Shown one piece after another: positions 1-64,000 of a stretch of 64,000 nt of DNA. This DNA comes from Octopus sinensis. Taxonomy: Eukaryota. How positions within the stretch are numbered: position 1 is the first letter of the stretch; every line of letters begins with the position of its first letter. The translations under genes and the position numbers were made by a program. The notes under the pieces are model-generated. The model saw only the letters and a list, made by a program, of their open reading frames with translations. It ran no database searches and was not told where the DNA came from. The stretch lies in the NCBI RefSeq assembly GCF_006345805.1, contig NC_043000.1, positions 117,490,001 to 117,554,000 on the forward strand, in the 5' to 3' direction.

Positions 1-204
1 TTCTATACTACTAAAATCAGACATTTCAGTTGTTTTTCAGAAACTGAGCAATCACGCGATTTTATTCCCTTGCTGTCGAATCTTCCGGAATACTGGCCAT
101 GACAAGGTCTATTTTATTCCACTATTTTCCCCCTTATTAATTTTGGAGTTCCTTTTTTATTTTGTCTTTTTTTAATACTTTTTTTCTGATATGTGCATAT
201 CATA

Positions 205-620
205 GGCGCAGGAGTGGCTGTGTGGTAAGTAGCTTGCTTACGAACCACATGGTTCCGGGTTCAGTCCCACTGCGTGACACGGTAGGCAAGTGTCTTCTAC
301 TATAGCCTCGGGCCAACCAAAGCCTTGTGAGTGGATTTGGAAGACGGAAACTGAAAGAAGTTCATCGTATATATATGTATGTATGAATGGATGGATAGAT
401 GTATATGTTTGTATACGTGTGTTTGTTCCCCCCCCCCACCCAACATCGCTTGATAACCGTTGCTGGTGTGTTTATGTCACCGTAACCTAGCGGTTCGGCA
501 AAAGAGACCAATAGAATAAGTACTAGGCTTACAAAAAATAAGTCCTGAGGTCGATTTGTTCAACTAAAGGCGATGCTCCAGCATGGCCGCAGTCAAATGA
601 CTGAAACAAGTAAAAGAGTA
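205..620 (+). mobile_element. tRNA-derived SINE, family A (CORE-like, internal TA/TG microsatellite), full length
   Basis: Pol III-like head GGCGCAGGAGTGGCTGTGTGGTAAG...GGTTCAGTCCC, an internal microsatellite, and a CAGTCAAATGACTGAAACAAGTAAAAGAGTA tail. Many copies or halves recur across the window (e.g. 2263, 13707, 17222, 20120, 29730, 31040, 36120, 37805, 42660, 43975, 49478). Confidence 0.9.
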
Positions 621-1489
621 GGCATACTGCTTTAATGAATAATATTAATTGTTAATTTCGTGTAATTTAAGACTTCACTTTGCAAATGATTGCTTAGAAA
701 CAAGAGCATGTTTATTAATTGTTATTAAATCTTCTTTCTATAGAACTCATCAATTATTTGATAGAATACGAAATATATAAACAACATAAAACAGACGCGT
801 TATTTGTTCCGGCCTTCTTCAATCTGAGTTGAAAATTCGCCGAGCTCAATTTTGCTTTCCATCCTTCCAGGATCAATAAAAATATATACCAGTCACCGAA
901 ACGGGACAATTGGGCGCCACTGTTTGGACGCTGGTCATACGGCATGGCCGACTGGACACAGAGCTTGCTTTGGCAAGAGTGCTTTTTGGCACTGGAGGCA
1001 AACACATAAGCGCGCGCATAGAAATATATACACATACAGATAGAAAGAGTAAGATAGTGAGGGAGAGAGAAAGATAGAGAACATGAGAAGTATTAGAACG
1101 TCTAATGTCAATTAGCGTCAAGTAAGCAACGCCAAAAAGGCGACGCCAAAACGGCGGTGCCGAAACGTCCCATACTCATCAGCCACATACTGAAGTCTAT
1201 GTAATCGACTGCTTCCTTCCTCCAAACTCAAAGCCATGTTCTTACGTAAGAAAATATATTAGCGCAGTAAACTGGCTGAATAATTAGCACATCACACAAA
1301 AATACCTTTATTCGTCGTTGCGTAAGCATTTGCACTTCTTGTGAAAAAGACGGGTTCCACTAGTTATGTAAAAAATATTTGGACACGGAAGTTCAGATTA
1401 ATAAGTTTCTGTAACAGAAATATAATAAAATGTCGAAATTACTGCTCTTTTCATCTTTCTATGAAAGAAATGGTTCTTTTTCAACCGTT

Positions 1490-2262
1490 GACTTGATTGT
1501 GTAGGCAAAAGAGAGCATTGGGATGCTAGTTGAGTATATGGCTTCAAAACTGTACAAGGACATGAGAATGAATGAAACTGAAAATAAATGGATAAAGAAA
1601 AGAATGCATGGACAATTTCATAGAGTTGTTGAAGATAAGATTGAGAAAAAAGATGGCTATGAATGACTAAAAGTGATTTAAAACTGGAAACGGAGGCTCT
1701 AACCTGTGCTACCTAAGAGCAAGCATTAAGAACCAATAACATCAAATACAGAATAGACAACACATCAGAAAGTGATGAATTCAGAATTTGTGGACAAAAT
1801 GGTGAAACCGTATGACATATTACCAGTCAATGTACGCCACTGGCCTAGAAAGAATATAAGAGACGTCATGACAAGATACCTCGGATTGTCCATTGGAAAC
1901 TTTGCCACAAGTATGGACTTGACAAAGCAAAAAATTGGTAGGAACATAAACCCGAAGGAATCATCGAAAATGATAATGCAAAGAACCTATAGGTTCTTTA
2001 TGATTCAGTGCGACCATGTGATAGAGAATAGGAAGCCAGACATAGTGTTAATGGAGAAAGAAAGCAAACGATGCTGGATCATAGATATAGCATGCCCAGC
2101 TGACAAGGTATGCAATAAGGAAGAAAGAAAAGTGGATAGATATGACAGGTTAACTTGGGAGGTTAAGCAGTTTTGGTCGCTGAAAAAGGTGGTAGTAGTA
2201 CCAATAATTGTCGGAGCCCTGAGAACGGTGAGTAAAAGTCTTGAGAAGTACATGGAACAAGT
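1490..2262 (+). mobile_element. Degenerate non-LTR retrotransposon C-terminus with restriction-like endonuclease (R4/Dong-like)
   Basis: Decayed CCHC knuckle (xRICGQNGETV*HITSQC), RHD motif, then NRKPDIVLMEKESKRCWIIDIACPAD...KEERKVDRY (PD..D..K). Contains frameshifts and stops; the 3' end is interrupted by a SINE. Confidence 0.8.
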
Positions 2263-2645
2263 AGGCGTGGCTGTGTGACAAGAAGTTTGTTTCCCAAACC
2301 TCATGGATGCGGATTCATACCCATTGCGTAGCGCCTTGGGCAAGTGACTTCTACTATAGCCTCGAGCCGACCAAAGCCTTGCGAACGGATTTGGCAGGAG
2401 GAAACTGAAAGAAGCCTGTTGTATAACTGTATATCTGTGTGTGTTTGTGTGTCTATGATTGTCCCCCCCCCCAAGCACACACACACCACTTGGCAACCGG
2501 TGTTGGTGTGCTTATGTCCCCGTAATTTCACATTTGGCAAAATAGAGCTATAGAATAAGTATTAATCTTTAAAAACAAGTACCAGGGTTGATTCGTTCGA
2601 CTAAAATGGCCGCAGTGAAATGACTGAAACAAGCAAAAGAAAAAG
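2263..2645 (+). mobile_element. SINE family A, diverged copy
   Basis: Same head, body and tail as 205-620. Confidence 0.85.
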
Positions 2646-2649
2646 ATAA

Positions 2650-2669
2650 TGAAAAACATATATATATAT

Positions 2670-2701
<32 letters not shown>

Positions 2702-2743
2702 GCAGGCAGGCAAGCAGGCAGGCAGACAGACAGGCAGGCAGGC

Positions 2744-2774
<31 letters not shown>

Positions 2775-2783
2775 TAGATAGAC

Positions 2784-2844
<61 letters not shown>

Positions 2845-2845
2845 T
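2650..2845. repeat. Compound (AGAC)n(AGGC)n(AGAT)n microsatellite
   Basis: Visible tetranucleotide runs. Confidence 0.95.
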
Positions 2846-3353
2846 AATATTAATATAAATTCAGGAAACTTAATTGATATCTTAAGTTTTATAACACACA
2901 CGTTCCAATAAATCAACTGACAAGATTACGCAATCGTTTAGTGAAATTGCATAATCTTATCGATTCACATCGTCAGTGTTTTCAGCAAATAATACAAACT
3001 ATAGCGTTAAGTTTACACAGTATGACTCTCCGTTATGCAGACTACCTAAAACATTGATGATGTGGTGGAATGTCGTGTGGCCGAGTGCTAAGTAATAGGA
3101 CGATGTAAATAGAAGACAAGAAAGGTCGATATGAAGAAGATATTGAAGATAGCGGCTTTTCTTACATATTTAGGGACACTCAGATACATCGTAGATAGCC
3201 CTGCACATATATAGACACTAGCCTTACGATACTCCCTGGGAGTTCATGGTATGAATTTCATTGACATTGATCCGATTTGGTCGCCGATGTCATGCATTTA
3301 GTTTAAAATGCAGTAAAAATTAGGTCCCCAATAAGGCAGCCCTTAAAAAAATA

Positions 3354-3793
3354 CCGTAAATCCTCGATTATAGTCCGCCCTTGAGTATAATACGCGGCGG
3401 ATTTTTAGAGGGCTGTACCTCTGAAAAACCTAACCCTTGTGTGTAATACGCACCTCTTCTCTAACTTGAGTCATATGGGAATGTAAATATGTTTGCAAAT
3501 TGTTTTTGTTATATGTTATTCTGAATTCTGAATACTTTTATTTTAATAAATGTTGCTTATTGCAAGTTATGGATGATTCTTTTATGACTTCATTGCTTTC
3601 AGGCTTAGCTTAAGGTATTTTCGCGCCCGACATCACAAATTGCGTCTGAATAAACATTGCCAGACAGCAAATAGAGACTCGGACATTGCTTAGAAAATAT
3701 TTTTTTCATTTTTAACCTTTTATATAGTATGCACTAGGGATTTTGACCTTTAAATTTTGGGAAAAAATGCGGATTATACTCGAGAATTTACGG
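3354..3793. mobile_element. pogo/Tigger-like MITE
   Basis: TIRs CCGTAAATCCTCGATTATAGTCCGC / GCGGATTATACTCGAGAATTTACGG, flanked by TA on both sides. Confidence 0.85.
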
Positions 3794-4556
3794 TAGACCC
3801 CCTTAGGACATTCCTGGGATTAGGGAAGTTGCTGATTTGAGTTTCGTTGTCCTTGCACAAATGGTCTAGTGGAAGTTAACGAACATACAAACGTAACGGA
3901 CAGAAAAACATCACTCAAATTTATATTAAAATGGTAGATGAGATAAAGGAAGAATTAACTTTGAAACTACGCATGGTCAATAGTGACAACAACAACAACA
4001 ACATCAACAACGGCAACAGCAGTGGAGGCTCAATGGCCCTGTGGTTAGGGCAGCGGACTCGCGGTTTCGATTCCCAGACCGGGTGTTGTGTGTGTTTATT
4101 GAGTGTTTATTGGCAGCAGAGAGATATTCAGGGGGTCATGGTCTGGATATGATCCTGCCCCCTTTGACTGTAAGGAGCTAAGGGCTTAGTTTTTCTTTGA
4201 AGATCTTCAGATGTTTAGCTCTGCTTAGAGTTTCTTATCAACCAGCTTCAATGAACTTGGCCTAATTAAGATGAAGCGTATATTCGTGAAAATCTCCGTA
4301 GTATTCGTAAAAATCTCTCTAGGAAGCGGCATGTTGTGTACCACCCTTCTCTGCCTCTTCCACTCGCACGCGTCCATCATCGCACGCTATATTTATAAAC
4401 ACACCCGCGCATACTGTACCGGATCTACACGAGAAGTGTTCCACGCATATATAGATGAACACACTCACACACACACATGCACAATTACCGATGCACCTAT
4501 GCATGCATATACACACATTCACCACAAACGCCTTCTTTGCCATCACATACGGCAGG

Positions 4557-4950
4557 AGGCACAATGACCCAGTGGTTAGGGCAGCAGACTCGCAGTCGGA
4601 GGATCGTGGTTTCGATTCCCAGACTGGGCGTTGTGTGTGTTTATTGAGCGAAAACACCTAAAGCTCCACGAGGCTCCGGCAGGGGTGGTGGCGAACCCCG
4701 TTGTGCTCTTTCGCTCCAACTTTCCCTCACTCTTTCTTCCTGTTTCTTGTCCCCGACTTCCTACGCAACCGCTGAGCCTGGATGCGCATTCATCCATGCG
4801 TCGATGCTCTCGGTGTCGGGGGTTGACCTGCTTTCTCTTCTGCGGGTCTTACGAATAGCAACGGACCACGTTTCGGACTTCTCCTACTACAGACAATCCT
4901 GAGGCACGATCTTGCGAGCTCTGGGACGAAGACCGCTCCGCTCAACAAAC
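4557..4950 (+). mobile_element. tRNA-derived SINE, family C
   Basis: Head GACCCAGTGGTTAGGGCAGCAGACTCGCAGTCGGAGGATCGTGGTTTCGATTCCC with A/B boxes and an (AAAC)n tail. Related copies at 4026, 13962, 19518 and 53995 (-). Confidence 0.8.
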
Positions 4951-5129
4951 AAACAAACAAACAAACAAACGCTCACATTCGGCAACTTTTACAGTTACTA
5001 CCTTTCTCCACCCACTCGCCTATTCACTGTTGCACGTGAACTTATTTGTCTGTTGGTATTCACATAAACAATGGTAAATTATCTGATCATTTTATGCAAG
5101 TTCATAAGATCCACGATATTGACCGCCTG

Positions 5130-5378
5130 ACCATTGGAACGCGTCTCTTCCACAAGAATTTTAATAAGAGACCCTTCAAACTGGTCAAGCAGTAACTGGG
5201 ACAAGGCACGACGCTCAGGCGATAAAGGATAATGGAGGCGATGTAAGGATTCGCCACCTCTAACTGACCTTACTGGGAAAGCTTCCTTTCAGCCAATTTC
5301 CATGTAAGACCGGCCACTCTGTTCACCACTTCGTCCCAGTTCTTATCAACCTGGAGGTCGGGACCAAACCAGACCCCG
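5130..5378 (-). mobile_element. L1/Tx1-clade LINE ORF2 fragment
   Basis: Manual translation: KNWDEVVNRVAGLTWKLAERKLSQ*GQLEVANPYIASIILYRLSVVPCP...LLLKFLWKRRVPMVRR. This fits the post-RT region pattern of Tx1-type ORF2 and has one in-frame stop. Confidence 0.7.
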
Positions 5379-5384
5379 AGAAGT

Positions 5385-5838
5385 TAAACACAAGGCCTGA
5401 AATTTGGAGGGAGGGAAGAAGTCTATTATATTGGCCCCAGTGTTTCACTGGTACCAAATTTAAACATAGAGGGGACAGACAAAGGGATTAAGTCGATTAC
5501 ATCGACTTAACTGGTACTTATTTAATCGACCCCGAAAGGATGAAAGGCAAAGTCGACCTCGGCGGAATTTGAATTCAGAACGTAGCGGCAGACGACATAC
5601 CTATTTCTTTACTACCAACAAGGAACTAAACACAGAGAGGACAAACAAGGACAGACAAACAGATTAAGTCGATTACAACAACCCCAGTGCATAACTGGTA
5701 TTTTATTTATCGACCCCGAAAGGATGAAAGGCAAAGTCGACCTCGGCGGAATTTGAACTCAGAAGGTAACAACGGCAGACGAAATACGGCTACGCATTTC
5801 GCCCGGCGTGCTAACGTTTTTGCCAGCTCGCCGCCTTA
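5385..5838 (-). mobile_element. SINE family B dimer
   Basis: Head GGCGGCGAGCTGGCA...GAGTTCAAATTCC and conserved core GTCGACTTTGCCTTTCATCCTTTCGGGGTCGAT (resembles the Deu/Nin domain; inferred). Two monomers are joined at 5600/5601. Confidence 0.85.
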
Positions 5839-5953
5839 ATAATAATAATAATAATTGGTGTACCTTTATCAGACGGGTAGTCATGATGGGTATATTGGGC
5901 TTCGTATATTTTACCCCAGTGTCACTTTGATGGCATGCACTGCTCTCTCACTC

Positions 5954-5996
<43 letters not shown>

Positions 5997-6545
5997 GATA
6001 AATAAATAAATGACAGGAATTCGCTGAGGTTATTACCCCATCCGGATCTAATTTATATTTATAAATGTTGACAAGTTAGTGGAAGAAGATTGAGTTCGTT
6101 GTTCTAAATTCGAGACCTTTTAATACATTGAATAATTCCATCGTTCTGAGAGCTAAAAGAAATAAGTTTTGAACCTTTTCAAAACAAGAAAAGTTTGTGA
6201 AACAAACGAATGTGAAATAAAAAAAGAATTTCATCTTCGAAGCATTTAGAAAACAATTTGAAATTACTGACATCCACAAATAATATATTTCTCTAAATAG
6301 AATCTTTCTAGTTTTGGCACAAGGCCAGTATTTTTTTTTTTTTTTTTGAAAGAGATTGAAGGGGGCTAGTCGATTACACCGCCCCCCCCCACCCACCAAG
6401 TCTTAAATGGTACTTATTTTATCGAAAATATGACAGACAAAATCGACCGCACTGACATTTTAACTCAGAGCGTAAAGATCCGGAAGAAATGCTGCTAAGC
6501 ATTTTGTCCGGCGTGGTAACGATGCTACCAGCTCATCGCTTTCTA

Positions 6546-6820
6546 TTGGGTTGTCCGGAAAGTTCGTGCCGATTTTTAAAGATGGAGACGCACAATGCAT
6601 CTCCATCTTTCCTTTAACTTGAAAATACCTCCTTCCCAGAATTGAGGTGGTTTCATGGCAAAGAATTCATCAAGGTATCTTTTTACGTCATCCAAGGAAT
6701 TGAAATTTTTACTATTAAGACTATTCAGCAGAGACCTGAATAAGTGGAAATCCGAAGGAGCAATATCCCAGCCGAGCTGCAGCAATTTTTGTCTGGTTCC
6801 CAAGTGCCGAAAAATCACCG
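6546..6820 (-). mobile_element. mariner (D,D34D) element 3' end, degenerate
   Basis: TRQKLLQLGWD-IAPSDFHLFRSL...DDVKRYLDEFFAMKPPQFWEGGIFKLKERW, with the PHPPYSPD segment deleted. TA followed by TIR TTGGGTTGTCCGGAAAGTTCGTG at 6546. Confidence 0.85.
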
Positions 6821-6867
6821 TCGGGATTCGAACTAGAGACCTTTTAATACATTGAATAATTCCATCG

Positions 6868-7200
6868 TTCTCTCTCTCTTTCTCTTTCTCTCTCCTCTTC
6901 TATCTATCTTTCTCTCTCTCTCCTTCTTTCTCTCTATCTTTCTCCCCTTCACTCTCTCCCCCTCTCTCTCCTCTTCTCTCTCCCCTTTTCTCTCTCTCTT
7001 TCTCTCTCTCTCTCTCACATTCTGTTTCTCCCCCTCTTTCTCCAACACACGCACTCTGTTTCTCCCCTCTCTTTCTCTCTCTCCCTTTCTTTCTCTCTAT
7101 CTGTCTTTCTCTTCTCTGTCTCTCTCACACTCACACATATACACACTCCCTCTCTCTCACATACATACACTCCCCCTCTCTCTCACACATACATACACTT

Positions 7201-7238
<38 letters not shown>

Positions 7239-7240
7239 TC
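6868..7240. repeat. (CT)n-rich low-complexity tract
   Basis: Visible imperfect CT/CA repeats. Confidence 0.9.
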
Positions 7241-7630
7241 GAAGAAATCCGTTGTTTTCAAATCTGGAGAGGGATAGGCTCCGTCAGTTTTAAAATGCTC
7301 TAAACTTATTGTACGTCCCGATGGCGTCACTGCAACTCCCCGAGGAGTCAAAGACCCACCACTGACATGTCACCACGATTACTGCACCGTGTATCTTGCA
7401 AACTAACTCTTCAACAACTGAGTCTGTCTGTCTATCTGCAAATACCATGTTCGTGACCTTCATTGCTGGGTTTTAATACTCCCGTTGACAAAATCTACGA
7501 CATATTATTATTTCTAGTCAGAGGACATGCGGAATGAGACGATTGGGGGTAGATGTCTGGACACTGGGGATTTAAAACGGTTGACTGGTCATTCAGCCTG
7601 TTTTGGTGGTAGTAATTTTTAGGACTGGAC

Positions 7631-7669
<39 letters not shown>

Positions 7670-8089
7670 CACATACATACACATACACACACAAACGCAT
7701 ACACACACTCACGTACTGAAATATACGCATAAAGATAGTGAGAGAGAATGAGATTACGCATACATACAAACATGCTTAGGAGCTCACGCATATAAAAAGA
7801 GGAGGGTAAGGAAAAGAAGAGTAACATCAAAACAAGAAAAATAAATAGTGTCTTATGTCAAATAAGTCAGCGTCGAATCAACGGCTGCGCCGAAACAGCT
7901 GTGTCGAAACGTTTCATGATTGAGAAGGTTCTCTGTTGTTTTACGCCCTAAGCAATTTGACCAAAATCCGTCATACATTGCTAGAAGCAAAAGCAGTAGT
8001 GAGAAATCTTGCAAAACATAAGTTTAAAAAAGAGTCCAGAAACAATACCTCCAAATTCCAAAGTCATCCATAGTGATTTCATCATCCAT

Positions 8090-8672
8090 ACTCTCAACAA
8101 TACGCTCTTAAATATGGTTTCTGATTACAAATATCTTGGGTCATACATATCATCATCTGGAAAAGATTTTCTAACTAGGAAGGGTATGGCCTGGTCAGCC
8201 TGTAATGATATGCATAAGATCTGGTCATCAAATCTAAGTAGAGATTTCAAACTTAAAATATTCAAAGCCACAGTCGAACCAATTCTACTATATGGCTCAG
8301 AAACCTGGACGTTATCAAAGAAACTTGAGAGGCGGTTGGATGGAACTTACACTCGCCTCCTTATGAGAGCTCAAAATCTCTCGTGGAGGCGTCATCCAAC
8401 CAAAGTACAAATATATGGGAAATTACCACCTGTATCATCTCTTGTGAAAGGTAGAAGAGTCCAGTTTGCTGGACATTGTTGTAGAGCTGAAAACGAAGTA
8501 ATTTCTACTCTTCTCCTCTGGAAGCTATCTGCTCGCGATACAAGAGGGCGCACACTCTCCTACCCTGACGTAATCTCCAGGGATACAGGACCTCCGTAAT
8601 GCTAAGATGAACCGTGAAGTCTGGCGTAACATAATAAATTCCATTGTCTTGACCACGGTCGAACAATGATGA
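8090..8672 (+). mobile_element. RTE-group LINE 3' fragment (post-RT region)
   Basis: ORF 8009-8599 contains YKYLGSYIS...AWSACNDMHKIW...ILLYGSETWTL...RRVQFAGHC; 5'-truncated. Confidence 0.85.
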
Positions 8673-8962
8673 ATGGATACCTCCAATCGACATTACCGCC
8701 AATAACACCTTCGGTCGTTTCCCACTCTTACTTCATCTGAAGTGAGTCAAAACAAATGAATGGAAATTGATAAATCATGAAACACAACTTGTAATATTTT
8801 CGTTGAAACAAGGTAAATAAAAAGCAAGGTGGTCCTTAGACAGAATCTGAGGAGCATTCGATACACCGCTAAACATTTTGACCTACGCGCTAACTTTTCA
8901 ACCAGTTCGCCATTTTAAAAACTAAAACAGTAAAAAGTAAAAGAAGAGAAAAGTTGTTATTA

Positions 8963-9187
8963 CAGTAATCCCTCGATTGTCGCAGGTGTTACGTTCCAAA
9001 ACTCACCGCCACAGGTGAAAATCCTTGATGTAGAAATAGTACTGTACTGTGTATATATATTTTTTTTATTTTTATAATTTGTATATATTTGTTTTATTAT
9101 AAATGCAAAATAACACCACGGAGGAAACGACGTAAGGTTAAATAATAAACCGCGATAGGTGGACCGCGATATGGTAAGGGAATACTG
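8963..9187. mobile_element. Tigger/pogo-like MITE
   Basis: Ends CAGTAATCCCTCG / AAGGGAATACTG; TA at the left end. Confidence 0.65.
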
Positions 9188-9524
9188 TTTATGATTAATA
9201 ACTTACACATTTGAAACAGAAAACTTAAAATTTATAAATAAAGTCAGCTGAGACTGGTGGCACTTATAATTTCCTTTTCAGCAGTTTAAATTACAGAATT
9301 CAAATTCAGTTGTGGATCTTCAAGAACTTAGCTCGACACAGGGATTCATCACATGACAATAACTTTCTATCCACTTAGCAGAATTCATATGACCATAGAA
9401 AGAGGATATCGAATGACATAACATGCAAATTTTTACGAAAAGAAGATGCAATGTAAGTGGAATGAAGTGACCTCCAATATGAAATTAAATCGTATCGCAA
9501 ACTCAGACCGTCGGAATATTTTTC

Positions 9525-10352
9525 TTTTCTACTCTATGCACAAGGCCCGAAATATTAGGTGGGGGGAGTCAAGTCGATTAGATCGACCCCAGCATGCAAC
9601 TGGTACTTAATTTATCGACTGCGAAAGGATGAAAGGCAAAGTCGGCCTCGGCGGAATTTGAACTCAAAACATAAAGACAGACGAAATACCGCTAAATATT
9701 TCGCCCGGCATGCTAACGTTTCTTATTTCTTTACTGCCCACAAGGGGCTACACACAGAGGGGACAAACAAGGATAGACAAACGGATTAAGTCGATTAGAT
9801 CGACTCCAATGCGTAACTGGTACTTATTTAATCGACTCCGAAAGGACGAAAGGCAAAGTCGACTTCGGCGGAATTTGAACTCAGAACGTAGCGGCATACG
9901 AAATACCTATTTCTTTATTACCCACAAGGGGCTAAACATAGAGGGGACAAACAAGGACAAAGGGATTAAGTCGATTACATCGATCCCAGTGCATAACTGG
10001 TACTTATTTAATCGACCCCGAAAGGGCGAAAGGCAAAGTCGACCTCGGCGGAATTTGAACTTACAACGTAACGGCAGACGAAATACGGCTATGCATTTCG
10101 CCCGGCGTGCTAACGATTCTGCCAGTTCGTCGCCTTCTTTTCAACTCTAGGCACAACGCTCAAAATTTTGGGGGAAGGGGTCAGTCGATTAGATCGACCC
10201 CAGTGCGTAACTGGTACTAAATTTATCAACTCCGAAAGGATGAAAGGCAAAGTCAACCTCGGCGGAATTTGAACTCAGAACATAAAGACAGACGTAATAC
10301 TGTTTTAAGGATTTCGCCCGGTGTGCTAACGTTTCTGCCAGCTCGCCGCCTT
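9525..10352 (-). mobile_element. Cluster of SINE family B monomers and a dimer
   Basis: Four consecutive copies of the family B core; fixed dimer junction at 9906/9907. Confidence 0.85.
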
Positions 10353-10599
10353 CCGTCTGAATATTATTGTGCTCCATTGGCATGCCACTTATTGCCACTT
10401 ATTAGATAATAACCCATTGTGTTGTCACAAGATCGGAAATTTATTACAGAAGAGATAAAAATCATTTAGATTAACTTTAGTGTATTGTTGATGTTCTGGA
10501 AAGATAAATGACAAACATAATTCAGGCTAAAATTGAACTTCAGAACTTAAACGATCGAAACGAAACTAAATTGAATTTATTTATTTAATCTGCTTCTAT

Positions 10600-11140
10600 C
10601 TTCCGCTCCTTTTTTCTTGCAAAGTTTATTAAAGCGGGATTTAATTATAATCCTTTAAACCTGCGAGTACGCCTTAGCGGGCACGATTTCGTTTGACTTT
10701 AATCGTGAAGGACGTAAAAGCGAACGGCTACATAGTTTTATGTGAAGGTGTTTGGTCTTGTAGTTTGAATGTTACACTCACGATTTACAAGATCGTACGT
10801 GGTTTCCATTCCGAGCCTGGGTGGTGCACAGTGGCGGCTAGTGTATAGGCACTGCGGAACTGCAGCAACCCCTATTTCCACTCGATATTAGCGATAACAT
10901 TCTATATAATGAGTCCTTTTTTTCTTTAATTCTTTCTTTATACTTGTACACTATATAATCCTTAAGCTCAATGCCAGTAGCCATCTCTTGGTTAATGAAA
11001 CAAAATACAAAAATCCTTGTATAGAACTGTATGCGGTGGTTGGCTGTTGTGCGCATGCTCACATGGCCGAGATAGGAAGTTGCGCGCTAGGAAGAGAGAG
11101 CACTATTGTTCACGCAGTGCCGACTCTGGTATGCTGGTGA
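10600..11140. promoter_or_regulatory. CpG-rich, non-repetitive, promoter-like or first-exon region
   Basis: Locally dense CG dinucleotides; TGCGCATGCTCA (NRF1-like), ACATGGCCG and GGAAGT motifs at 11049-11080; splice donors on both strands. Confidence 0.35.
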
Positions 11141-12082
11141 AAAGTAGTGTTTCTTTTTGACTCTGCGTGTGTTGCGCTTAAAAATATGTTTATATTCTTG
11201 ATTTTGAAAAAGTGTAGGATTAAATTATTATTCTGCATCCAAGATTTGAAAAAATATTTACACGATATTAAAACAGCAGCTAAAAATTTTCTGAAGCAGT
11301 TCCCCCAGTTATTTTATCTACGATCCGGCACTGGTGGTACGTTATGTTTTGGAACAGAACATATCATTTCACGCTGCCCCACTCCGCTTAATTGTAAATG
11401 TGTCGCCTAGTGGCGGAATGGTGTCCCATTCAGGGGAAATGTTGTAATCTCGGTCGTTTATACACGATGGAAGTCGGGTAACCGATCCCAAGGGTCCTAG
11501 GTCTTGAGACAATAACGTCCAGGGAATTTGCTTTACTCTAACGCTTGGCAAGGTTTTGTATCTACGGATAGCTAGTTGTCACAAACCATGGGGGCATCCG
11601 TTTTCGCATCTTCCATGTATTATAATTAAAAGGATACGAGTCCGCTAAAGCGAACTCCTAGGTTCAAAACGTTAAACCAGTGAATAAAACATCCAGTCTG
11701 TTTCTCTATGTTCTCAGTAATCCATGACGTTGCGAAATATAACCACATATACTCGTTTATCAATGATTCATTTATCGCGGATTCACTTATCACGGATCCG
11801 GGATAACACAGTATGCTCACTGTGAAACGTGTTACGCTTATTACCAATTGATTTGCGATGGCAAGAGTTGGCGATCAGTCACAGATTCTGCTTGAACCGC
11901 AAAAGTGCGCCCCAGCAATTATCCACAAAGCTCACTATGATATGGGGTCTCAGAGCGAAATCTATTTTTCTCATAAGCTCTATTATGCTCTATTATTCAT
12001 TTATCACTGGTTCGTTTCAAAAAGGTATTTTTTAACAGGCACAGGAATGGCTATGTGATAAGAAGTTTAAATCCTAACCTAG

Positions 12083-12503
12083 CCACAGGATTGGCTGTGT
12101 GATAAGTAGCTTGCTTACCAACCATATGGCTCTGGGTTCAGTCTCACTGCGTGGTACCTTGGGCAAGTGTCTTCTACTATAGTCTCGGGCCGACCAAAGC
12201 CTTGTGAGTGGATTTGGTAGACGGAAACTGAAAGAAGCCCGTCGTATATATGTATATATACATATATACATGTGTGTGTGTGTGTCTGTTTGTTTCATCC
12301 CCCACTCAACATTGCTTGACAACCGATGCTGATGTGTTTATGTCCCCGTAACTTAGCGGTTCGGCAAAACGAGACCGATAGAATAAGTACTAGGCTTACA
12401 AAGAATAAGTCCTGGGGTCGATTTGCTCGACTAAAGGTGGTGCTCCAGCATGGCCGCAGTCAAATGACTGAAACAAGTAAAAGAGTAAAAGAGAGTAAAG
12501 AGT
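12083..12503 (+). mobile_element. SINE family A, full length, followed by a degenerate second copy to ~12820
   Basis: Near-consensus head, body and tail. Confidence 0.9.
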
Positions 12504-13628
12504 AATCACATGGTTTCGGGTTCAGTTCCATTGCGTGGCACTTTGGTCAAGTGTCTTCTACTATAATCCAGGGCTGAACAAAGCCTTGTGAGTGGATTTG
12601 GTACACGGAAATTAAAAGAAACTCGTCGTATTTGCGCGCGCATATGTATGTATCCACCACCACTTGACACTTGGTGTTGGTGTGCTTACAATCCCATAAC
12701 TTAACAGTTCAGCAAAAGATAACGACAGAATAATATAGTGGTCGATTTATTCAACTGAAATCTTCATGATGGCGCCCCAGCATGGCTACAGTCCAATGAC
12801 TGAAACAAATGAAAGATAAAAGATTAAAAAAAAAACACCCGTGATAAACGAGGATAGGTGTAATCAGATGCAAATAACGAAACACATAGCTTCTCTCCTT
12901 CCGGTGGAGACGAAGATTAATTAGACAAGCAGACCACTTCCCCAACAGATTTCGTTCCTGCTTTTCAAATTCTTCTGTAGCACACTTTTTTTTAAGGATG
13001 ACGTATCTAGACTGGATGACTGCCTCTACAATTACTATTTTTCTTATTTGATATTATTCTAATACAAATAATTTTCAGGAAGGTCATCCGTCGTGTGAAC
13101 TGCAAACATGATTAGAATTAATTAGTTATTAGCATCTGAAATATGAAAAATATGTTCACTCCTTGGTTTCAACTCAATTATTTAAACTGTGTTTATTTGT
13201 TCCATATTCGTTTATGCGCACATAGAATGAAATTACGGCATCCTTAATTACTACAAGTTTCAAATTTTGGCACAAGGCCAGCAATTTTTTGGTGGGTTTA
13301 AGTGGATTGCATCAACCCTTGTACTCAACTGGTACGTATTTTGTCAACCCCGAAAGGATGAAAGGCAAAGTGGACCTCGACAGAATTTGAACTCGGAACG
13401 TAAGGACGAACGAAAAGTTGATAAGCATTTTGCCCGACGTGCTAGCGATAAAGCCACCTCGCCACCTGTCATTCTTAATCCATATTAAAATCATAGGAAA
13501 GATGGCGAACATTGAAGCAGTGTGGAATTAATCAAGTAGCAAGAAACGGATCCTACAGATGACTCAGTATTTTCAAGAACTTCACTCTAAAGGTTTTACT
13601 AGATTAGTACTCCCGTACCTTTGCCGTC

Positions 13629-13649
13629 ATGAAAGATTTAGTGCTTAAG
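13629..13649 (+). CDS. Candidate first coding exon (MKDLVLK) of the plus-strand gene
   Basis: GCCGTC-ATG context and AAG|GTTAGT donor; AAGATGGCG (YY1-like) about 130 bp upstream. Too short to confirm. Confidence 0.25.
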
Positions 13650-14389
13650 GTTAGTCTAATCCTTGGTATACCTCCATGATTTTACAAGTTACTACTGCAC
13701 TAATAGTAAGAGTGGCTATGTGGTAAGTAACTTGCTTACCAAATACATGGTTCCAGGTTCAGACCCACTATGTGGCACCTTGAGTAGGTGTCTTCAACTA
13801 TAGCTTCAGGCCGACCAAAACCTTGTAAGTGTATTTGGTAGACGGAAACTGAAAGAAGCCCATCGTATATATATATATATATATATAGTCCTGAGGTCTC
13901 TGAATAAATATCTAATACTCCTTACTCACACACACACACACACGCATTCACACATATAGCGGAAGCACAATGGCCCAGTGGTTAGGGCATCGGCCTCCCG
14001 GTCATAAGATCGTGGTATCGCTTCCCAGACTGGGCGTTGTGAGTGTTTATTGAGCGTAAACACCAGTAGCTGCACGAGGCTTCAGCAGGGGCTGGTGGTG
14101 AACCCTGATGTATTCTTTCACCACAACTTTCTCTCACTCTTTCTTCTTGTTTCTGTTGTACCTGCATTTCACAGGGGCCAGCCTTGTCACACTCTGTGTC
14201 ATGCTGAATCTCCCCGAGAACTACATTACGGGGTACGCATGTCTGTGGCGTGCTCAGCTACTTGTACGTTAATTTCACAAACTGGATGTTCCGTTGATCG
14301 GACCAACTGGGACCCTTGTCATCGTAACCGACGGAGTCAGGACGCCATGATAGATCGTTAGCTCCTACACGCATTTTTTTCTCTCCTTG

Positions 14390-14530
14390 TTTTTTTTTTC
14401 TGTGTATCTTTCTGTCGAAGAGCGTAGGCTCGAAACGTAAAAGACTTTTTCTATTCCTGAGCGCTATACTAATACATTTGTTTGTTTGTACTCCACCTGC
14501 CTTCGTCTTTTGTTTATTTTCGTAAACTTT
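14390..14530 (+). mobile_element. Short Penelope-like-derived repeat carrying a hammerhead-like motif
   Basis: TCTTT-CTGTCGAA-GAGC-GTAG-GCTC-GAAAC-GTA-AAAGA. Related copies at 35040-35200 (-) and 44460-44640 (+). Confidence 0.6.
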
Positions 14531-14532
14531 CC

Positions 14533-14614
<82 letters not shown>

Positions 14615-14818
14615 AGTAGAAAAATGAAATATCTTTTTATGGATAATTCGTTTAACCGATACCTGGGTAGCAAATTCACATCAGAAATAACACGGTTGAA
14701 GTTACGTGCCTAGGGCAGAGACTACGTGTTTTCGTGTGGAAATTTGTGTGTATTTTTATAAAATTTATGAATAAATGAAAGAATGTCGTTCAACTCCATT
14801 CTTTCATTTATATATATA

Positions 14819-15187
14819 CTAGCAATATCGCCCGGCGTTGCTCAGGTTTGTAAGGGAAATAACTATAAAGCATTTTTAGAGAGTTATAGCCCAAAAATAG
14901 CAAAAAAATGATGGTAAATTTTTTTTTGAGATTAAAAAAAGGTGGAGTTGCGTCCCCTAGACAGTTTGTGGTTCATGTTTCTGATTCTCGACCCCATGTC
15001 GAATTTATCGATTTTTTTCAGAACTGGGGGAACTTTTCAAAATTTTCGCTGTGTTAGTTTTGAATTATGACATTGGGCTATGTGTGTGTCAAGTTTCATC
15101 AGAATCGGTTGAAAGCCGTGGTCAGGGTGAGGGTACAAGCAAACAGACACACAGAAACACGCACAGACAAACTGCCGTTTATATAGA
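14819..15187 (-). mobile_element. Non-autonomous Helitron
   Basis: The minus strand begins A|TCTATAT, ends with a GC-rich imperfect hairpin (plus strand GCCCGGCGTTGCTCAGG) followed by CTAG|T, and sits between A and T. Confidence 0.75.
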
Positions 15188-15208
15188 TATATATATATAT
15201 ATATATAT

Positions 15209-17172
15209 TTAATCAATATAGGGTGGCAAAAAATTTTGTAGAATTTTTTTGCCACCAGCGGCCTAGTGGGAAAAAATTAAATAGTCATAGACCATTTTTA
15301 AGTTCAACATCACAATCAAGGAACGGCCATAATAGGCCATTCACCCACTAGAAATAACAGCCAAAAGCTTCAACCGCAAAATAACATCAATTCCGTAAAC
15401 CAGGAGAAAATTAAAAAACATTTACCCTGTAATTTCTTATACGATGCACCGTTTCATCTACTGTTTAATGGTAAACTAACCTGATTAAATTAATCAAGCC
15501 AATCTACCATAGGCCCTTAGATTCATCAGTAAGAAATAGCCAAGTCGGAACAGATATTTTTCACGAGGCATTCCCGTCCCTGCCTCGGCAATATCTGACC
15601 TAAAATTTTCAAATCATCGCACTCGCGCCAAATTTATCGGCAGCAAATAAATATAAGCCGCCGATTCCATTACGGAATTAACCAGAAAATTCATAATTAA
15701 TCAATATAGGGTGGCAAAAAATTTTGTAGAATTTTTTTGCCACCAGCGGCCTAGTGGGAAAAAATTAAATAGTCATAGACCATTTTTAAGTTCAACATCA
15801 CAATCAAGGAACGGCCATAATAGGCCATTCACCCACTAGAAATAACAGCCAAAAGCTTCAACCGCAAAATAACATCAATTCCGTAAACCAGGAGAAAATT
15901 AAAAAACATTTACCCTATAATTTCTTATACGATGCACCGTTTCATCTACTGTTTAATGGTAACTAACCTGATTAAATTAAATCAAGCCAATCTACCATAG
16001 GCCCTTAGATTCATCAGTAAGAAATAGCCAAGTCGGAACAGATATTTTTCACGAGGCATTCCCGTCCCTGCCTCGGCAATATCTGACCTAAAATTTTCAA
16101 ATCATCGCACTCGCGCCAAATTTATCGGCAGCAAATAAATATAAGCCGCCGATTCCATTACGGAATTAACCAGAAAATTCATAATTAATCAATATTGTGA
16201 TGTTGAACTTAAAAATGGTCTATGACTATTTAATTTTTTCCCACTAGGCCGCTGGTGGCAAAAAAATTCTACAAAATTTTTTGCCACCCTATATTGATTA
16301 ATTATGAATTTTCTGGTTAATTCCGTAATGGAATCGGCGGCTTATATTTATTTGCTGCCGATAAATTTGGCGCGAGTGCGATGATTTGAAAATTTTAGGT
16401 CAGATATTGCCGAGGCAGGGACGGGAATGCCTCGTGAAAAATATCTGTTCCGACTTGGCTATTTCTTACTGATGAATCTAAGGGCCTATGGTAGATTGGC
16501 TTGATTTAATTTAATCAGGTTAGTTTACCATTAAACAGTAGATGAAACGGTGCATCGTATAAGAAATACAGGGTAAATGTTTTTTAATTTTCTCCTGGTT
16601 TACGGAATTGATGTTATTTTGCGGTTGAAGCTTTTGGCTGTTATTTCTAGTAGGTGAATGGCCTATTATGGCCGTTCCTTGATTGTGATGTTGAACTTAA
16701 AAATGGTCTATGACTATTTAATTTTTTCCCACTAGGCCGCTGGTGGCAAAAAATTCTACAAAATTTTTTGCCACCCTATATTGATTAATTATGAATTTTC
16801 TGGTTAATTCCGTAATGGAATCGGCGGCTTATATTTATTTGCTGCCGATAAATTTGGCGCGAGTGCGATGATTTGAAAATTTTAGGTCAGATATTGCCGA
16901 GGCAGGGACGGGAATGCCTCGTGAAAAATATCTGTTCCGACTTGGCTATTTCTTACTGATGAATCTAAGGGCCTATGGTAGATTGGCTTGATTTAATTTA
17001 ATCAGGTTAGTTTACCATTAAACAGTAGATGAAACGGTGCATCGTATAAGAAATTACAGGGTAAATGTTTTTTAATTTTCTCCTGGTTTACGGAATTGAT
17101 GCTATTTTGCGGTTGAAGCTTTTGGCTGTTATTTCTAGTGGGTGAATGGCCTATTATGGCCGTTCCTTGATT

Positions 17173-17177
<5 letters not shown>
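15209..17177. repeat. Inverted array of a 488-bp unit (2 units forward + 2 units reverse)
   Basis: AATCAATAT recurs at 15211, 15699 and 16187. From 16194 the sequence is the reverse complement of the unit. (TA)n flanks both sides. Confidence 0.95.
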
Positions 17178-17224
<47 letters not shown>

Positions 17225-17924
17225 CGCAGGCATGGTTGTGTGGTATCTCAACCACATGGTTTTAGGTTCCGTCCCGTTGTGTGGCACCTTGGGCAAGTGT
17301 CTTTATTATAGCCTTGGACTGACCATAGCCTTTTGAGTGGATTTGGTAGACAGAAACTGAAAGAAGCCTGTTGTGTATATGTACGTATGTATGTATTTAT
17401 GTAGGTGTCTGTGAATGTGTCCGTACATGTGTACCCATGTGTGCATGTGTATGTGTGTGTGTGTATCTATGAGTGTGTGTCTTTGTGTCTATGTTTGTCC
17501 TCACTACAGCTTCAAAAAGGGCAGTGTGATCCATTAGCAGTATGATCCATAGTAACACCATTCAATGGAATAGCTCTCTCGCTGTTCCAGTCAACGAGCT
17601 TTATATGGTCCAGATCTAAAATTAACATATTTTAAAGTTCCTGTTTCTTATTTATTTTGCATTATTATTTGTTACACTCTATTTTATGAGATAACCTATC
17701 ACTAATATTTTGTTATGTCATGGTTGCACTTTAATCTTTTGATATATTTTACCTTGTTACAGTCATTTGTTTTCCTTGTAAGGTGCATACCTGTGTGTGA
17801 GTATATGTGTCCTCAAGAAAAATCTCAGCAAAAGAACCAAAGTGTAAAAATAAGCAAGACAAATGAAAATATACGAAATAAAAAAACGTGTGTGTGTGTG
17901 TGAGTATATATATATATATATTAT

Positions 17925-17985
<61 letters not shown>

Positions 17986-18902
17986 ATACATATATATATA
18001 TACTCACACACACACACACGTTTTTTTTATTTCGTATATTTTCATTTGTCTTGCTTATTTTTACACTTTGGTTCTTTCGCTGAGATTTTTATCGAGGACA
18101 CATTCTTCGTGGTAATGGCGATTTGACGTCTATGTTTAGCATATAGACTGTCCACTTTTAGTGGTCAGTCCTCTAAATTTTGTATGTAAAACAATTTTTA
18201 ATCTTCGGATTTTTTTAAATATGCTAAGCCACTGGTTTTAATTGATTAATATCAATTTCTACCCTTATCTAATTTTTACATATATATATATATATATATA
18301 TATATGTAAATGTATACATATATAATATATATATATATACACATATATATATGTGTGTATGTATGTATGTACACACACACACATATATATGTAGGATACT
18401 GTCCTTTTGTTGATAGGATAAGCAAAAACAGTATTCACTTGAGAGACCATGAAATATTTAATAAATACATGAGTTGTATGTCAGCTCCTTCAAGTTTTAT
18501 ACTTGAAAATACAATATTCAGATGCACATATATTGGGCATACTGTGTATGATCCAGCAATCATTCAATCATTCCCACCCACCTACCTACCTACCTACCTA
18601 CCTTCATACATATCTACTTGTATTAATTGATAAAGCCCAAATGTTTCGAACGTTAGCTCTTCATCAGAAAATAAGAAGTATAAGGAGAGTGAAAGAGACA
18701 GAAATAGTAACTATGTCACAGGAGAATAATTTTAAATAATTACAAAATTACGAAATGATGATATAAAAATTACAGCAGCAACAACATTAATAATAATTTA
18801 TGGTTGAATGCAGGAAAAAGTAAATGAGTGGAAAAAGTGATTAGAAACCAAGGGTAATGCTGTTGTATTAAGGTCAGTTATTTATTTATTTATTTATGTG
18901 TG

Positions 18903-19320
18903 GCAGGTGCAGGAGTGGTTGTGTAGTAAGAAGCGTACTTCCCAACCACATGGTTCCAGGTTCAGTTCCACTGTGTGACACCTTAGGCAAGTGTCTTCTA
19001 CTATAGCCTTGGGCCAATCAAAACCTTGTGAGTGGATTTGGTAGACAGAAACTAAAAGTAGCCTGTCGTATATATGTATATATGTGTGTGTGTGTGTGTG
19101 TGTATGTTTGTGTGTCTGTGCTTGTCCCCAACCTTCGTTTGAAAACCGATGTTGGTGTATTTACGTCCCTGTAAGTTAGCGACTTGGCAAAAGAGACCGA
19201 TAGGATATGTACTAGGCTTACAAAGAATAAGTCCTGGAGTCGATTTGTTCGACTAAAGGTGGTGCTCCAGCATGGCCACAGTCAAATGACTGAAACAAAT
19301 AAAATAACAAAGGAATAAAA
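18903..19320 (+). mobile_element. SINE family A, full length
   Basis: Head, microsatellite and tail present. Confidence 0.9.
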
Positions 19321-19517
19321 GAATATGGCAGATGCTGGACAACGTGAACTAATGTATTTGATTGCACATAAGACTCATGGATACATTAGATGAACCCCAA
19401 TTTCAGCAGCACATATTCAGGACAAAATGTTTCTTGTTCCTCAAAGCACACAATGTAAGTCCAATATGGGATCCGAAATGATTATATTCTTTTGAGAAAT
19501 CTCCTTGGAAAACAAGT

Positions 19518-19822
19518 GGAGGCACATGGCCTAGTGGTTAGAGCAGCGGACTCGCGGTCGAGGGATCGCGGGTTCGAATCTCAGACCGAGCTATGTGTGT
19601 ATTTATGAGCGAAACACCTAAGCTCCATGCGGCTACGGCAGAAGGTAATGGCGAACCTCTGCTGACTCTTTCGCCACAACTTTCTCTCACTCTTTCCTCC
19701 TGCATCTTGCAGCTCACCTGCGACGGGCCGGTGCCCCGTCCAGGTGGGGAACCTATACGCCAAGAAAACCAGGAAACCGGCCCCTATGAGCCAAGCATGG
19801 CTTGAGAAGGAACAAACAAACA
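19518..19822 (+). mobile_element. SINE family C
   Basis: TGGCCTAGTGG A box, GGTTCGAATC B box, AAAC tail. Confidence 0.8.
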
Positions 19823-20324
19823 ACCTTGAAAAACAAAGCACATCTTATATACCAGCATATACAGAAGCCATTGTAATTTTTTAATGATTTTACTTACATT
19901 GTAAGATTGCGTTAATCATGTTGTACAAAGCTGTCACTATTGATTTTGTCAGGGAAAGACAAACCTAATAAGCTCAAAATATATAAATAAAATTCAACGA
20001 TTTGCTTGTTTACTCATTGTTGTATTGATTTATGTTTCAAAGAAAATAAGTTTCTGTCAGCAATATAAAAGTATTAAATGGTTTCATGTATCGTTTTTTA
20101 TCATTCTCGTTTTCTCTTCTTTGCTTGTTTCAGTCATTAGACTGTGGCCATGCTGGGGCACTGCCTTGAAGAATTATAGTCAAGCAAATTGACCTCAGTG
20201 TTTATTTTTCTTTAAGTCAGATATTTATTTTATTGGTCTCTTTTATCAAACCACTAAGTTAGAGGGATATAAGCACACCAGCACTTGTTGTCAAGCGGTG
20301 ATGGTGAACACACACAAAGACACA

Positions 20325-20449
<125 letters not shown>

Positions 20450-21147
20450 AAACAACAAATAGATAATGTGTCAATCCATAACAGCTGTTTCCAACAAATT
20501 TTTAATTGATTAATTGAGACATTACATCATTAGAAAATGGTTTCCATCCGGTAAATACATGAATCACAACATTCAATAACATTCAAAGACCAATGGCATG
20601 TACACCTTCATGATTTTATGAGTCTTTCTGGTATTCACCTGATGAAAACGTTTATTTCTAATGATGTAATGTTTCCATTAATCAATTAAAAATTCGTTGG
20701 AAACGGGTGTAGTGGTTTGACGCATTATCCATCTCTTGTTATTTATTTCTTTATTGCCTACAAGGGGATAAACATAGAGTAGACAAACAAGGACAGGCAA
20801 AGGGATTAAGTCGATTAAATCAACCCCAGTGCATAACTGGTACTTATTTAATCGACCCCGAAAGGATGAAAGGCAAAGTCGACCTCGGCGGAATTTGAAC
20901 TCAGAACGTCCTGATTCGAAGTATATTATGGACGATACGTTTAGTGCAATGTATGTTTCTTGATTAGCCTCAGGGTTATTGATATACTTAGTTGGATACA
21001 GTTGATTAAATAAATAAGCTGAATATCTTTCTGCCTGTACTTCGGTACCTGCGCATGTATTCCTCTGTTCTTGTGTACACATTTTATTTTCCAACCTAAC
21101 TTGGTGCCTTACCATTTCAGTGCCTGTTTTACTTGAATTTTGATCTA

Positions 21148-21288
21148 TTAGGTTGTCCCAAAAGTTCGTAAACACTTGCGAAAATTGAATTTTTACTCGC
21201 CAAGTACTAACAAAAATAACAAAAATTATTCCTCAAAATAAAGACCATTATTTTCCAAGACTTTCTACGAACTTTTGGGACAACCTTA
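21148..21288. mobile_element. mariner-type MITE (141 bp)
   Basis: 23-bp TIRs TTAGGTTGTCCCAAAAGTTCGTA / TACGAACTTTTGGGACAACCTTA (1 mismatch) with TA on both sides. Confidence 0.9.
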
Positions 21289-21300
21289 TATTATATATAA

Positions 21301-21990
21301 GCAGTTTGGGTTCGAGCCAGGGAAAAGTACCACTGATGTTATATTTCTGGTAAGACAGCTGCAAGAGAAATACCTAGCCAAAGATAAACCTCTGTACCTG
21401 GCTTTCGTTGACATGGAGAAAGCCTTTGACAGGGACCCCTAATCCTTTATCTAGCGGTCAATGAGGAAACTAGGGATAGATGAATGGTTAGTGAGAGCTG
21501 TACAAGCCATGTACAAAGATGCTGTAAGGTGAAGGTTGGCAATGAGTAGACTGAAGAATTCCAAGTAGGGGTAGGGGTTCATCAAGGATCAGTTCTCAGC
21601 CCCCTCTTATTCATCATAGTCCTCCAGGCAATAACAGAGAAATTCAAGACAGGATGCCCCTGGGAGCTGCTCTATGCTAATGACCTTGCTCTAATTGCTG
21701 AGTCACTATCAGAACTAGAAGAAAAGCTTCAGGTGTGGAAGCAAGGATTAGAATCGAAGGGCCTTAGAGTCAACCTAGCTAAAACCAAAGTCCTAATAAG
21801 TAAGAAGGCAGGCAAAACACAAATCCCTTCAGGTAGATGGCCCTGCTCGGCTCGATCTGTAGAAAAGGCATTGGTTGAAACTCCCTAAGATGTACCCAGT
21901 GTAAGCTATGGACACATAAGAGGTGCAGCAATATCAAAGGGAGGCTAACTGGGAAGATAATTTTTGTATGTGGCAAATGCTCAGGTGACA
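21301..21990 (+). mobile_element. RTE LINE reverse-transcriptase fragment, degenerate
   Basis: QFGFEPGKSTTDVIFLVRQLQEKY...LAFVDMEKAFDR...GVHQGSVLSPLLF...LLYANDLALIAE...VNLAKTKVL, followed by a Cys-rich (PHD-like) insert; frameshifts and stops. Confidence 0.92.
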
Positions 21991-22229
21991 GAGAACGGCT
22001 TCTATCACATCCCAGTGAAGCCTTTAATGTTGATGTTGATATACATATATATATATATATATAGATATATATATATATACACATACATATATATATATAT
22101 GTGTATACACACACACATATATATATACACACATATATATACATATATACATGCATATATATGGCGGGGTGTTTGTGTGTGTGTATGTGTATATACACAA
22201 TACACACACACACACACACACATATATAT

Positions 22230-22263
<34 letters not shown>

Positions 22264-22934
22264 GTATACACACGCTATGGACTTCTTTCACTTTCCATCT
22301 GCTAAATCCACTTACAAGTCCAAGACTATAATAGAAGACACTTACCAAAGGGGCCATGCAGTGGAACTGAACCCAGAACAATGTAGTTGGTAAGCAAACT
22401 TCTTACCACACAGCCATGGCTGCACCTGAATCAATGTTGAATTCAATCCTGTTGCCAGTCTTTATATAGTTTTCTTTATTATTGCAGACCATAGAAACTA
22501 AATAACAGAAAATTTTCTGTTATTACCGATTCTCCCCCAAAGTGCTGCAAAGTAGGGCTGAACTCAAAACCACAGCTTTACAAAGCAGGTTTCATAATAA
22601 CACAGCCACGTCAACACCATGCTTGTGTCTCCTTCACACTTTTTCCTACACGGAAATATTTCCTAATAGTAATTCATGTAAACACACTCAAACTCTTTTT
22701 GGAAAAACCCAGTAAGTGCTGTCTGTAATGCAAACCTCTTCTAAACACTCACAGTATTTTTATTCTCTCCCAGGACCCAATTTATGTCAGTTTGTTTGAC
22801 AGTTTGGGTGATTGATCCCTTATTGATGTCATGTACTTTATAATTCCCAATCATCTTTGCTTTTTACTGCAGATCATTTCTGTTCCTCTGTGGTGTGTAT
22901 TATTTCTCTTTCTTTTTCCCTTTCTTTGTTACTC

Positions 22935-23451
<517 letters not shown>

Positions 23452-24139
23452 TAAAATTCCCAATCATCTTTTCCCCTTTCTTTGTTATGCAAGTACTTTC
23501 TAAATATGTACTTGAACCAACAGGACTACTTTGTTTCACCACTTCAGAACATTTCTGAGTGTCCTTTTAAATTGATATAGACCAAAATAGTGAATGCTCT
23601 CCTCGATGATGTCATTGTCTTGCTACTTCTGAGCATTTAGCAGAAGCTGAGAGTCTTCTCAATTGGTGTATAGGAGAGCAGTGGGTGTTTGCACAGATGA
23701 TGTCTTTGTCTCAATGGCTTCTGAGCATTTAGCAGAAGCTGAGAGTCCTCTAAACTGATTGAGAGGAAAGAAGTGATTGTTTTTGTAGATGAAGTCTTAG
23801 CCATTATGTTAACCATCACTAAGGTGACAAGCAGACAGTATCATTACTTATTTCTTCATTTCTCACAGGGGGCTACACACAGAGGGGACAAACGAGGACA
23901 GACAAACGGATTAAGTCGATTATATCGACCTCAGTGCGTAACTGGTACTTATTTAATCGACACGGAAAGGATGAAAGAAAAAGTCGACCTCGGCGGAATT
24001 TGAACTCAGAATGTAACGGCAGACAAAATACCGCTAAGCATTTCACCCGGTGTGCTAATGATTCTGCCAGCTCACCGCCTTTCAGTATCATTACTGTACC
24101 AGGAAAAATGCTTAGTGACATTTCATTCATCTTTACATG

Positions 24140-24720
24140 CATCGTCATCATCATCATCGTCGTCGTCGTCATCATTTAATGTCCATTGTCCATGCTGGCA
24201 TGGACTGGACAGTTTGATCAGAGCTGGCAAGCTAAGGGACTGCACTAGACTCCAGTCTGACTTGGCATCTTGGCATGATTCCTATGATTGGATGCCCTTC
24301 CTAATGCCAACCACTCCAAAAGTGTAATTGATGCCTTAATGTGCTAGAGGCATGGGTCCCAGTTGTGTGACACCTGTGTCTGCATTGACTATGATTCCTC
24401 TTGGCTTAATGGGTCTTCTACTCAAGCACAGCTTATTGCCAAAGGTCTTGCTCATTTGTCATCGCCTCTGTGAGGCCCAACACTTGAACGGTTCTTTTTT
24501 ACGTGCCACCAGCACAGGTACTAGTTATGAAACACTGGCACAAGTGCTAGTTATACAACATCAACATCGACCACAGTGCTTTCGTGGGGCCCAATGCTCA
24601 AAAAGTGTCTTTTATGTGTCACCGACACAGGTGCTAATTATGGGACACCAGCATCAGCTATAACTACGATTTCACTTGGCTTGACAGGTCTTCTCAAGCA
24701 CAGCATGTAGCCAAAGGTCT
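24140..24720 (-). mobile_element. RTE LINE 3' end/UTR with (ATG)n tail
   Basis: CATCATCAT...TTTAATGTCC...CCATGCTGGCATGG motif. The same end is seen at 29385, 41040 (+), 44285, 45710, 50465, 59040 (+), 59290 and 62175. Confidence 0.7.
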
Positions 24721-26829
24721 TGGTTCCAGTGGGGTCTACTCTCCTTTTCGTCCTTTTGGAGTCAACACAATAAGCACCAGTCGATCACCAGAATTGATGT
24801 AATCAACTTACCCCACCACGAAATTAAGGGCCTTGTGCCAAAATTTGAAACCATTATGTCAGCTATCATTAAATATGAAATGTGACATGCTGAACTGGGT
24901 GAATATGAAATGTTACCATAGGAAATTTGGAACGTTTTGTTTATGACTGCAAGGTATTTTTTGCCAGTCCACCGCCATTTTCAGATTGTGTTTTTTGCAT
25001 TTTATACAATCACTGTGTTTACTTTTTAGTGGTTGATAAAATGAATTAATCAAAAACCATATGGCCATATATGTTTACAAAAGACAGTGACATATGATAG
25101 GGCCAAGAAATGTCAATATTGCATGAGGTCAGTTTTCCAGGAATGTCAACATCATAACAATATCTGCGTTTGAAAATAAGGAAGTAACAGCTAAGTTGCT
25201 ATTCTGGTTGAAGAATTAAGGAATAGAATGTTTAGAGCAAAAATATACTGAAAGTTTATGTGATTAATGCTTGTTACTCCTAGAGAGGACATTTAATCAG
25301 TCAAACATTTTAAAATGAATGAACAGAATTATCAAGGTTAGTGGGAGTTATATTTAGATTTAGCTTCTAGCTGGAAGAACCAAAATAGAACACTAAAAGG
25401 ATGGGCAGGTATACTAAAACACTTTCTGAAGATGACCAGATTAGCAGCTTTACTCTTTTTCAGTCCTGGGGTAGTTTATTAGGTCAATGTTGGCATAAAA
25501 TCCACAGTTATAGTGAAGGGGTCATAATAACAGAATTGGGACCCAGTGGGACTGTTGTTTTCTATGTAGCTCTCCTCTCTTTAGTTTCTCTAATTCCTCT
25601 GAAATTATGGTCTTGCCTGATGGCAGTGGTATAAAATTGAGGAAATAGCTGTTATTCTTCTATTTTTTTTTTTACTTATTTCAGTCATTTGACTGTGTCC
25701 AAGCTGGAGCACTGCCTTTAGTTGACTAGATCAACTCCAGGACTTATTCTTTGTAAACCTAGTATTTTTTCTATTAGTCTCTTTTACTGAACCACTTAAT
25801 TACAAGACTGAGTTCAAATTCCATTGAGGTTGACTTTGCTTTTCATCCTTTCAGGATCGATAAATTAAGTACCAGTTGCCTACTGGCGTCGATCTAATCA
25901 ACTGGCACCCTCACCAAAAATTCAGGCCTTGTGCCTAGAGTAGAAAAGAATACTTTATCAAATGAAAATATATATTTTTGTTAACAAAGATTTCTGACAG
26001 GCAAACATTCTTTAATTAGCTTCTGAAAACTTTAATTAGCTTCTGAATTTTACTAATCAAATCATATATATAAATTAGTTATATAATGATCAGATCATAG
26101 AGATCAGGTGTAGTTATCTTTGACTGATGGGAAATTCTGGGGTTCTGTTTTGTAATAAAAGCAACCCTAAAGATATGTTTATTTTTACCATTTGTCTTTC
26201 ACTTGTTTCAGTCATTGGACTGCAGCCATAACTAGGAGACCCACCTTCAAGGGATTAGTCAAACAAATGAATCACAGTATACTCTTTCTCTTTACTCTTT
26301 TACTTGTTTCAGTCATTTGACTGTGGCCATGCTGGAGCACTGCCTATAGTCGAGCAAATCGACCCCAGGACTTATTCTTTGCAAGCCTAGTACTTATTCT
26401 ATTGGTCTCTTTTGCCGAACCTTAGGGTTAGTAGTACATGCTCTTAACTACTATGCTATAATCTAGTAGTAAATATCACTTATTTTTACTACTAGGATTC
26501 TAGTAGAAAATATAAGTGATATGTAATCGTTCAATATCTTTGTCTATTGATTTTTTTTTCTTTACCATATTTTTGTGTATAGAATGAGCCATCAAGTTTA
26601 TTGACTAAATATGGTTTGTGAAATAAAATTGATCGTGTTTTTTTTTTGTTTGTTTTAAAACAAGAAACCTTGAGAATGATTTCTTATTTACAAAGAATTA
26701 TGAGAGAAAATTGGGTCATGTTATTTGTAAATAGTTTTTAATTTCATTTTGTTTATCATTGTGAAATCCTTTTTGCTCAGATAAACATTAGTGAGGACAA
26801 CTACGTGAAACAACGCCCCCATGCAGAGA

Positions 26830-27280
26830 AGTCACATTCCACCCCACCACCACCACCCATGCCACCATCAACCACCCTGCCATCGCCCACACCACCACCA
26901 CCACCACCACCACAAGCACCACCACCACGCACACTACACATACCAAGATCACCCCAACATTACCATGACTACCACCACCACACACAAAAAAAATTCTATC
27001 ACTACTACTAACCATTATCGTTATTGCTAATGACACCTTATATTACCACCATCACCACCACTGCTAACATCTTCAACAACGCCATCACCACTATTATCAC
27101 TCATATCACCATTTTTCACTACTACAAGCACCATCATCACCACCACCACCACCACCACCACTACTACTACCAACATGATTATCAACTGCTATGATCTGTA
27201 CCACCACTACCAACAGCCACAAGCAAAACATCACCACCATAATAAACCACAAACTCTAAACGCTATCAGCACCATTTATC
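26830..27280. repeat. (CAC)n-rich low-complexity tract
   Basis: Visible imperfect CAC/TAC repeats. Confidence 0.9.
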
Positions 27281-27384
27281 TAACTTGATCCATATATGTA
27301 TATGCACAGACACGACACACATAATTAGTCCCCATATAATCATTAAAATTTATTTAAATCTGAAATTATTCATTAATTGTTATA

Positions 27385-28565
27385 ATGTAAATATTTAATA
27401 TTTAATATACATGCCTCTTGTGCTTTTCAATGCAAGGACACTATAAGACATGTTACTGACCAGATGAATATTCTCTTGCGGAATTTCTTTCCAAGTTTCA
27501 TGCAGTAGTTTCAAAAGATCTGGCTTTGGAGAAGCTTTCTTGTTCTTTATATGAAGTGTCCTGCCCATTATGTACCAGAGGTGTTCAATGGGGTTCATAT
27601 CTGGTGACTGGTTTGGCCATGGAATCTTTTTAAGGCCATTCTCATCCAACAAATCTTGGGTCATTTTAGTCATGTGACAAGGAGCCCTTTTTTTTCCATT
27701 AATAACGAGTCTTCTTTAATCATTTTACCACTGATGAAGGTTGGAAGGAGTCCTTTCTGCAATATGGACACATATCTATCTGAGTTTATGTTTCCCTCAC
27801 ACTCAACCATTATAAGCCATTGCACTTATTATAAGCCATTGCTCCAAATTGCTCACCAGGCCATCACAGAATAACTGCCCTGTTTCATTCTTGGCTGCAA
27901 TCTTTTACCATCAAATTCTTGATTATAGAATCTCCAGACCAACACTCGATCACTTTCAGGAAATACAGCAAATCTGGACTCATCAGAGAATATAACAATG
28001 CCCCAAAATGCTAGTGGTCTCTCCACCATCTCACTGGCCCAATCTTTTCTCTGCTTGATGCTGGCTGGTCGAAGAAGTGGCTTCCTTCTTGCTGCTCTGC
28101 CATAGTAAGCAAAGTTGTGGAGGTACCTGACAACTGTTCTGGGACTGATATCAACTTGTTCTATGTCAGAGGCCTTGCTATGGGGATTATCCTCCTCACT
28201 TCTCTTAACAAAGAGAAGGGTCCTATCAGAGGGCCCTGATTGATCTGGGTAAGGTAATGTTTACTCCTTCCACTCTCTGGTGAATTGCACAATCACTTTC
28301 TTAACTGTAGAAAGTGGGATCCCAAGGTTTTCTGTGATTTTACACTGACTATGTCTACCTTCAGAATGATCCCACAATATGGCCTCTTTGAAATTCAGAC
28401 AGTTCCAAGGCTTCTTTTGTACATGGTATGATTAAACAGTCACATATAGAACCTGGAACAAAATAAGGTCAATTAATAAAATCAATTAATTAAAGACATA
28501 AACCTTTACAAGTTAGAATAAACCTAAAACGATGGTTTATGGGATGTCTATTTCTTTCTGTCATT
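27385..28565 (-). mobile_element. Tc1-like (DD34E) transposon, degenerate and near full length
   Basis: N-terminal ELSEFQRGHIVG, then VIFSDESRF, then WPNQSPDMNPIEHLW; multiple stops and frameshifts. The left TIR is not clear. Confidence 0.88.
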
Positions 28566-28747
28566 GTGTGTGTGTGTGTGTGTAAAGGCAAGCAGAGTTA
28601 GAGGTTCAAGTGGCCAACTAAGGGGTAAAATATCTGTATTTACTATCAGTATCCATTACCCATGCTATCCCTGGGCATGGATATGCAGGCACACTATGCT
28701 TGTAGGCTACAGGTAACAATAGAATAAACAAAAGTTTATCAGGAATC

Positions 28748-28980
28748 AAATTTAAATAATCAGAAATTGGAAAAAACTTTTGATCAACAAACAAACAAAT
28801 CGGATCATATCGGTAGATTATTTCTTAATACAAAACATGACATAGAAAGAAATGTTTTAATACAAAACATGTCATAGAAATGTAATGTCATGTTTTGTAT
28901 TGAAAAATAATCTACAGATGTGGTCCAATTTATTTGTTTGTTGAACAAATGTTTTCATCATTTTCTGATTACTTAAATTT
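28748..28980. mobile_element. Foldback/MITE-like element
   Basis: Imperfect inverted arms of about 95 bp (AAATTTAAATAATCAGAAA...CATGACAT / ATGTCATG...TTTCTGATTACTTAAATTT). Confidence 0.75.
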
Positions 28981-29073
28981 ATAGATATATATATATATGT
29001 GTGTATGTATATATTTCATTTTGGGATTTGGTTTGCAAGATTCTTTATGTGAATTCATGTGTTGAAGCATATT

Positions 29074-29359
29074 CTGTTGTGTCTGGGAAGAGTCATTCTC
29101 TTTTAGTGCCTTATAATTTAACGCTACTCACCGGTAAAATTTCCACTTCTTTCCTTCTTTACTTTTCGAAAATTTGCGATGCATCTTGCAACCTTTCAAT
29201 AGTTTTCACTGTCTGGGTGAGGTGATGCTTACTATTGAAAGGTTGGAAGATGCAGTGAAAATTTTCGAAAAATAAAGAAGGAAATAAGTGGTAATTTTAC
29301 CAGTGAGTGTGTTAAATTATAAGGCACTAAAAGAGAATAACTCTCCCCAGACACAACAG
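29074..29359. repeat. Long inverted repeat (~130-bp arms, 27-nt loop)
   Basis: CTGTTGTGTCTGGG...CTTTCAATAGT mirrored by ACTATTGAAAG...CCCAGACACAACAG. Confidence 0.85.
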
Positions 29360-30087
29360 TATATATATATATATATATATATATATCATCATCATCATCA
29401 TCATCAGCATCATTTAACGTTTGTTGTCCATGCTGGCATGGGATGGATGGTTTGACCATTGTCAGGATGCTTTGCATTCTTGTCCCATTTTGTATTTTTT
29501 ATATATGTGTATATATATATATACATATATATATAAATGAAAGAAGGTTTGGAAATGCAATTTTAAAGATGTTTATTCACTTGACCGGTTTCACTTTATT
29601 AGAAAAAGATCGTCAAAAGTAAAATGTAAAAGCTTTGTTGTGTTAAGTACTGGCTGTCACAAAAGTATTAAAATACATATATACATTCTTTGATAATAAT
29701 AAGAGAATGTTAAAAACAGTTTACAAGAAAGTATTCAACATACCATGCAGTGGGACTGAACCTGGAACCATGTGGTTAGGAAGCAAACTTCTTACCACAC
29801 AGCCATGCCTGCATCCATGTGTGCGTATGTGTATTTGTAAGTGTAAGCACGTATTCTTTTATTCTTTTACTTGTTTCAGTCATTTGACAGCAGCCATGCT
29901 GGAGCACCACCTTTAGTCGATCAAATTGACCCAGGACTTATTCTCTGTAAGCCTGGTACTTATTCCATCAATCTCTTTTGCTAATCTGGTAAGTTACAGG
30001 GACGTGAACACACCAACATTGGTTGGCAAGCAATGATGGGTGGTGGAGACAAACACAGACACAAAAAGACATGCATACATACATACA

Positions 30088-30160
<73 letters not shown>

Positions 30161-30277
30161 GAGGGGCTTCTTTCAGTTTCTGTTTACCAAATCCACTCAC
30201 AAGGCTTTGGTCAACCCAAGGCTATAGTAGAACACACTTGCCCAAGGTTTTTTTTTGTTTTTTTAAGCCTGGTACTT

Positions 30278-30681
30278 GTTCTTCTCTACTCTAGGCACAA
30301 GGCCCGAAATATTTGTGGAGTTGGGGGCCAGTCAATTAGATCGATCCCAGTATGCAAATGGTACTTAATTTATCAACCCCGAAAGGATGAAAGGCAAAAT
30401 CGACCTTGCCGGAATTTGAACTCAGAACGTAGCGGCAGACGAAATACCTATTTCTTTACTACCCACAAGGAGCTAAACACAGAGGGGACAAACAAGGACA
30501 AACACACAGATTAAGTCGATTACATCGACCCCAGTGCGTAACTGGTACTTATTTAATCGACCCCGAAAGGATGAAAGGCAAAGTCGACCTCGGCGGAATT
30601 TGAACTCAGAATGTAACAGCAGACGAAATACGGCTATGCATTTCGTCCGGCATGCTAATGATTCTGCCAGCTCACCGCCTT
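30278..30681 (-). mobile_element. SINE family B dimer with TSD, inserted in a family A fragment
   Basis: AGCCTGGTACTT at 30266-30277 and 30682-30693; dimer junction at 30447/30448. Confidence 0.85.
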
Positions 30682-31434
30682 AGCCTGGTACTTATTCTAT
30701 CATTTCTTTTGCTGAACTGCTAAGTTACAGGCATGTAAACACAGTAAAACTGGTTGTCAAGCAGTTGTGGGACATACACACACACACAGAAAGGCACACA
30801 CACACACATGCACACACACATATAAGAGGCGGGGGGATGAAGAGTTCCTGACTCTAAGGGTACCATGAATGTCATGGTTGGAAGCCCAACCATCCAAGTT
30901 CTTTTACAGGGCTGAGAAAAACCGAAGGACCACTGCAATAAATGTGTGAATCTGAGAGGGGTATATGTCGTATAAAATCATAATCAACTGATCATCCTGT
31001 ATTTCCTTATACCCAAAGCCAGGAACTTTTCAGTACTCCCTCATTTATATGATGGGCTTCTTTCAGTTTCCATCGACCAAATCCACTCACAAGGCTTTGG
31101 TCAGTCCGAGGTTATAGTGAAGACATTTGCCTTGGGTGCCACAGAGTGGGACTGATCCCAGAACCATTAGGTTGGGCTGCAAATTTCTTACCACAAAGCC
31201 ACTCCTACATCAATTCTTTTATTCTTTTGGTCTTTGACTAAGGCCATGCTGGAGCACCACGTCAAAGGGTTTTAGTCAAAGAAATTGACCCCAACACTTA
31301 TTCATTATCAGTCTATTTTGCTGAACTGCTAAGTTATAGGGATGTGAAAACTCCAACATCGGTTGTGAAGCAATGATGGGGAGACGAGCAGAGACACAAA
31401 GACACACACACATAAATATATAATAGTTATATTA

Positions 31435-31870
31435 ATACCTCGGGAGGTATGCAGTAATATATATCTGGAAGATCCTGGAAAGAATTGTGACAAAGTTTGG
31501 CATTGAAGGCTACACCAATGCCAAAACGAGACAACACTGCATAGTGCCAAAGATCCCAGCAATGCCATCACGCTTCAGGATCAGTTACTGCAACAGCCTG
31601 GGTTTTAAGGGCCCACAGCTTTTTAATATTCTCTCAAAGAGTCTGAGGAACTTGCACAAAGTTGATGTAGGGGTTTTTAAATCAAAGCTGGACATCTTCC
31701 TGTCGAGAGTCCCAGATGAACCTACCTCACAGCTAGAGGTGCAAATGAGAGTAGTTACATCAAACTCCATTCTTCACCAAGTGCCACATATTAGACGAGG
31801 TCCTTAGTAATAACAGTGTAGCAAAACAGCGGTGCATCAGCATGGTCGCAGCTCTGAGCTGAAACTAGAG
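31435..31870 (+). mobile_element. CR1-group LINE 3' end
   Basis: NSLGFKGPQLFNILSKSLRNL...VFKSKLDIFLSRVPDEP...SNSILHQ. Confidence 0.8.
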
Positions 31871-32154
31871 AGAAAAAGAAACTATGGAAGACTGGTGGAA
31901 ATATTATTTATATGGACTTCAAGGGCTAGGTTGCTATTTAGTTAAATAATTTAGGAGTTGGTTATAGATTTACTAAGTGAATTTATTTACTGATACTGTT
32001 TTTGTACATAGGGTAAAAGTGTTTCGTTTGTTGTAGTTTAATTAATAATGTTAGTGTTTAATCCTTTCTAGAATTAAGATTTAATGAATGTGGTGATATC
32101 CAAGGTATGTTTGTTCCCAAACAACACTTATTTTAGTGCTGTTGATACTACCAG

Positions 32155-32217
32155 ATTGAATGGTACTGCCCAGGTGTCGAAACCATAATGACATCTGTGG
32201 GACAGCTGATGATGGAG
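32155..32217 (+). CDS. Candidate internal exon IEWYCPGVETIMTSVGQLMME (phase 0-0)
   Basis: CTACCAG acceptor and GAG|GTATGT donor; only one open frame; non-repetitive sequence. Linkage to the downstream exons is not resolved. Confidence 0.45.
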
Positions 32218-32293
32218 GTATGTTGGATTGTTGGTATGGCTGTTATTGTGTGTGCAGAATAGCTTTATAAGACATCCATTTGATATGTAGTTT

Positions 32294-32697
32294 CTTACTT
32301 CTTTACTGCCCACAAGGGGATACACACAGAGGGGACAAACAAGGACAGACAAACGGATTAAGTCGATTATATCGACCCCAGTGTGTAACTGGTACTTAAT
32401 TTAACGACCCCAAAAGGATGAAAGGCAAAGTCGACTTTGGCGAAATTTAAACACAGAATGTCGCGGCAGACAAAATACCTATTTCTTTACTACCCACAAG
32501 GGGCTAAACACAGAGGGAACAAACAAGGACAGACAAACGGATTAAGTCAATTATATGAACCCCAGTGTGTAACTGGTACTTAATTTAACGATCCCGAAAG
32601 GATGAAAGGCAAAGTTGACCTTGGCGGAATTTGAACTCAGAACGTAGTGGCAGACAAAATACCGCTAAGCATTTTGCCCGGTGCCAGCTCGCCGCCT
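32294..32697 (-). mobile_element. SINE family B dimer with probable TSD
   Basis: TTTGATAT(G/A)TAGTTT at 32279-32293 and 32698-32712; junction at 32478/32479. Confidence 0.85.
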
Positions 32698-33269
32698 TTT
32701 GATATATAGTTTGATATATTTGATATATAGTTTCCATCTACCAAATCCACTCACAAGGCTTTGGTCAGCCCGAAGCTATAGTAGAAGACACTTGCACAAG
32801 GTGCCATGCAGTGGGACTGAACCTGGAACCATGTGGCTTGGAAACAAGATTCTTACCACAAACTACTCCTCTACCAGAGTTATTGTATGTTTTCGTTTCA
32901 TTGTTCCATTCAAGTGTCAGCCTCCTCTTGTATTTTCTCTTCAGCAAGAAACAAAGGAATGAACCAAATATGTTATTTTCTAAGATGTCTTACGTAACTA
33001 AACAGTCAACAGTTTTGATCAACTCTATCTCCGTGAGATAATATCTTTAAATGGCCTGAAACAATCCCATAAATGGCAAATTCTTGGAAGATGACATAGT
33101 GCCTACTAAGCTTCAATGCATTCTTATTTTGAAGATTTTTAAGAAATTCAGAACCGATTCTTATTTCATTTTGCTGTTGTTGTTGTTTTTGTTTACTGTT
33201 TTCGAACATTCTTTAAGAACAATCTTCTCTTTGCACATCCTATCTATCTATCTATACAAACTGTATGAG

Positions 33270-33279
33270 GAGGATGGAA

Positions 33280-33350
<71 letters not shown>

Positions 33351-33512
33351 AGTGCATGTGTAGATAGATAAATAAAGAGAGAGAGAGAGAATTAGATAGA
33401 TTGACAGATAGGTAGATAGATTGACAGAGAGAGAGATAGAAATGTAGGTAGCTAGGTGTGTAGATAGGTAGGTAGGTTGTTAAGTAGGTAGGTAGGTAGG
33501 TAGGTAAGTAGG

Positions 33513-33556
<44 letters not shown>

Positions 33557-33850
33557 GATAGATAGATAGATAGATAGGTAGATAAGTAGAACTAACTGTT
33601 TATGTCATTATATATACACCTAGAAATATATCTTTATATATATGTGTGTATACATACATACGTGCACACATGCACACACCGATGTGTGTGTATACATATA
33701 TATACATATATGTATACATATATACACATACATACATGCATATATGTATGTACATATATGTATATATATATATATAATATATATATATACATTATATATA
33801 CGTATATATATTTATATATAATATATATATATATGTATATATATATATTA

Positions 33851-33881
<31 letters not shown>

Positions 33882-33930
33882 ATATGTATATATATGTATA
33901 TATATATTATATATATATGTGTTATATATG

Positions 33931-33963
<33 letters not shown>

Positions 33964-34017
33964 GTATATATATGTATATATATATGTATATATATGGTGT
34001 ATATATATATGTATATT

Positions 34018-34067
<50 letters not shown>

Positions 34068-34128
34068 ACATATACATACACACACACACACATATATATA
34101 TATATGCTCGTATATAAAGAGAATGGGG

Positions 34129-34178
<50 letters not shown>

Positions 34179-34180
34179 CA
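33270..34180. repeat. Large compound microsatellite block (TG, TAGA, TAGG, TA, GA)
   Basis: Visible. Confidence 0.95.
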
Positions 34181-34499
34181 AAAGAAAGAGAGATTCTGTT
34201 TACATGTCATGCTCTCACAAATATGTTTTCTAAACAGTAAACAGTACTTTTACAATGAACTCTGTAACAATAATATTTCCCATGCCAAGCAATTTGTTTT
34301 GCCAAAAGATTGTGGAAAATAACAACAGATTTGAAATACTCTTTTATGCTGCTGGCATTTTGTTTTTATCGTCTTTTCTGTTCCATCTTCATACGTTAAT
34401 CTTTGAAATTCTGATATCATGCAGGTTTTTTGCTCTTAGTTCATGCCATTAACTTAAAACTTCATAACAATGAAAATATTATGTAATAATAAGTAAGTC

Positions 34500-34705
34500 T
34501 TTTATTCTTTTATTTCTTTCAGTCATTTGACTGCGGGCCATGCTGGAGCACCGCCTTTAAATCTAGCAAATTGACCCCCAGGACTTGTTCTTTGTAAGCC
34601 TAGTACTAATTCTATCGGTCTCTCTGACTGAACCACTATGTAAATACACCAGCATCGGTTGTTAAGCGATGGTTGGAGGACACAAGCACACATGCACACA
34701 CAAAT

Positions 34706-34754
<49 letters not shown>

Positions 34755-34915
34755 TATATGACGGGCTTTTTTTAGTTTCCGTTTACTAAATCCACTCACC
34801 AGGTTTTGGTCAATCCAAGGCTGTAGTAGAAGACACTTGCCCAAGGTGCCACGAATGGGACTGAACCCACAACCATGTGATTGGGAAGCAAGCTTCTTAC
34901 TACACAGCCACTCCA
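34500..34915 (-). mobile_element. SINE family A
   Basis: Reverse complement of the full layout. Confidence 0.85.
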
Positions 34916-34926
34916 GTGCCCATAAG

Positions 34927-34965
<39 letters not shown>

Positions 34966-35453
34966 ATACATAAATTATTGAATATATACTGGTTTCAAAT
35001 TTTGGCACATATATACATGTATACTTAGGGGAGAATTCACAAAAAAACAAAAGACGAAGACAGGTGGTGTAGAAAACAAACAGATGTATTAGTATAATGC
35101 TCAGGAATTGAAAAAGTTTTTAACATTTTGAGCCTATGCTCTTCCACAGAAAGGAACATAGAAAGAAGCAAGGAGAAAAAAAATGTGTGTAGTGGCTAGC
35201 GATCTATCTATATGTACACTTACATATATATACATATATATGTATATATTTGTGTTTGAGTGTCTGTGTTTGTCACCCCACCATCGTTTGACAACCAATG
35301 CTGGTGTGTTTATGTCCTCATAACTTAGTTCAGCATAATAAACTGATAGAATAAGTATTAGCCTTACAAAGAATAAGTCCTGGAGTTCTTTGACTAACAC
35401 CTTTTAATGGCCACAGTCAAATAACTGAAATAAGTCAAAGAATAAAAGAATAA

Positions 35454-35488
<35 letters not shown>

Positions 35489-35503
35489 TTGATAGATAGA
35501 TAG

Positions 35504-35536
<33 letters not shown>

Positions 35537-37064
35537 TACATATATATACATATATTTATATATATATTATATGTATATATATATATATATACACGTACAT
35601 ACATACATACTTATACATACATACATATATATATATATATGTATATATATAAGAAAGTGAGAGAGAGAGAGAGAGAGAGCAATAATATCATTGTGATACT
35701 GGACATGATAAATGGGGCATTTAAACTACAAAATATGCATGTTACAGAGCATCCTTTAACCTAGTGGCACGAAAAGAGCCCTTTGAGGACATATCCTAAT
35801 TCTTGGAAAACGTTTGTTCTCGAGCAGAAAATAATTGCACAAAACACACAACAAATAAATAAATAATAAAAAAATAAACGACATGGCTTTATAAATTATA
35901 CATTCTCACTCACTCACTCCCACACACATACAAACATGTTCTGAGATACGCAGACGCACATACTTAATTATATAATTATATGCTGTGGGAACATAGCCAA
36001 CACCCAAGGTTGATTACAGCTACTCACTCTGGCATGAAAGTACTGAAAACTAAAAGGCAAATACACAGTAAATGGGGAGTAGATTCTAAAAGCAAAATAA
36101 ATAGATAAATAATTTATCTTTTATCTTCTACTTGTTTCAGGGATTAGACTCAGGCCATGCTGGGGCACCGCCTTGAAAGGTTTTACACACATGAATTGAC
36201 CCCGTTCCTTTTTTTTAAAAAAAAAGAGCTTGGTACTTATTCTCTCACTCCTTTTGCTATGCTGCCCTGCTACAGGGATGTAAACAAACTGACACTGGTT
36301 GTCAAGCAATGATGGGCAGCAAAGACAAACACAAAGATATACACATATAAATGCATACTTATATACCGATAGGCTTCTTTCAGTTTCCTACTACCAAATC
36401 TACTATGGCCCAAGTCTATAGTAGAAGGCTCATCCCCCAAGATAAAACTACTCTATATTTTCGGGATGAGGAATTATGTAAATAATTTACATAAATAATC
36501 GACAAAGAACACCACTGGAAAATACAAAATTAAATGAGGCTGCATATATGCAAGGACACAATAACCTCCTAAGCAGATCTAGGAGGTCTTATGAAAAAAA
36601 GACATTTGTAATACAGAGCCAGAGCTGGTTTCAGCCGGGTTGGTAACAAAAGGGTTAAAGTAGGACCCCAGCTAGGTTGTAACTCAATGATTGAAACAAA
36701 TACAAGCTGAAAAATAAATATGTGCCTCTGGTGAAAGGAAACCGATAGAAGCTGACAACATACAAAAGTTCAAGTGTGGTTATCAGTTAACATAGTTTTT
36801 AACTAGATTATAGCAGTTTTGAATACGTCTTTCAAGAATCTAGAATAAAATTATTTATGACTAAGGGAGATATTTCATTGTGTTTGTGTTAGTTTTAGAA
36901 GGAATAAGGTATTCTACATTCTGTTTTCTAAGTGTTTTAAAGGACCAAGAGAGAGATTGGTAAACAGAAAGGAAGCGGGGTAACTGACTGTTAAATGCTG
37001 TCTCAGAAAAAGGAAAGAAAAAATATTCTATCCCATGCTAATGTGGAAAAACAAACATAAGATG

Positions 37065-37685
37065 AAGTAGATGAGGATGAAAATGACAACGATGATGGGG
37101 TAGGGGTGGGCAGTGCCAGTGGTGGTGGTGGTGGTGGCAATGGTGGTGGTGGCAGTGGTGGTGGTGGCAGTGATAGTGGTGGCAATGACGATGATGATGA
37201 TGACAATAAATAATGGAGATGATGATGATGGGGAGCAGTGGTGGTGGTAGGAGTGACAGTGGTGGCAGTGGTGGTGGTGGCAGTAGTAGTGGTGGCAGTA
37301 GTGGTGGCAGTGGTGGGGGGTGGCAATGACGATGATGATGATGACAATAAATAATGGAGATGATGATGATGGGGGAGCAGTGGTGGTGGTAGGAGTGACA
37401 GTGGTGGCAGTAGTGGTGGTGACAGTGGTGGTGGTGGCAGTAGTAGTGGTGGCAGTAGTGGTGGCAGTGGTGGGGGGTGGCAATGACGATGATGATGACA
37501 ATAAATGATGGAGATGATGATGATGGGGGAGCAGTGGTGGTGGTAGGAGTGACAGTGGTGGCAGTGGTAGTGGTGGTGGTGGTGGTGGTGGTGATGCTAA
37601 TGATTGACGATGATAGGGATGAAGGTTATGATGATGGTGACAATGAGGCAGATAGATGAAGATGACAAGGATGATGATGACAACA

Positions 37686-37715
<30 letters not shown>
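37065..37715. repeat. GGT/GAT/GGC trinucleotide tract with a higher-order unit
   Basis: GGCAATGACGATGATG...ACAATAAAT(A/G)ATGGAGATGATGATGATGGGG recurs three times. Confidence 0.9.
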
Positions 37716-37720
<5 letters not shown>

Positions 37721-38640
37721 AGAGATATATTAACGTAGCTAATAAAATATCAATAGAAAATTCATCTACGATTTGGATCATTTGGTATTTATAAATTGTT
37801 ATTTAGTAGGTGTGGTAAGAAGCTTGCTTCTCAACCACATGGTTCCAGGTTCAGTCCCACTGCATGGCACCTTGGGCAAGTGTCTTCTACTATTGCCACA
37901 GGCCAACCAAAGCAGTGTGAGTGGATTTGGTAGGCGGAAACTGAAAGAAACCTGTCGTATATATATATATATTTATATATATAACAACAGCAACAACAAT
38001 AATAATGGTTTCAAATTATGGCACAAGGCCAGCAAATTTAGAGGAAGTGGAATTTCAGCCAATTAATCAACCCCAGAGTTCAACTGGTACGTATTTTATC
38101 AACCCCAAAAGGATAAAAAGCAAAGCTGACCTTAGCAGAAATTTAACTCAGGGCGTAAAGACAAACAAAATTCTGCTAAGCATTTTGCCCCATGTGCTAA
38201 TGATTCTGCCAGCTTGCCACCTTTTGTTTCAAATTTTGGCACAAGGCCAGAAATCTCAGAATAGGGTGTAAGTCAATAAGAATAGGTTACTCTTTTACTC
38301 TTTTACTTGTTTCAGTCATTTGACTGTGGCCATGCTGGAGCACCGACTTTAGTTCAGCAAATCAACCCCAGAACTTATTCTTTGTAAGCCTAGTACTTAT
38401 TCTATCAGTTCCTCTTTGCCGAACTGCTAAGTTACGGGGACGTAAACACACCAGCATCGATTGTCAAGCGATATTGGGGTGACAAACATAAACACACAAA
38501 CGTAAAATCCACTCACAAGGCTTTGGTCGGCCCAAGGTTATAGTAGAAGACACTTGCCCAAGGTGCCATGCAGTGGGACTGAATCCAGAACCATGTGGTT
38601 TGTAAGCAAGCTACTCAACACAGAGCCACTCCTACGCCCT

Positions 38641-38885
38641 TGATATTAAGGCCTTTGATACCAACCTGTCTGAGACCATTATATCAGGTCTGTTGTGCTT
38701 ATATTTTATTGAGGTCTTCACTGGTACATTCCTCCAGTATTCCTTTTCCTTATGAGTGGCTATAGCTTCTACCATATTGTGAGTTCTTATTTCTTTGTAC
38801 TCGGGATTATCCTCCCGACGGATTTCATTATAGAGTGTCCTAGCTACAATGTCATGTCTCATCGGTAGATGATACCTTGATGACA
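38641..38885 (-). mobile_element. RLE-type non-LTR retrotransposon fragment
   Basis: RHDIVARTLY...EYWRNVPVKTSIKYKHNRPDIMV: RHD motif and the start of the PD..D endonuclease motif. Confidence 0.7.
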
Positions 38886-38891
38886 TTTGTG

Positions 38892-38923
<32 letters not shown>

Positions 38924-38924
38924 A

Positions 38925-39075
38925 AGCAAAGCATATCGACTCTGCATTAGCCTAGACAAGACTGTTGTAATGTTCCAGCCTGCACCATATGTGAAACCAG
39001 CTATCTTGGTTGAAGGAACAATACTGAAAGTGGTAGACAAGTTTGTCTACCTAGGCAGCACACTCAGCCATTCTT
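38925..39075 (+). mobile_element. RTE (BovB-like) RT C-terminal fragment
   Basis: ISLDKTVVMFQPAP...LKVVDKFVYLGSTLS. Confidence 0.75.
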
Positions 39076-39267
39076 CTGGTTTACAATGTTTGCAGTTGTG
39101 TATGCTTGTCAAGAACAGGGCTCATTAGACACCAACGGAGCTGCAAATGCAAAATTTAAGTTAATCCTAGAGCACACAATGTTCATGATGATCAAAAATG
39201 GTCTTCTTCAGTGACGAGTGGACGGCCATTGTATATGTATGTATGTATTATGTATGTGTGCGTGCAT

Positions 39268-39300
<33 letters not shown>

Positions 39301-39509
39301 CTCATATTTTGCATTCGGCTTTCATATTTCACTAAACTACACTTCTGTGTGTGTGTGTGTTTGTGTATATACATACATATATATATATTTGTATATGTAA
39401 ACATGTGCTTATGTATGATGCAGAACAAAACAGGAGAGTTTGTTTATATTATATATTCTCTTGTTTTGTTTTGTTTGCTATATGTACTCTGTGACCTACA
39501 TCACTGTAG

Positions 39510-39591
39510 ATTCAAAGTGACTAAATCAGGAACTGCTATACAAGACTTCTCCACAGTTTTCCATCGGATACAGGAAAGTTCATACAGAGTC
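39510..39591 (+). CDS. Exon of an unidentified plus-strand gene: (x)FKVTKSGTAIQDFSTVFHRIQESSYRV
   Basis: CTGTAG acceptor and GTC|GTAAGT consensus donor; 82 nt, phase 2-0; joins in frame to the next exon. Confidence 0.7.
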
Positions 39592-39721
39592 GTAAGTATT
39601 GCTCATTTGTTATATATCTGAAATTGAAATTATGCTTTCCATCTAATTATATAAATGTCTTTCATTATCTTTTTTATAGAGCCAAAACAATGCAAGTTAT
39701 ACAAAATAATACAGGTCAACG

Positions 39722-39904
39722 GTACATTATTTATATTACTTACATTATTTACATTTGACAGATATTTGTCCTCATCTTGTTTATTGTTGACACATTTCAG
39801 CTAATATACCCTCCAGCCTTCATCAGGTATCTTGGGGAAATTTCGAACCTGGGTTCTCATTCCTGAGGTATTTTTCGATGTTATTACTATTATTATTATT
39901 ATTA

Positions 39905-39949
<45 letters not shown>

Positions 39950-40183
39950 TATTCAGGTCATAGCCTGGAATCGAACTCAGAATCTTAGGGTTAGTAGCCC
40001 ACGCTCTTAACCACTATGCCATATGCCCATGGGCATATGGCGTAGTGGCTAAGAGCGCAGGTTACTAACCTCAAGATTTCGAGTTTGGGCAGATGGCATA
40101 GTGGTTAAGAGCATGGGCTACTAACCCCAAGATTCCTACTTCGATTCCAAGCAGTGACCTTAATAATAATAATAATAATGATG

Positions 40184-40228
<45 letters not shown>

Positions 40229-40386
40229 TCAAAAAATACATTAGGAATGAGAACCCAGGTTCGAAATTTCCCCAAGAAACCTGATGAAGGCTGGTGGGGT
40301 ATATCAGCCGAAACGTGTTAACAACAAACAAGATGAGGACAACTATCTGTCAAATGTAAATAATGTAAATAATATAAATAATGTAC
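39722..40386. mobile_element. Head-to-head inverted pair of a tRNA-headed element with (AAT)n and a hammerhead-like core
   Basis: Centre CCCATGGG at 40026-40033; the arms are reverse complements out to GTACATTATTT / AAATAATGTAC; an extra partial head lies at 40030-40087. Confidence 0.85.
40281..40313 (+). ncRNA. Hammerhead-ribozyme-like core
   Basis: CTGATGA-A-GGCTG-(11 nt)-CAGCC-GAAA; mirrored copy at 39795-39826 (-). Stems I and III look degenerate, so activity is unsupported. Confidence 0.5.
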
Positions 40387-40455
40387 ATAATTCCTCATTT
40401 TTTAAATATAGAACTGTACAGATCAACAGTTTTTAATTTAACCTTATATTTCAAG

Positions 40456-40509
40456 ATTTCAGGTTTAGGACCCTTTCTTCAAGAAATCCTCAGAGAAATA
40501 ATGTTGTTC
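40456..40509 (+). CDS. Exon ISGLGPFLQEILREIMLF (phase 0-0)
   Basis: Pyrimidine tract with TTTCAAG acceptor and TTC|GTTAGC donor; phase-compatible with both neighbouring exons. Confidence 0.65.
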
Positions 40510-40611
40510 GTTAGCTAATGCCTTTGTTCTGTTGAGTGTGTATATATGAAAGGCTGTTTTGCATTGCATTGTAGTCAGTTCAGATCTGTTGTTAATATGT
40601 AGGTTGTACTT

Positions 40612-40830
40612 TAAGGCAGCGAGCTGGCAGAATGGTAACCATGCTGGGTAAAATGCTTGGTGGCATTTCATCCATCCTTATGTTCTGGGCTCAAATTCTG
40701 CCGAGTTTGACTTTGCCTTTCATCCTTTCAGGGTTGATAAAATAAGTACCAGTTGAGCACTGGGGTTGATGTAATCAGCTTAGCCCTTCCCCTGGAAATG
40801 CTGGCCTTTTACCAAAGTCTGAAACCAATA
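40612..40830 (+). mobile_element. SINE family B monomer in the last intron
   Basis: GGCAGCGAGCTGGCAGAA head and family core. Confidence 0.8.
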
Positions 40831-40893
40831 TGTAGATTGTGCTTGTTAATTATCATAGCTTCTTTTATTCTCAAGTTCCCAATGTTTCTATAG

Positions 40894-40965
40894 CTTAGAT
40901 GGAAACCTGGATGTCTTGGGTGTGGCATTTCTGTAGGTGTTTTGACATCAGAAGCATTAGCATAA
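40894..40965 (+). CDS. Probable terminal exon LRWKPGCLGCGISVGVLTSEALA*
   Basis: TTTCTATAG acceptor, phase 0, TAA stop. An internal G|GTGTTT donor is an alternative. Confidence 0.6.
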   Translation, partial: LRWKPGCLGCGISVGVLTSEALA

Positions 40966-41230
40966 ATGTGCTCTTTAACTCCTACATCATCATCATCATC
41001 CTCACCACCACCACCACCATTATTATTAGGTAACCATTATACGCTTCGAGTGGTTGGCAATAGGAAGAGCATCCAGCCATAGAAACTAGGCCAAATCAGA
41101 CTGGAGCTTCGTACAGCTGTTCAGCTCACCAGTTCCAGTTAAACCATCTAACCCATGCCAGCATGGAAAATGGACACTAAATGATGATGATGATGATGAT
41201 GATGATTCAATGCTGGCTGACATGTACGTG

Positions 41231-41290
<60 letters not shown>

Positions 41291-42813
41291 CTGGCACTCT
41301 GTTGGTTACAACAATGAATGTTGGTTACAACAACAGCCTGCACATGAAATTAACATGCAAGTGGCTGAGCACTCTACAGACATGCATAGTCTTAATGTAG
41401 TTCTCAGGGAGATTCAGCAAGACAAAGAATGTGACAAGGCTGGCCCTTTGAAATATAGTTTCTACTAATTTTTGCCAGCTGAATGAACTGGAGCAATGTG
41501 AAATAAAGTGTCTTGCTCAAGAACACAATGTACCACCAGGTATCGAACTCATGATCTTACAATCTTCAACTAAATGCTGTAACCACTTAACCATATGACT
41601 TTACACACACACACACACATGCACATGCGCATGTGCATGCTTTTAATTTATACTTAGTTTCAGTTTCAGATTTCTCTCTCTTTTATTTCTTGACAAGAAT
41701 TATCTTTAACCTTACCAAAGTTGTTATACATTATGAGTGCAATTCAAAGGTGACCTCAGCAAGATTTGAACTCTAAGCATAACAAGCCAGAGTAAACTCT
41801 TTTCTTCTTTGTGCCATTTTAAAGCCTAGCTATGCTCATGGACCCGGTTTCCTGGTTTCAGTGGCGTATGTGTTCTCCAGGTGGACGGGACGCCAGTCCA
41901 TCGCAGCATTACTCATTTTTGCCAGCCGAGAGGACTGGAACAATGTGAAATGAAGTGTTTTGCTCAAGAACACACCTCTACAGAATAAACACTACAAGAC
42001 ACTTTCTCCAGTGCTCTACCAATACTGACAATTTGCAGCCTGGATAATTAACACAATGATTTCTTACATTAATTTTGGGATAAAGTATAGTTGATTACAA
42101 TGCCACTTACTGCCTTGTTTTATTGACCTCAGAAAGTTATAAAGCCCCAGGTTAACTTCAGCATCATTTAAACTCTGAACATAAAGTAATGTAATACAAC
42201 AGTACAAGAGATTTTGTCAAACACTTTACTGATTTTGTTATCCATTGCCCTTGTAGTTATTTAACTAAATAGACAATTGTGTAATATTCTCGTTTGTTGA
42301 TTTAGGGAAAAGGAAAAACTTGGTATTTTGTGAACACTCCCATAGAAAAATTTTAAAGAGTTTGAATTAGGTTAATATGTTCAGTACTTAAAGAGTTACT
42401 CCTGTTTCCAAACTAGTTCCACCTTGGGAACAAAGGCATTCCTCTCTTGTAATTTCCTTTCATTGTGATGACCGGAAACAAAACCACCACAGCTTTAAAA
42501 AAGAAATTCATGGAAAAAAAATGTAGCATTTTTGGTTCAGAGAAAAAAATTATAAAAAAAAAAGTCTCACATTTCATTTCAAAAACCATGAATAATTATG
42601 ATTCTGTAGTTAAGCAACAAAAAAGTAGTGAAAATATACTTGTAGATGTGTATAGACACATGCATGGTTGTGTGATAAGAAGTTTGTTTCCCATCCATGT
42701 GGTTTTAGGTTTAGTCCCATCATGTGGCACCTTCAGCAATTGTCTTCTACTATAGCACCAGGCCTACAAAAGCCTTATGATTGGATTTGGCAGACGGAAA
42801 ATGAAAGAAACCT

Positions 42814-42859
<46 letters not shown>

Positions 42860-42860
42860 T

Positions 42861-43557
42861 ATCATCATCATCATCATCATTGTTTAATGTCTGCTTTCCA
42901 TGCTAGCATGGGTTGGATGATTTGACAGAGGACTAGCGAACCAGATGTCTGCACCAGGCTCCAATCTTGATCTGGCAGAGTTTCTACAGCTGGATGCCCT
43001 TCCTAATGCCAACCATTCTGAGAGTGTATTGGGTGCTTTTACATGCCACCATCATGAGGGCCAGTCAGGCGGTACTGGCAATGACCATGGAAAAATTATG
43101 TTTTTTTTTTAATGTGCCACCAGCACACTGGCACAAGTGCCAGTAAGGCGATGCTGGTAATGCTAACACTCGAATGGTGCTTTTTATGTGCCACTGGCAT
43201 GAACACCAGTTAGCCGTTCTAGCAATGATCACGATCAGATGGTGCTCTTAGTGCTCCACTAGCACAGATACCAATCATTGAATTTGATTTTGATTCTAAT
43301 TTCACTTGCCTCAACAGGTCTTTGCAAGCAGTGTCCAATGAAGGGAAGGTATGCATAAGTGGGCTGGTTACACCCCTGGTTTAGGCCACAATGTTATGGT
43401 CTCACGTGGCTTGCCTGGTCTTCTCAAGCACAGCATATTTCCAAAAGTCTCAGTCACTGGTCATTACCTCGGTGAGGCCTAATGTTCAAAGGTCATGCTT
43501 CACCACTTCATCCCAGGTCTTCCTGGGTCTACCTCTTCCACAGGTTCCCTCAACCGC
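42861..43557 (-). mobile_element. RTE LINE 3' end including the ORF C-terminus
   Basis: VEGTCGRGRPRKTWDEVVKHDL...WKYAVLEKT, then the UTR and an (ATG)n tail. Confidence 0.85.
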
Positions 43558-43602
43558 TATATATATATAATATATATATATACACACACATATAAAGATT
43601 TA

Positions 43603-43975
43603 TCAGGCTGAGTAAAAAGTAAGCAACGTTTTGAAGCATGAAATTCATCACAATATATTTCGACAATCCAGAAAATTTATTCATCAAAGTAAACACCATT
43701 ACAATCAATACATGTTTGCCAACAAGTTACAAGTTTGTTTATTCCGGTAACATAAAATTCTGGAGTCCTGGAGCTGATGAACACTTTGAACACACTTTCA
43801 GCACCAGTTTGATTTTTGAACTTCTTCTCTTGCAGGAAATCATCAAGTCAGTAAGAGAAAAGTCTGGGGAATAAGCTGGGTGGGGAAGAACTTCAGGGCC
43901 AAGTTTCCTCAACTTCTGGAGCGTCATTAGTGAAACGTGCAGTTGAGCATTGTCATGAAGGATGATTGGGCAAGT
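43603..43975 (-). mobile_element. mariner transposase C-terminal fragment with terminal repeat
   Basis: ILHDNAQLHVSLMTLQKLRKLGPEVLPHPAYSPDFSLTD; TA followed by TCAGGCTGAGTAAAAAGT end. Confidence 0.85.
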
Positions 43976-44721
43976 ATCTACAACTAGAGTCTCAGGGCGA
44001 CCAAAGCCTTGTGAGTGGATTTGGTAGACGGAAACTGAAAGAGTCCTGTCGTATATGTATGTGTGTGTGTGTGTGTGTCTGTTTTAGTCCCCCACCATTG
44101 CTTGACAACTGATGTTGATGTGTTTACGTCCCCATAACTTAACAATTCGGCAAAAGAGACCAATAGAATAAGTACTAGGCTTACAAGGAATAAGTCCTGG
44201 GTTCTGTTTGTTCAACTAAAGGCGGTGATCCAGCATGGCTGCAGTCAAATGACTAAAACAAGTAAAAGAATAAAAGACTATATATCATCATCATCATCTT
44301 CATTTGATGTCTGTTTTCCATGCTGGCATGGGTTAGATAGATTGATAGATATGTAAGTAAGTAGGTAGGTAGGTAAGTCGATCGGTCAGTCGGTAGGTAG
44401 GTAGGTACGTAGGTAGGCAGATAGGTAGGTAGATCATGATTGATTGCTAGCCACTAAACCTTTTTCATTTTATTTTCTCTGAGTTTATTTCTGTGTTCCT
44501 TTCTGTTGAAGAGCATAATCTCGAAATGTAAAAGACTTTCTCACTTCCTGAGCATTAAACTAATACATCTCTTGTTGTTTACACACCCGTCTTCGTCTTT
44601 TGTTTTGTTTGTTTGTTTAATTGTAAATTCCAACTATATATCGCATGCTCATGTGGTCGCACCAGTTTCGTCCTGTCTCTATCTCATACACTTCGGACTA
44701 TTCTATCTGGATTTTCTACTC

Positions 44722-44841
44722 TCCTATACTTCGGACTCCTACACTTCGGCCTCTTACACTTCGGACTCCTACACTTCGGACTCCTTCACTTCAGACTCCT
44801 ACACTTCAGACTCCTGCACTTCGGACTCCTACACTTCAGAC
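44722..44841. repeat. 15-bp minisatellite, 8 copies (TCCTACACTTCGGAC)
   Basis: Eight imperfect tandem units. Confidence 0.95.
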
Positions 44842-44897
44842 TTCCACCTGGTTTTTCTGCACCTCTCCTACCTACACATGGATTACACTGGACTCTT

Positions 44898-45093
<196 letters not shown>

Positions 45094-46663
45094 GGATATG
45101 TTTCTTTATTAGCCACACAGGGCTGGACAAAGATGGGACAAATTACAAAGTAGAACTTTTCTTTTTGGGGAGAAAAAAAAGTGGGGTAGGTTATCGATCA
45201 AAAGAGATCATAGAAAGGAAAAAAAAGAAAAAGAAAAGAAAAAAGGTCAATAGGGATCATGTATCACAGAAATGTCATGATGTAAAGTGTAAAAGAGGGA
45301 AGCAGATAAGGTTTATCCGTGGAAAGAAAAGCCTACAGAAAAGACCACGGTAACCTTGGTCATTAATGTCACAGATAGATAGATAGACAGACAGACAGAC
45401 AGGCAGGCAAACAGACAGATAGATTGATAGATATACACACATATATATATATTTATATATAATTATAATAATATTATCAGGGAGTATGGCTCCAAACTTA
45501 CAGGGAAAAATTAGATTTAGGATTAAATCAAATTTCACAGTATAAATATATAAAATATGAATTAGAGATAAAACCACTATTAGGCAACTCAAACAGTGAT
45601 AGACATAAACCAATACATGAATAACAAATAATATAAATATAAATATAATAAAATATCATATATAATATATATATATATATATATAAATATCTCTAATTCA
45701 TATTTTATCATCATCATCATCATCATCATCGTTTAGCGTCCGTTTTCCATGCTAGCATGGGTTGGACGGTTCTACTGGGGTCTGTGAAGCCAGAAGGCTT
45801 CATCAGGCCCAGTCAAATCTGGCAGTGTTTCTACGGCTGGATGCCCTTCCTATTTATACACACATAAACACACACACACACATAGGATTATGCTGTCATA
45901 ATACAACAGTATTGCATAACCCTTAGTGTGTGTGTGTTTAGTAAATTAGAAGAGATACATGAAGAGGGCACGAAAGAGGCTAAATCAGATTATGCACATA
46001 CACAATAACTTTTTTCCTGTCACTTTTGTTTCTTGTGACAATTTTTTTCCTGGATTCATTTTTTTTTGTACTCCAGGAAGAATTAAACTTAATAAAAAAA
46101 AAATACATAATAATTCTCATGACTCATACATTCTCTCTAATTTGCAGCCAAATTTGGCAAGTGTCCTATTTCTTTCCCTTCGCTGTCAAAAATATAGCTT
46201 CTCCCTCAACAGTTATCTGTATTCTATTGAGGAAAGTCAAGAGTTGTAACCATTTCCTTCCTCTTTGTAATTGACATTTATCAGATGTGAAATGAGAGAG
46301 AAAAGGAGACAGAGAGAATAGTGAATATAATCTAATTTTTAAAATATATTGACAAAAAAGGAATAATGTAATATTGTATCTTGAAAACATAATCTTGATC
46401 TATTACTTGTTTCAGTCATTTAGGCCACAGCCATGCTGGGGCACCACCTTGAAGAATTTTAGTCGGACTCATTGACACTAGTACTTTTTTTTTATTCAAA
46501 GCCTGGCACTTTTTCTATTGGTCCCTTTTGCTGAATCACAGAGGTACAGGGATGTATACACACCAACACCAGCTGTCAAACAGTGGTAGGGACAAGCACA
46601 GACACAGACAAACACACACATGCATACACACACAGACACAAATTTTGCCTGGTGCAAACACAC

Positions 46664-46861
46664 AGATAAGTTTCTTTCAACGAACTGGACAACACCACCT
46701 GCTCTGGATTGAGTTGCTGTCTTGCAAACTTTGACATATTTTCTGTAACATTGTTCTATGCCAGCTGCATCGGGATTTCTGCAATCAAGGATGATGTGGA
46801 TCTTGGTTTTCTTGCTTTCATATTTCCTCACAGCCCAGTGTCCTTGGCTTTTATAATGTAT
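46664..46861 (-). CDS. Probable exon of an unidentified minus-strand gene (IHYKSQGHWAVRKYESKKTKIHIILDCRNPDAAGIEQCYRKYVKVCKTATQSRAGGVVQFVERNLS)
   Basis: CTCTGTTTATGTGTTAG acceptor and 66 open codons of globular-protein-like composition in non-repetitive DNA. The 3' boundary is uncertain, and a plus-strand frame is also open here. Confidence 0.5.
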
Positions 46862-48272
46862 CTAACACATAAACAGAGCCTGAAAGTTTGTTTGGCGATA
46901 CATTGCATATTTTATAAATATTCGTATTTAAAGTATCACTAAAGCATGAAACTATTAGTAGCTCTTTTGTAATATGTATTAAATTGATACACATACAAGA
47001 AGTGCCCCAGCATGGCCACAGCCTTTGGGCTGAAATGTACAAAAGATTATATCTAAATGGATAAACTAAATTCAAAATATAGGTTGTTGTTATTATTGAG
47101 CTTAGTTTTTTTTATGAGCCCAAGGACTTTAGCTGAACCCAGTTTGCACGGTGTGCAAGTGATTGAGATTACATTACTCCCCGCTGAATGGGGTCTTGGT
47201 CTGTCACAGGATTAACTTCCTCACTATGGCTAGAACTCATTTATAGTAGAGTGGACTAAAGCAGTGTGACATGAAGTGCTTTGCTCAAGATCACAACATA
47301 CTGAACAGCCCAGGAATTCTTTTCTACTCTAGGCACAAGGCCTGAAATTTTGGAGGAAGCATCCAGTCAATTAGATCTACACCAGTACGCAACTGGTACT
47401 TAATTTATCGACCCTGAAAGGATGAAATCAAAGTCGACATCGATGGAATTTGAACTCAGAATGTAAAGACAGACAAAATACCACTAAGCATTTCGTCTAG
47501 TGTGCTAACGTGTCTGCCAGCTCGCCAGGAATTGAAGCCACAAATTGTGAGTGACACAGCCTAATCCCTAGACTGTATGACTTAATTATTATTGATTAAC
47601 CCCAGGTTAAACCTGATTAAATTGGCTTGTGATCAAAACCATGACATTCTGAGTATTATAAAGACATAGTGTATCTAGGACTACATTACTAATGTGTCCT
47701 TTCAAGTTACAAGACAGTTAGGTATTCTGTGAGGGATGTTTGGGTGATATTTCTATTTTGATTTTTTTATTTGCTGGGGCTAGCAGGTGGGGGAAGAGCC
47801 TATGAATTTGTAGACCCTCCAAGACAAATGAGATTCATACCATGCATGTTCTGATTAAATTGTTGCAAGTGAGCAACAGCAGAAAAGGGGAAGATACCAG
47901 AGGAAAGAAGGGACCGAGTATAGTGGTTAGTATGTGTTATAAATGGGTGGGACACAAGAAAGGAGATAAGAGATGGAGAGATGAAGAGATGAGTGGGTCA
48001 GAAATGCCCGAGTCAAGGATAAACATGGGCAGCTAGTTCTGAGGAACATGGCCCTTGCTGGCTCTTTCATTGTGTTGAGTTGGCTGTCACAGACAGGAAA
48101 GAGTTAAACACTTGATCTAATTTCAAGGTATGGTGTCAGTATCTGTTTGAAAGCTTTTTAACTTCCTTTATATTGCTAGTATCTATGAGGAAGACATAGT
48201 TGCGATATCCATTTCCTACTTAAAATCTGGAGCCTGTGTTATTTCTAAATAAACCTACATATTTATTCAAAA

Positions 48273-48660
48273 CTAGCAGTATTGCCCGGCGTTGCTCGGG
48301 TTTGTTTCAACCCTTTAAAATTGGAATTTTTGAAAGGTAAAAATTTTGCATCATGTAGCTTGTTATTCTCTTTAAGTGAACATTTTTCTGGTTGAAATAC
48401 ACCAAAAAATGGTGACACAGCAGTAAAAAAATCATAAAAAATAGGGATTTTCATAGAAAAAAGCACCTTTTTGATATAAATAATTTTTGGTCTTAACATG
48501 GTCTGATTTGAATTTTATCTTCTACGGAATAACGAGCAAGCCTTCTTCTATCATACTATCAATTTTGGTCAACTTGCACCACAGGGTCTCGGAGGAGGCA
48601 GTGTTAGTTGAAGGCTACCAAACCTGCCATACACAGACAACTTCAGCTTTATATATAAGA
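48273..48660 (-). mobile_element. Non-autonomous Helitron (related termini, different interior from 14819-15187)
   Basis: A|TCTTATATA 5' end; CCCGAGCAACGCCGGG hairpin followed by CTAG|T at the 3' end. Confidence 0.75.
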
Positions 48661-48789
48661 TTAAGCTTTGATAAACATCTACTATAAGTGAATGCTACAT
48701 GATTGCATTATGGAGTGTTCATTGTTTCCAAGAATGCTAGTGGTGTCCAGTTAATGCTGGAATGCTCTCTGATCAATCTAAATCTATAG

Positions 48790-49225
48790 CTGTTTTACTC
48801 TTTTACTCTTTTACTTATTTCAGTCATTTGAATGTGGCCATGCTGGAGCACCACCTTTAGTTGAGCAAATTGACCCCAGAACTTATTCATTGTAAGCCTA
48901 GTACTTATTCTATCAGTCTCCTTTTGCCGAACTGCTAAGTTACGGGGATGTAAACACACCAGCCTCGGTTGTCTATTGAATTTTTGGGGGGATAAACACA
49001 GATACACAAACATATACACACACGTACATATATATACACACACACACACCACACATACATATATACTACGGGCTTCTTTCAGTTTCCGTCTACCAAATCC
49101 ACTCACAAGTCTTTGGTCGGCCTGAGGCTATAGTAGAAGACACTTGCCCAAGATGCCACATAGTGGGACTGAACCCAGAACCATGTGGTTGGTAAGCAAG
49201 TTACTTACCACACAGCCACTCCTTT
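48790..49225 (-). mobile_element. SINE family A
   Basis: Reverse complement of the full layout. Confidence 0.85.
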
Positions 49226-50413
49226 CTTTTTGCAATTTATTTTTTGCCTCTAGTCTTTTACTTGTTCCAGTCATTAGACTGCCGCCATAATTGAATACCA
49301 TCTTGAATTCTAGCTGAACAAATTGAGCCCTGTACTTATGTCTTTTACAGCCTGAAATCATTCTATTGATCTCTTTTGTCAAAACACTGAGTTACGGGGA
49401 TGTGAACACGACAACATGCATTGTCAAGCAGTGGTGGTGGATAGACAAACACAGACACAAAATCAAACATACACATAGGTAGGTGCAGGAGTGGCTGTGT
49501 GGTAAGGAGCTAGCTTCCCAACCATATGGTTTCAGGTTTAGTCCCACTGCAAGCACCTTGGGCAAGTGCCTTCTACTATAACCTCGAGCTGATCAAAGCC
49601 TTGTGGGTGGATTTGGTAGATGTAAACTGAAAGAAACCCATTGTATATATATATATATATATATGTATTTAATCACATCAAAGGGAAATGGAAATTAATT
49701 AAAATTTTCATTTCCAGTGGTCTAACGTGTAAAAAATTTAGTCCAAAAGACTATATATTAGTCATACGATATAGTGTATATATAAACACATGAGGAATCC
49801 AATTATAGGAATTCAACACACTAGAAAGAACAGCTAGGTTCTATAACCACAAAAATTAGGGATAAAATTCAACAGGAACAAAATGAAAAATAAAAAACAT
49901 TTTACCATCTAGTTTCCTGGACCAATTGGTTTCTGATTTTAGTTTAGCGAGTCAAGGAACTTGCCAGGTGCAATCTTCTTCAACAGGACCACCTAGGGTT
50001 AAACGTATACACATGGGGTGATCAAAACTACTTGCCCCGTATTTATACATCCTAACTTTTTCGAAATCTACAGCACAGCCGCAGTCCTTTGCCGGCAATA
50101 AAAAAAGCCAACTTTTAAAACCGAAAATTATCATGACAAATTATTTAACCGAATACCAAGTAGAAATATACACTATTTGATTAATTGTTCATGTATGTAG
50201 TTGTATATATAATTGCACAAATACTTTATTGTTTTTTATATAATAAAATGAAACAAGTATTTTGTTCAATTAAATTCTTTAACCCTTTTGTAATCAAATT
50301 TCTATTGAAATACACAGTCTTTGTTTCAATTAATTTTGTAAATAATAAAGAATTCAGTAAAATAATTTAGTTCCTGCTCAGCTGGTATTTGGAACATAAA
50401 CGGAAAGCTTTAA

Positions 50414-51045
50414 CTCTTCAGCATTCAGCATTCAGATTACTCTGTTAAATGCATATTTATTCATGTCATCATCATCATTTAACGTCTGTTATCCATTCTG
50501 GCATGGGTCAAACGGTTTGGCTGGTAAGTTGGAAGGCTGCACCAGACTCCAGTCTGATTTGGCATAGTTTTCTACAGCTGGATGCCCTTCCTAACACCAA
50601 CCACTCCTAAAGTGTAATGGGTGCTTTTACATGCCACTGGCACAGGTGCCATTTGCATGACACCAGTATCTGCCACGACTCTGTCTTTGTTCAGCTCCAT
50701 GGGTCTTCTTCTTCAGTTTCACATAATGCCAAAGGTCTCAGTCATTGTCTCCATGAGGTCCAACGCATGAAAGGAACTCAGCCACTTTGGCTCCATAAGG
50801 CCCAATGCTTGATGATATTAATATCAAACAGATCGATAAAATACTAGAAAGTGTATATAATATGTATATGTTATTGTTTTGAATTAATCTTGCATTTATG
50901 CATTATCTCATAGCTTTGAGATTTTGAAAGTGTGATTGTATATTTTCAGAATAACATTGTAGGGCATGAGGGAGAGGTCAAGCCTAGTTTGAACATAAAA
51001 CAAGGTGAATAATTTGGGTAGGATATGACCTTAAATGCTAAAGAG
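50414..51045. mobile_element. piggyBac-like MITE (TTAA flanks) interrupted by an RTE 3' end
   Basis: TTAA-CTCTTCAGCATT ... AATGCTAAAGAG-TTAA (12-bp TIR, 1 mismatch). Confidence 0.55.
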
Positions 51046-52149
51046 TTAAGACATGCACCTTTATATCACAGAAGCAAGAGAGGCCTTGAGTGGGCTGATG
51101 TCAAAAGGGTCAAATACATTTTATCACATGTAATTAACTATGTAACTAATCAATTACTACCCATTGATTTTTCCATGAGTACCCGCTGGTTTTAGTAACA
51201 AATTACATTTTATATATACAAATGTAAATAATAAATGTTTACACACACACACACATATCTATATATATATATATACACACACACATATATATAGATGTAT
51301 GTATCTATGTGTGTGTGTCTTTGTGTCCATGTTAGTCTCCCACCACTGCTTGACAACTGGTGTTAGTGTGTTTACGTCCCCGTAACTTAGTGGTTCAGCA
51401 AAAGAGACTGCTAGAATAAGTACTTGGCTTTTGAAATAAGTCCTGGGGTTGTTTCGTTTGACTAAAACCCTTCAAGGTAGTGCTCCAGCATGGCCGCAGT
51501 CAAACGCCTGAAACAAGTAAGAGATAAAAGTCATTGTTGATGCTTACTGCAATGTTTTGTTGTAGTAGTAGCAGCAACATTAGTAGTAAGCTAGCAAATT
51601 GTTAGTAGACTAAACAAAATACTTAGTAGAAAGCGTTTTGTCGGTCTTTATGGCATTCTGAGGTCAAATACTGCCGAGGTCAACTTTGCCTTTAAGTATC
51701 AGTTGACCACTTGGGTCAATGTAACCTACCTCTCCCCTACTCCCAAAATTTCAAGCCATATGCCGTTTGTAATCATGATTTGCCTTTCATCATTTTGGGG
51801 TCAATAAATTAAGTACCAATTGTGTACTGGGGTCAATGTTATCAATTTAAACCCCACCACCACCACCGAATTTCAGGCCTTGTGCCTATAATCGAATGGT
51901 TTATAGTTATTATTATCATTATGGCAAGCTGGCAGAAACGTTAGCATGCCGGGTGAAATGCATAGCTGTATTTTGTCTGCTGTTACGTTCTGAGTTCAAA
52001 TTCCACCGAGGTCGACTTTGCCTTTCATCCTTTCGGGGTCGATAAATTAAGTATCAGTTATGCACTGAGGTCGATATAATCGACTTAATCCCTTTGTCTG
52101 TCCTTGTTTGTCCCCTCTATGTTTAGCCCCTTGTGGGTAATAAAGAAAC

Positions 52150-52680
52150 AATTATTATTATTATTGTGTGAGAGAGCAGTGCATGCCATCAAAGTCACAC
52201 TGGGGTAAAATATACAAAGCCCAGTATACCCATCGTCTGATAAGGGTACACCAGGCACATGCATCACAACCATATGTGGGTGACATGATCTCATATCAAG
52301 ATAAACAATGCATGACCTTGCTGGTGAGGCCCAGTTAGAATTTTCTTCAGGTTGAGTAGCCCATCCTGCTCAAAAGGGCTCTGAATAAAGGTTGTTTAAG
52401 GATGTTGAATGAAACACCCATGTTTCCAAAGGTGAATTGTTCAAACCCTAAAGAATTCCTCTCAACACATGGCCATAATGCTCTCCCTACTACTTCTGCT
52501 TGTGATCAGAGATGCACATATCGTCAGCCACTAAAGGACATGCTCAACTGGTTATGGTTCAACAACTGACATGCTCAACTGGTTAAGGTCAAACAACTGA
52601 CATGCTCAACTGGTTAAGGTCCAACAACTGATATGTTCAACTGGTTAAGGTCCAACAACTGACAAGCAGCAGATCTGTAA
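52150..52680 (-). mobile_element. Retroelement 3'-UTR-like repeat with (AAT)n tail and four 31-bp tandem units
   Basis: Shares sequence with 5850-5995; 31-bp units at 52538-52661. Family not assigned. Confidence 0.5.
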
Positions 52681-53499
52681 TATTAAGCTGAATAAGGCTC
52701 ACAGAATCATTAGTATGTTGAACAAAATGCTAAACGGTATTTTGCCCATCACTACATTCTGAATTCAAATTCCACTGAGGTTGACTTTGCCTTTTATCCT
52801 TTCAGAGTCGATAAATTAAGTACCAATGAAATTCTGGAGTCGATATAATCAACTAGTCCTCTCCCCCAAAATTTCAGGCCTTGTGCCTATAATAGAAAGG
52901 TTTATTATTATTACTGTTATTATCCTCATCGTGGAGGTGTTTGGTCTAGCAGTTAGGGTGTCAGTATCATGATTGTAAGATTGTGGTTTCGATTTTTGGA
53001 CTGGGTGACATGTGTTCTTTGCTCCAGTCCACTCAGCTGGCAAAAATGAGTAACGATGAGCTGCGATGGACTGGTGTCCCTTCCAGCTGGGGAACACATA
53101 CGCCATTGAAACCAGGAAACCAGGCCCATGAGCCTGGCTAGGCTTTAAAAGGGAGCACTTATTTTTTATTTTTATTATTATCATCATAATCATCAGTAGT
53201 AGTAGTAGTAGTAGTAGTAGTAATTGTAGTAGATAAGTTTAATCTGTAACTATTATTCACGGTTATGGATTGAACTTACTGACACTTAGATTTCTGAATT
53301 CTTTATTTGCTTAAAGTGGTCTGACCTTGTTCCTATGAACATGTCACTCCTAGAAGTACACATCTATGTATGTGTGTGTGTGTGTAAGTATTTAGGTAGG
53401 TAAATACGTACATATGTACGTATATATGCATGTGTGTATATGTGTGTAAATGTATGTATGTCTGTTTGTATCTATGTATACATCTATGTATTTATGTGT

Positions 53500-53995
53500 G
53501 TTTATGTTTGTAATTATGCATGTATGTATGTATGTATATATGTATGTATGTATGTATATATATATGTATGTATGAATTCATATATACATGTGTGTATGTC
53601 ATTGTTCAGTTTTATTTCAAGATTCTTGCCAATAGAGAAAGAACCAGCTTCTAACCTAGATCAAAGGCTCCTTCATTGGAATTTTAACTTCAACAATACT
53701 GTATTTTTGTTTTGTATGTGTGTATGTATGTATGTATGTATGTATGTATGTATGTATGTATATATGTATGTATGTATATATATATGTATGTATGAATTCA
53801 TATATACATGTGTGTATGTCATTGTTCAGTTTTATTTCAAGATTCTTGCCAATAGAGAAAGAACCAGCTTCTAACCTAGATCAAAGGCTCCTTCATTGGA
53901 ATTTTAACTTCAACAATACTGTATTTTTGTTTTGTATGTGTGTATGTATGTATGTATGTATGTATGTATGTATGTATGTATGTACATATGTATGT
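53500..53995. repeat. 220-bp tandem duplication embedded in (TATG)n
   Basis: GAATTCA...GTATTTTTGTTTTG block at 53574 and again at 53794. Confidence 0.9.
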
Positions 53996-54300
53996 GATCA
54001 CCGTGACTGACCAGGCTATCAGATGTTGCTACACATCGCTGGTCACAATGCGCTGCGCATTGTTTTAGCCTTCAAATAATGCCACCCCGCTGGCTAAGTG
54101 AGCAGGCCAACAGAGGAAAGAATGAGAGAAAGTTGTGGCGAAAGAGTACAGTAGAGATCGCCACCACCCGCTACCGGATCCTCATAGAGCTTTAGGTGTT
54201 TTTGCTCAATAAACACTCACAATGCCCGGCCTGGGAATCAAAATCACAACCCTACAACCACGAGTCTGCTGCCCTAACCACTGGACCATTGCGCCTCCAC
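53995..54300 (-). mobile_element. SINE family C
   Basis: Reverse complement of the GGAGGCGCAATGGTCCAGTGGTTAGGGCAGCAGAC head. Confidence 0.8.
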
Positions 54301-55029
54301 ACATATGTATGTATAAGGCAAAATATAAGTTAGTCCTAGATGATACAATATTCCTAAAGGTCAGCAATGGTCATCCTCTGTCATGAGTGGATGGCCATCA
54401 CACCCACACACACAGACATGCGTGCGCACACATACCTCTTTACCTCTTTCTCTTGCACTCTCCTGTCTTAGAAAGAACTTTTTCTTACCCATTCCCTTCT
54501 GGTCATTTCAATATGTGACCGTGTATGTATCGTTGGCGATTTTCTTTCTCCATCTTCCCTTCTTTGGACTTTTTCTATATTTCTGATGAAGAGCTCCGCT
54601 CGAAATGTGAAATTCTCTTTCTTTTCTTTCCTTTCCTGAGCGTCCAATAACACAGTACTTATTCCACAACCTCGCGTTGTTGTTTTTTGTTGTTTTTTCT
54701 TGCTTGTTCATGTTTGGATTAACTATGTATGTATGTGTATATGTATGCATGTATGTATGTGTGTATGTATGTACAACTAACTAACAAACCAATTAAACAT
54801 TGTAGTACACAGTAAAAACAGCTATTTATAAATGTCATAGAACTTTAAGGAAAAAATTTGAAACCTCTGCAATTCATCTGCCATTTGGACAAAACAAAAC
54901 AAGCAGCCATTACACAATGTATAAAATGGTTAGCATCCAGCTGTAGAAACCATACCACACTATCACTGGAGGTCAGTACAGCCCAGTGGCTGATTGGATA
55001 CTGTCTAATGGTCCAGTCTATGCATAGAA

Positions 55030-55042
55030 AATGGACATTAAC

Positions 55043-55073
<31 letters not shown>

Positions 55074-55215
55074 GGTGGTGGTGGTGGTGATGATGATGGT
55101 GGTGGTGGTGGTGGTGGTGGTGGTGATGATGGTGGTGGTGGTGGTGGTGGTGGTGATGAGGATGATGATGATCGTGACAATGATGGCGACGACATCGACA
55201 ACGATGGTGATTATT
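55030..55215. repeat. (GGT)n/(GAT)n tract
   Basis: Visible. Confidence 0.95.
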
Positions 55216-55314
55216 GCTGTCTAGAAGACTCCATCCCAAAGTAGTCCCAATAAGTGACATCCACTATACTTAGAATTTCCTGCACTCCATTGAAAATATT
55301 TTATCATCAGGGGA

Positions 55315-55765
55315 AGGCGGCAAGCTGGCAGAAACATTAGCATGCCGGGCAAAATGCTTAGCAGTATTTCGTCTGTCTTTACGTTCTGAGTTCTAATTCC
55401 ACCGAGACTGACTTTGCCTTTCATCCTTTCGGGGCCAATAAATTAAGTACCAGTTGCATACTGGGGTCAATCTAATAGATTGGCCCCCTCCTCAAAACGT
55501 TTCAGGCCTTGTGCCTAGAGTAGAAGAGAATATCTCTACTCTATGGAAGGCGCTGAGCTGGCAGAAACGTGAGCATGCCAGGTCAAATGCTTAGCAGTGT
55601 TTTGTCTGTCTTTACGTTCTGAGTTCAAATTCCGCCGAGGTTGACTTTACCTTTCATCCTTCTGGGGTCGATAAATTAACTACCAGTTGCATACTGGGTT
55701 GATCTAATCGACTGGCCTCCTCCTCCAAAATTTCAGGCCTTGTGCCTACAGTAGAAAGGAATATC
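55315..55765 (+). mobile_element. Two tandem SINE family B monomers
   Basis: Each has a head, core and GTGCCTA(G/C)AGTAGAA tail. Confidence 0.85.
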
Positions 55766-56253
55766 TTATCATCAGGAAAAGACAAAAGAATTACCACAAC
55801 AACCACAAAATAATTGCTGTAATTGATTATATTCTCTGTGTATGTTCCAAAACCTCACAGGTTGTTGACCAATGACCTTTGCCCTGGTGGTTATTAGAGA
55901 CAGGATTTAAGAATACATATTCCATCCATTTGCTTTTGTGTTGTATTTTAGATAGGTAAAAAAAAAAAAGAGAGGGGGAGAGAGAGAGAGAGAGAGAAGA
56001 GAAAAGGAGAGGAAGAGTGGGGTAAGGGAGAGGAGGAAAGGGAGACCAAAGGAGAAAAGGTGAAAGGGAAGAGAAGACAGAGAGAGTGAATTGAAGAAGG
56101 AGATACTCTGAAAGAGAGAGAGAGAAAGAGTGTGTGTGTGTGTCTGTATGAAAAAGAGAGAAAATTAGTGTAAGACAGAGAGGGGGAGAGAAGGTGAGAT
56201 AGATAGAGAGAGGAAGAGAGAGAGAAAGAAAGAGAGAGAGAGAAAGAAAGAGA

Positions 56254-56291
<38 letters not shown>

Positions 56292-56759
56292 ATGCTGAAT
56301 CAGTAGAGTCATGAGAGTGGTCAGAGAGAATGCCTCTGTGCTTTAGTTCTCAATCTCAGCATTGTAAGTTCAAATCTTACTAAGGTTAGCTTTATTTTTC
56401 ACCACCCTTCCAGGGTCAGAAAAGGAAAATAGTGTGACCTACCCAGAGTAACAGAAAGGCAGAACTATAAGAAAGACGAACCAACTGCTTTGTGGTATTT
56501 ATTCTGGTGCTCTAGATTCTGAGTTCAACTCTTGCTATGGCTTGCATGGGTAACAGATTTCAAATATTGTCTGGTTTAACACTTCCACTCATGGTGGCTC
56601 TATTGGAGTCTACTCTGTTACATATATACAAGTCAGGTCTCACCCCTACAAGTCTTGGAGGCCCTACAAATGGGTCACAAACACTGCCTTTTCCTCCTGA
56701 CTAAAACATTAAAAACAAGTGCACTGAGAGAGTGCATACCAAGGCAACACCAACATCCT

Positions 56760-57130
56760 CTCAACGATTAGGCCAGAGATGATTTTGAAAATGAGAATAT
56801 CTGAAATAAACTCGATTGCTCTCACAAACGAGAATACTTAAAATGAACCCAACCGCTCTCAAAAATTAAGTAAAAAAAAAAAATGGAAAAATAATCCAGA
56901 ATCCTTGTCCGATACCTGATCGATCCCAAAATGTAATGTTTGTTCCAGTCATGAGGCCAAACATCCCTGAAAGTTTCATCCGAATCCATCCAGTGGTTCT
57001 TGAGATATCTTGTCCATGGACAAACAAACAAACAACTTTTTATTCTTTTTTTATACCTTGGCCTTTATTAAGGCAGAGGTAATAATCCAGAATCCATGTT
57101 CGGTACTGGATCGATCCCAAAATCTAATCA
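56760..57130. mobile_element. Helentron/HINE-like non-autonomous element with partial tandem copy
   Basis: (AAAC)n tract, terminal stem-loop CCTTGGCCT...AGGCAGAGGTAAT, and repeated AATAATCCAGAATCC...GATCGATCCCAAAAT. Confidence 0.45.
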
Positions 57131-57864
57131 GTCCTGGGGTCGATTTCTTCAACTAAAACCCTCTAAGGCAGTGCTCCAGCATGGCCACAGTTCTAATGAC
57201 CGAAGCAAGTAACAGATAACAGATTTCTAGTTTATTTCATTTATTTATTTATTTCTCATTTACTTATTTCACAGAACTTTACTACCAGACACATTTCTGG
57301 TGCCACCCTTGTTATTATAGACAAAAAAAAATCTAAGGTTCCATTTCTGACATTTCATAATATATAACATGCAGCCAGTTTACTCTTTTAAACTAATAAA
57401 ACTAAGATTATTTACTTATAAGCTCTATTTAAATATTAACTGTAATTTGTTTAACTTACTGCATACTTAAATGTACCCATTAAATAAGAATCCCCCCTCA
57501 GCATAAACTATATATAACAACAAATCTATGACAGAAAATCTTTGTAAAATAATTAAATAAACCCAACTAAGGATTTTAATTATTGTTTGCTTTACAATAT
57601 ATAAGGAGACAGTCAGGAATTGTCACTGTATGCTTGCAAAGGACAGTGGTAAAGAAATTTGATACACTTCCAAAGTTCTGCATAGATGAAAAATAAAAAC
57701 CAAAAATGGAGGGGATGTTTAGTATTTGCATATGTTTTGGTGCATATGAACAGAAAATTAATAGGTTAATGGAACATAGATTTCTTAGAAGTCACAGTTG
57801 TACTTGGAAGAAAAATAATAAAACTTTAGGAGAAAAGTTCGTGACAAACTGTATGAGTTACTGA

Positions 57865-57881
57865 TAGGATGTATGTATGTA

Positions 57882-57918
<37 letters not shown>

Positions 57919-58053
57919 ATGTATGTATGTATGTGTGTATGTATGTATGTGATATGTGCATATACTTGCTTGACTGTTATACTTATATATATGTTTGTAT
58001 GTATGTGTGGGCACGTGTGTGTGTGTATTTAGATATGGATATAAATATATGTA

Positions 58054-58100
<47 letters not shown>

Positions 58101-58321
58101 ATATATATGTATGTATGTGTGTGTGTATGTGTGTGTGTATGTATGCAAGCATGTATGTATATATATATTTAGATATGGATATAAAAATATATATTATATA
58201 TATATATATTATATATATGTATGTATATGTGTGTATGTATGTGTGTATGTATGTGTGGGCACGTGTGTGTGTGTATTTAGATATGGATATAAATATATGT
58301 AATATTATATATATATATGTG

Positions 58322-58352
<31 letters not shown>

Positions 58353-58720
58353 ATGTATGCAAGCATGTATGTATATATATATTTAGATATGGATATAAAA
58401 ATATATATTTATATATATGTATGTATATGTGTGTATGTATGTGTGTATGTATGTGTGGGCACGTGTGTGTGTGTATTTAGATATGGATATAAATATATGT
58501 AATATTATATATATATATGTGTATATATGTGTGTGTGTGTGTGTGTTTGTGTGTATGTATTCATGCATGTATGTATATATATATTTAGATATGGATATAA
58601 AAATATATATTTATATATATGTATGTATATGTGTGTATGGATGTATGTATGTATATGTATATATATTTAGATATGGATATAAATATATGTAATATAATAC
58701 ATATATGTATATATATATGT
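57865..58720. repeat. Microsatellite-derived minisatellite array
   Basis: ATTTAGATATGGATATAAA recurs, with GTGGGCACGTGTG three times, among TA/TG runs. Confidence 0.9.
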
Positions 58721-60651
58721 GTGTGGGTATATCTATACACACACAAACACACACATACAAATACCTATTCTTTTCCCCTTTACCTTGTACTAGTTTCTGT
58801 CAATGGACTGCAGCCTTGAAGAGATTAGACAAAAATATCGACCCCCACAACTTATTTATTGTTTTAAGCTTACTCGTTCTGTTGGTCTCTTTTGTCAATC
58901 TGCTAAATTACAACACACAAACAACCAGCACCAGTTGTCAAGCATTGATTGGCGCTAAACACTAACATGAAACTCACATGCACACACACACACATCTATA
59001 AAGGATTGTCGTCTACTGGCGCCAGTGCAGCATGAGATGCACATGTACCAGAGCTGCATGTACGCACCCATGTCAGGGGCATGTCAAATGCTTCCAGTAC
59101 ACTCTGTAAAGTGGTCGACCTTAGGAAAGGCATACATCTGTAGAAGCCATGCCGCAATGGACAACTGGAGTCTGGACAGCTCCTCGGCTGGCTGGCTCTT
59201 GTTAAACCATCCAACCCATGCTAGCATGGAAAGAAGATGTTAAACGACACTGACAATGATGATGATGATATATATATATATATATATATCATCTTTTAAC
59301 GTCCATTCTCCATGCTAGCATGGGTTGGACCGTTCGACCGGGGATCTGGGAAGCCAGAAGGCTGCACCAGGCTCCGGTCTTATCTGGCAATGTTTCTACA
59401 GCTGGATGCCCTTCCTAACGCCAACCACTCCGTGAGTGTAGTTATATATATATATATATAGATGGGAACTGAAAGTAGTCTGTTATACATATGTGTGTGT
59501 GTATGTGTGTGTATGAATGCGTGTTCTTATCTGTGTGTGTGTGTTTTTGTGTCTGTGTTAGTCTTCCCATAACTGCTTGACAACTGATGTTGGTGTGATT
59601 ATGTCCCCATAACTTAGCAGACACCAATAGAATAAGTACTAGGCTTCGAAAATATGTCTTGGTGTCTATTTGTTTGACCAAGACCCCTTCAAGGTGTTGC
59701 TCCATCATGGCCACAGCCAAATGACTGAAACAAGTAAAAGATAAAAGATAAAGATATATTTATTGTGGGAAGACTGTCAAGGGCTACCAGAAGGAATCTT
59801 GAGGGCTGCGGTTGAGAAATGCTGATCTAGGGGCTCTAGGATGATAAACCCCTTCACCCTAATTCCAACTGCTAGGGCATTACTCAAAGAAACTGATTCA
59901 TAAGTCATAAAGTAAGGGTCCCCTCTATGTTTAGCCCCTTGTGGGCAGTAAAGAAATAAGAAACTGAAAGAAGCTTGTTGCTTCTTTGTGTGTGTGTGGA
60001 AGGTGTTTGCGAGCTGGCAGAAACATTAGCACACCGGGCGATATGCTTAGCGGTATTTCGTCTGCTGCTACGTTGTGAGTTCAAATTCCGCTGAAGTCGA
60101 CTTTGCCTTTCATCCTAACGAGGTCGATAAAATAAGTACCAGTTATGCACTGGGGTTGATGTAATTGACTTAATACTTATGTCTGTCCTTGTTTGTCCCC
60201 TCTATGTTTAGCTCCTTGTGGGCAATAAAGAAATAGGTTAGGCTGTTGAATTTATGATCACTAGATCATGGGTTCAATTGCCAGACTGGGTGGTGCTTTC
60301 TGTTCTTGTACAAAACACTTTATTTCACATTGCTCTTGATCAGGGACACTGTTGGCCTGCTCACCTAGCCAGTGGGCTAAAACATTTGCAAAGTGCATTG
60401 GTGTCCAGTGATGTGTGACAACATCTGATAGTCTGGTTGGACATGTGATCATGTGATGTGTGTGTATGTATGTGCATGAGTGTATGTATACATCTATGTG
60501 TTTGTTTGTTTGTCCTACACCATGCTTGACAACTGGTATTGGTTTTCACAAGATAGTAGTAACACTTCTTAAATAGAAGTTTTATCAATAAACACAGAGT
60601 TGGTCCACATTTGGCCCAAATCACAGGCTTGAGAAATTTATTTGTACAGGT

Positions 60652-61433
60652 TACTCTTTTACTCTTTCACTTGTTTCAGTCATTTGACTGCGGCCATGCT
60701 AGAGCACCACCTTTAGTCGAGCAAATTGACCCCAGGACTTATTCTTTGTAAGCCTAGTACTTATTCTATCAGTCTCTATAAGTTACGGGGACGTAAACAC
60801 ACCAGCATTGGTTGTCAAGTGATGTTGAGGGGACAAACACAGGTGCAGAAGTGGCTGTGTGGTAAGTAGCTTGCTAACCAACCACATGGTTCCGGGTTCA
60901 GTCTCACTGCGTGGCACCTTGGGCAAGTGTCTTCTACGATAGCCTCGAGCCGACCAAAGCCTTGTGAGTGGATTTGGTAGACGGAAACTGAAAGAATCCC
61001 GTCGTATATATGTATATATATATATATGTGTGAGTGTATGTTTGTGTGTCAGTGTTTGTCCCCCTAGCATTGCTTGACAACCGATGCTGGTATGTTTACA
61101 TCCCCGTCACTTAGCGGTTTAGCAAAAGAGACCGATAGAATAAGTACTAGGCTTATAAAGAATAAGTCCTGGGGTCGATTTGCTCAACTAAAGGCGGTGC
61201 TCCAGCATGGCCACAGTCAAATGACTGAAACAAGTAAGTAAAAGTACACATATATACATATACATATATACGACGGGCTTCTTTCAGTTTCCGTCTACGA
61301 AATCCACTCACAAACCTTTGATCGGCTCGAGGCTATAGTAGAAGACACTTACCCAAGGTGCCATGCAGTGGGACTGAACCGGAACCATGTGGTTGGTAAG
61401 CAAGCTGCTTACCACACAGCCACTCCTGCGCCT
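60652..61433. mobile_element. Nested SINE family A (plus copy at 60841-61240 inside a minus copy)
   Basis: Order: minus-strand tail half, complete plus copy, minus-strand head half. Confidence 0.85.
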
Positions 61434-61499
61434 TAAAATGTAAAGACAGACAAAATACCGCTAAGTATTTCTCCCAGCATACTAACGTTTCTGCCAGCT

Positions 61500-61945
61500 T
61501 GCCGTTCAGGTTCTGAACAATTGTTAGAGAAAGTTTGAGCCATTCTTCAGGTAAAACCTGCTTTAGCTCTTTCAGCTATGATGATGAAAGGAAGCTGCCC
61601 TGTGCTGCTCCAAAATGTATCACAAATATTCAATTATACTGAGATCTGGTGATTGTGGAGGCAAAACCAAGTGGCCTGCTTCCCCTTTCTGTTCTTTGAA
61701 CCTATTTTGAATAACTTTAACGATGGGAATTGGTATATTATTATCCTGGAAGATCATGCTACCATCAACGAGCAATGTTTGTATATGTAGGGTGGGCATG
61801 AGCCATTAAAATACTCAGATAATCTTTGGTGTTAAAACTCTGCCATGTGGAACCAAGAAAATTCTATGATTTGGTTGTTCATATCATCACAGAGCCACCT
61901 TTATGCTTCATAGTAAGAACCAAATTGTCAGGGTCTCTACCTTCT
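61500..61945 (-). mobile_element. Tc1-like transposase fragment
   Basis: TMKHKGGSVMI...FQDNNIPI...LPPQSPDLSIIEYL with stops. Confidence 0.75.
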
Positions 61946-62919
61946 CTTCTCTATCATGGTTGGGGCCATGAACAAAGCTACCATTTTCACTGTAAAATGT
62001 TAGGTATTAAGAAATGCTTCCAGCTGTAAAAACTCTACCAAAACAGAGACACTGGAATAAAATTTGTTCCTCCCACCTGCTGAATCCTGGTTAACCATCC
62101 AATCTATGCCAGCATGGAAAACAGATTTGAAATAATGATGAGGATATATATGTATACATACATACTTATACACACATCATCATCATCATTTAACATCTAT
62201 GTTTCATATTGGCATGGGTTGTAGAGTTTGACGAGCCAATGAGTTTAAGGACTGATGAGGCTCCAATATTCGTTTTGGCATGATTTCTATGGCTGGATGC
62301 CCTTCATAATGACAATCACTTTACAGCATCTACTGGGTGCATTTTTTTTTATGCCATCAGTACTAGTGAGGTCGCTATGCAGCTCAGAAGACTCCAAACC
62401 CAGGGATGGGTATGCTTTATGCTAGGAAATGTACATTAAAGTATGAGAGACGAGGGAGAGCAGAGGATATTTCTCCTCATCCAAATTCAGGCAAGGGTGT
62501 GCATTGGGTACAATTTTTGCAGACCCACACCCCTTAGCTGTAGCAACCATAGAAAGTTTTACATGTTTAGCAAGATGAAGGGTCTTCTTAACTCTCTACT
62601 CAACAGAGTGTATTGAGTGAATTTTATGATAGGACCAGCAGGGGAGTGGATAAAAGACCTTTCTCCTGTAGGCACAAGGCCTGAAATTTGGGGGAGGGTA
62701 TTAGTTGATTATATTGACCCCAGTGTTTCACTAGTACTTAATTTATCGACTCCGAAAGGATAAAAGCCAAAGTCGACCTCGGCAGAATTTGGAAGGGATA
62801 AGAGTGAGAGAAGAAAGGATAACAAGAGGTGAATGAATGTTATGAGATAATGATTGGCGATGACACCAAATGATAGCCTGTGGGGAGTATAAGTTGAGTG
62901 TAAGAAGTAAAAGCAGGAC

Positions 62920-63084
62920 TGATATGGTTCCAGGCTGTGTGGTAAGTAGCTTGCTTACCAACCACATGGTCCTGGGTTCAGTCCCACTCCACAGCACCTT
63001 GGGTAAGCGTCTTCTACTATAGCCTCGTGAATGGATTTGGTAGACGGAAACTGGAAGAAGCCCGTTGTGTATGTGTATATATAA

Positions 63085-63117
<33 letters not shown>

Positions 63118-63355
63118 TATATATATATGTATATGTGTGTGTGTATATGTTTGAGTGTCTGTGTTTTTCTCCCCCAACATCGCTTGACAACCAATGCTGG
63201 TGTGTTTACATCCCCGTAACTTAGCGCTTCGGCGAAAGAGATCGATAGAGTAAGTACTAGGTTTACAAAGAATAAGCTCTGGGGTTGATTTGTTCGACTA
63301 AATGTGGTGATCCAGCATGGTCACAGTCAAATGAGTGAAATAAGTAAAAGAGAAT
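62920..63355 (+). mobile_element. SINE family A with internal deletion
   Basis: Head, microsatellite and tail present. Confidence 0.85.
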
Positions 63356-63374
63356 GAAGAGTATAGATATATAT

Positions 63375-63490
63375 ATGAAAGAAGGTTTGAAAATGCAGTT
63401 TTAAAAGATTGTAAATCTTTTTCTAAAAAAGTGAAACCGGTCAAGTGAATAAAAACTCTTTTAAAATTGCCTTTTCAAACCTTCTTTCAT
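63375..63490. mobile_element. 116-bp hairpin element within (TA)n
   Basis: 34-bp inverted ends with 2 mismatches; partial opposite-orientation copy at ~29535. Confidence 0.7.
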
Positions 63491-63550
63491 ATATATTTCC
63501 ACTCGTGCGGTACCTTACAACTTCACTTTGTTTTACATATATATATATAT

Positions 63551-63612
<62 letters not shown>

Positions 63613-64000
63613 GTATGTATTTATATATGTATGTATATATATATGTATATATATGTATATATATATATTTACACGTGTGTGTGTGTGTATGTATGTATGT
63701 GAGTGCCTGTGTAAACACACACACGTATATGTGTGTATAAAGACCAGCATAGCAGCGATACTCAATGTTGCGAAAGCGAAAACTTCAGAATTCATCTCTG
63801 ATATTCCAATATGCAACAAGCATTTAAGTGAATTTCGCTAAATGAGCAGAGCCCAGAATATTTAGTTTACAACAAAGGTTAATTGTTTGAGAATGTGTCA
63901 CGTTAAAATAATTCGCAACAACCAGCAACATAGGTACATTTTTGAGACATTACGAAATCCATGTCACGTTACTTCAAACATGTACGCGCGAATCCTCAGA

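What the first reader, a model, noticed from the sequence alone, without database searches (positions are those of the whole stretch)
15209..17177. Inverted pair of differently opened 488-bp dimers: possible footprint of a small DNA circle
Seen: the left arm is two 488-bp units that start and end at the same phase (TTAATCAATAT). The right arm is the reverse complement of two units that start and end at a different phase, about 100 nt into the unit (ATTGTGAT). The arms join through a 2-nt AT microhomology at 16194-16195, and the block sits inside (TA)n. The four copies differ only by a few substitutions and 1-nt indels, and the track shows no ORF inside. Inference: two circular permutations with short terminal redundancy are what linearised circular dimers or rolling-circle concatemers would leave. 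A long-read fold-back/consensus artefact or an inversion inside a satellite array are the main alternatives.
Basis: partly seen in the sequence, partly recalled or inferred. Interest (0 to 1): 0.75.

Follow-up and report, generated by a model that had tools for sequence, protein, structure and literature searches.

The report
Hammerhead-ribozyme retrozyme insertion in octopus DNA
The inverted pair of 488-bp dimers is a young insertion of a small non-coding mobile element that carries a self-cleaving hammerhead ribozyme in every unit (a "retrozyme"), laid down in a (TA)n microsatellite in the head-to-head, tandem pattern typical of Penelope-like retroelements; it is a new member of a known kind, not a footprint of a DNA circle.

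Summary
15209-16195 is two 488-bp units plus 11 nt. 16194-17177 is the reverse complement of two units opened about 100 nt later plus 8 nt. The arms share AT at 16194-16195, and (TA)n lies on both sides.

The unit is not anonymous. Each of the four copies holds a complete type I hammerhead ribozyme on the strand whose 3' ends point outward (4 hits in 64 kb, 0 in 200 shuffled windows). A decayed relative at 49669-50136 also starts with TTAATCA directly after a (TA)n, and has a compensated terminal hairpin and a decayed ribozyme.

The host is an Octopus. The unit has no ORF, is 37% GC and folds strongly. These features match metazoan non-LTR retrozymes.

The layout matches published Penelope-like-element (PLE) insertions: tandem copies, an adjacent inverted copy head-to-head, a (TA)n target, and a 100-nt "tail" at one end only.

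Best reading: target-primed reverse transcription from both strands of a cut (TA)n, copying circular or multimeric retrozyme RNA.

Still unexplained: both arms stop 8-11 nt past a whole number of laps. No other young copy, partner element or raw reads could be reached.

The parts
15180..15208 (.). Left (TA)14.5 flank: target microsatellite, or the remaining part of it
   Evidence: TRF; sequence
15209..16195 (-). Left arm. Retrozyme sense is on the minus strand. Read in sense direction it is 11 nt of a unit's 3' end (16195-16185) followed by two full units (16184-15697 and 15696-15209). It ends exactly at the element's 3' terminus ...GATTAA next to the (TA)n, so it includes the 100-nt 'tail'.
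16194..16195 (.). Head-to-head junction. AT is shared by both arms. The local sequence ATCAAT|ATTGTGAT is a near-palindrome.
   Evidence: palindromes at inverted junctions are described for PLEs in PMC3846280
16194..17177 (+). Right arm. Retrozyme sense is on the plus strand. It is the last 108 nt of a unit (16194-16301), one full unit (16302-16788), and the first 389 nt of a unit (16789-17177). Its outer end is ...CCTTGATTGTGAT, so it lacks the 100-nt tail.
17178..17222 (.). Right (AT)n flank, followed at 17223 by an octopus SINE
16460..16568 (+). Type I hammerhead ribozyme. Helix I strand UAUUUCUUA 16460-68; core CUGAUGA 16469-75; helix II AUCUA 16476-80 pairing with UAGAU 16539-43, enclosing a 58-nt insert with a 19-20-bp hairpin; GAAA 16544-47; helix III 16547-58 with a UGCA loop; predicted cleavage GUA^U after 16559; helix I strand UAAGAAAUA 16560-68.
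   Evidence: descriptor search; weak Rfam Hammerhead_3 alignment of both core strands; sequence
16948..17054 (+). Type I hammerhead ribozyme, second plus-strand copy (core at 16956, cleavage after 17046)
15920..16025 (-). Type I hammerhead ribozyme, minus strand (core starts at 16017, cleavage after 15928)
15432..15537 (-). Type I hammerhead ribozyme, minus strand (core starts at 15529, cleavage after 15440)
15222..15256 (-). Terminal hairpin GGTGGCAAAAAA...TTTTTTGCCACC, 13 nt from the element's 3' end. Further copies lie at 15710-15744 (-), 16254-16288 (+) and 16742-16775 (+). The left arm's inner end stops 3 nt short of the position where this hairpin would come next.
49669..50136 (-). Old, diverged single copy of the same family. 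Its 3' terminus ...GTGATTAA abuts a (TA)n (a SINE tail). The terminal hairpin has a different sequence but the same position (GGAAATG.../...CATTTCC). The hammerhead is decayed: CUGUUGA at 49986, GAAA-CC[AAUU]GG-UC with H17 at 49920.
   Evidence: nhmmer E = 3.6e-5

Best explanation
The 489-nt unit is a non-autonomous, non-coding retroelement of the non-LTR retrozyme kind: a tandem repeat with a type I hammerhead ribozyme in each unit.

Shown:
- The ribozyme motif is complete in all four copies, on the strand whose 3' ends face outward.
- The family has a fixed 3' terminus (hairpin, then 13-15 nt ending in GATTAA) that lies against a (TA)n at two independent loci.
- The block is two head-to-tail dimers placed head-to-head.
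The template was therefore not a self-cleaved linear monomer.

Inferred mechanism:
- Tandem master copies are transcribed. The RNA stays multimeric, or is self-cleaved and ligated into circles.
- A Penelope-like-element protein (reverse transcriptase plus GIY-YIG nuclease, acting as a dimer) cuts both strands of a (TA)n.
- Each 3' end primes reverse transcription at one of two alternative internal start sites just downstream of a UUGAU-type motif. Site A is ...UUGAUUAA, the unit's end. Site B is ...UUGAUUGUGAU, 100 nt upstream. The 100-nt tail is therefore present on one side only.
- Each cDNA runs two laps. The two cDNA 3' ends then pair through the self-complementary AT and are filled in. 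This gives the near-palindromic central junction.

More speculative: both cDNAs stop 8-11 nt past their own start phase, 3-4 nt before a stable hairpin. This suggests a circular (possibly dimeric) template, or protein- or hairpin-dependent stops at the same modules that direct initiation.
For: Ribozyme:
- A descriptor for helix I, CUGANGA, helix II, GAAA, helix III, a non-G nucleotide and helix I hits exactly four times in 64 kb, once per unit. It hits 0 times in 200 shuffled windows.
- Rfam's hammerhead model aligns CUGAUGA...[56 nt]...GAAAC, but weakly.

Family and terminus:
- nhmmer finds a collinear old copy (E = 3.6e-5).
- In the whole window the only two matches to (TA)4 or more followed within 8 nt by TTAATCA are these two loci.
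- The terminal hairpin is kept with a different sequence.
- Helix III and GAAA of the ribozyme are kept with compensating changes and a palindromic loop.

Retrozyme traits:
- 36.9% GC and no long frame.
- No protein-database match for six-frame peptides.
- Strong folding on both strands, z = -7.4 and -6.0.
- Published definition: tandem repeats of 150-450 bp, from dimers to multimers, low GC, type I hammerhead, circRNA intermediates, 'tandem cDNA copies' (PMC7229834).

PLE-style layout in the literature:
- Partial tandems plus an adjacent inverted 5'-truncated copy; a tail at one end only; (TA)n preferred targets; multicopy head-to-tail insertions of non-autonomous elements (PMC8557442).
- A PLE protein nicks and extends both strands of AT-rich DNA and starts at two alternative internal RNA sites (PMC11167929).
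- Palindromes at inverted junctions (PMC3846280).
- Retrozymes argued to be non-autonomous PLE derivatives (bioRxiv 10.64898/2026.07.22.740005).

Host:
- It is an Octopus.
- O. vulgaris has 30 recently active Penelope families (PMC13282606).

Youth:
- Only 3 substitutions in 1969 bp.
- Unit CpG observed/expected is 1.07 against 0.54 for the window.
Against: - No Penelope-like ORF lies in the window, and no autonomous partner sharing the 3' region could be sought because no searchable octopus DNA collection was available.
- Only one young locus and one old locus were available, so 'alternative start sites' rests on n = 3 ends.
- The tail is 100 nt against the published 30-40 bp.
- Rfam does not call the ribozyme at its gathering score. 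Helix II opens with an A-U pair where I recall G10.1-C11.1 as the usual pair (my own knowledge, not checked here). Self-cleavage is untested.
- Target-site duplication cannot be read inside (TA)n.
- Simple 5' truncation does not predict that both arms are whole laps plus 8-11 nt (roughly 5e-4 if inner ends were uniform over the unit). The proposed causes are untested.
- Hints of terminal redundancy and of an inverted mini-arm at the old copy are not significant.
Confidence: 0.7

Rival explanations
1. A retrozyme or satellite array was inserted in one orientation and was later rearranged. A replication fold-back or template switch, at the fragile (TA)n or at the element's own hairpins, produced the inverted half.
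For: The central junction uses a 2-nt microhomology. Other palindromes centred on microsatellites lie nearby: 17805-17900 against 18007-18103 around (TA)51, and 39722-39946 against 40161-40386. All breakpoints lie next to stable hairpins.
Against: The right arm covers unrolled array coordinates 101-1084, while the left arm holds only 1-987. It therefore cannot be a copy of the present left arm. A longer ancestral array plus at least two further precise breaks, both at the borders of the same 100-nt segment and one landing in (TA)n, would be needed. The head-to-head-plus-tail layout is what PLE insertions show without any later event. No variant is shared between arms, so the variants do not discriminate.
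Confidence: 0.12
2. One reading: a small double-stranded DNA circle (extrachromosomal circle or rolling-circle DNA replicon of 488/976 bp) was linearised twice at different points, and the two pieces were captured at a break in (TA)n.
For: Each arm is a whole number of units plus a short redundancy, and the two arms are opened at different phases. The unit's CpG content is not depleted, unlike the surrounding DNA. Tandem repeats are a classical source of extrachromosomal circles (general knowledge).
Against: Breaking a circle gives exactly n units without redundancy. The 8-11-nt repeats would need staggered cuts plus fill-in. One opening point (phase 1) is also the terminus of an unrelated old copy at another (TA)n, so it is not random. 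The unit has no Rep gene or other DNA-replicon gene and no match in viral, metagenome or prokaryotic collections. It does carry an RNA-level self-processing motif, whose known role is to make RNA circles (PMC7229834).
Confidence: 0.08
3. Assembly or long-read artefact: a fold-back chimeric read, or a mis-join or collapse of a tandem/inverted repeat.
For: PLE-type tandem/inverted structures are known to trouble assemblies (PMC8557442, PMC3846280). Four of the seven differences are homopolymer indels typical of long-read error. No reads were available.
Against: A missed-adapter or fold-back chimera is symmetric about its junction. Here the arms are offset by 95 nt at the centre (pair I3) and by 100 nt at the outer ends. 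Both outer ends run into (TA)n and then into ordinary, different flanks. Three private transitions distinguish the copies. The element family is real, because an old copy exists 33 kb away.
Confidence: 0.07
4. A non-autonomous Helitron-like rolling-circle DNA transposon: a 3' hairpin terminator, AT target and tandem copies from terminator read-through.
For: A hairpin lies 13 nt before a precise 3' end. Insertion is in AT-rich DNA. Copies are tandem.
Against: No unit junction has 5'-TC or CTRR-3' (GATTAA|TTATGA). The flanking bases at the old copy are G and A, not A and T. The right arm's outer end lacks the hairpin altogether. The head-to-head pair is unexplained. The hammerhead ribozyme has no role in this model.
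Confidence: 0.02

Closest known systems
Metazoan non-LTR retrozymes (Cervera & de la Pena 2020, PMC7229834): newt/axolotl satellite 2, mussel and coral hammerhead repeats
   Same: A type I hammerhead in every unit. Helix III is short and capped by a palindromic tetraloop (UGCA; AAUU in the old copy). Units are arranged in head-to-tail tandems, here dimers. GC content is low, there is no ORF, LTR, PBS or PPT, and the RNA is strongly self-paired. The insertion is permuted relative to the ribozyme cut site, as expected for a circular or multimeric template.
   Different: The unit of 489 nt is slightly above the published 150-450 bp range. Helix II carries a ~58-nt insert, so Rfam does not call the motif. 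Helix II opens with A-U rather than G-C. The host is an octopus; the paper's mollusc example is a mussel. Self-cleavage and circRNA have not been shown here.
Penelope-like elements and their non-autonomous derivatives (PMC8557442, PMC3846280, PMC11167929; for example MRC1 of Chlamydomonas)
   Same: Partial or multicopy tandems. An adjacent inverted copy placed head-to-head. A near-palindromic junction. An extra terminal segment ('tail') at one end only. An AT-rich/(TA)n target. A hammerhead in the repeated part. Two alternative start points for the copied sequence.
   Different: No RT/GIY-YIG ORF and no detected similarity to any PLE. The tail is 100 nt instead of 30-40 bp. The hammerhead is a full type I motif, not the minimal PLE variant. 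Both inverted halves are whole multiples of the unit plus 8-11 nt, which is not described for PLEs.
L1 twin priming (Ostertag & Kazazian 2001; from my own knowledge)
   Same: Both strands of the target prime reverse transcription. The two cDNAs are joined by microhomology, which gives an inverted 5' part.
   Different: In L1 the two parts are adjacent, non-overlapping segments of one linear RNA. Here both arms cover the same sequence twice over, which needs a repeated or circular template.
Helitrons
   Same: A hairpin close to a precise 3' end, an AT-rich target and tandem copies.
   Different: No TC...CTRR ends, no A|T insertion signature, an inverted partner that lacks the hairpin, and a ribozyme present.

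Membership tests
Non-LTR retrozyme | Type I hammerhead ribozyme motif in each tandem unit: CUGANGA, GAAA, three helices, an NUH cleavage triplet, helix I open | tested here: met
   4 of 4 units, with helix I 8-9 bp, helix II 5 bp, helix III 4 bp plus a UGCA loop, and GUA^U. There were 0 hits elsewhere in the window and 0 in 200 shuffles. Rfam gives only 12.4 bits, which is below its gathering score.
Non-LTR retrozyme | Short head-to-tail tandem repeats (about 150-450 bp, from dimers upward), low GC | tested here: met
   two dimers and 36.9% GC. The unit of 488-489 bp is marginally above the quoted range.
Non-LTR retrozyme | Non-coding; no LTR, PBS or PPT | tested here: met
   the longest frame is 60 aa and there are no protein matches. 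No terminal long repeats are seen. PBS and PPT were not searched for specifically.
Non-LTR retrozyme | RNA self-cleaves and accumulates as circRNA | not testable with these tools
   This needs in vitro transcription and northern blots or RNase R treatment, or octopus RNA-seq reads.
Non-LTR retrozyme | Loop 1-loop 2 tertiary contacts of canonical type I hammerheads | not tested
   The mussel retrozyme hammerheads also lack most of these contacts (PMC7229834).
Penelope-like element insertion (non-autonomous) | Partial or multicopy tandem (pLTR) organisation | tested here: met
Penelope-like element insertion (non-autonomous) | Adjacent inverted 5'-truncated copy placed head-to-head with 3' ends outward | tested here: met
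   The sense strand is defined independently by the ribozyme. Both arms have their 3' side outward.
Penelope-like element insertion (non-autonomous) | Optional 30-40-bp tail at one end only, reflecting two alternative RT start sites | tested here: inconclusive
   A one-sided extension exists but is 100 nt long. Only three ends were observed.
Penelope-like element insertion (non-autonomous) | AT-rich or (TA)n target preference | tested here: met
   Both loci of the family in the window abut (TA)n. This is n = 2.
Penelope-like element insertion (non-autonomous) | Sequence similarity of the 3' end or pLTR to an autonomous RT/GIY-YIG element in the same genome | not testable with these tools
   No PLE lies in the window. 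The Pfam scan covered only 10 selected larger ORFs and found LINE RT and Tc1 fragments. No octopus DNA collection can be searched. One 20-kb O. sinensis locus holds no copy.
Helitron | 5'-TC and CTRR-3' termini with insertion between A and T | tested here: not met
   Unit junctions read GATTAA|TTATGA. The old copy is flanked by G...A.
Reintegrated extrachromosomal DNA circle | Detectable DNA circles; random opening points | tested here: not met
   The opening point at phase 1 recurs at an independent locus. The circles themselves cannot be tested here.
Fold-back read or assembly artefact | Perfect symmetry about the junction; no read spanning it | tested here: not met
   There is a 95-nt asymmetric spacer (pair I3) and a 100-nt outer asymmetry. 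Read support cannot be tested.

The most novel reading that the evidence does not exclude
The two arms are direct genomic footprints of target-primed reverse transcription on a closed RNA circle. Each cDNA starts at an RNP-defined site, runs whole laps, and stops 8-11 nt after re-entering its own start module. The whole-lap-plus-overshoot lengths (987 and 984 nt) would then record the circular topology of the template. This would be junction-level evidence that hammerhead circRNAs, rather than linear multimeric transcripts, are the retrozyme transposition intermediates, and that a Penelope-like dimer copies them from both target strands at once.
Probability: 0.25. Interest if true: 0.65.

Novelty: new member of a known kind. 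Interest (0 to 1): 0.42.

Why it matters
How animal retrozymes move is still argued mostly from co-occurrence and phylogeny; the 2026 preprint itself states that empirical evidence on their life cycle is limited.

This locus is a very young insertion, with about 0.15% substitutions, and all three of its junctions can be read. It combines a retrozyme body with the insertion signature of Penelope-like elements: head-to-head halves, a one-sided tail and a (TA)n target. It is also permuted relative to the ribozyme cut site.

That makes the question directly testable. A census of end phases, lap counts and flanks of this family in octopus genomes would show whether the template is circular and which element mobilises it.

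The case also shows that Rfam-based annotation can miss hammerheads with a large helix II insert. Such repeats then end up labelled as anonymous satellites.

Tried and rejected
1. Rfam scan of 14.5-17.8 kb at E <= 10: no ribozyme. The hits were (TA)n-driven miRNA look-alikes, which I dismissed. A 151-nt rescan gave only a weak Hammerhead_3 hit. The ribozyme was found by reading the sequence and confirmed with my own descriptor.

2. Searches for other copies:
- Exact look-ups of the unit's ORF and of flanking ORFs found nothing.
- A six-frame peptide query against 5.8 billion proteins found nothing.
- Exact-pattern scans of the viral, metagenome and prokaryotic collections found nothing.
- Two viral hits to a loose ribozyme pattern lie in coding sequence without helices I or III, so they are chance matches.

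3. Three long ENA contigs that carry relatives of the window's LINE RT hold neither the unit nor the SINE, so they come from another organism. One O. sinensis locus carries the SINE but not the unit.

4. Terminal redundancy and an inverted mini-arm at the old copy: the alignments are no better than shuffles (1813/2000, 577/2000 and 54/300 shuffles reach the observed score). I dropped both as evidence.

5. I considered piggyBac/TTAA, Tc1/TA, Crypton or tyrosine-recombinase, and serine-recombinase readings of the junctions. There are no TIRs or matching ends and no supporting genes, so I did not pursue them.

6. A profile built from the young and old copies found no further family member in the window.
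Full report
**1. The observation**

The described structure is real and exact.
- A BLAST of 15209-15696 against the window places phase 1-488 at 15209-15696 and 15697-16184.
- On the opposite strand it places phase 1-488 at 16788-16302, phase 101-488 at 17177-16789 and phase 1-108 at 16301-16194. All five matches are 99.2-100% identical. TRF agrees.
- The left arm begins and ends with TTAATCAATAT, and the right arm begins and ends with ATTGTGAT.
- The arms share AT at 16194-16195. (TA)14.5 and (AT)23.5 flank the block.
- The four copies differ at seven positions, each private to one copy: three transitions and four homopolymer indels.
- No frame longer than 60 aa exists on the circularised unit.

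**2. Host and surroundings**

The window is microsatellite-rich and SINE-rich animal DNA.
- A LINE RT fragment at 8003-8596 is 88% identical to the representative of a protein cluster that also holds Octopus sinensis XP_029651369.1.
- A 20-kb O. sinensis chromosome segment carries the same SINE at up to 94% identity.
- The host is therefore an Octopus.
- The right flank of the block is the 5' end of such a SINE.

**3. A second, old copy fixes one terminus**

nhmmer with the unit finds one more collinear match, at about 49.7-50.1 kb (E = 3.6e-5).
- Read directly, this copy starts TTAATCACATCAAAGGG immediately after a (TA)n. That is the same start and the same kind of flank as the left arm.
- These are the only two places in 64 kb where (TA)4 or more is followed within 8 nt by TTAATCA.
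- A hairpin follows at the same distance but with a different sequence: GGTGGCAAAAAA/TTTTTTGCCACC in the young copies and GGAAATG.../...CATTTCC in the old one. The structure, not the sequence, has been kept.
- Phase 1 is therefore a true element end, not a random opening point, and the family is a dispersed element associated with (TA)n.

**4. The unit carries a hammerhead ribozyme**

I call this the sense strand. On the plus strand of the right arm (coordinates) it reads:
- UAUUUCUUA (16460-68)
- CUGAUGA (16469-75)
- AUCUA, then a 58-nt insert with a 19-20-bp hairpin, then UAGAU (16476-16543)
- GAAA (16544-47)
- CGG-UGCA-UCG-U (to 16558)
- A (16559), after which cleavage is predicted
- UAAGAAAUA (16560-68)

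This is a complete type I hammerhead. It has all conserved core residues, an A15.1-U16.1 pair, a GUA triplet, a short helix III capped by a palindromic tetraloop, and an open helix I.

Tests of the motif:
- My descriptor for it hits exactly four times in the window, once per unit (cleavage after 16559 and 17046 on the plus strand, and after 15928 and 15440 on the minus strand). It never hits in 200 shuffled windows.
- Rfam missed it in the broad scan. On a 151-nt slice it gives only a weak Hammerhead_3 alignment that spans CUGAUGA, 56 unaligned nt and GAAAC (12.4 bits). The long helix II insert is the probable reason.
- The old copy keeps CUGUUGA (core A6 changed) and, 53 nt later, GAAA-CC[AAUU]GG-UC. 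Helix III is compensated, the loop is again palindromic and the triplet is GUC. The ribozyme is therefore ancestral to the family and decayed in the old copy.

**5. What kind of element this is**

The unit has these properties:
- tandem units of a few hundred bp, here in dimers
- 36.9% GC
- no ORF
- a type I hammerhead in each unit
- strong self-pairing (z = -7.4 and -6.0; circular fold)

These are the published properties of metazoan non-LTR retrozymes. Those elements are expressed as circRNAs after self-cleavage and ligation, and are proposed to be reverse-transcribed into 'tandem cDNA copies' from a target-primed circle (PMC7229834). A 2026 preprint argues that they are non-autonomous derivatives of Penelope-like elements (PLEs).

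**6. Why the layout looks PLE-made**

The ribozyme defines the sense strand. With that orientation, both arms have their 3' sides outward against (TA)n and their 5' sides meeting at 16194/16195, that is, head-to-head.
- In sense direction, the left arm is 11 nt, then a unit, then a unit, and it ends exactly at ...GATTAA.
- The right arm is 108 nt, then a unit, then 389 nt, and it ends at ...GATTGTGAT, 100 nt short of the terminus.

Published PLE insertions show the same set of features:
- Partial tandems, often with an inverted 5'-truncated copy adjacent at the 5' end; a short tail present at one end only; (TA)n as a preferred target in Naiads; and multicopy head-to-tail insertions for non-autonomous members (PMC8557442).
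- Palindromes at the inverted junction (PMC3846280).
- In vitro, a PLE protein predicted to be a dimer nicks and extends both strands of AT-rich DNA. It starts reverse transcription at two alternative internal RNA sites, and the interval between them is the tail. Its template is multi-copy RNA (PMC11167929).

The two outer ends here follow related motifs: UUGAUUAA| at site A and UUGAUUGUGAU| at site B. The old copy's end, UUGAUGUGAUUAA|, resembles both.

O. vulgaris is reported to hold 30 recently active Penelope families (PMC13282606), so a mobilising enzyme is plausible in this host.

**7. What is shown and what is inferred**

Shown:
- the ribozyme motif and its strand
- the fixed 3' terminus against (TA)n at two loci
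- the head-to-head tandem layout
- uninterrupted ribozyme cut sites (phase ~231) inside every copy, which excludes a self-cleaved linear monomer as template

Inferred:
- mobilisation by a PLE enzyme
- priming from both target strands
- joining of the two cDNA 3' ends through the self-complementary AT

**8. The unexplained part**

- The arms are 987 and 984 nt long. Each is two laps plus 11 or 8 nt, and each ends just past its own start phase.
- If inner ends were uniform over the unit, this would happen about 5 times in 10,000.
- In the circular fold of the sense RNA, the left-arm cDNA stops 3 nt before the base of the terminal hairpin (h442-476). The right-arm cDNA stops 4 nt before the hairpin at h356-377. 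Both starts lie 12-13 nt downstream of the same hairpins.
- Possible causes are one lap on a dimeric circRNA with a stall on meeting its own start, or start and stop both dictated by hairpin- or protein-bound modules, or abortive restarts after end-to-end template jumps. None can be tested here.
- Similar redundancy at the old copy is not statistically supported.

**9. Rivals**

- **Later fold-back rearrangement.** It needs a longer ancestral array and three precise breaks at the borders of one 100-nt segment. Microsatellite-centred palindromes do occur nearby, so I keep it at 0.12.
- **DNA circle.** It does not explain the recurrent terminus or the terminal repeats. It also lacks any replicon gene and any database relative.
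- **Fold-back read artefact.** It would be symmetric, whereas the centre is offset by 95 nt and the outer ends by 100 nt. Without reads it cannot be excluded.
- **Helitron.** The terminal sequences rule it out.

**10. Verdict**

This is an ordinary-in-kind but unusually legible case: a young octopus retrozyme insertion whose junctions carry the PLE signature. Novelty: new member of a known kind. The whole-lap-plus-overshoot feature deserves a genome-wide census.

Noticed in passing
window 17805-17900 and 18007-18103, around (TA)51 at 17905-18002: A ~96-nt inverted repeat (about 96% identical arms), each arm ending in a (GT)/(CA) run, flanks a long (TA)n only 0.7 kb right of the finding. It is a microsatellite-centred palindrome of unknown origin.
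   Followed up: partly
window 39722-39946 and 40161-40386: A second palindrome: arms of ~225 nt, 92-93% complementary, with (TTA)n and (TAA)n runs at the inner ends.
   Followed up: no
window 9724-10086 and 32299-32663: The same ~180-184-bp element (TTCTTTACTACCCACAAGGGG...) occurs at two loci, each time as exactly 2.0 tandem copies (88-90% matches). A further fragment lies near 20740. This may be a dimeric SINE-like family. No hammerhead was found in it by my descriptor.
   Followed up: partly
window 60669-61380: Inverted pairs of SINE-containing segments (60669-60777 against 61127-61235, and 60895-61029 against 61246-61380), 92-94% complementary.
   Followed up: no
window 20490-20700: A small MITE-like element with ~45-nt terminal inverted repeats (TTTTAATTGATTAATTGAGACATTACATCATTAGAAA...), directly after a (CA)n(TA)n run.
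   Followed up: no
window 27398-28260 (-), 21550-21885 (+), 8003-8596 (+), 1757-2275 (+): Transposon protein remnants: Tc1-type transposase (HTH_Tnp_Tc3_2 and DDE_3) and LINE reverse-transcriptase fragments. The one at 8003-8596 is 88% identical to the representative of a cluster that includes an O. sinensis protein annotated 'craniofacial development protein 2-like'. No GIY-YIG or Penelope-type ORF was found among the ten larger ORFs that were scanned.
   Followed up: partly
window 15209-17177 against the whole window: The unit is not CpG-depleted (observed/expected 1.07), while the window as a whole is (0.54). This fits a very recent arrival or an unmethylated state.
   Followed up: partly
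window 15209-15308 against 15309-15340 (unit phases 1-48 against 101-130): The tail and the following segment begin alike: an AATCA-type motif, then AGG, then a hairpin. The two start sites may be duplicated modules.
   Followed up: no
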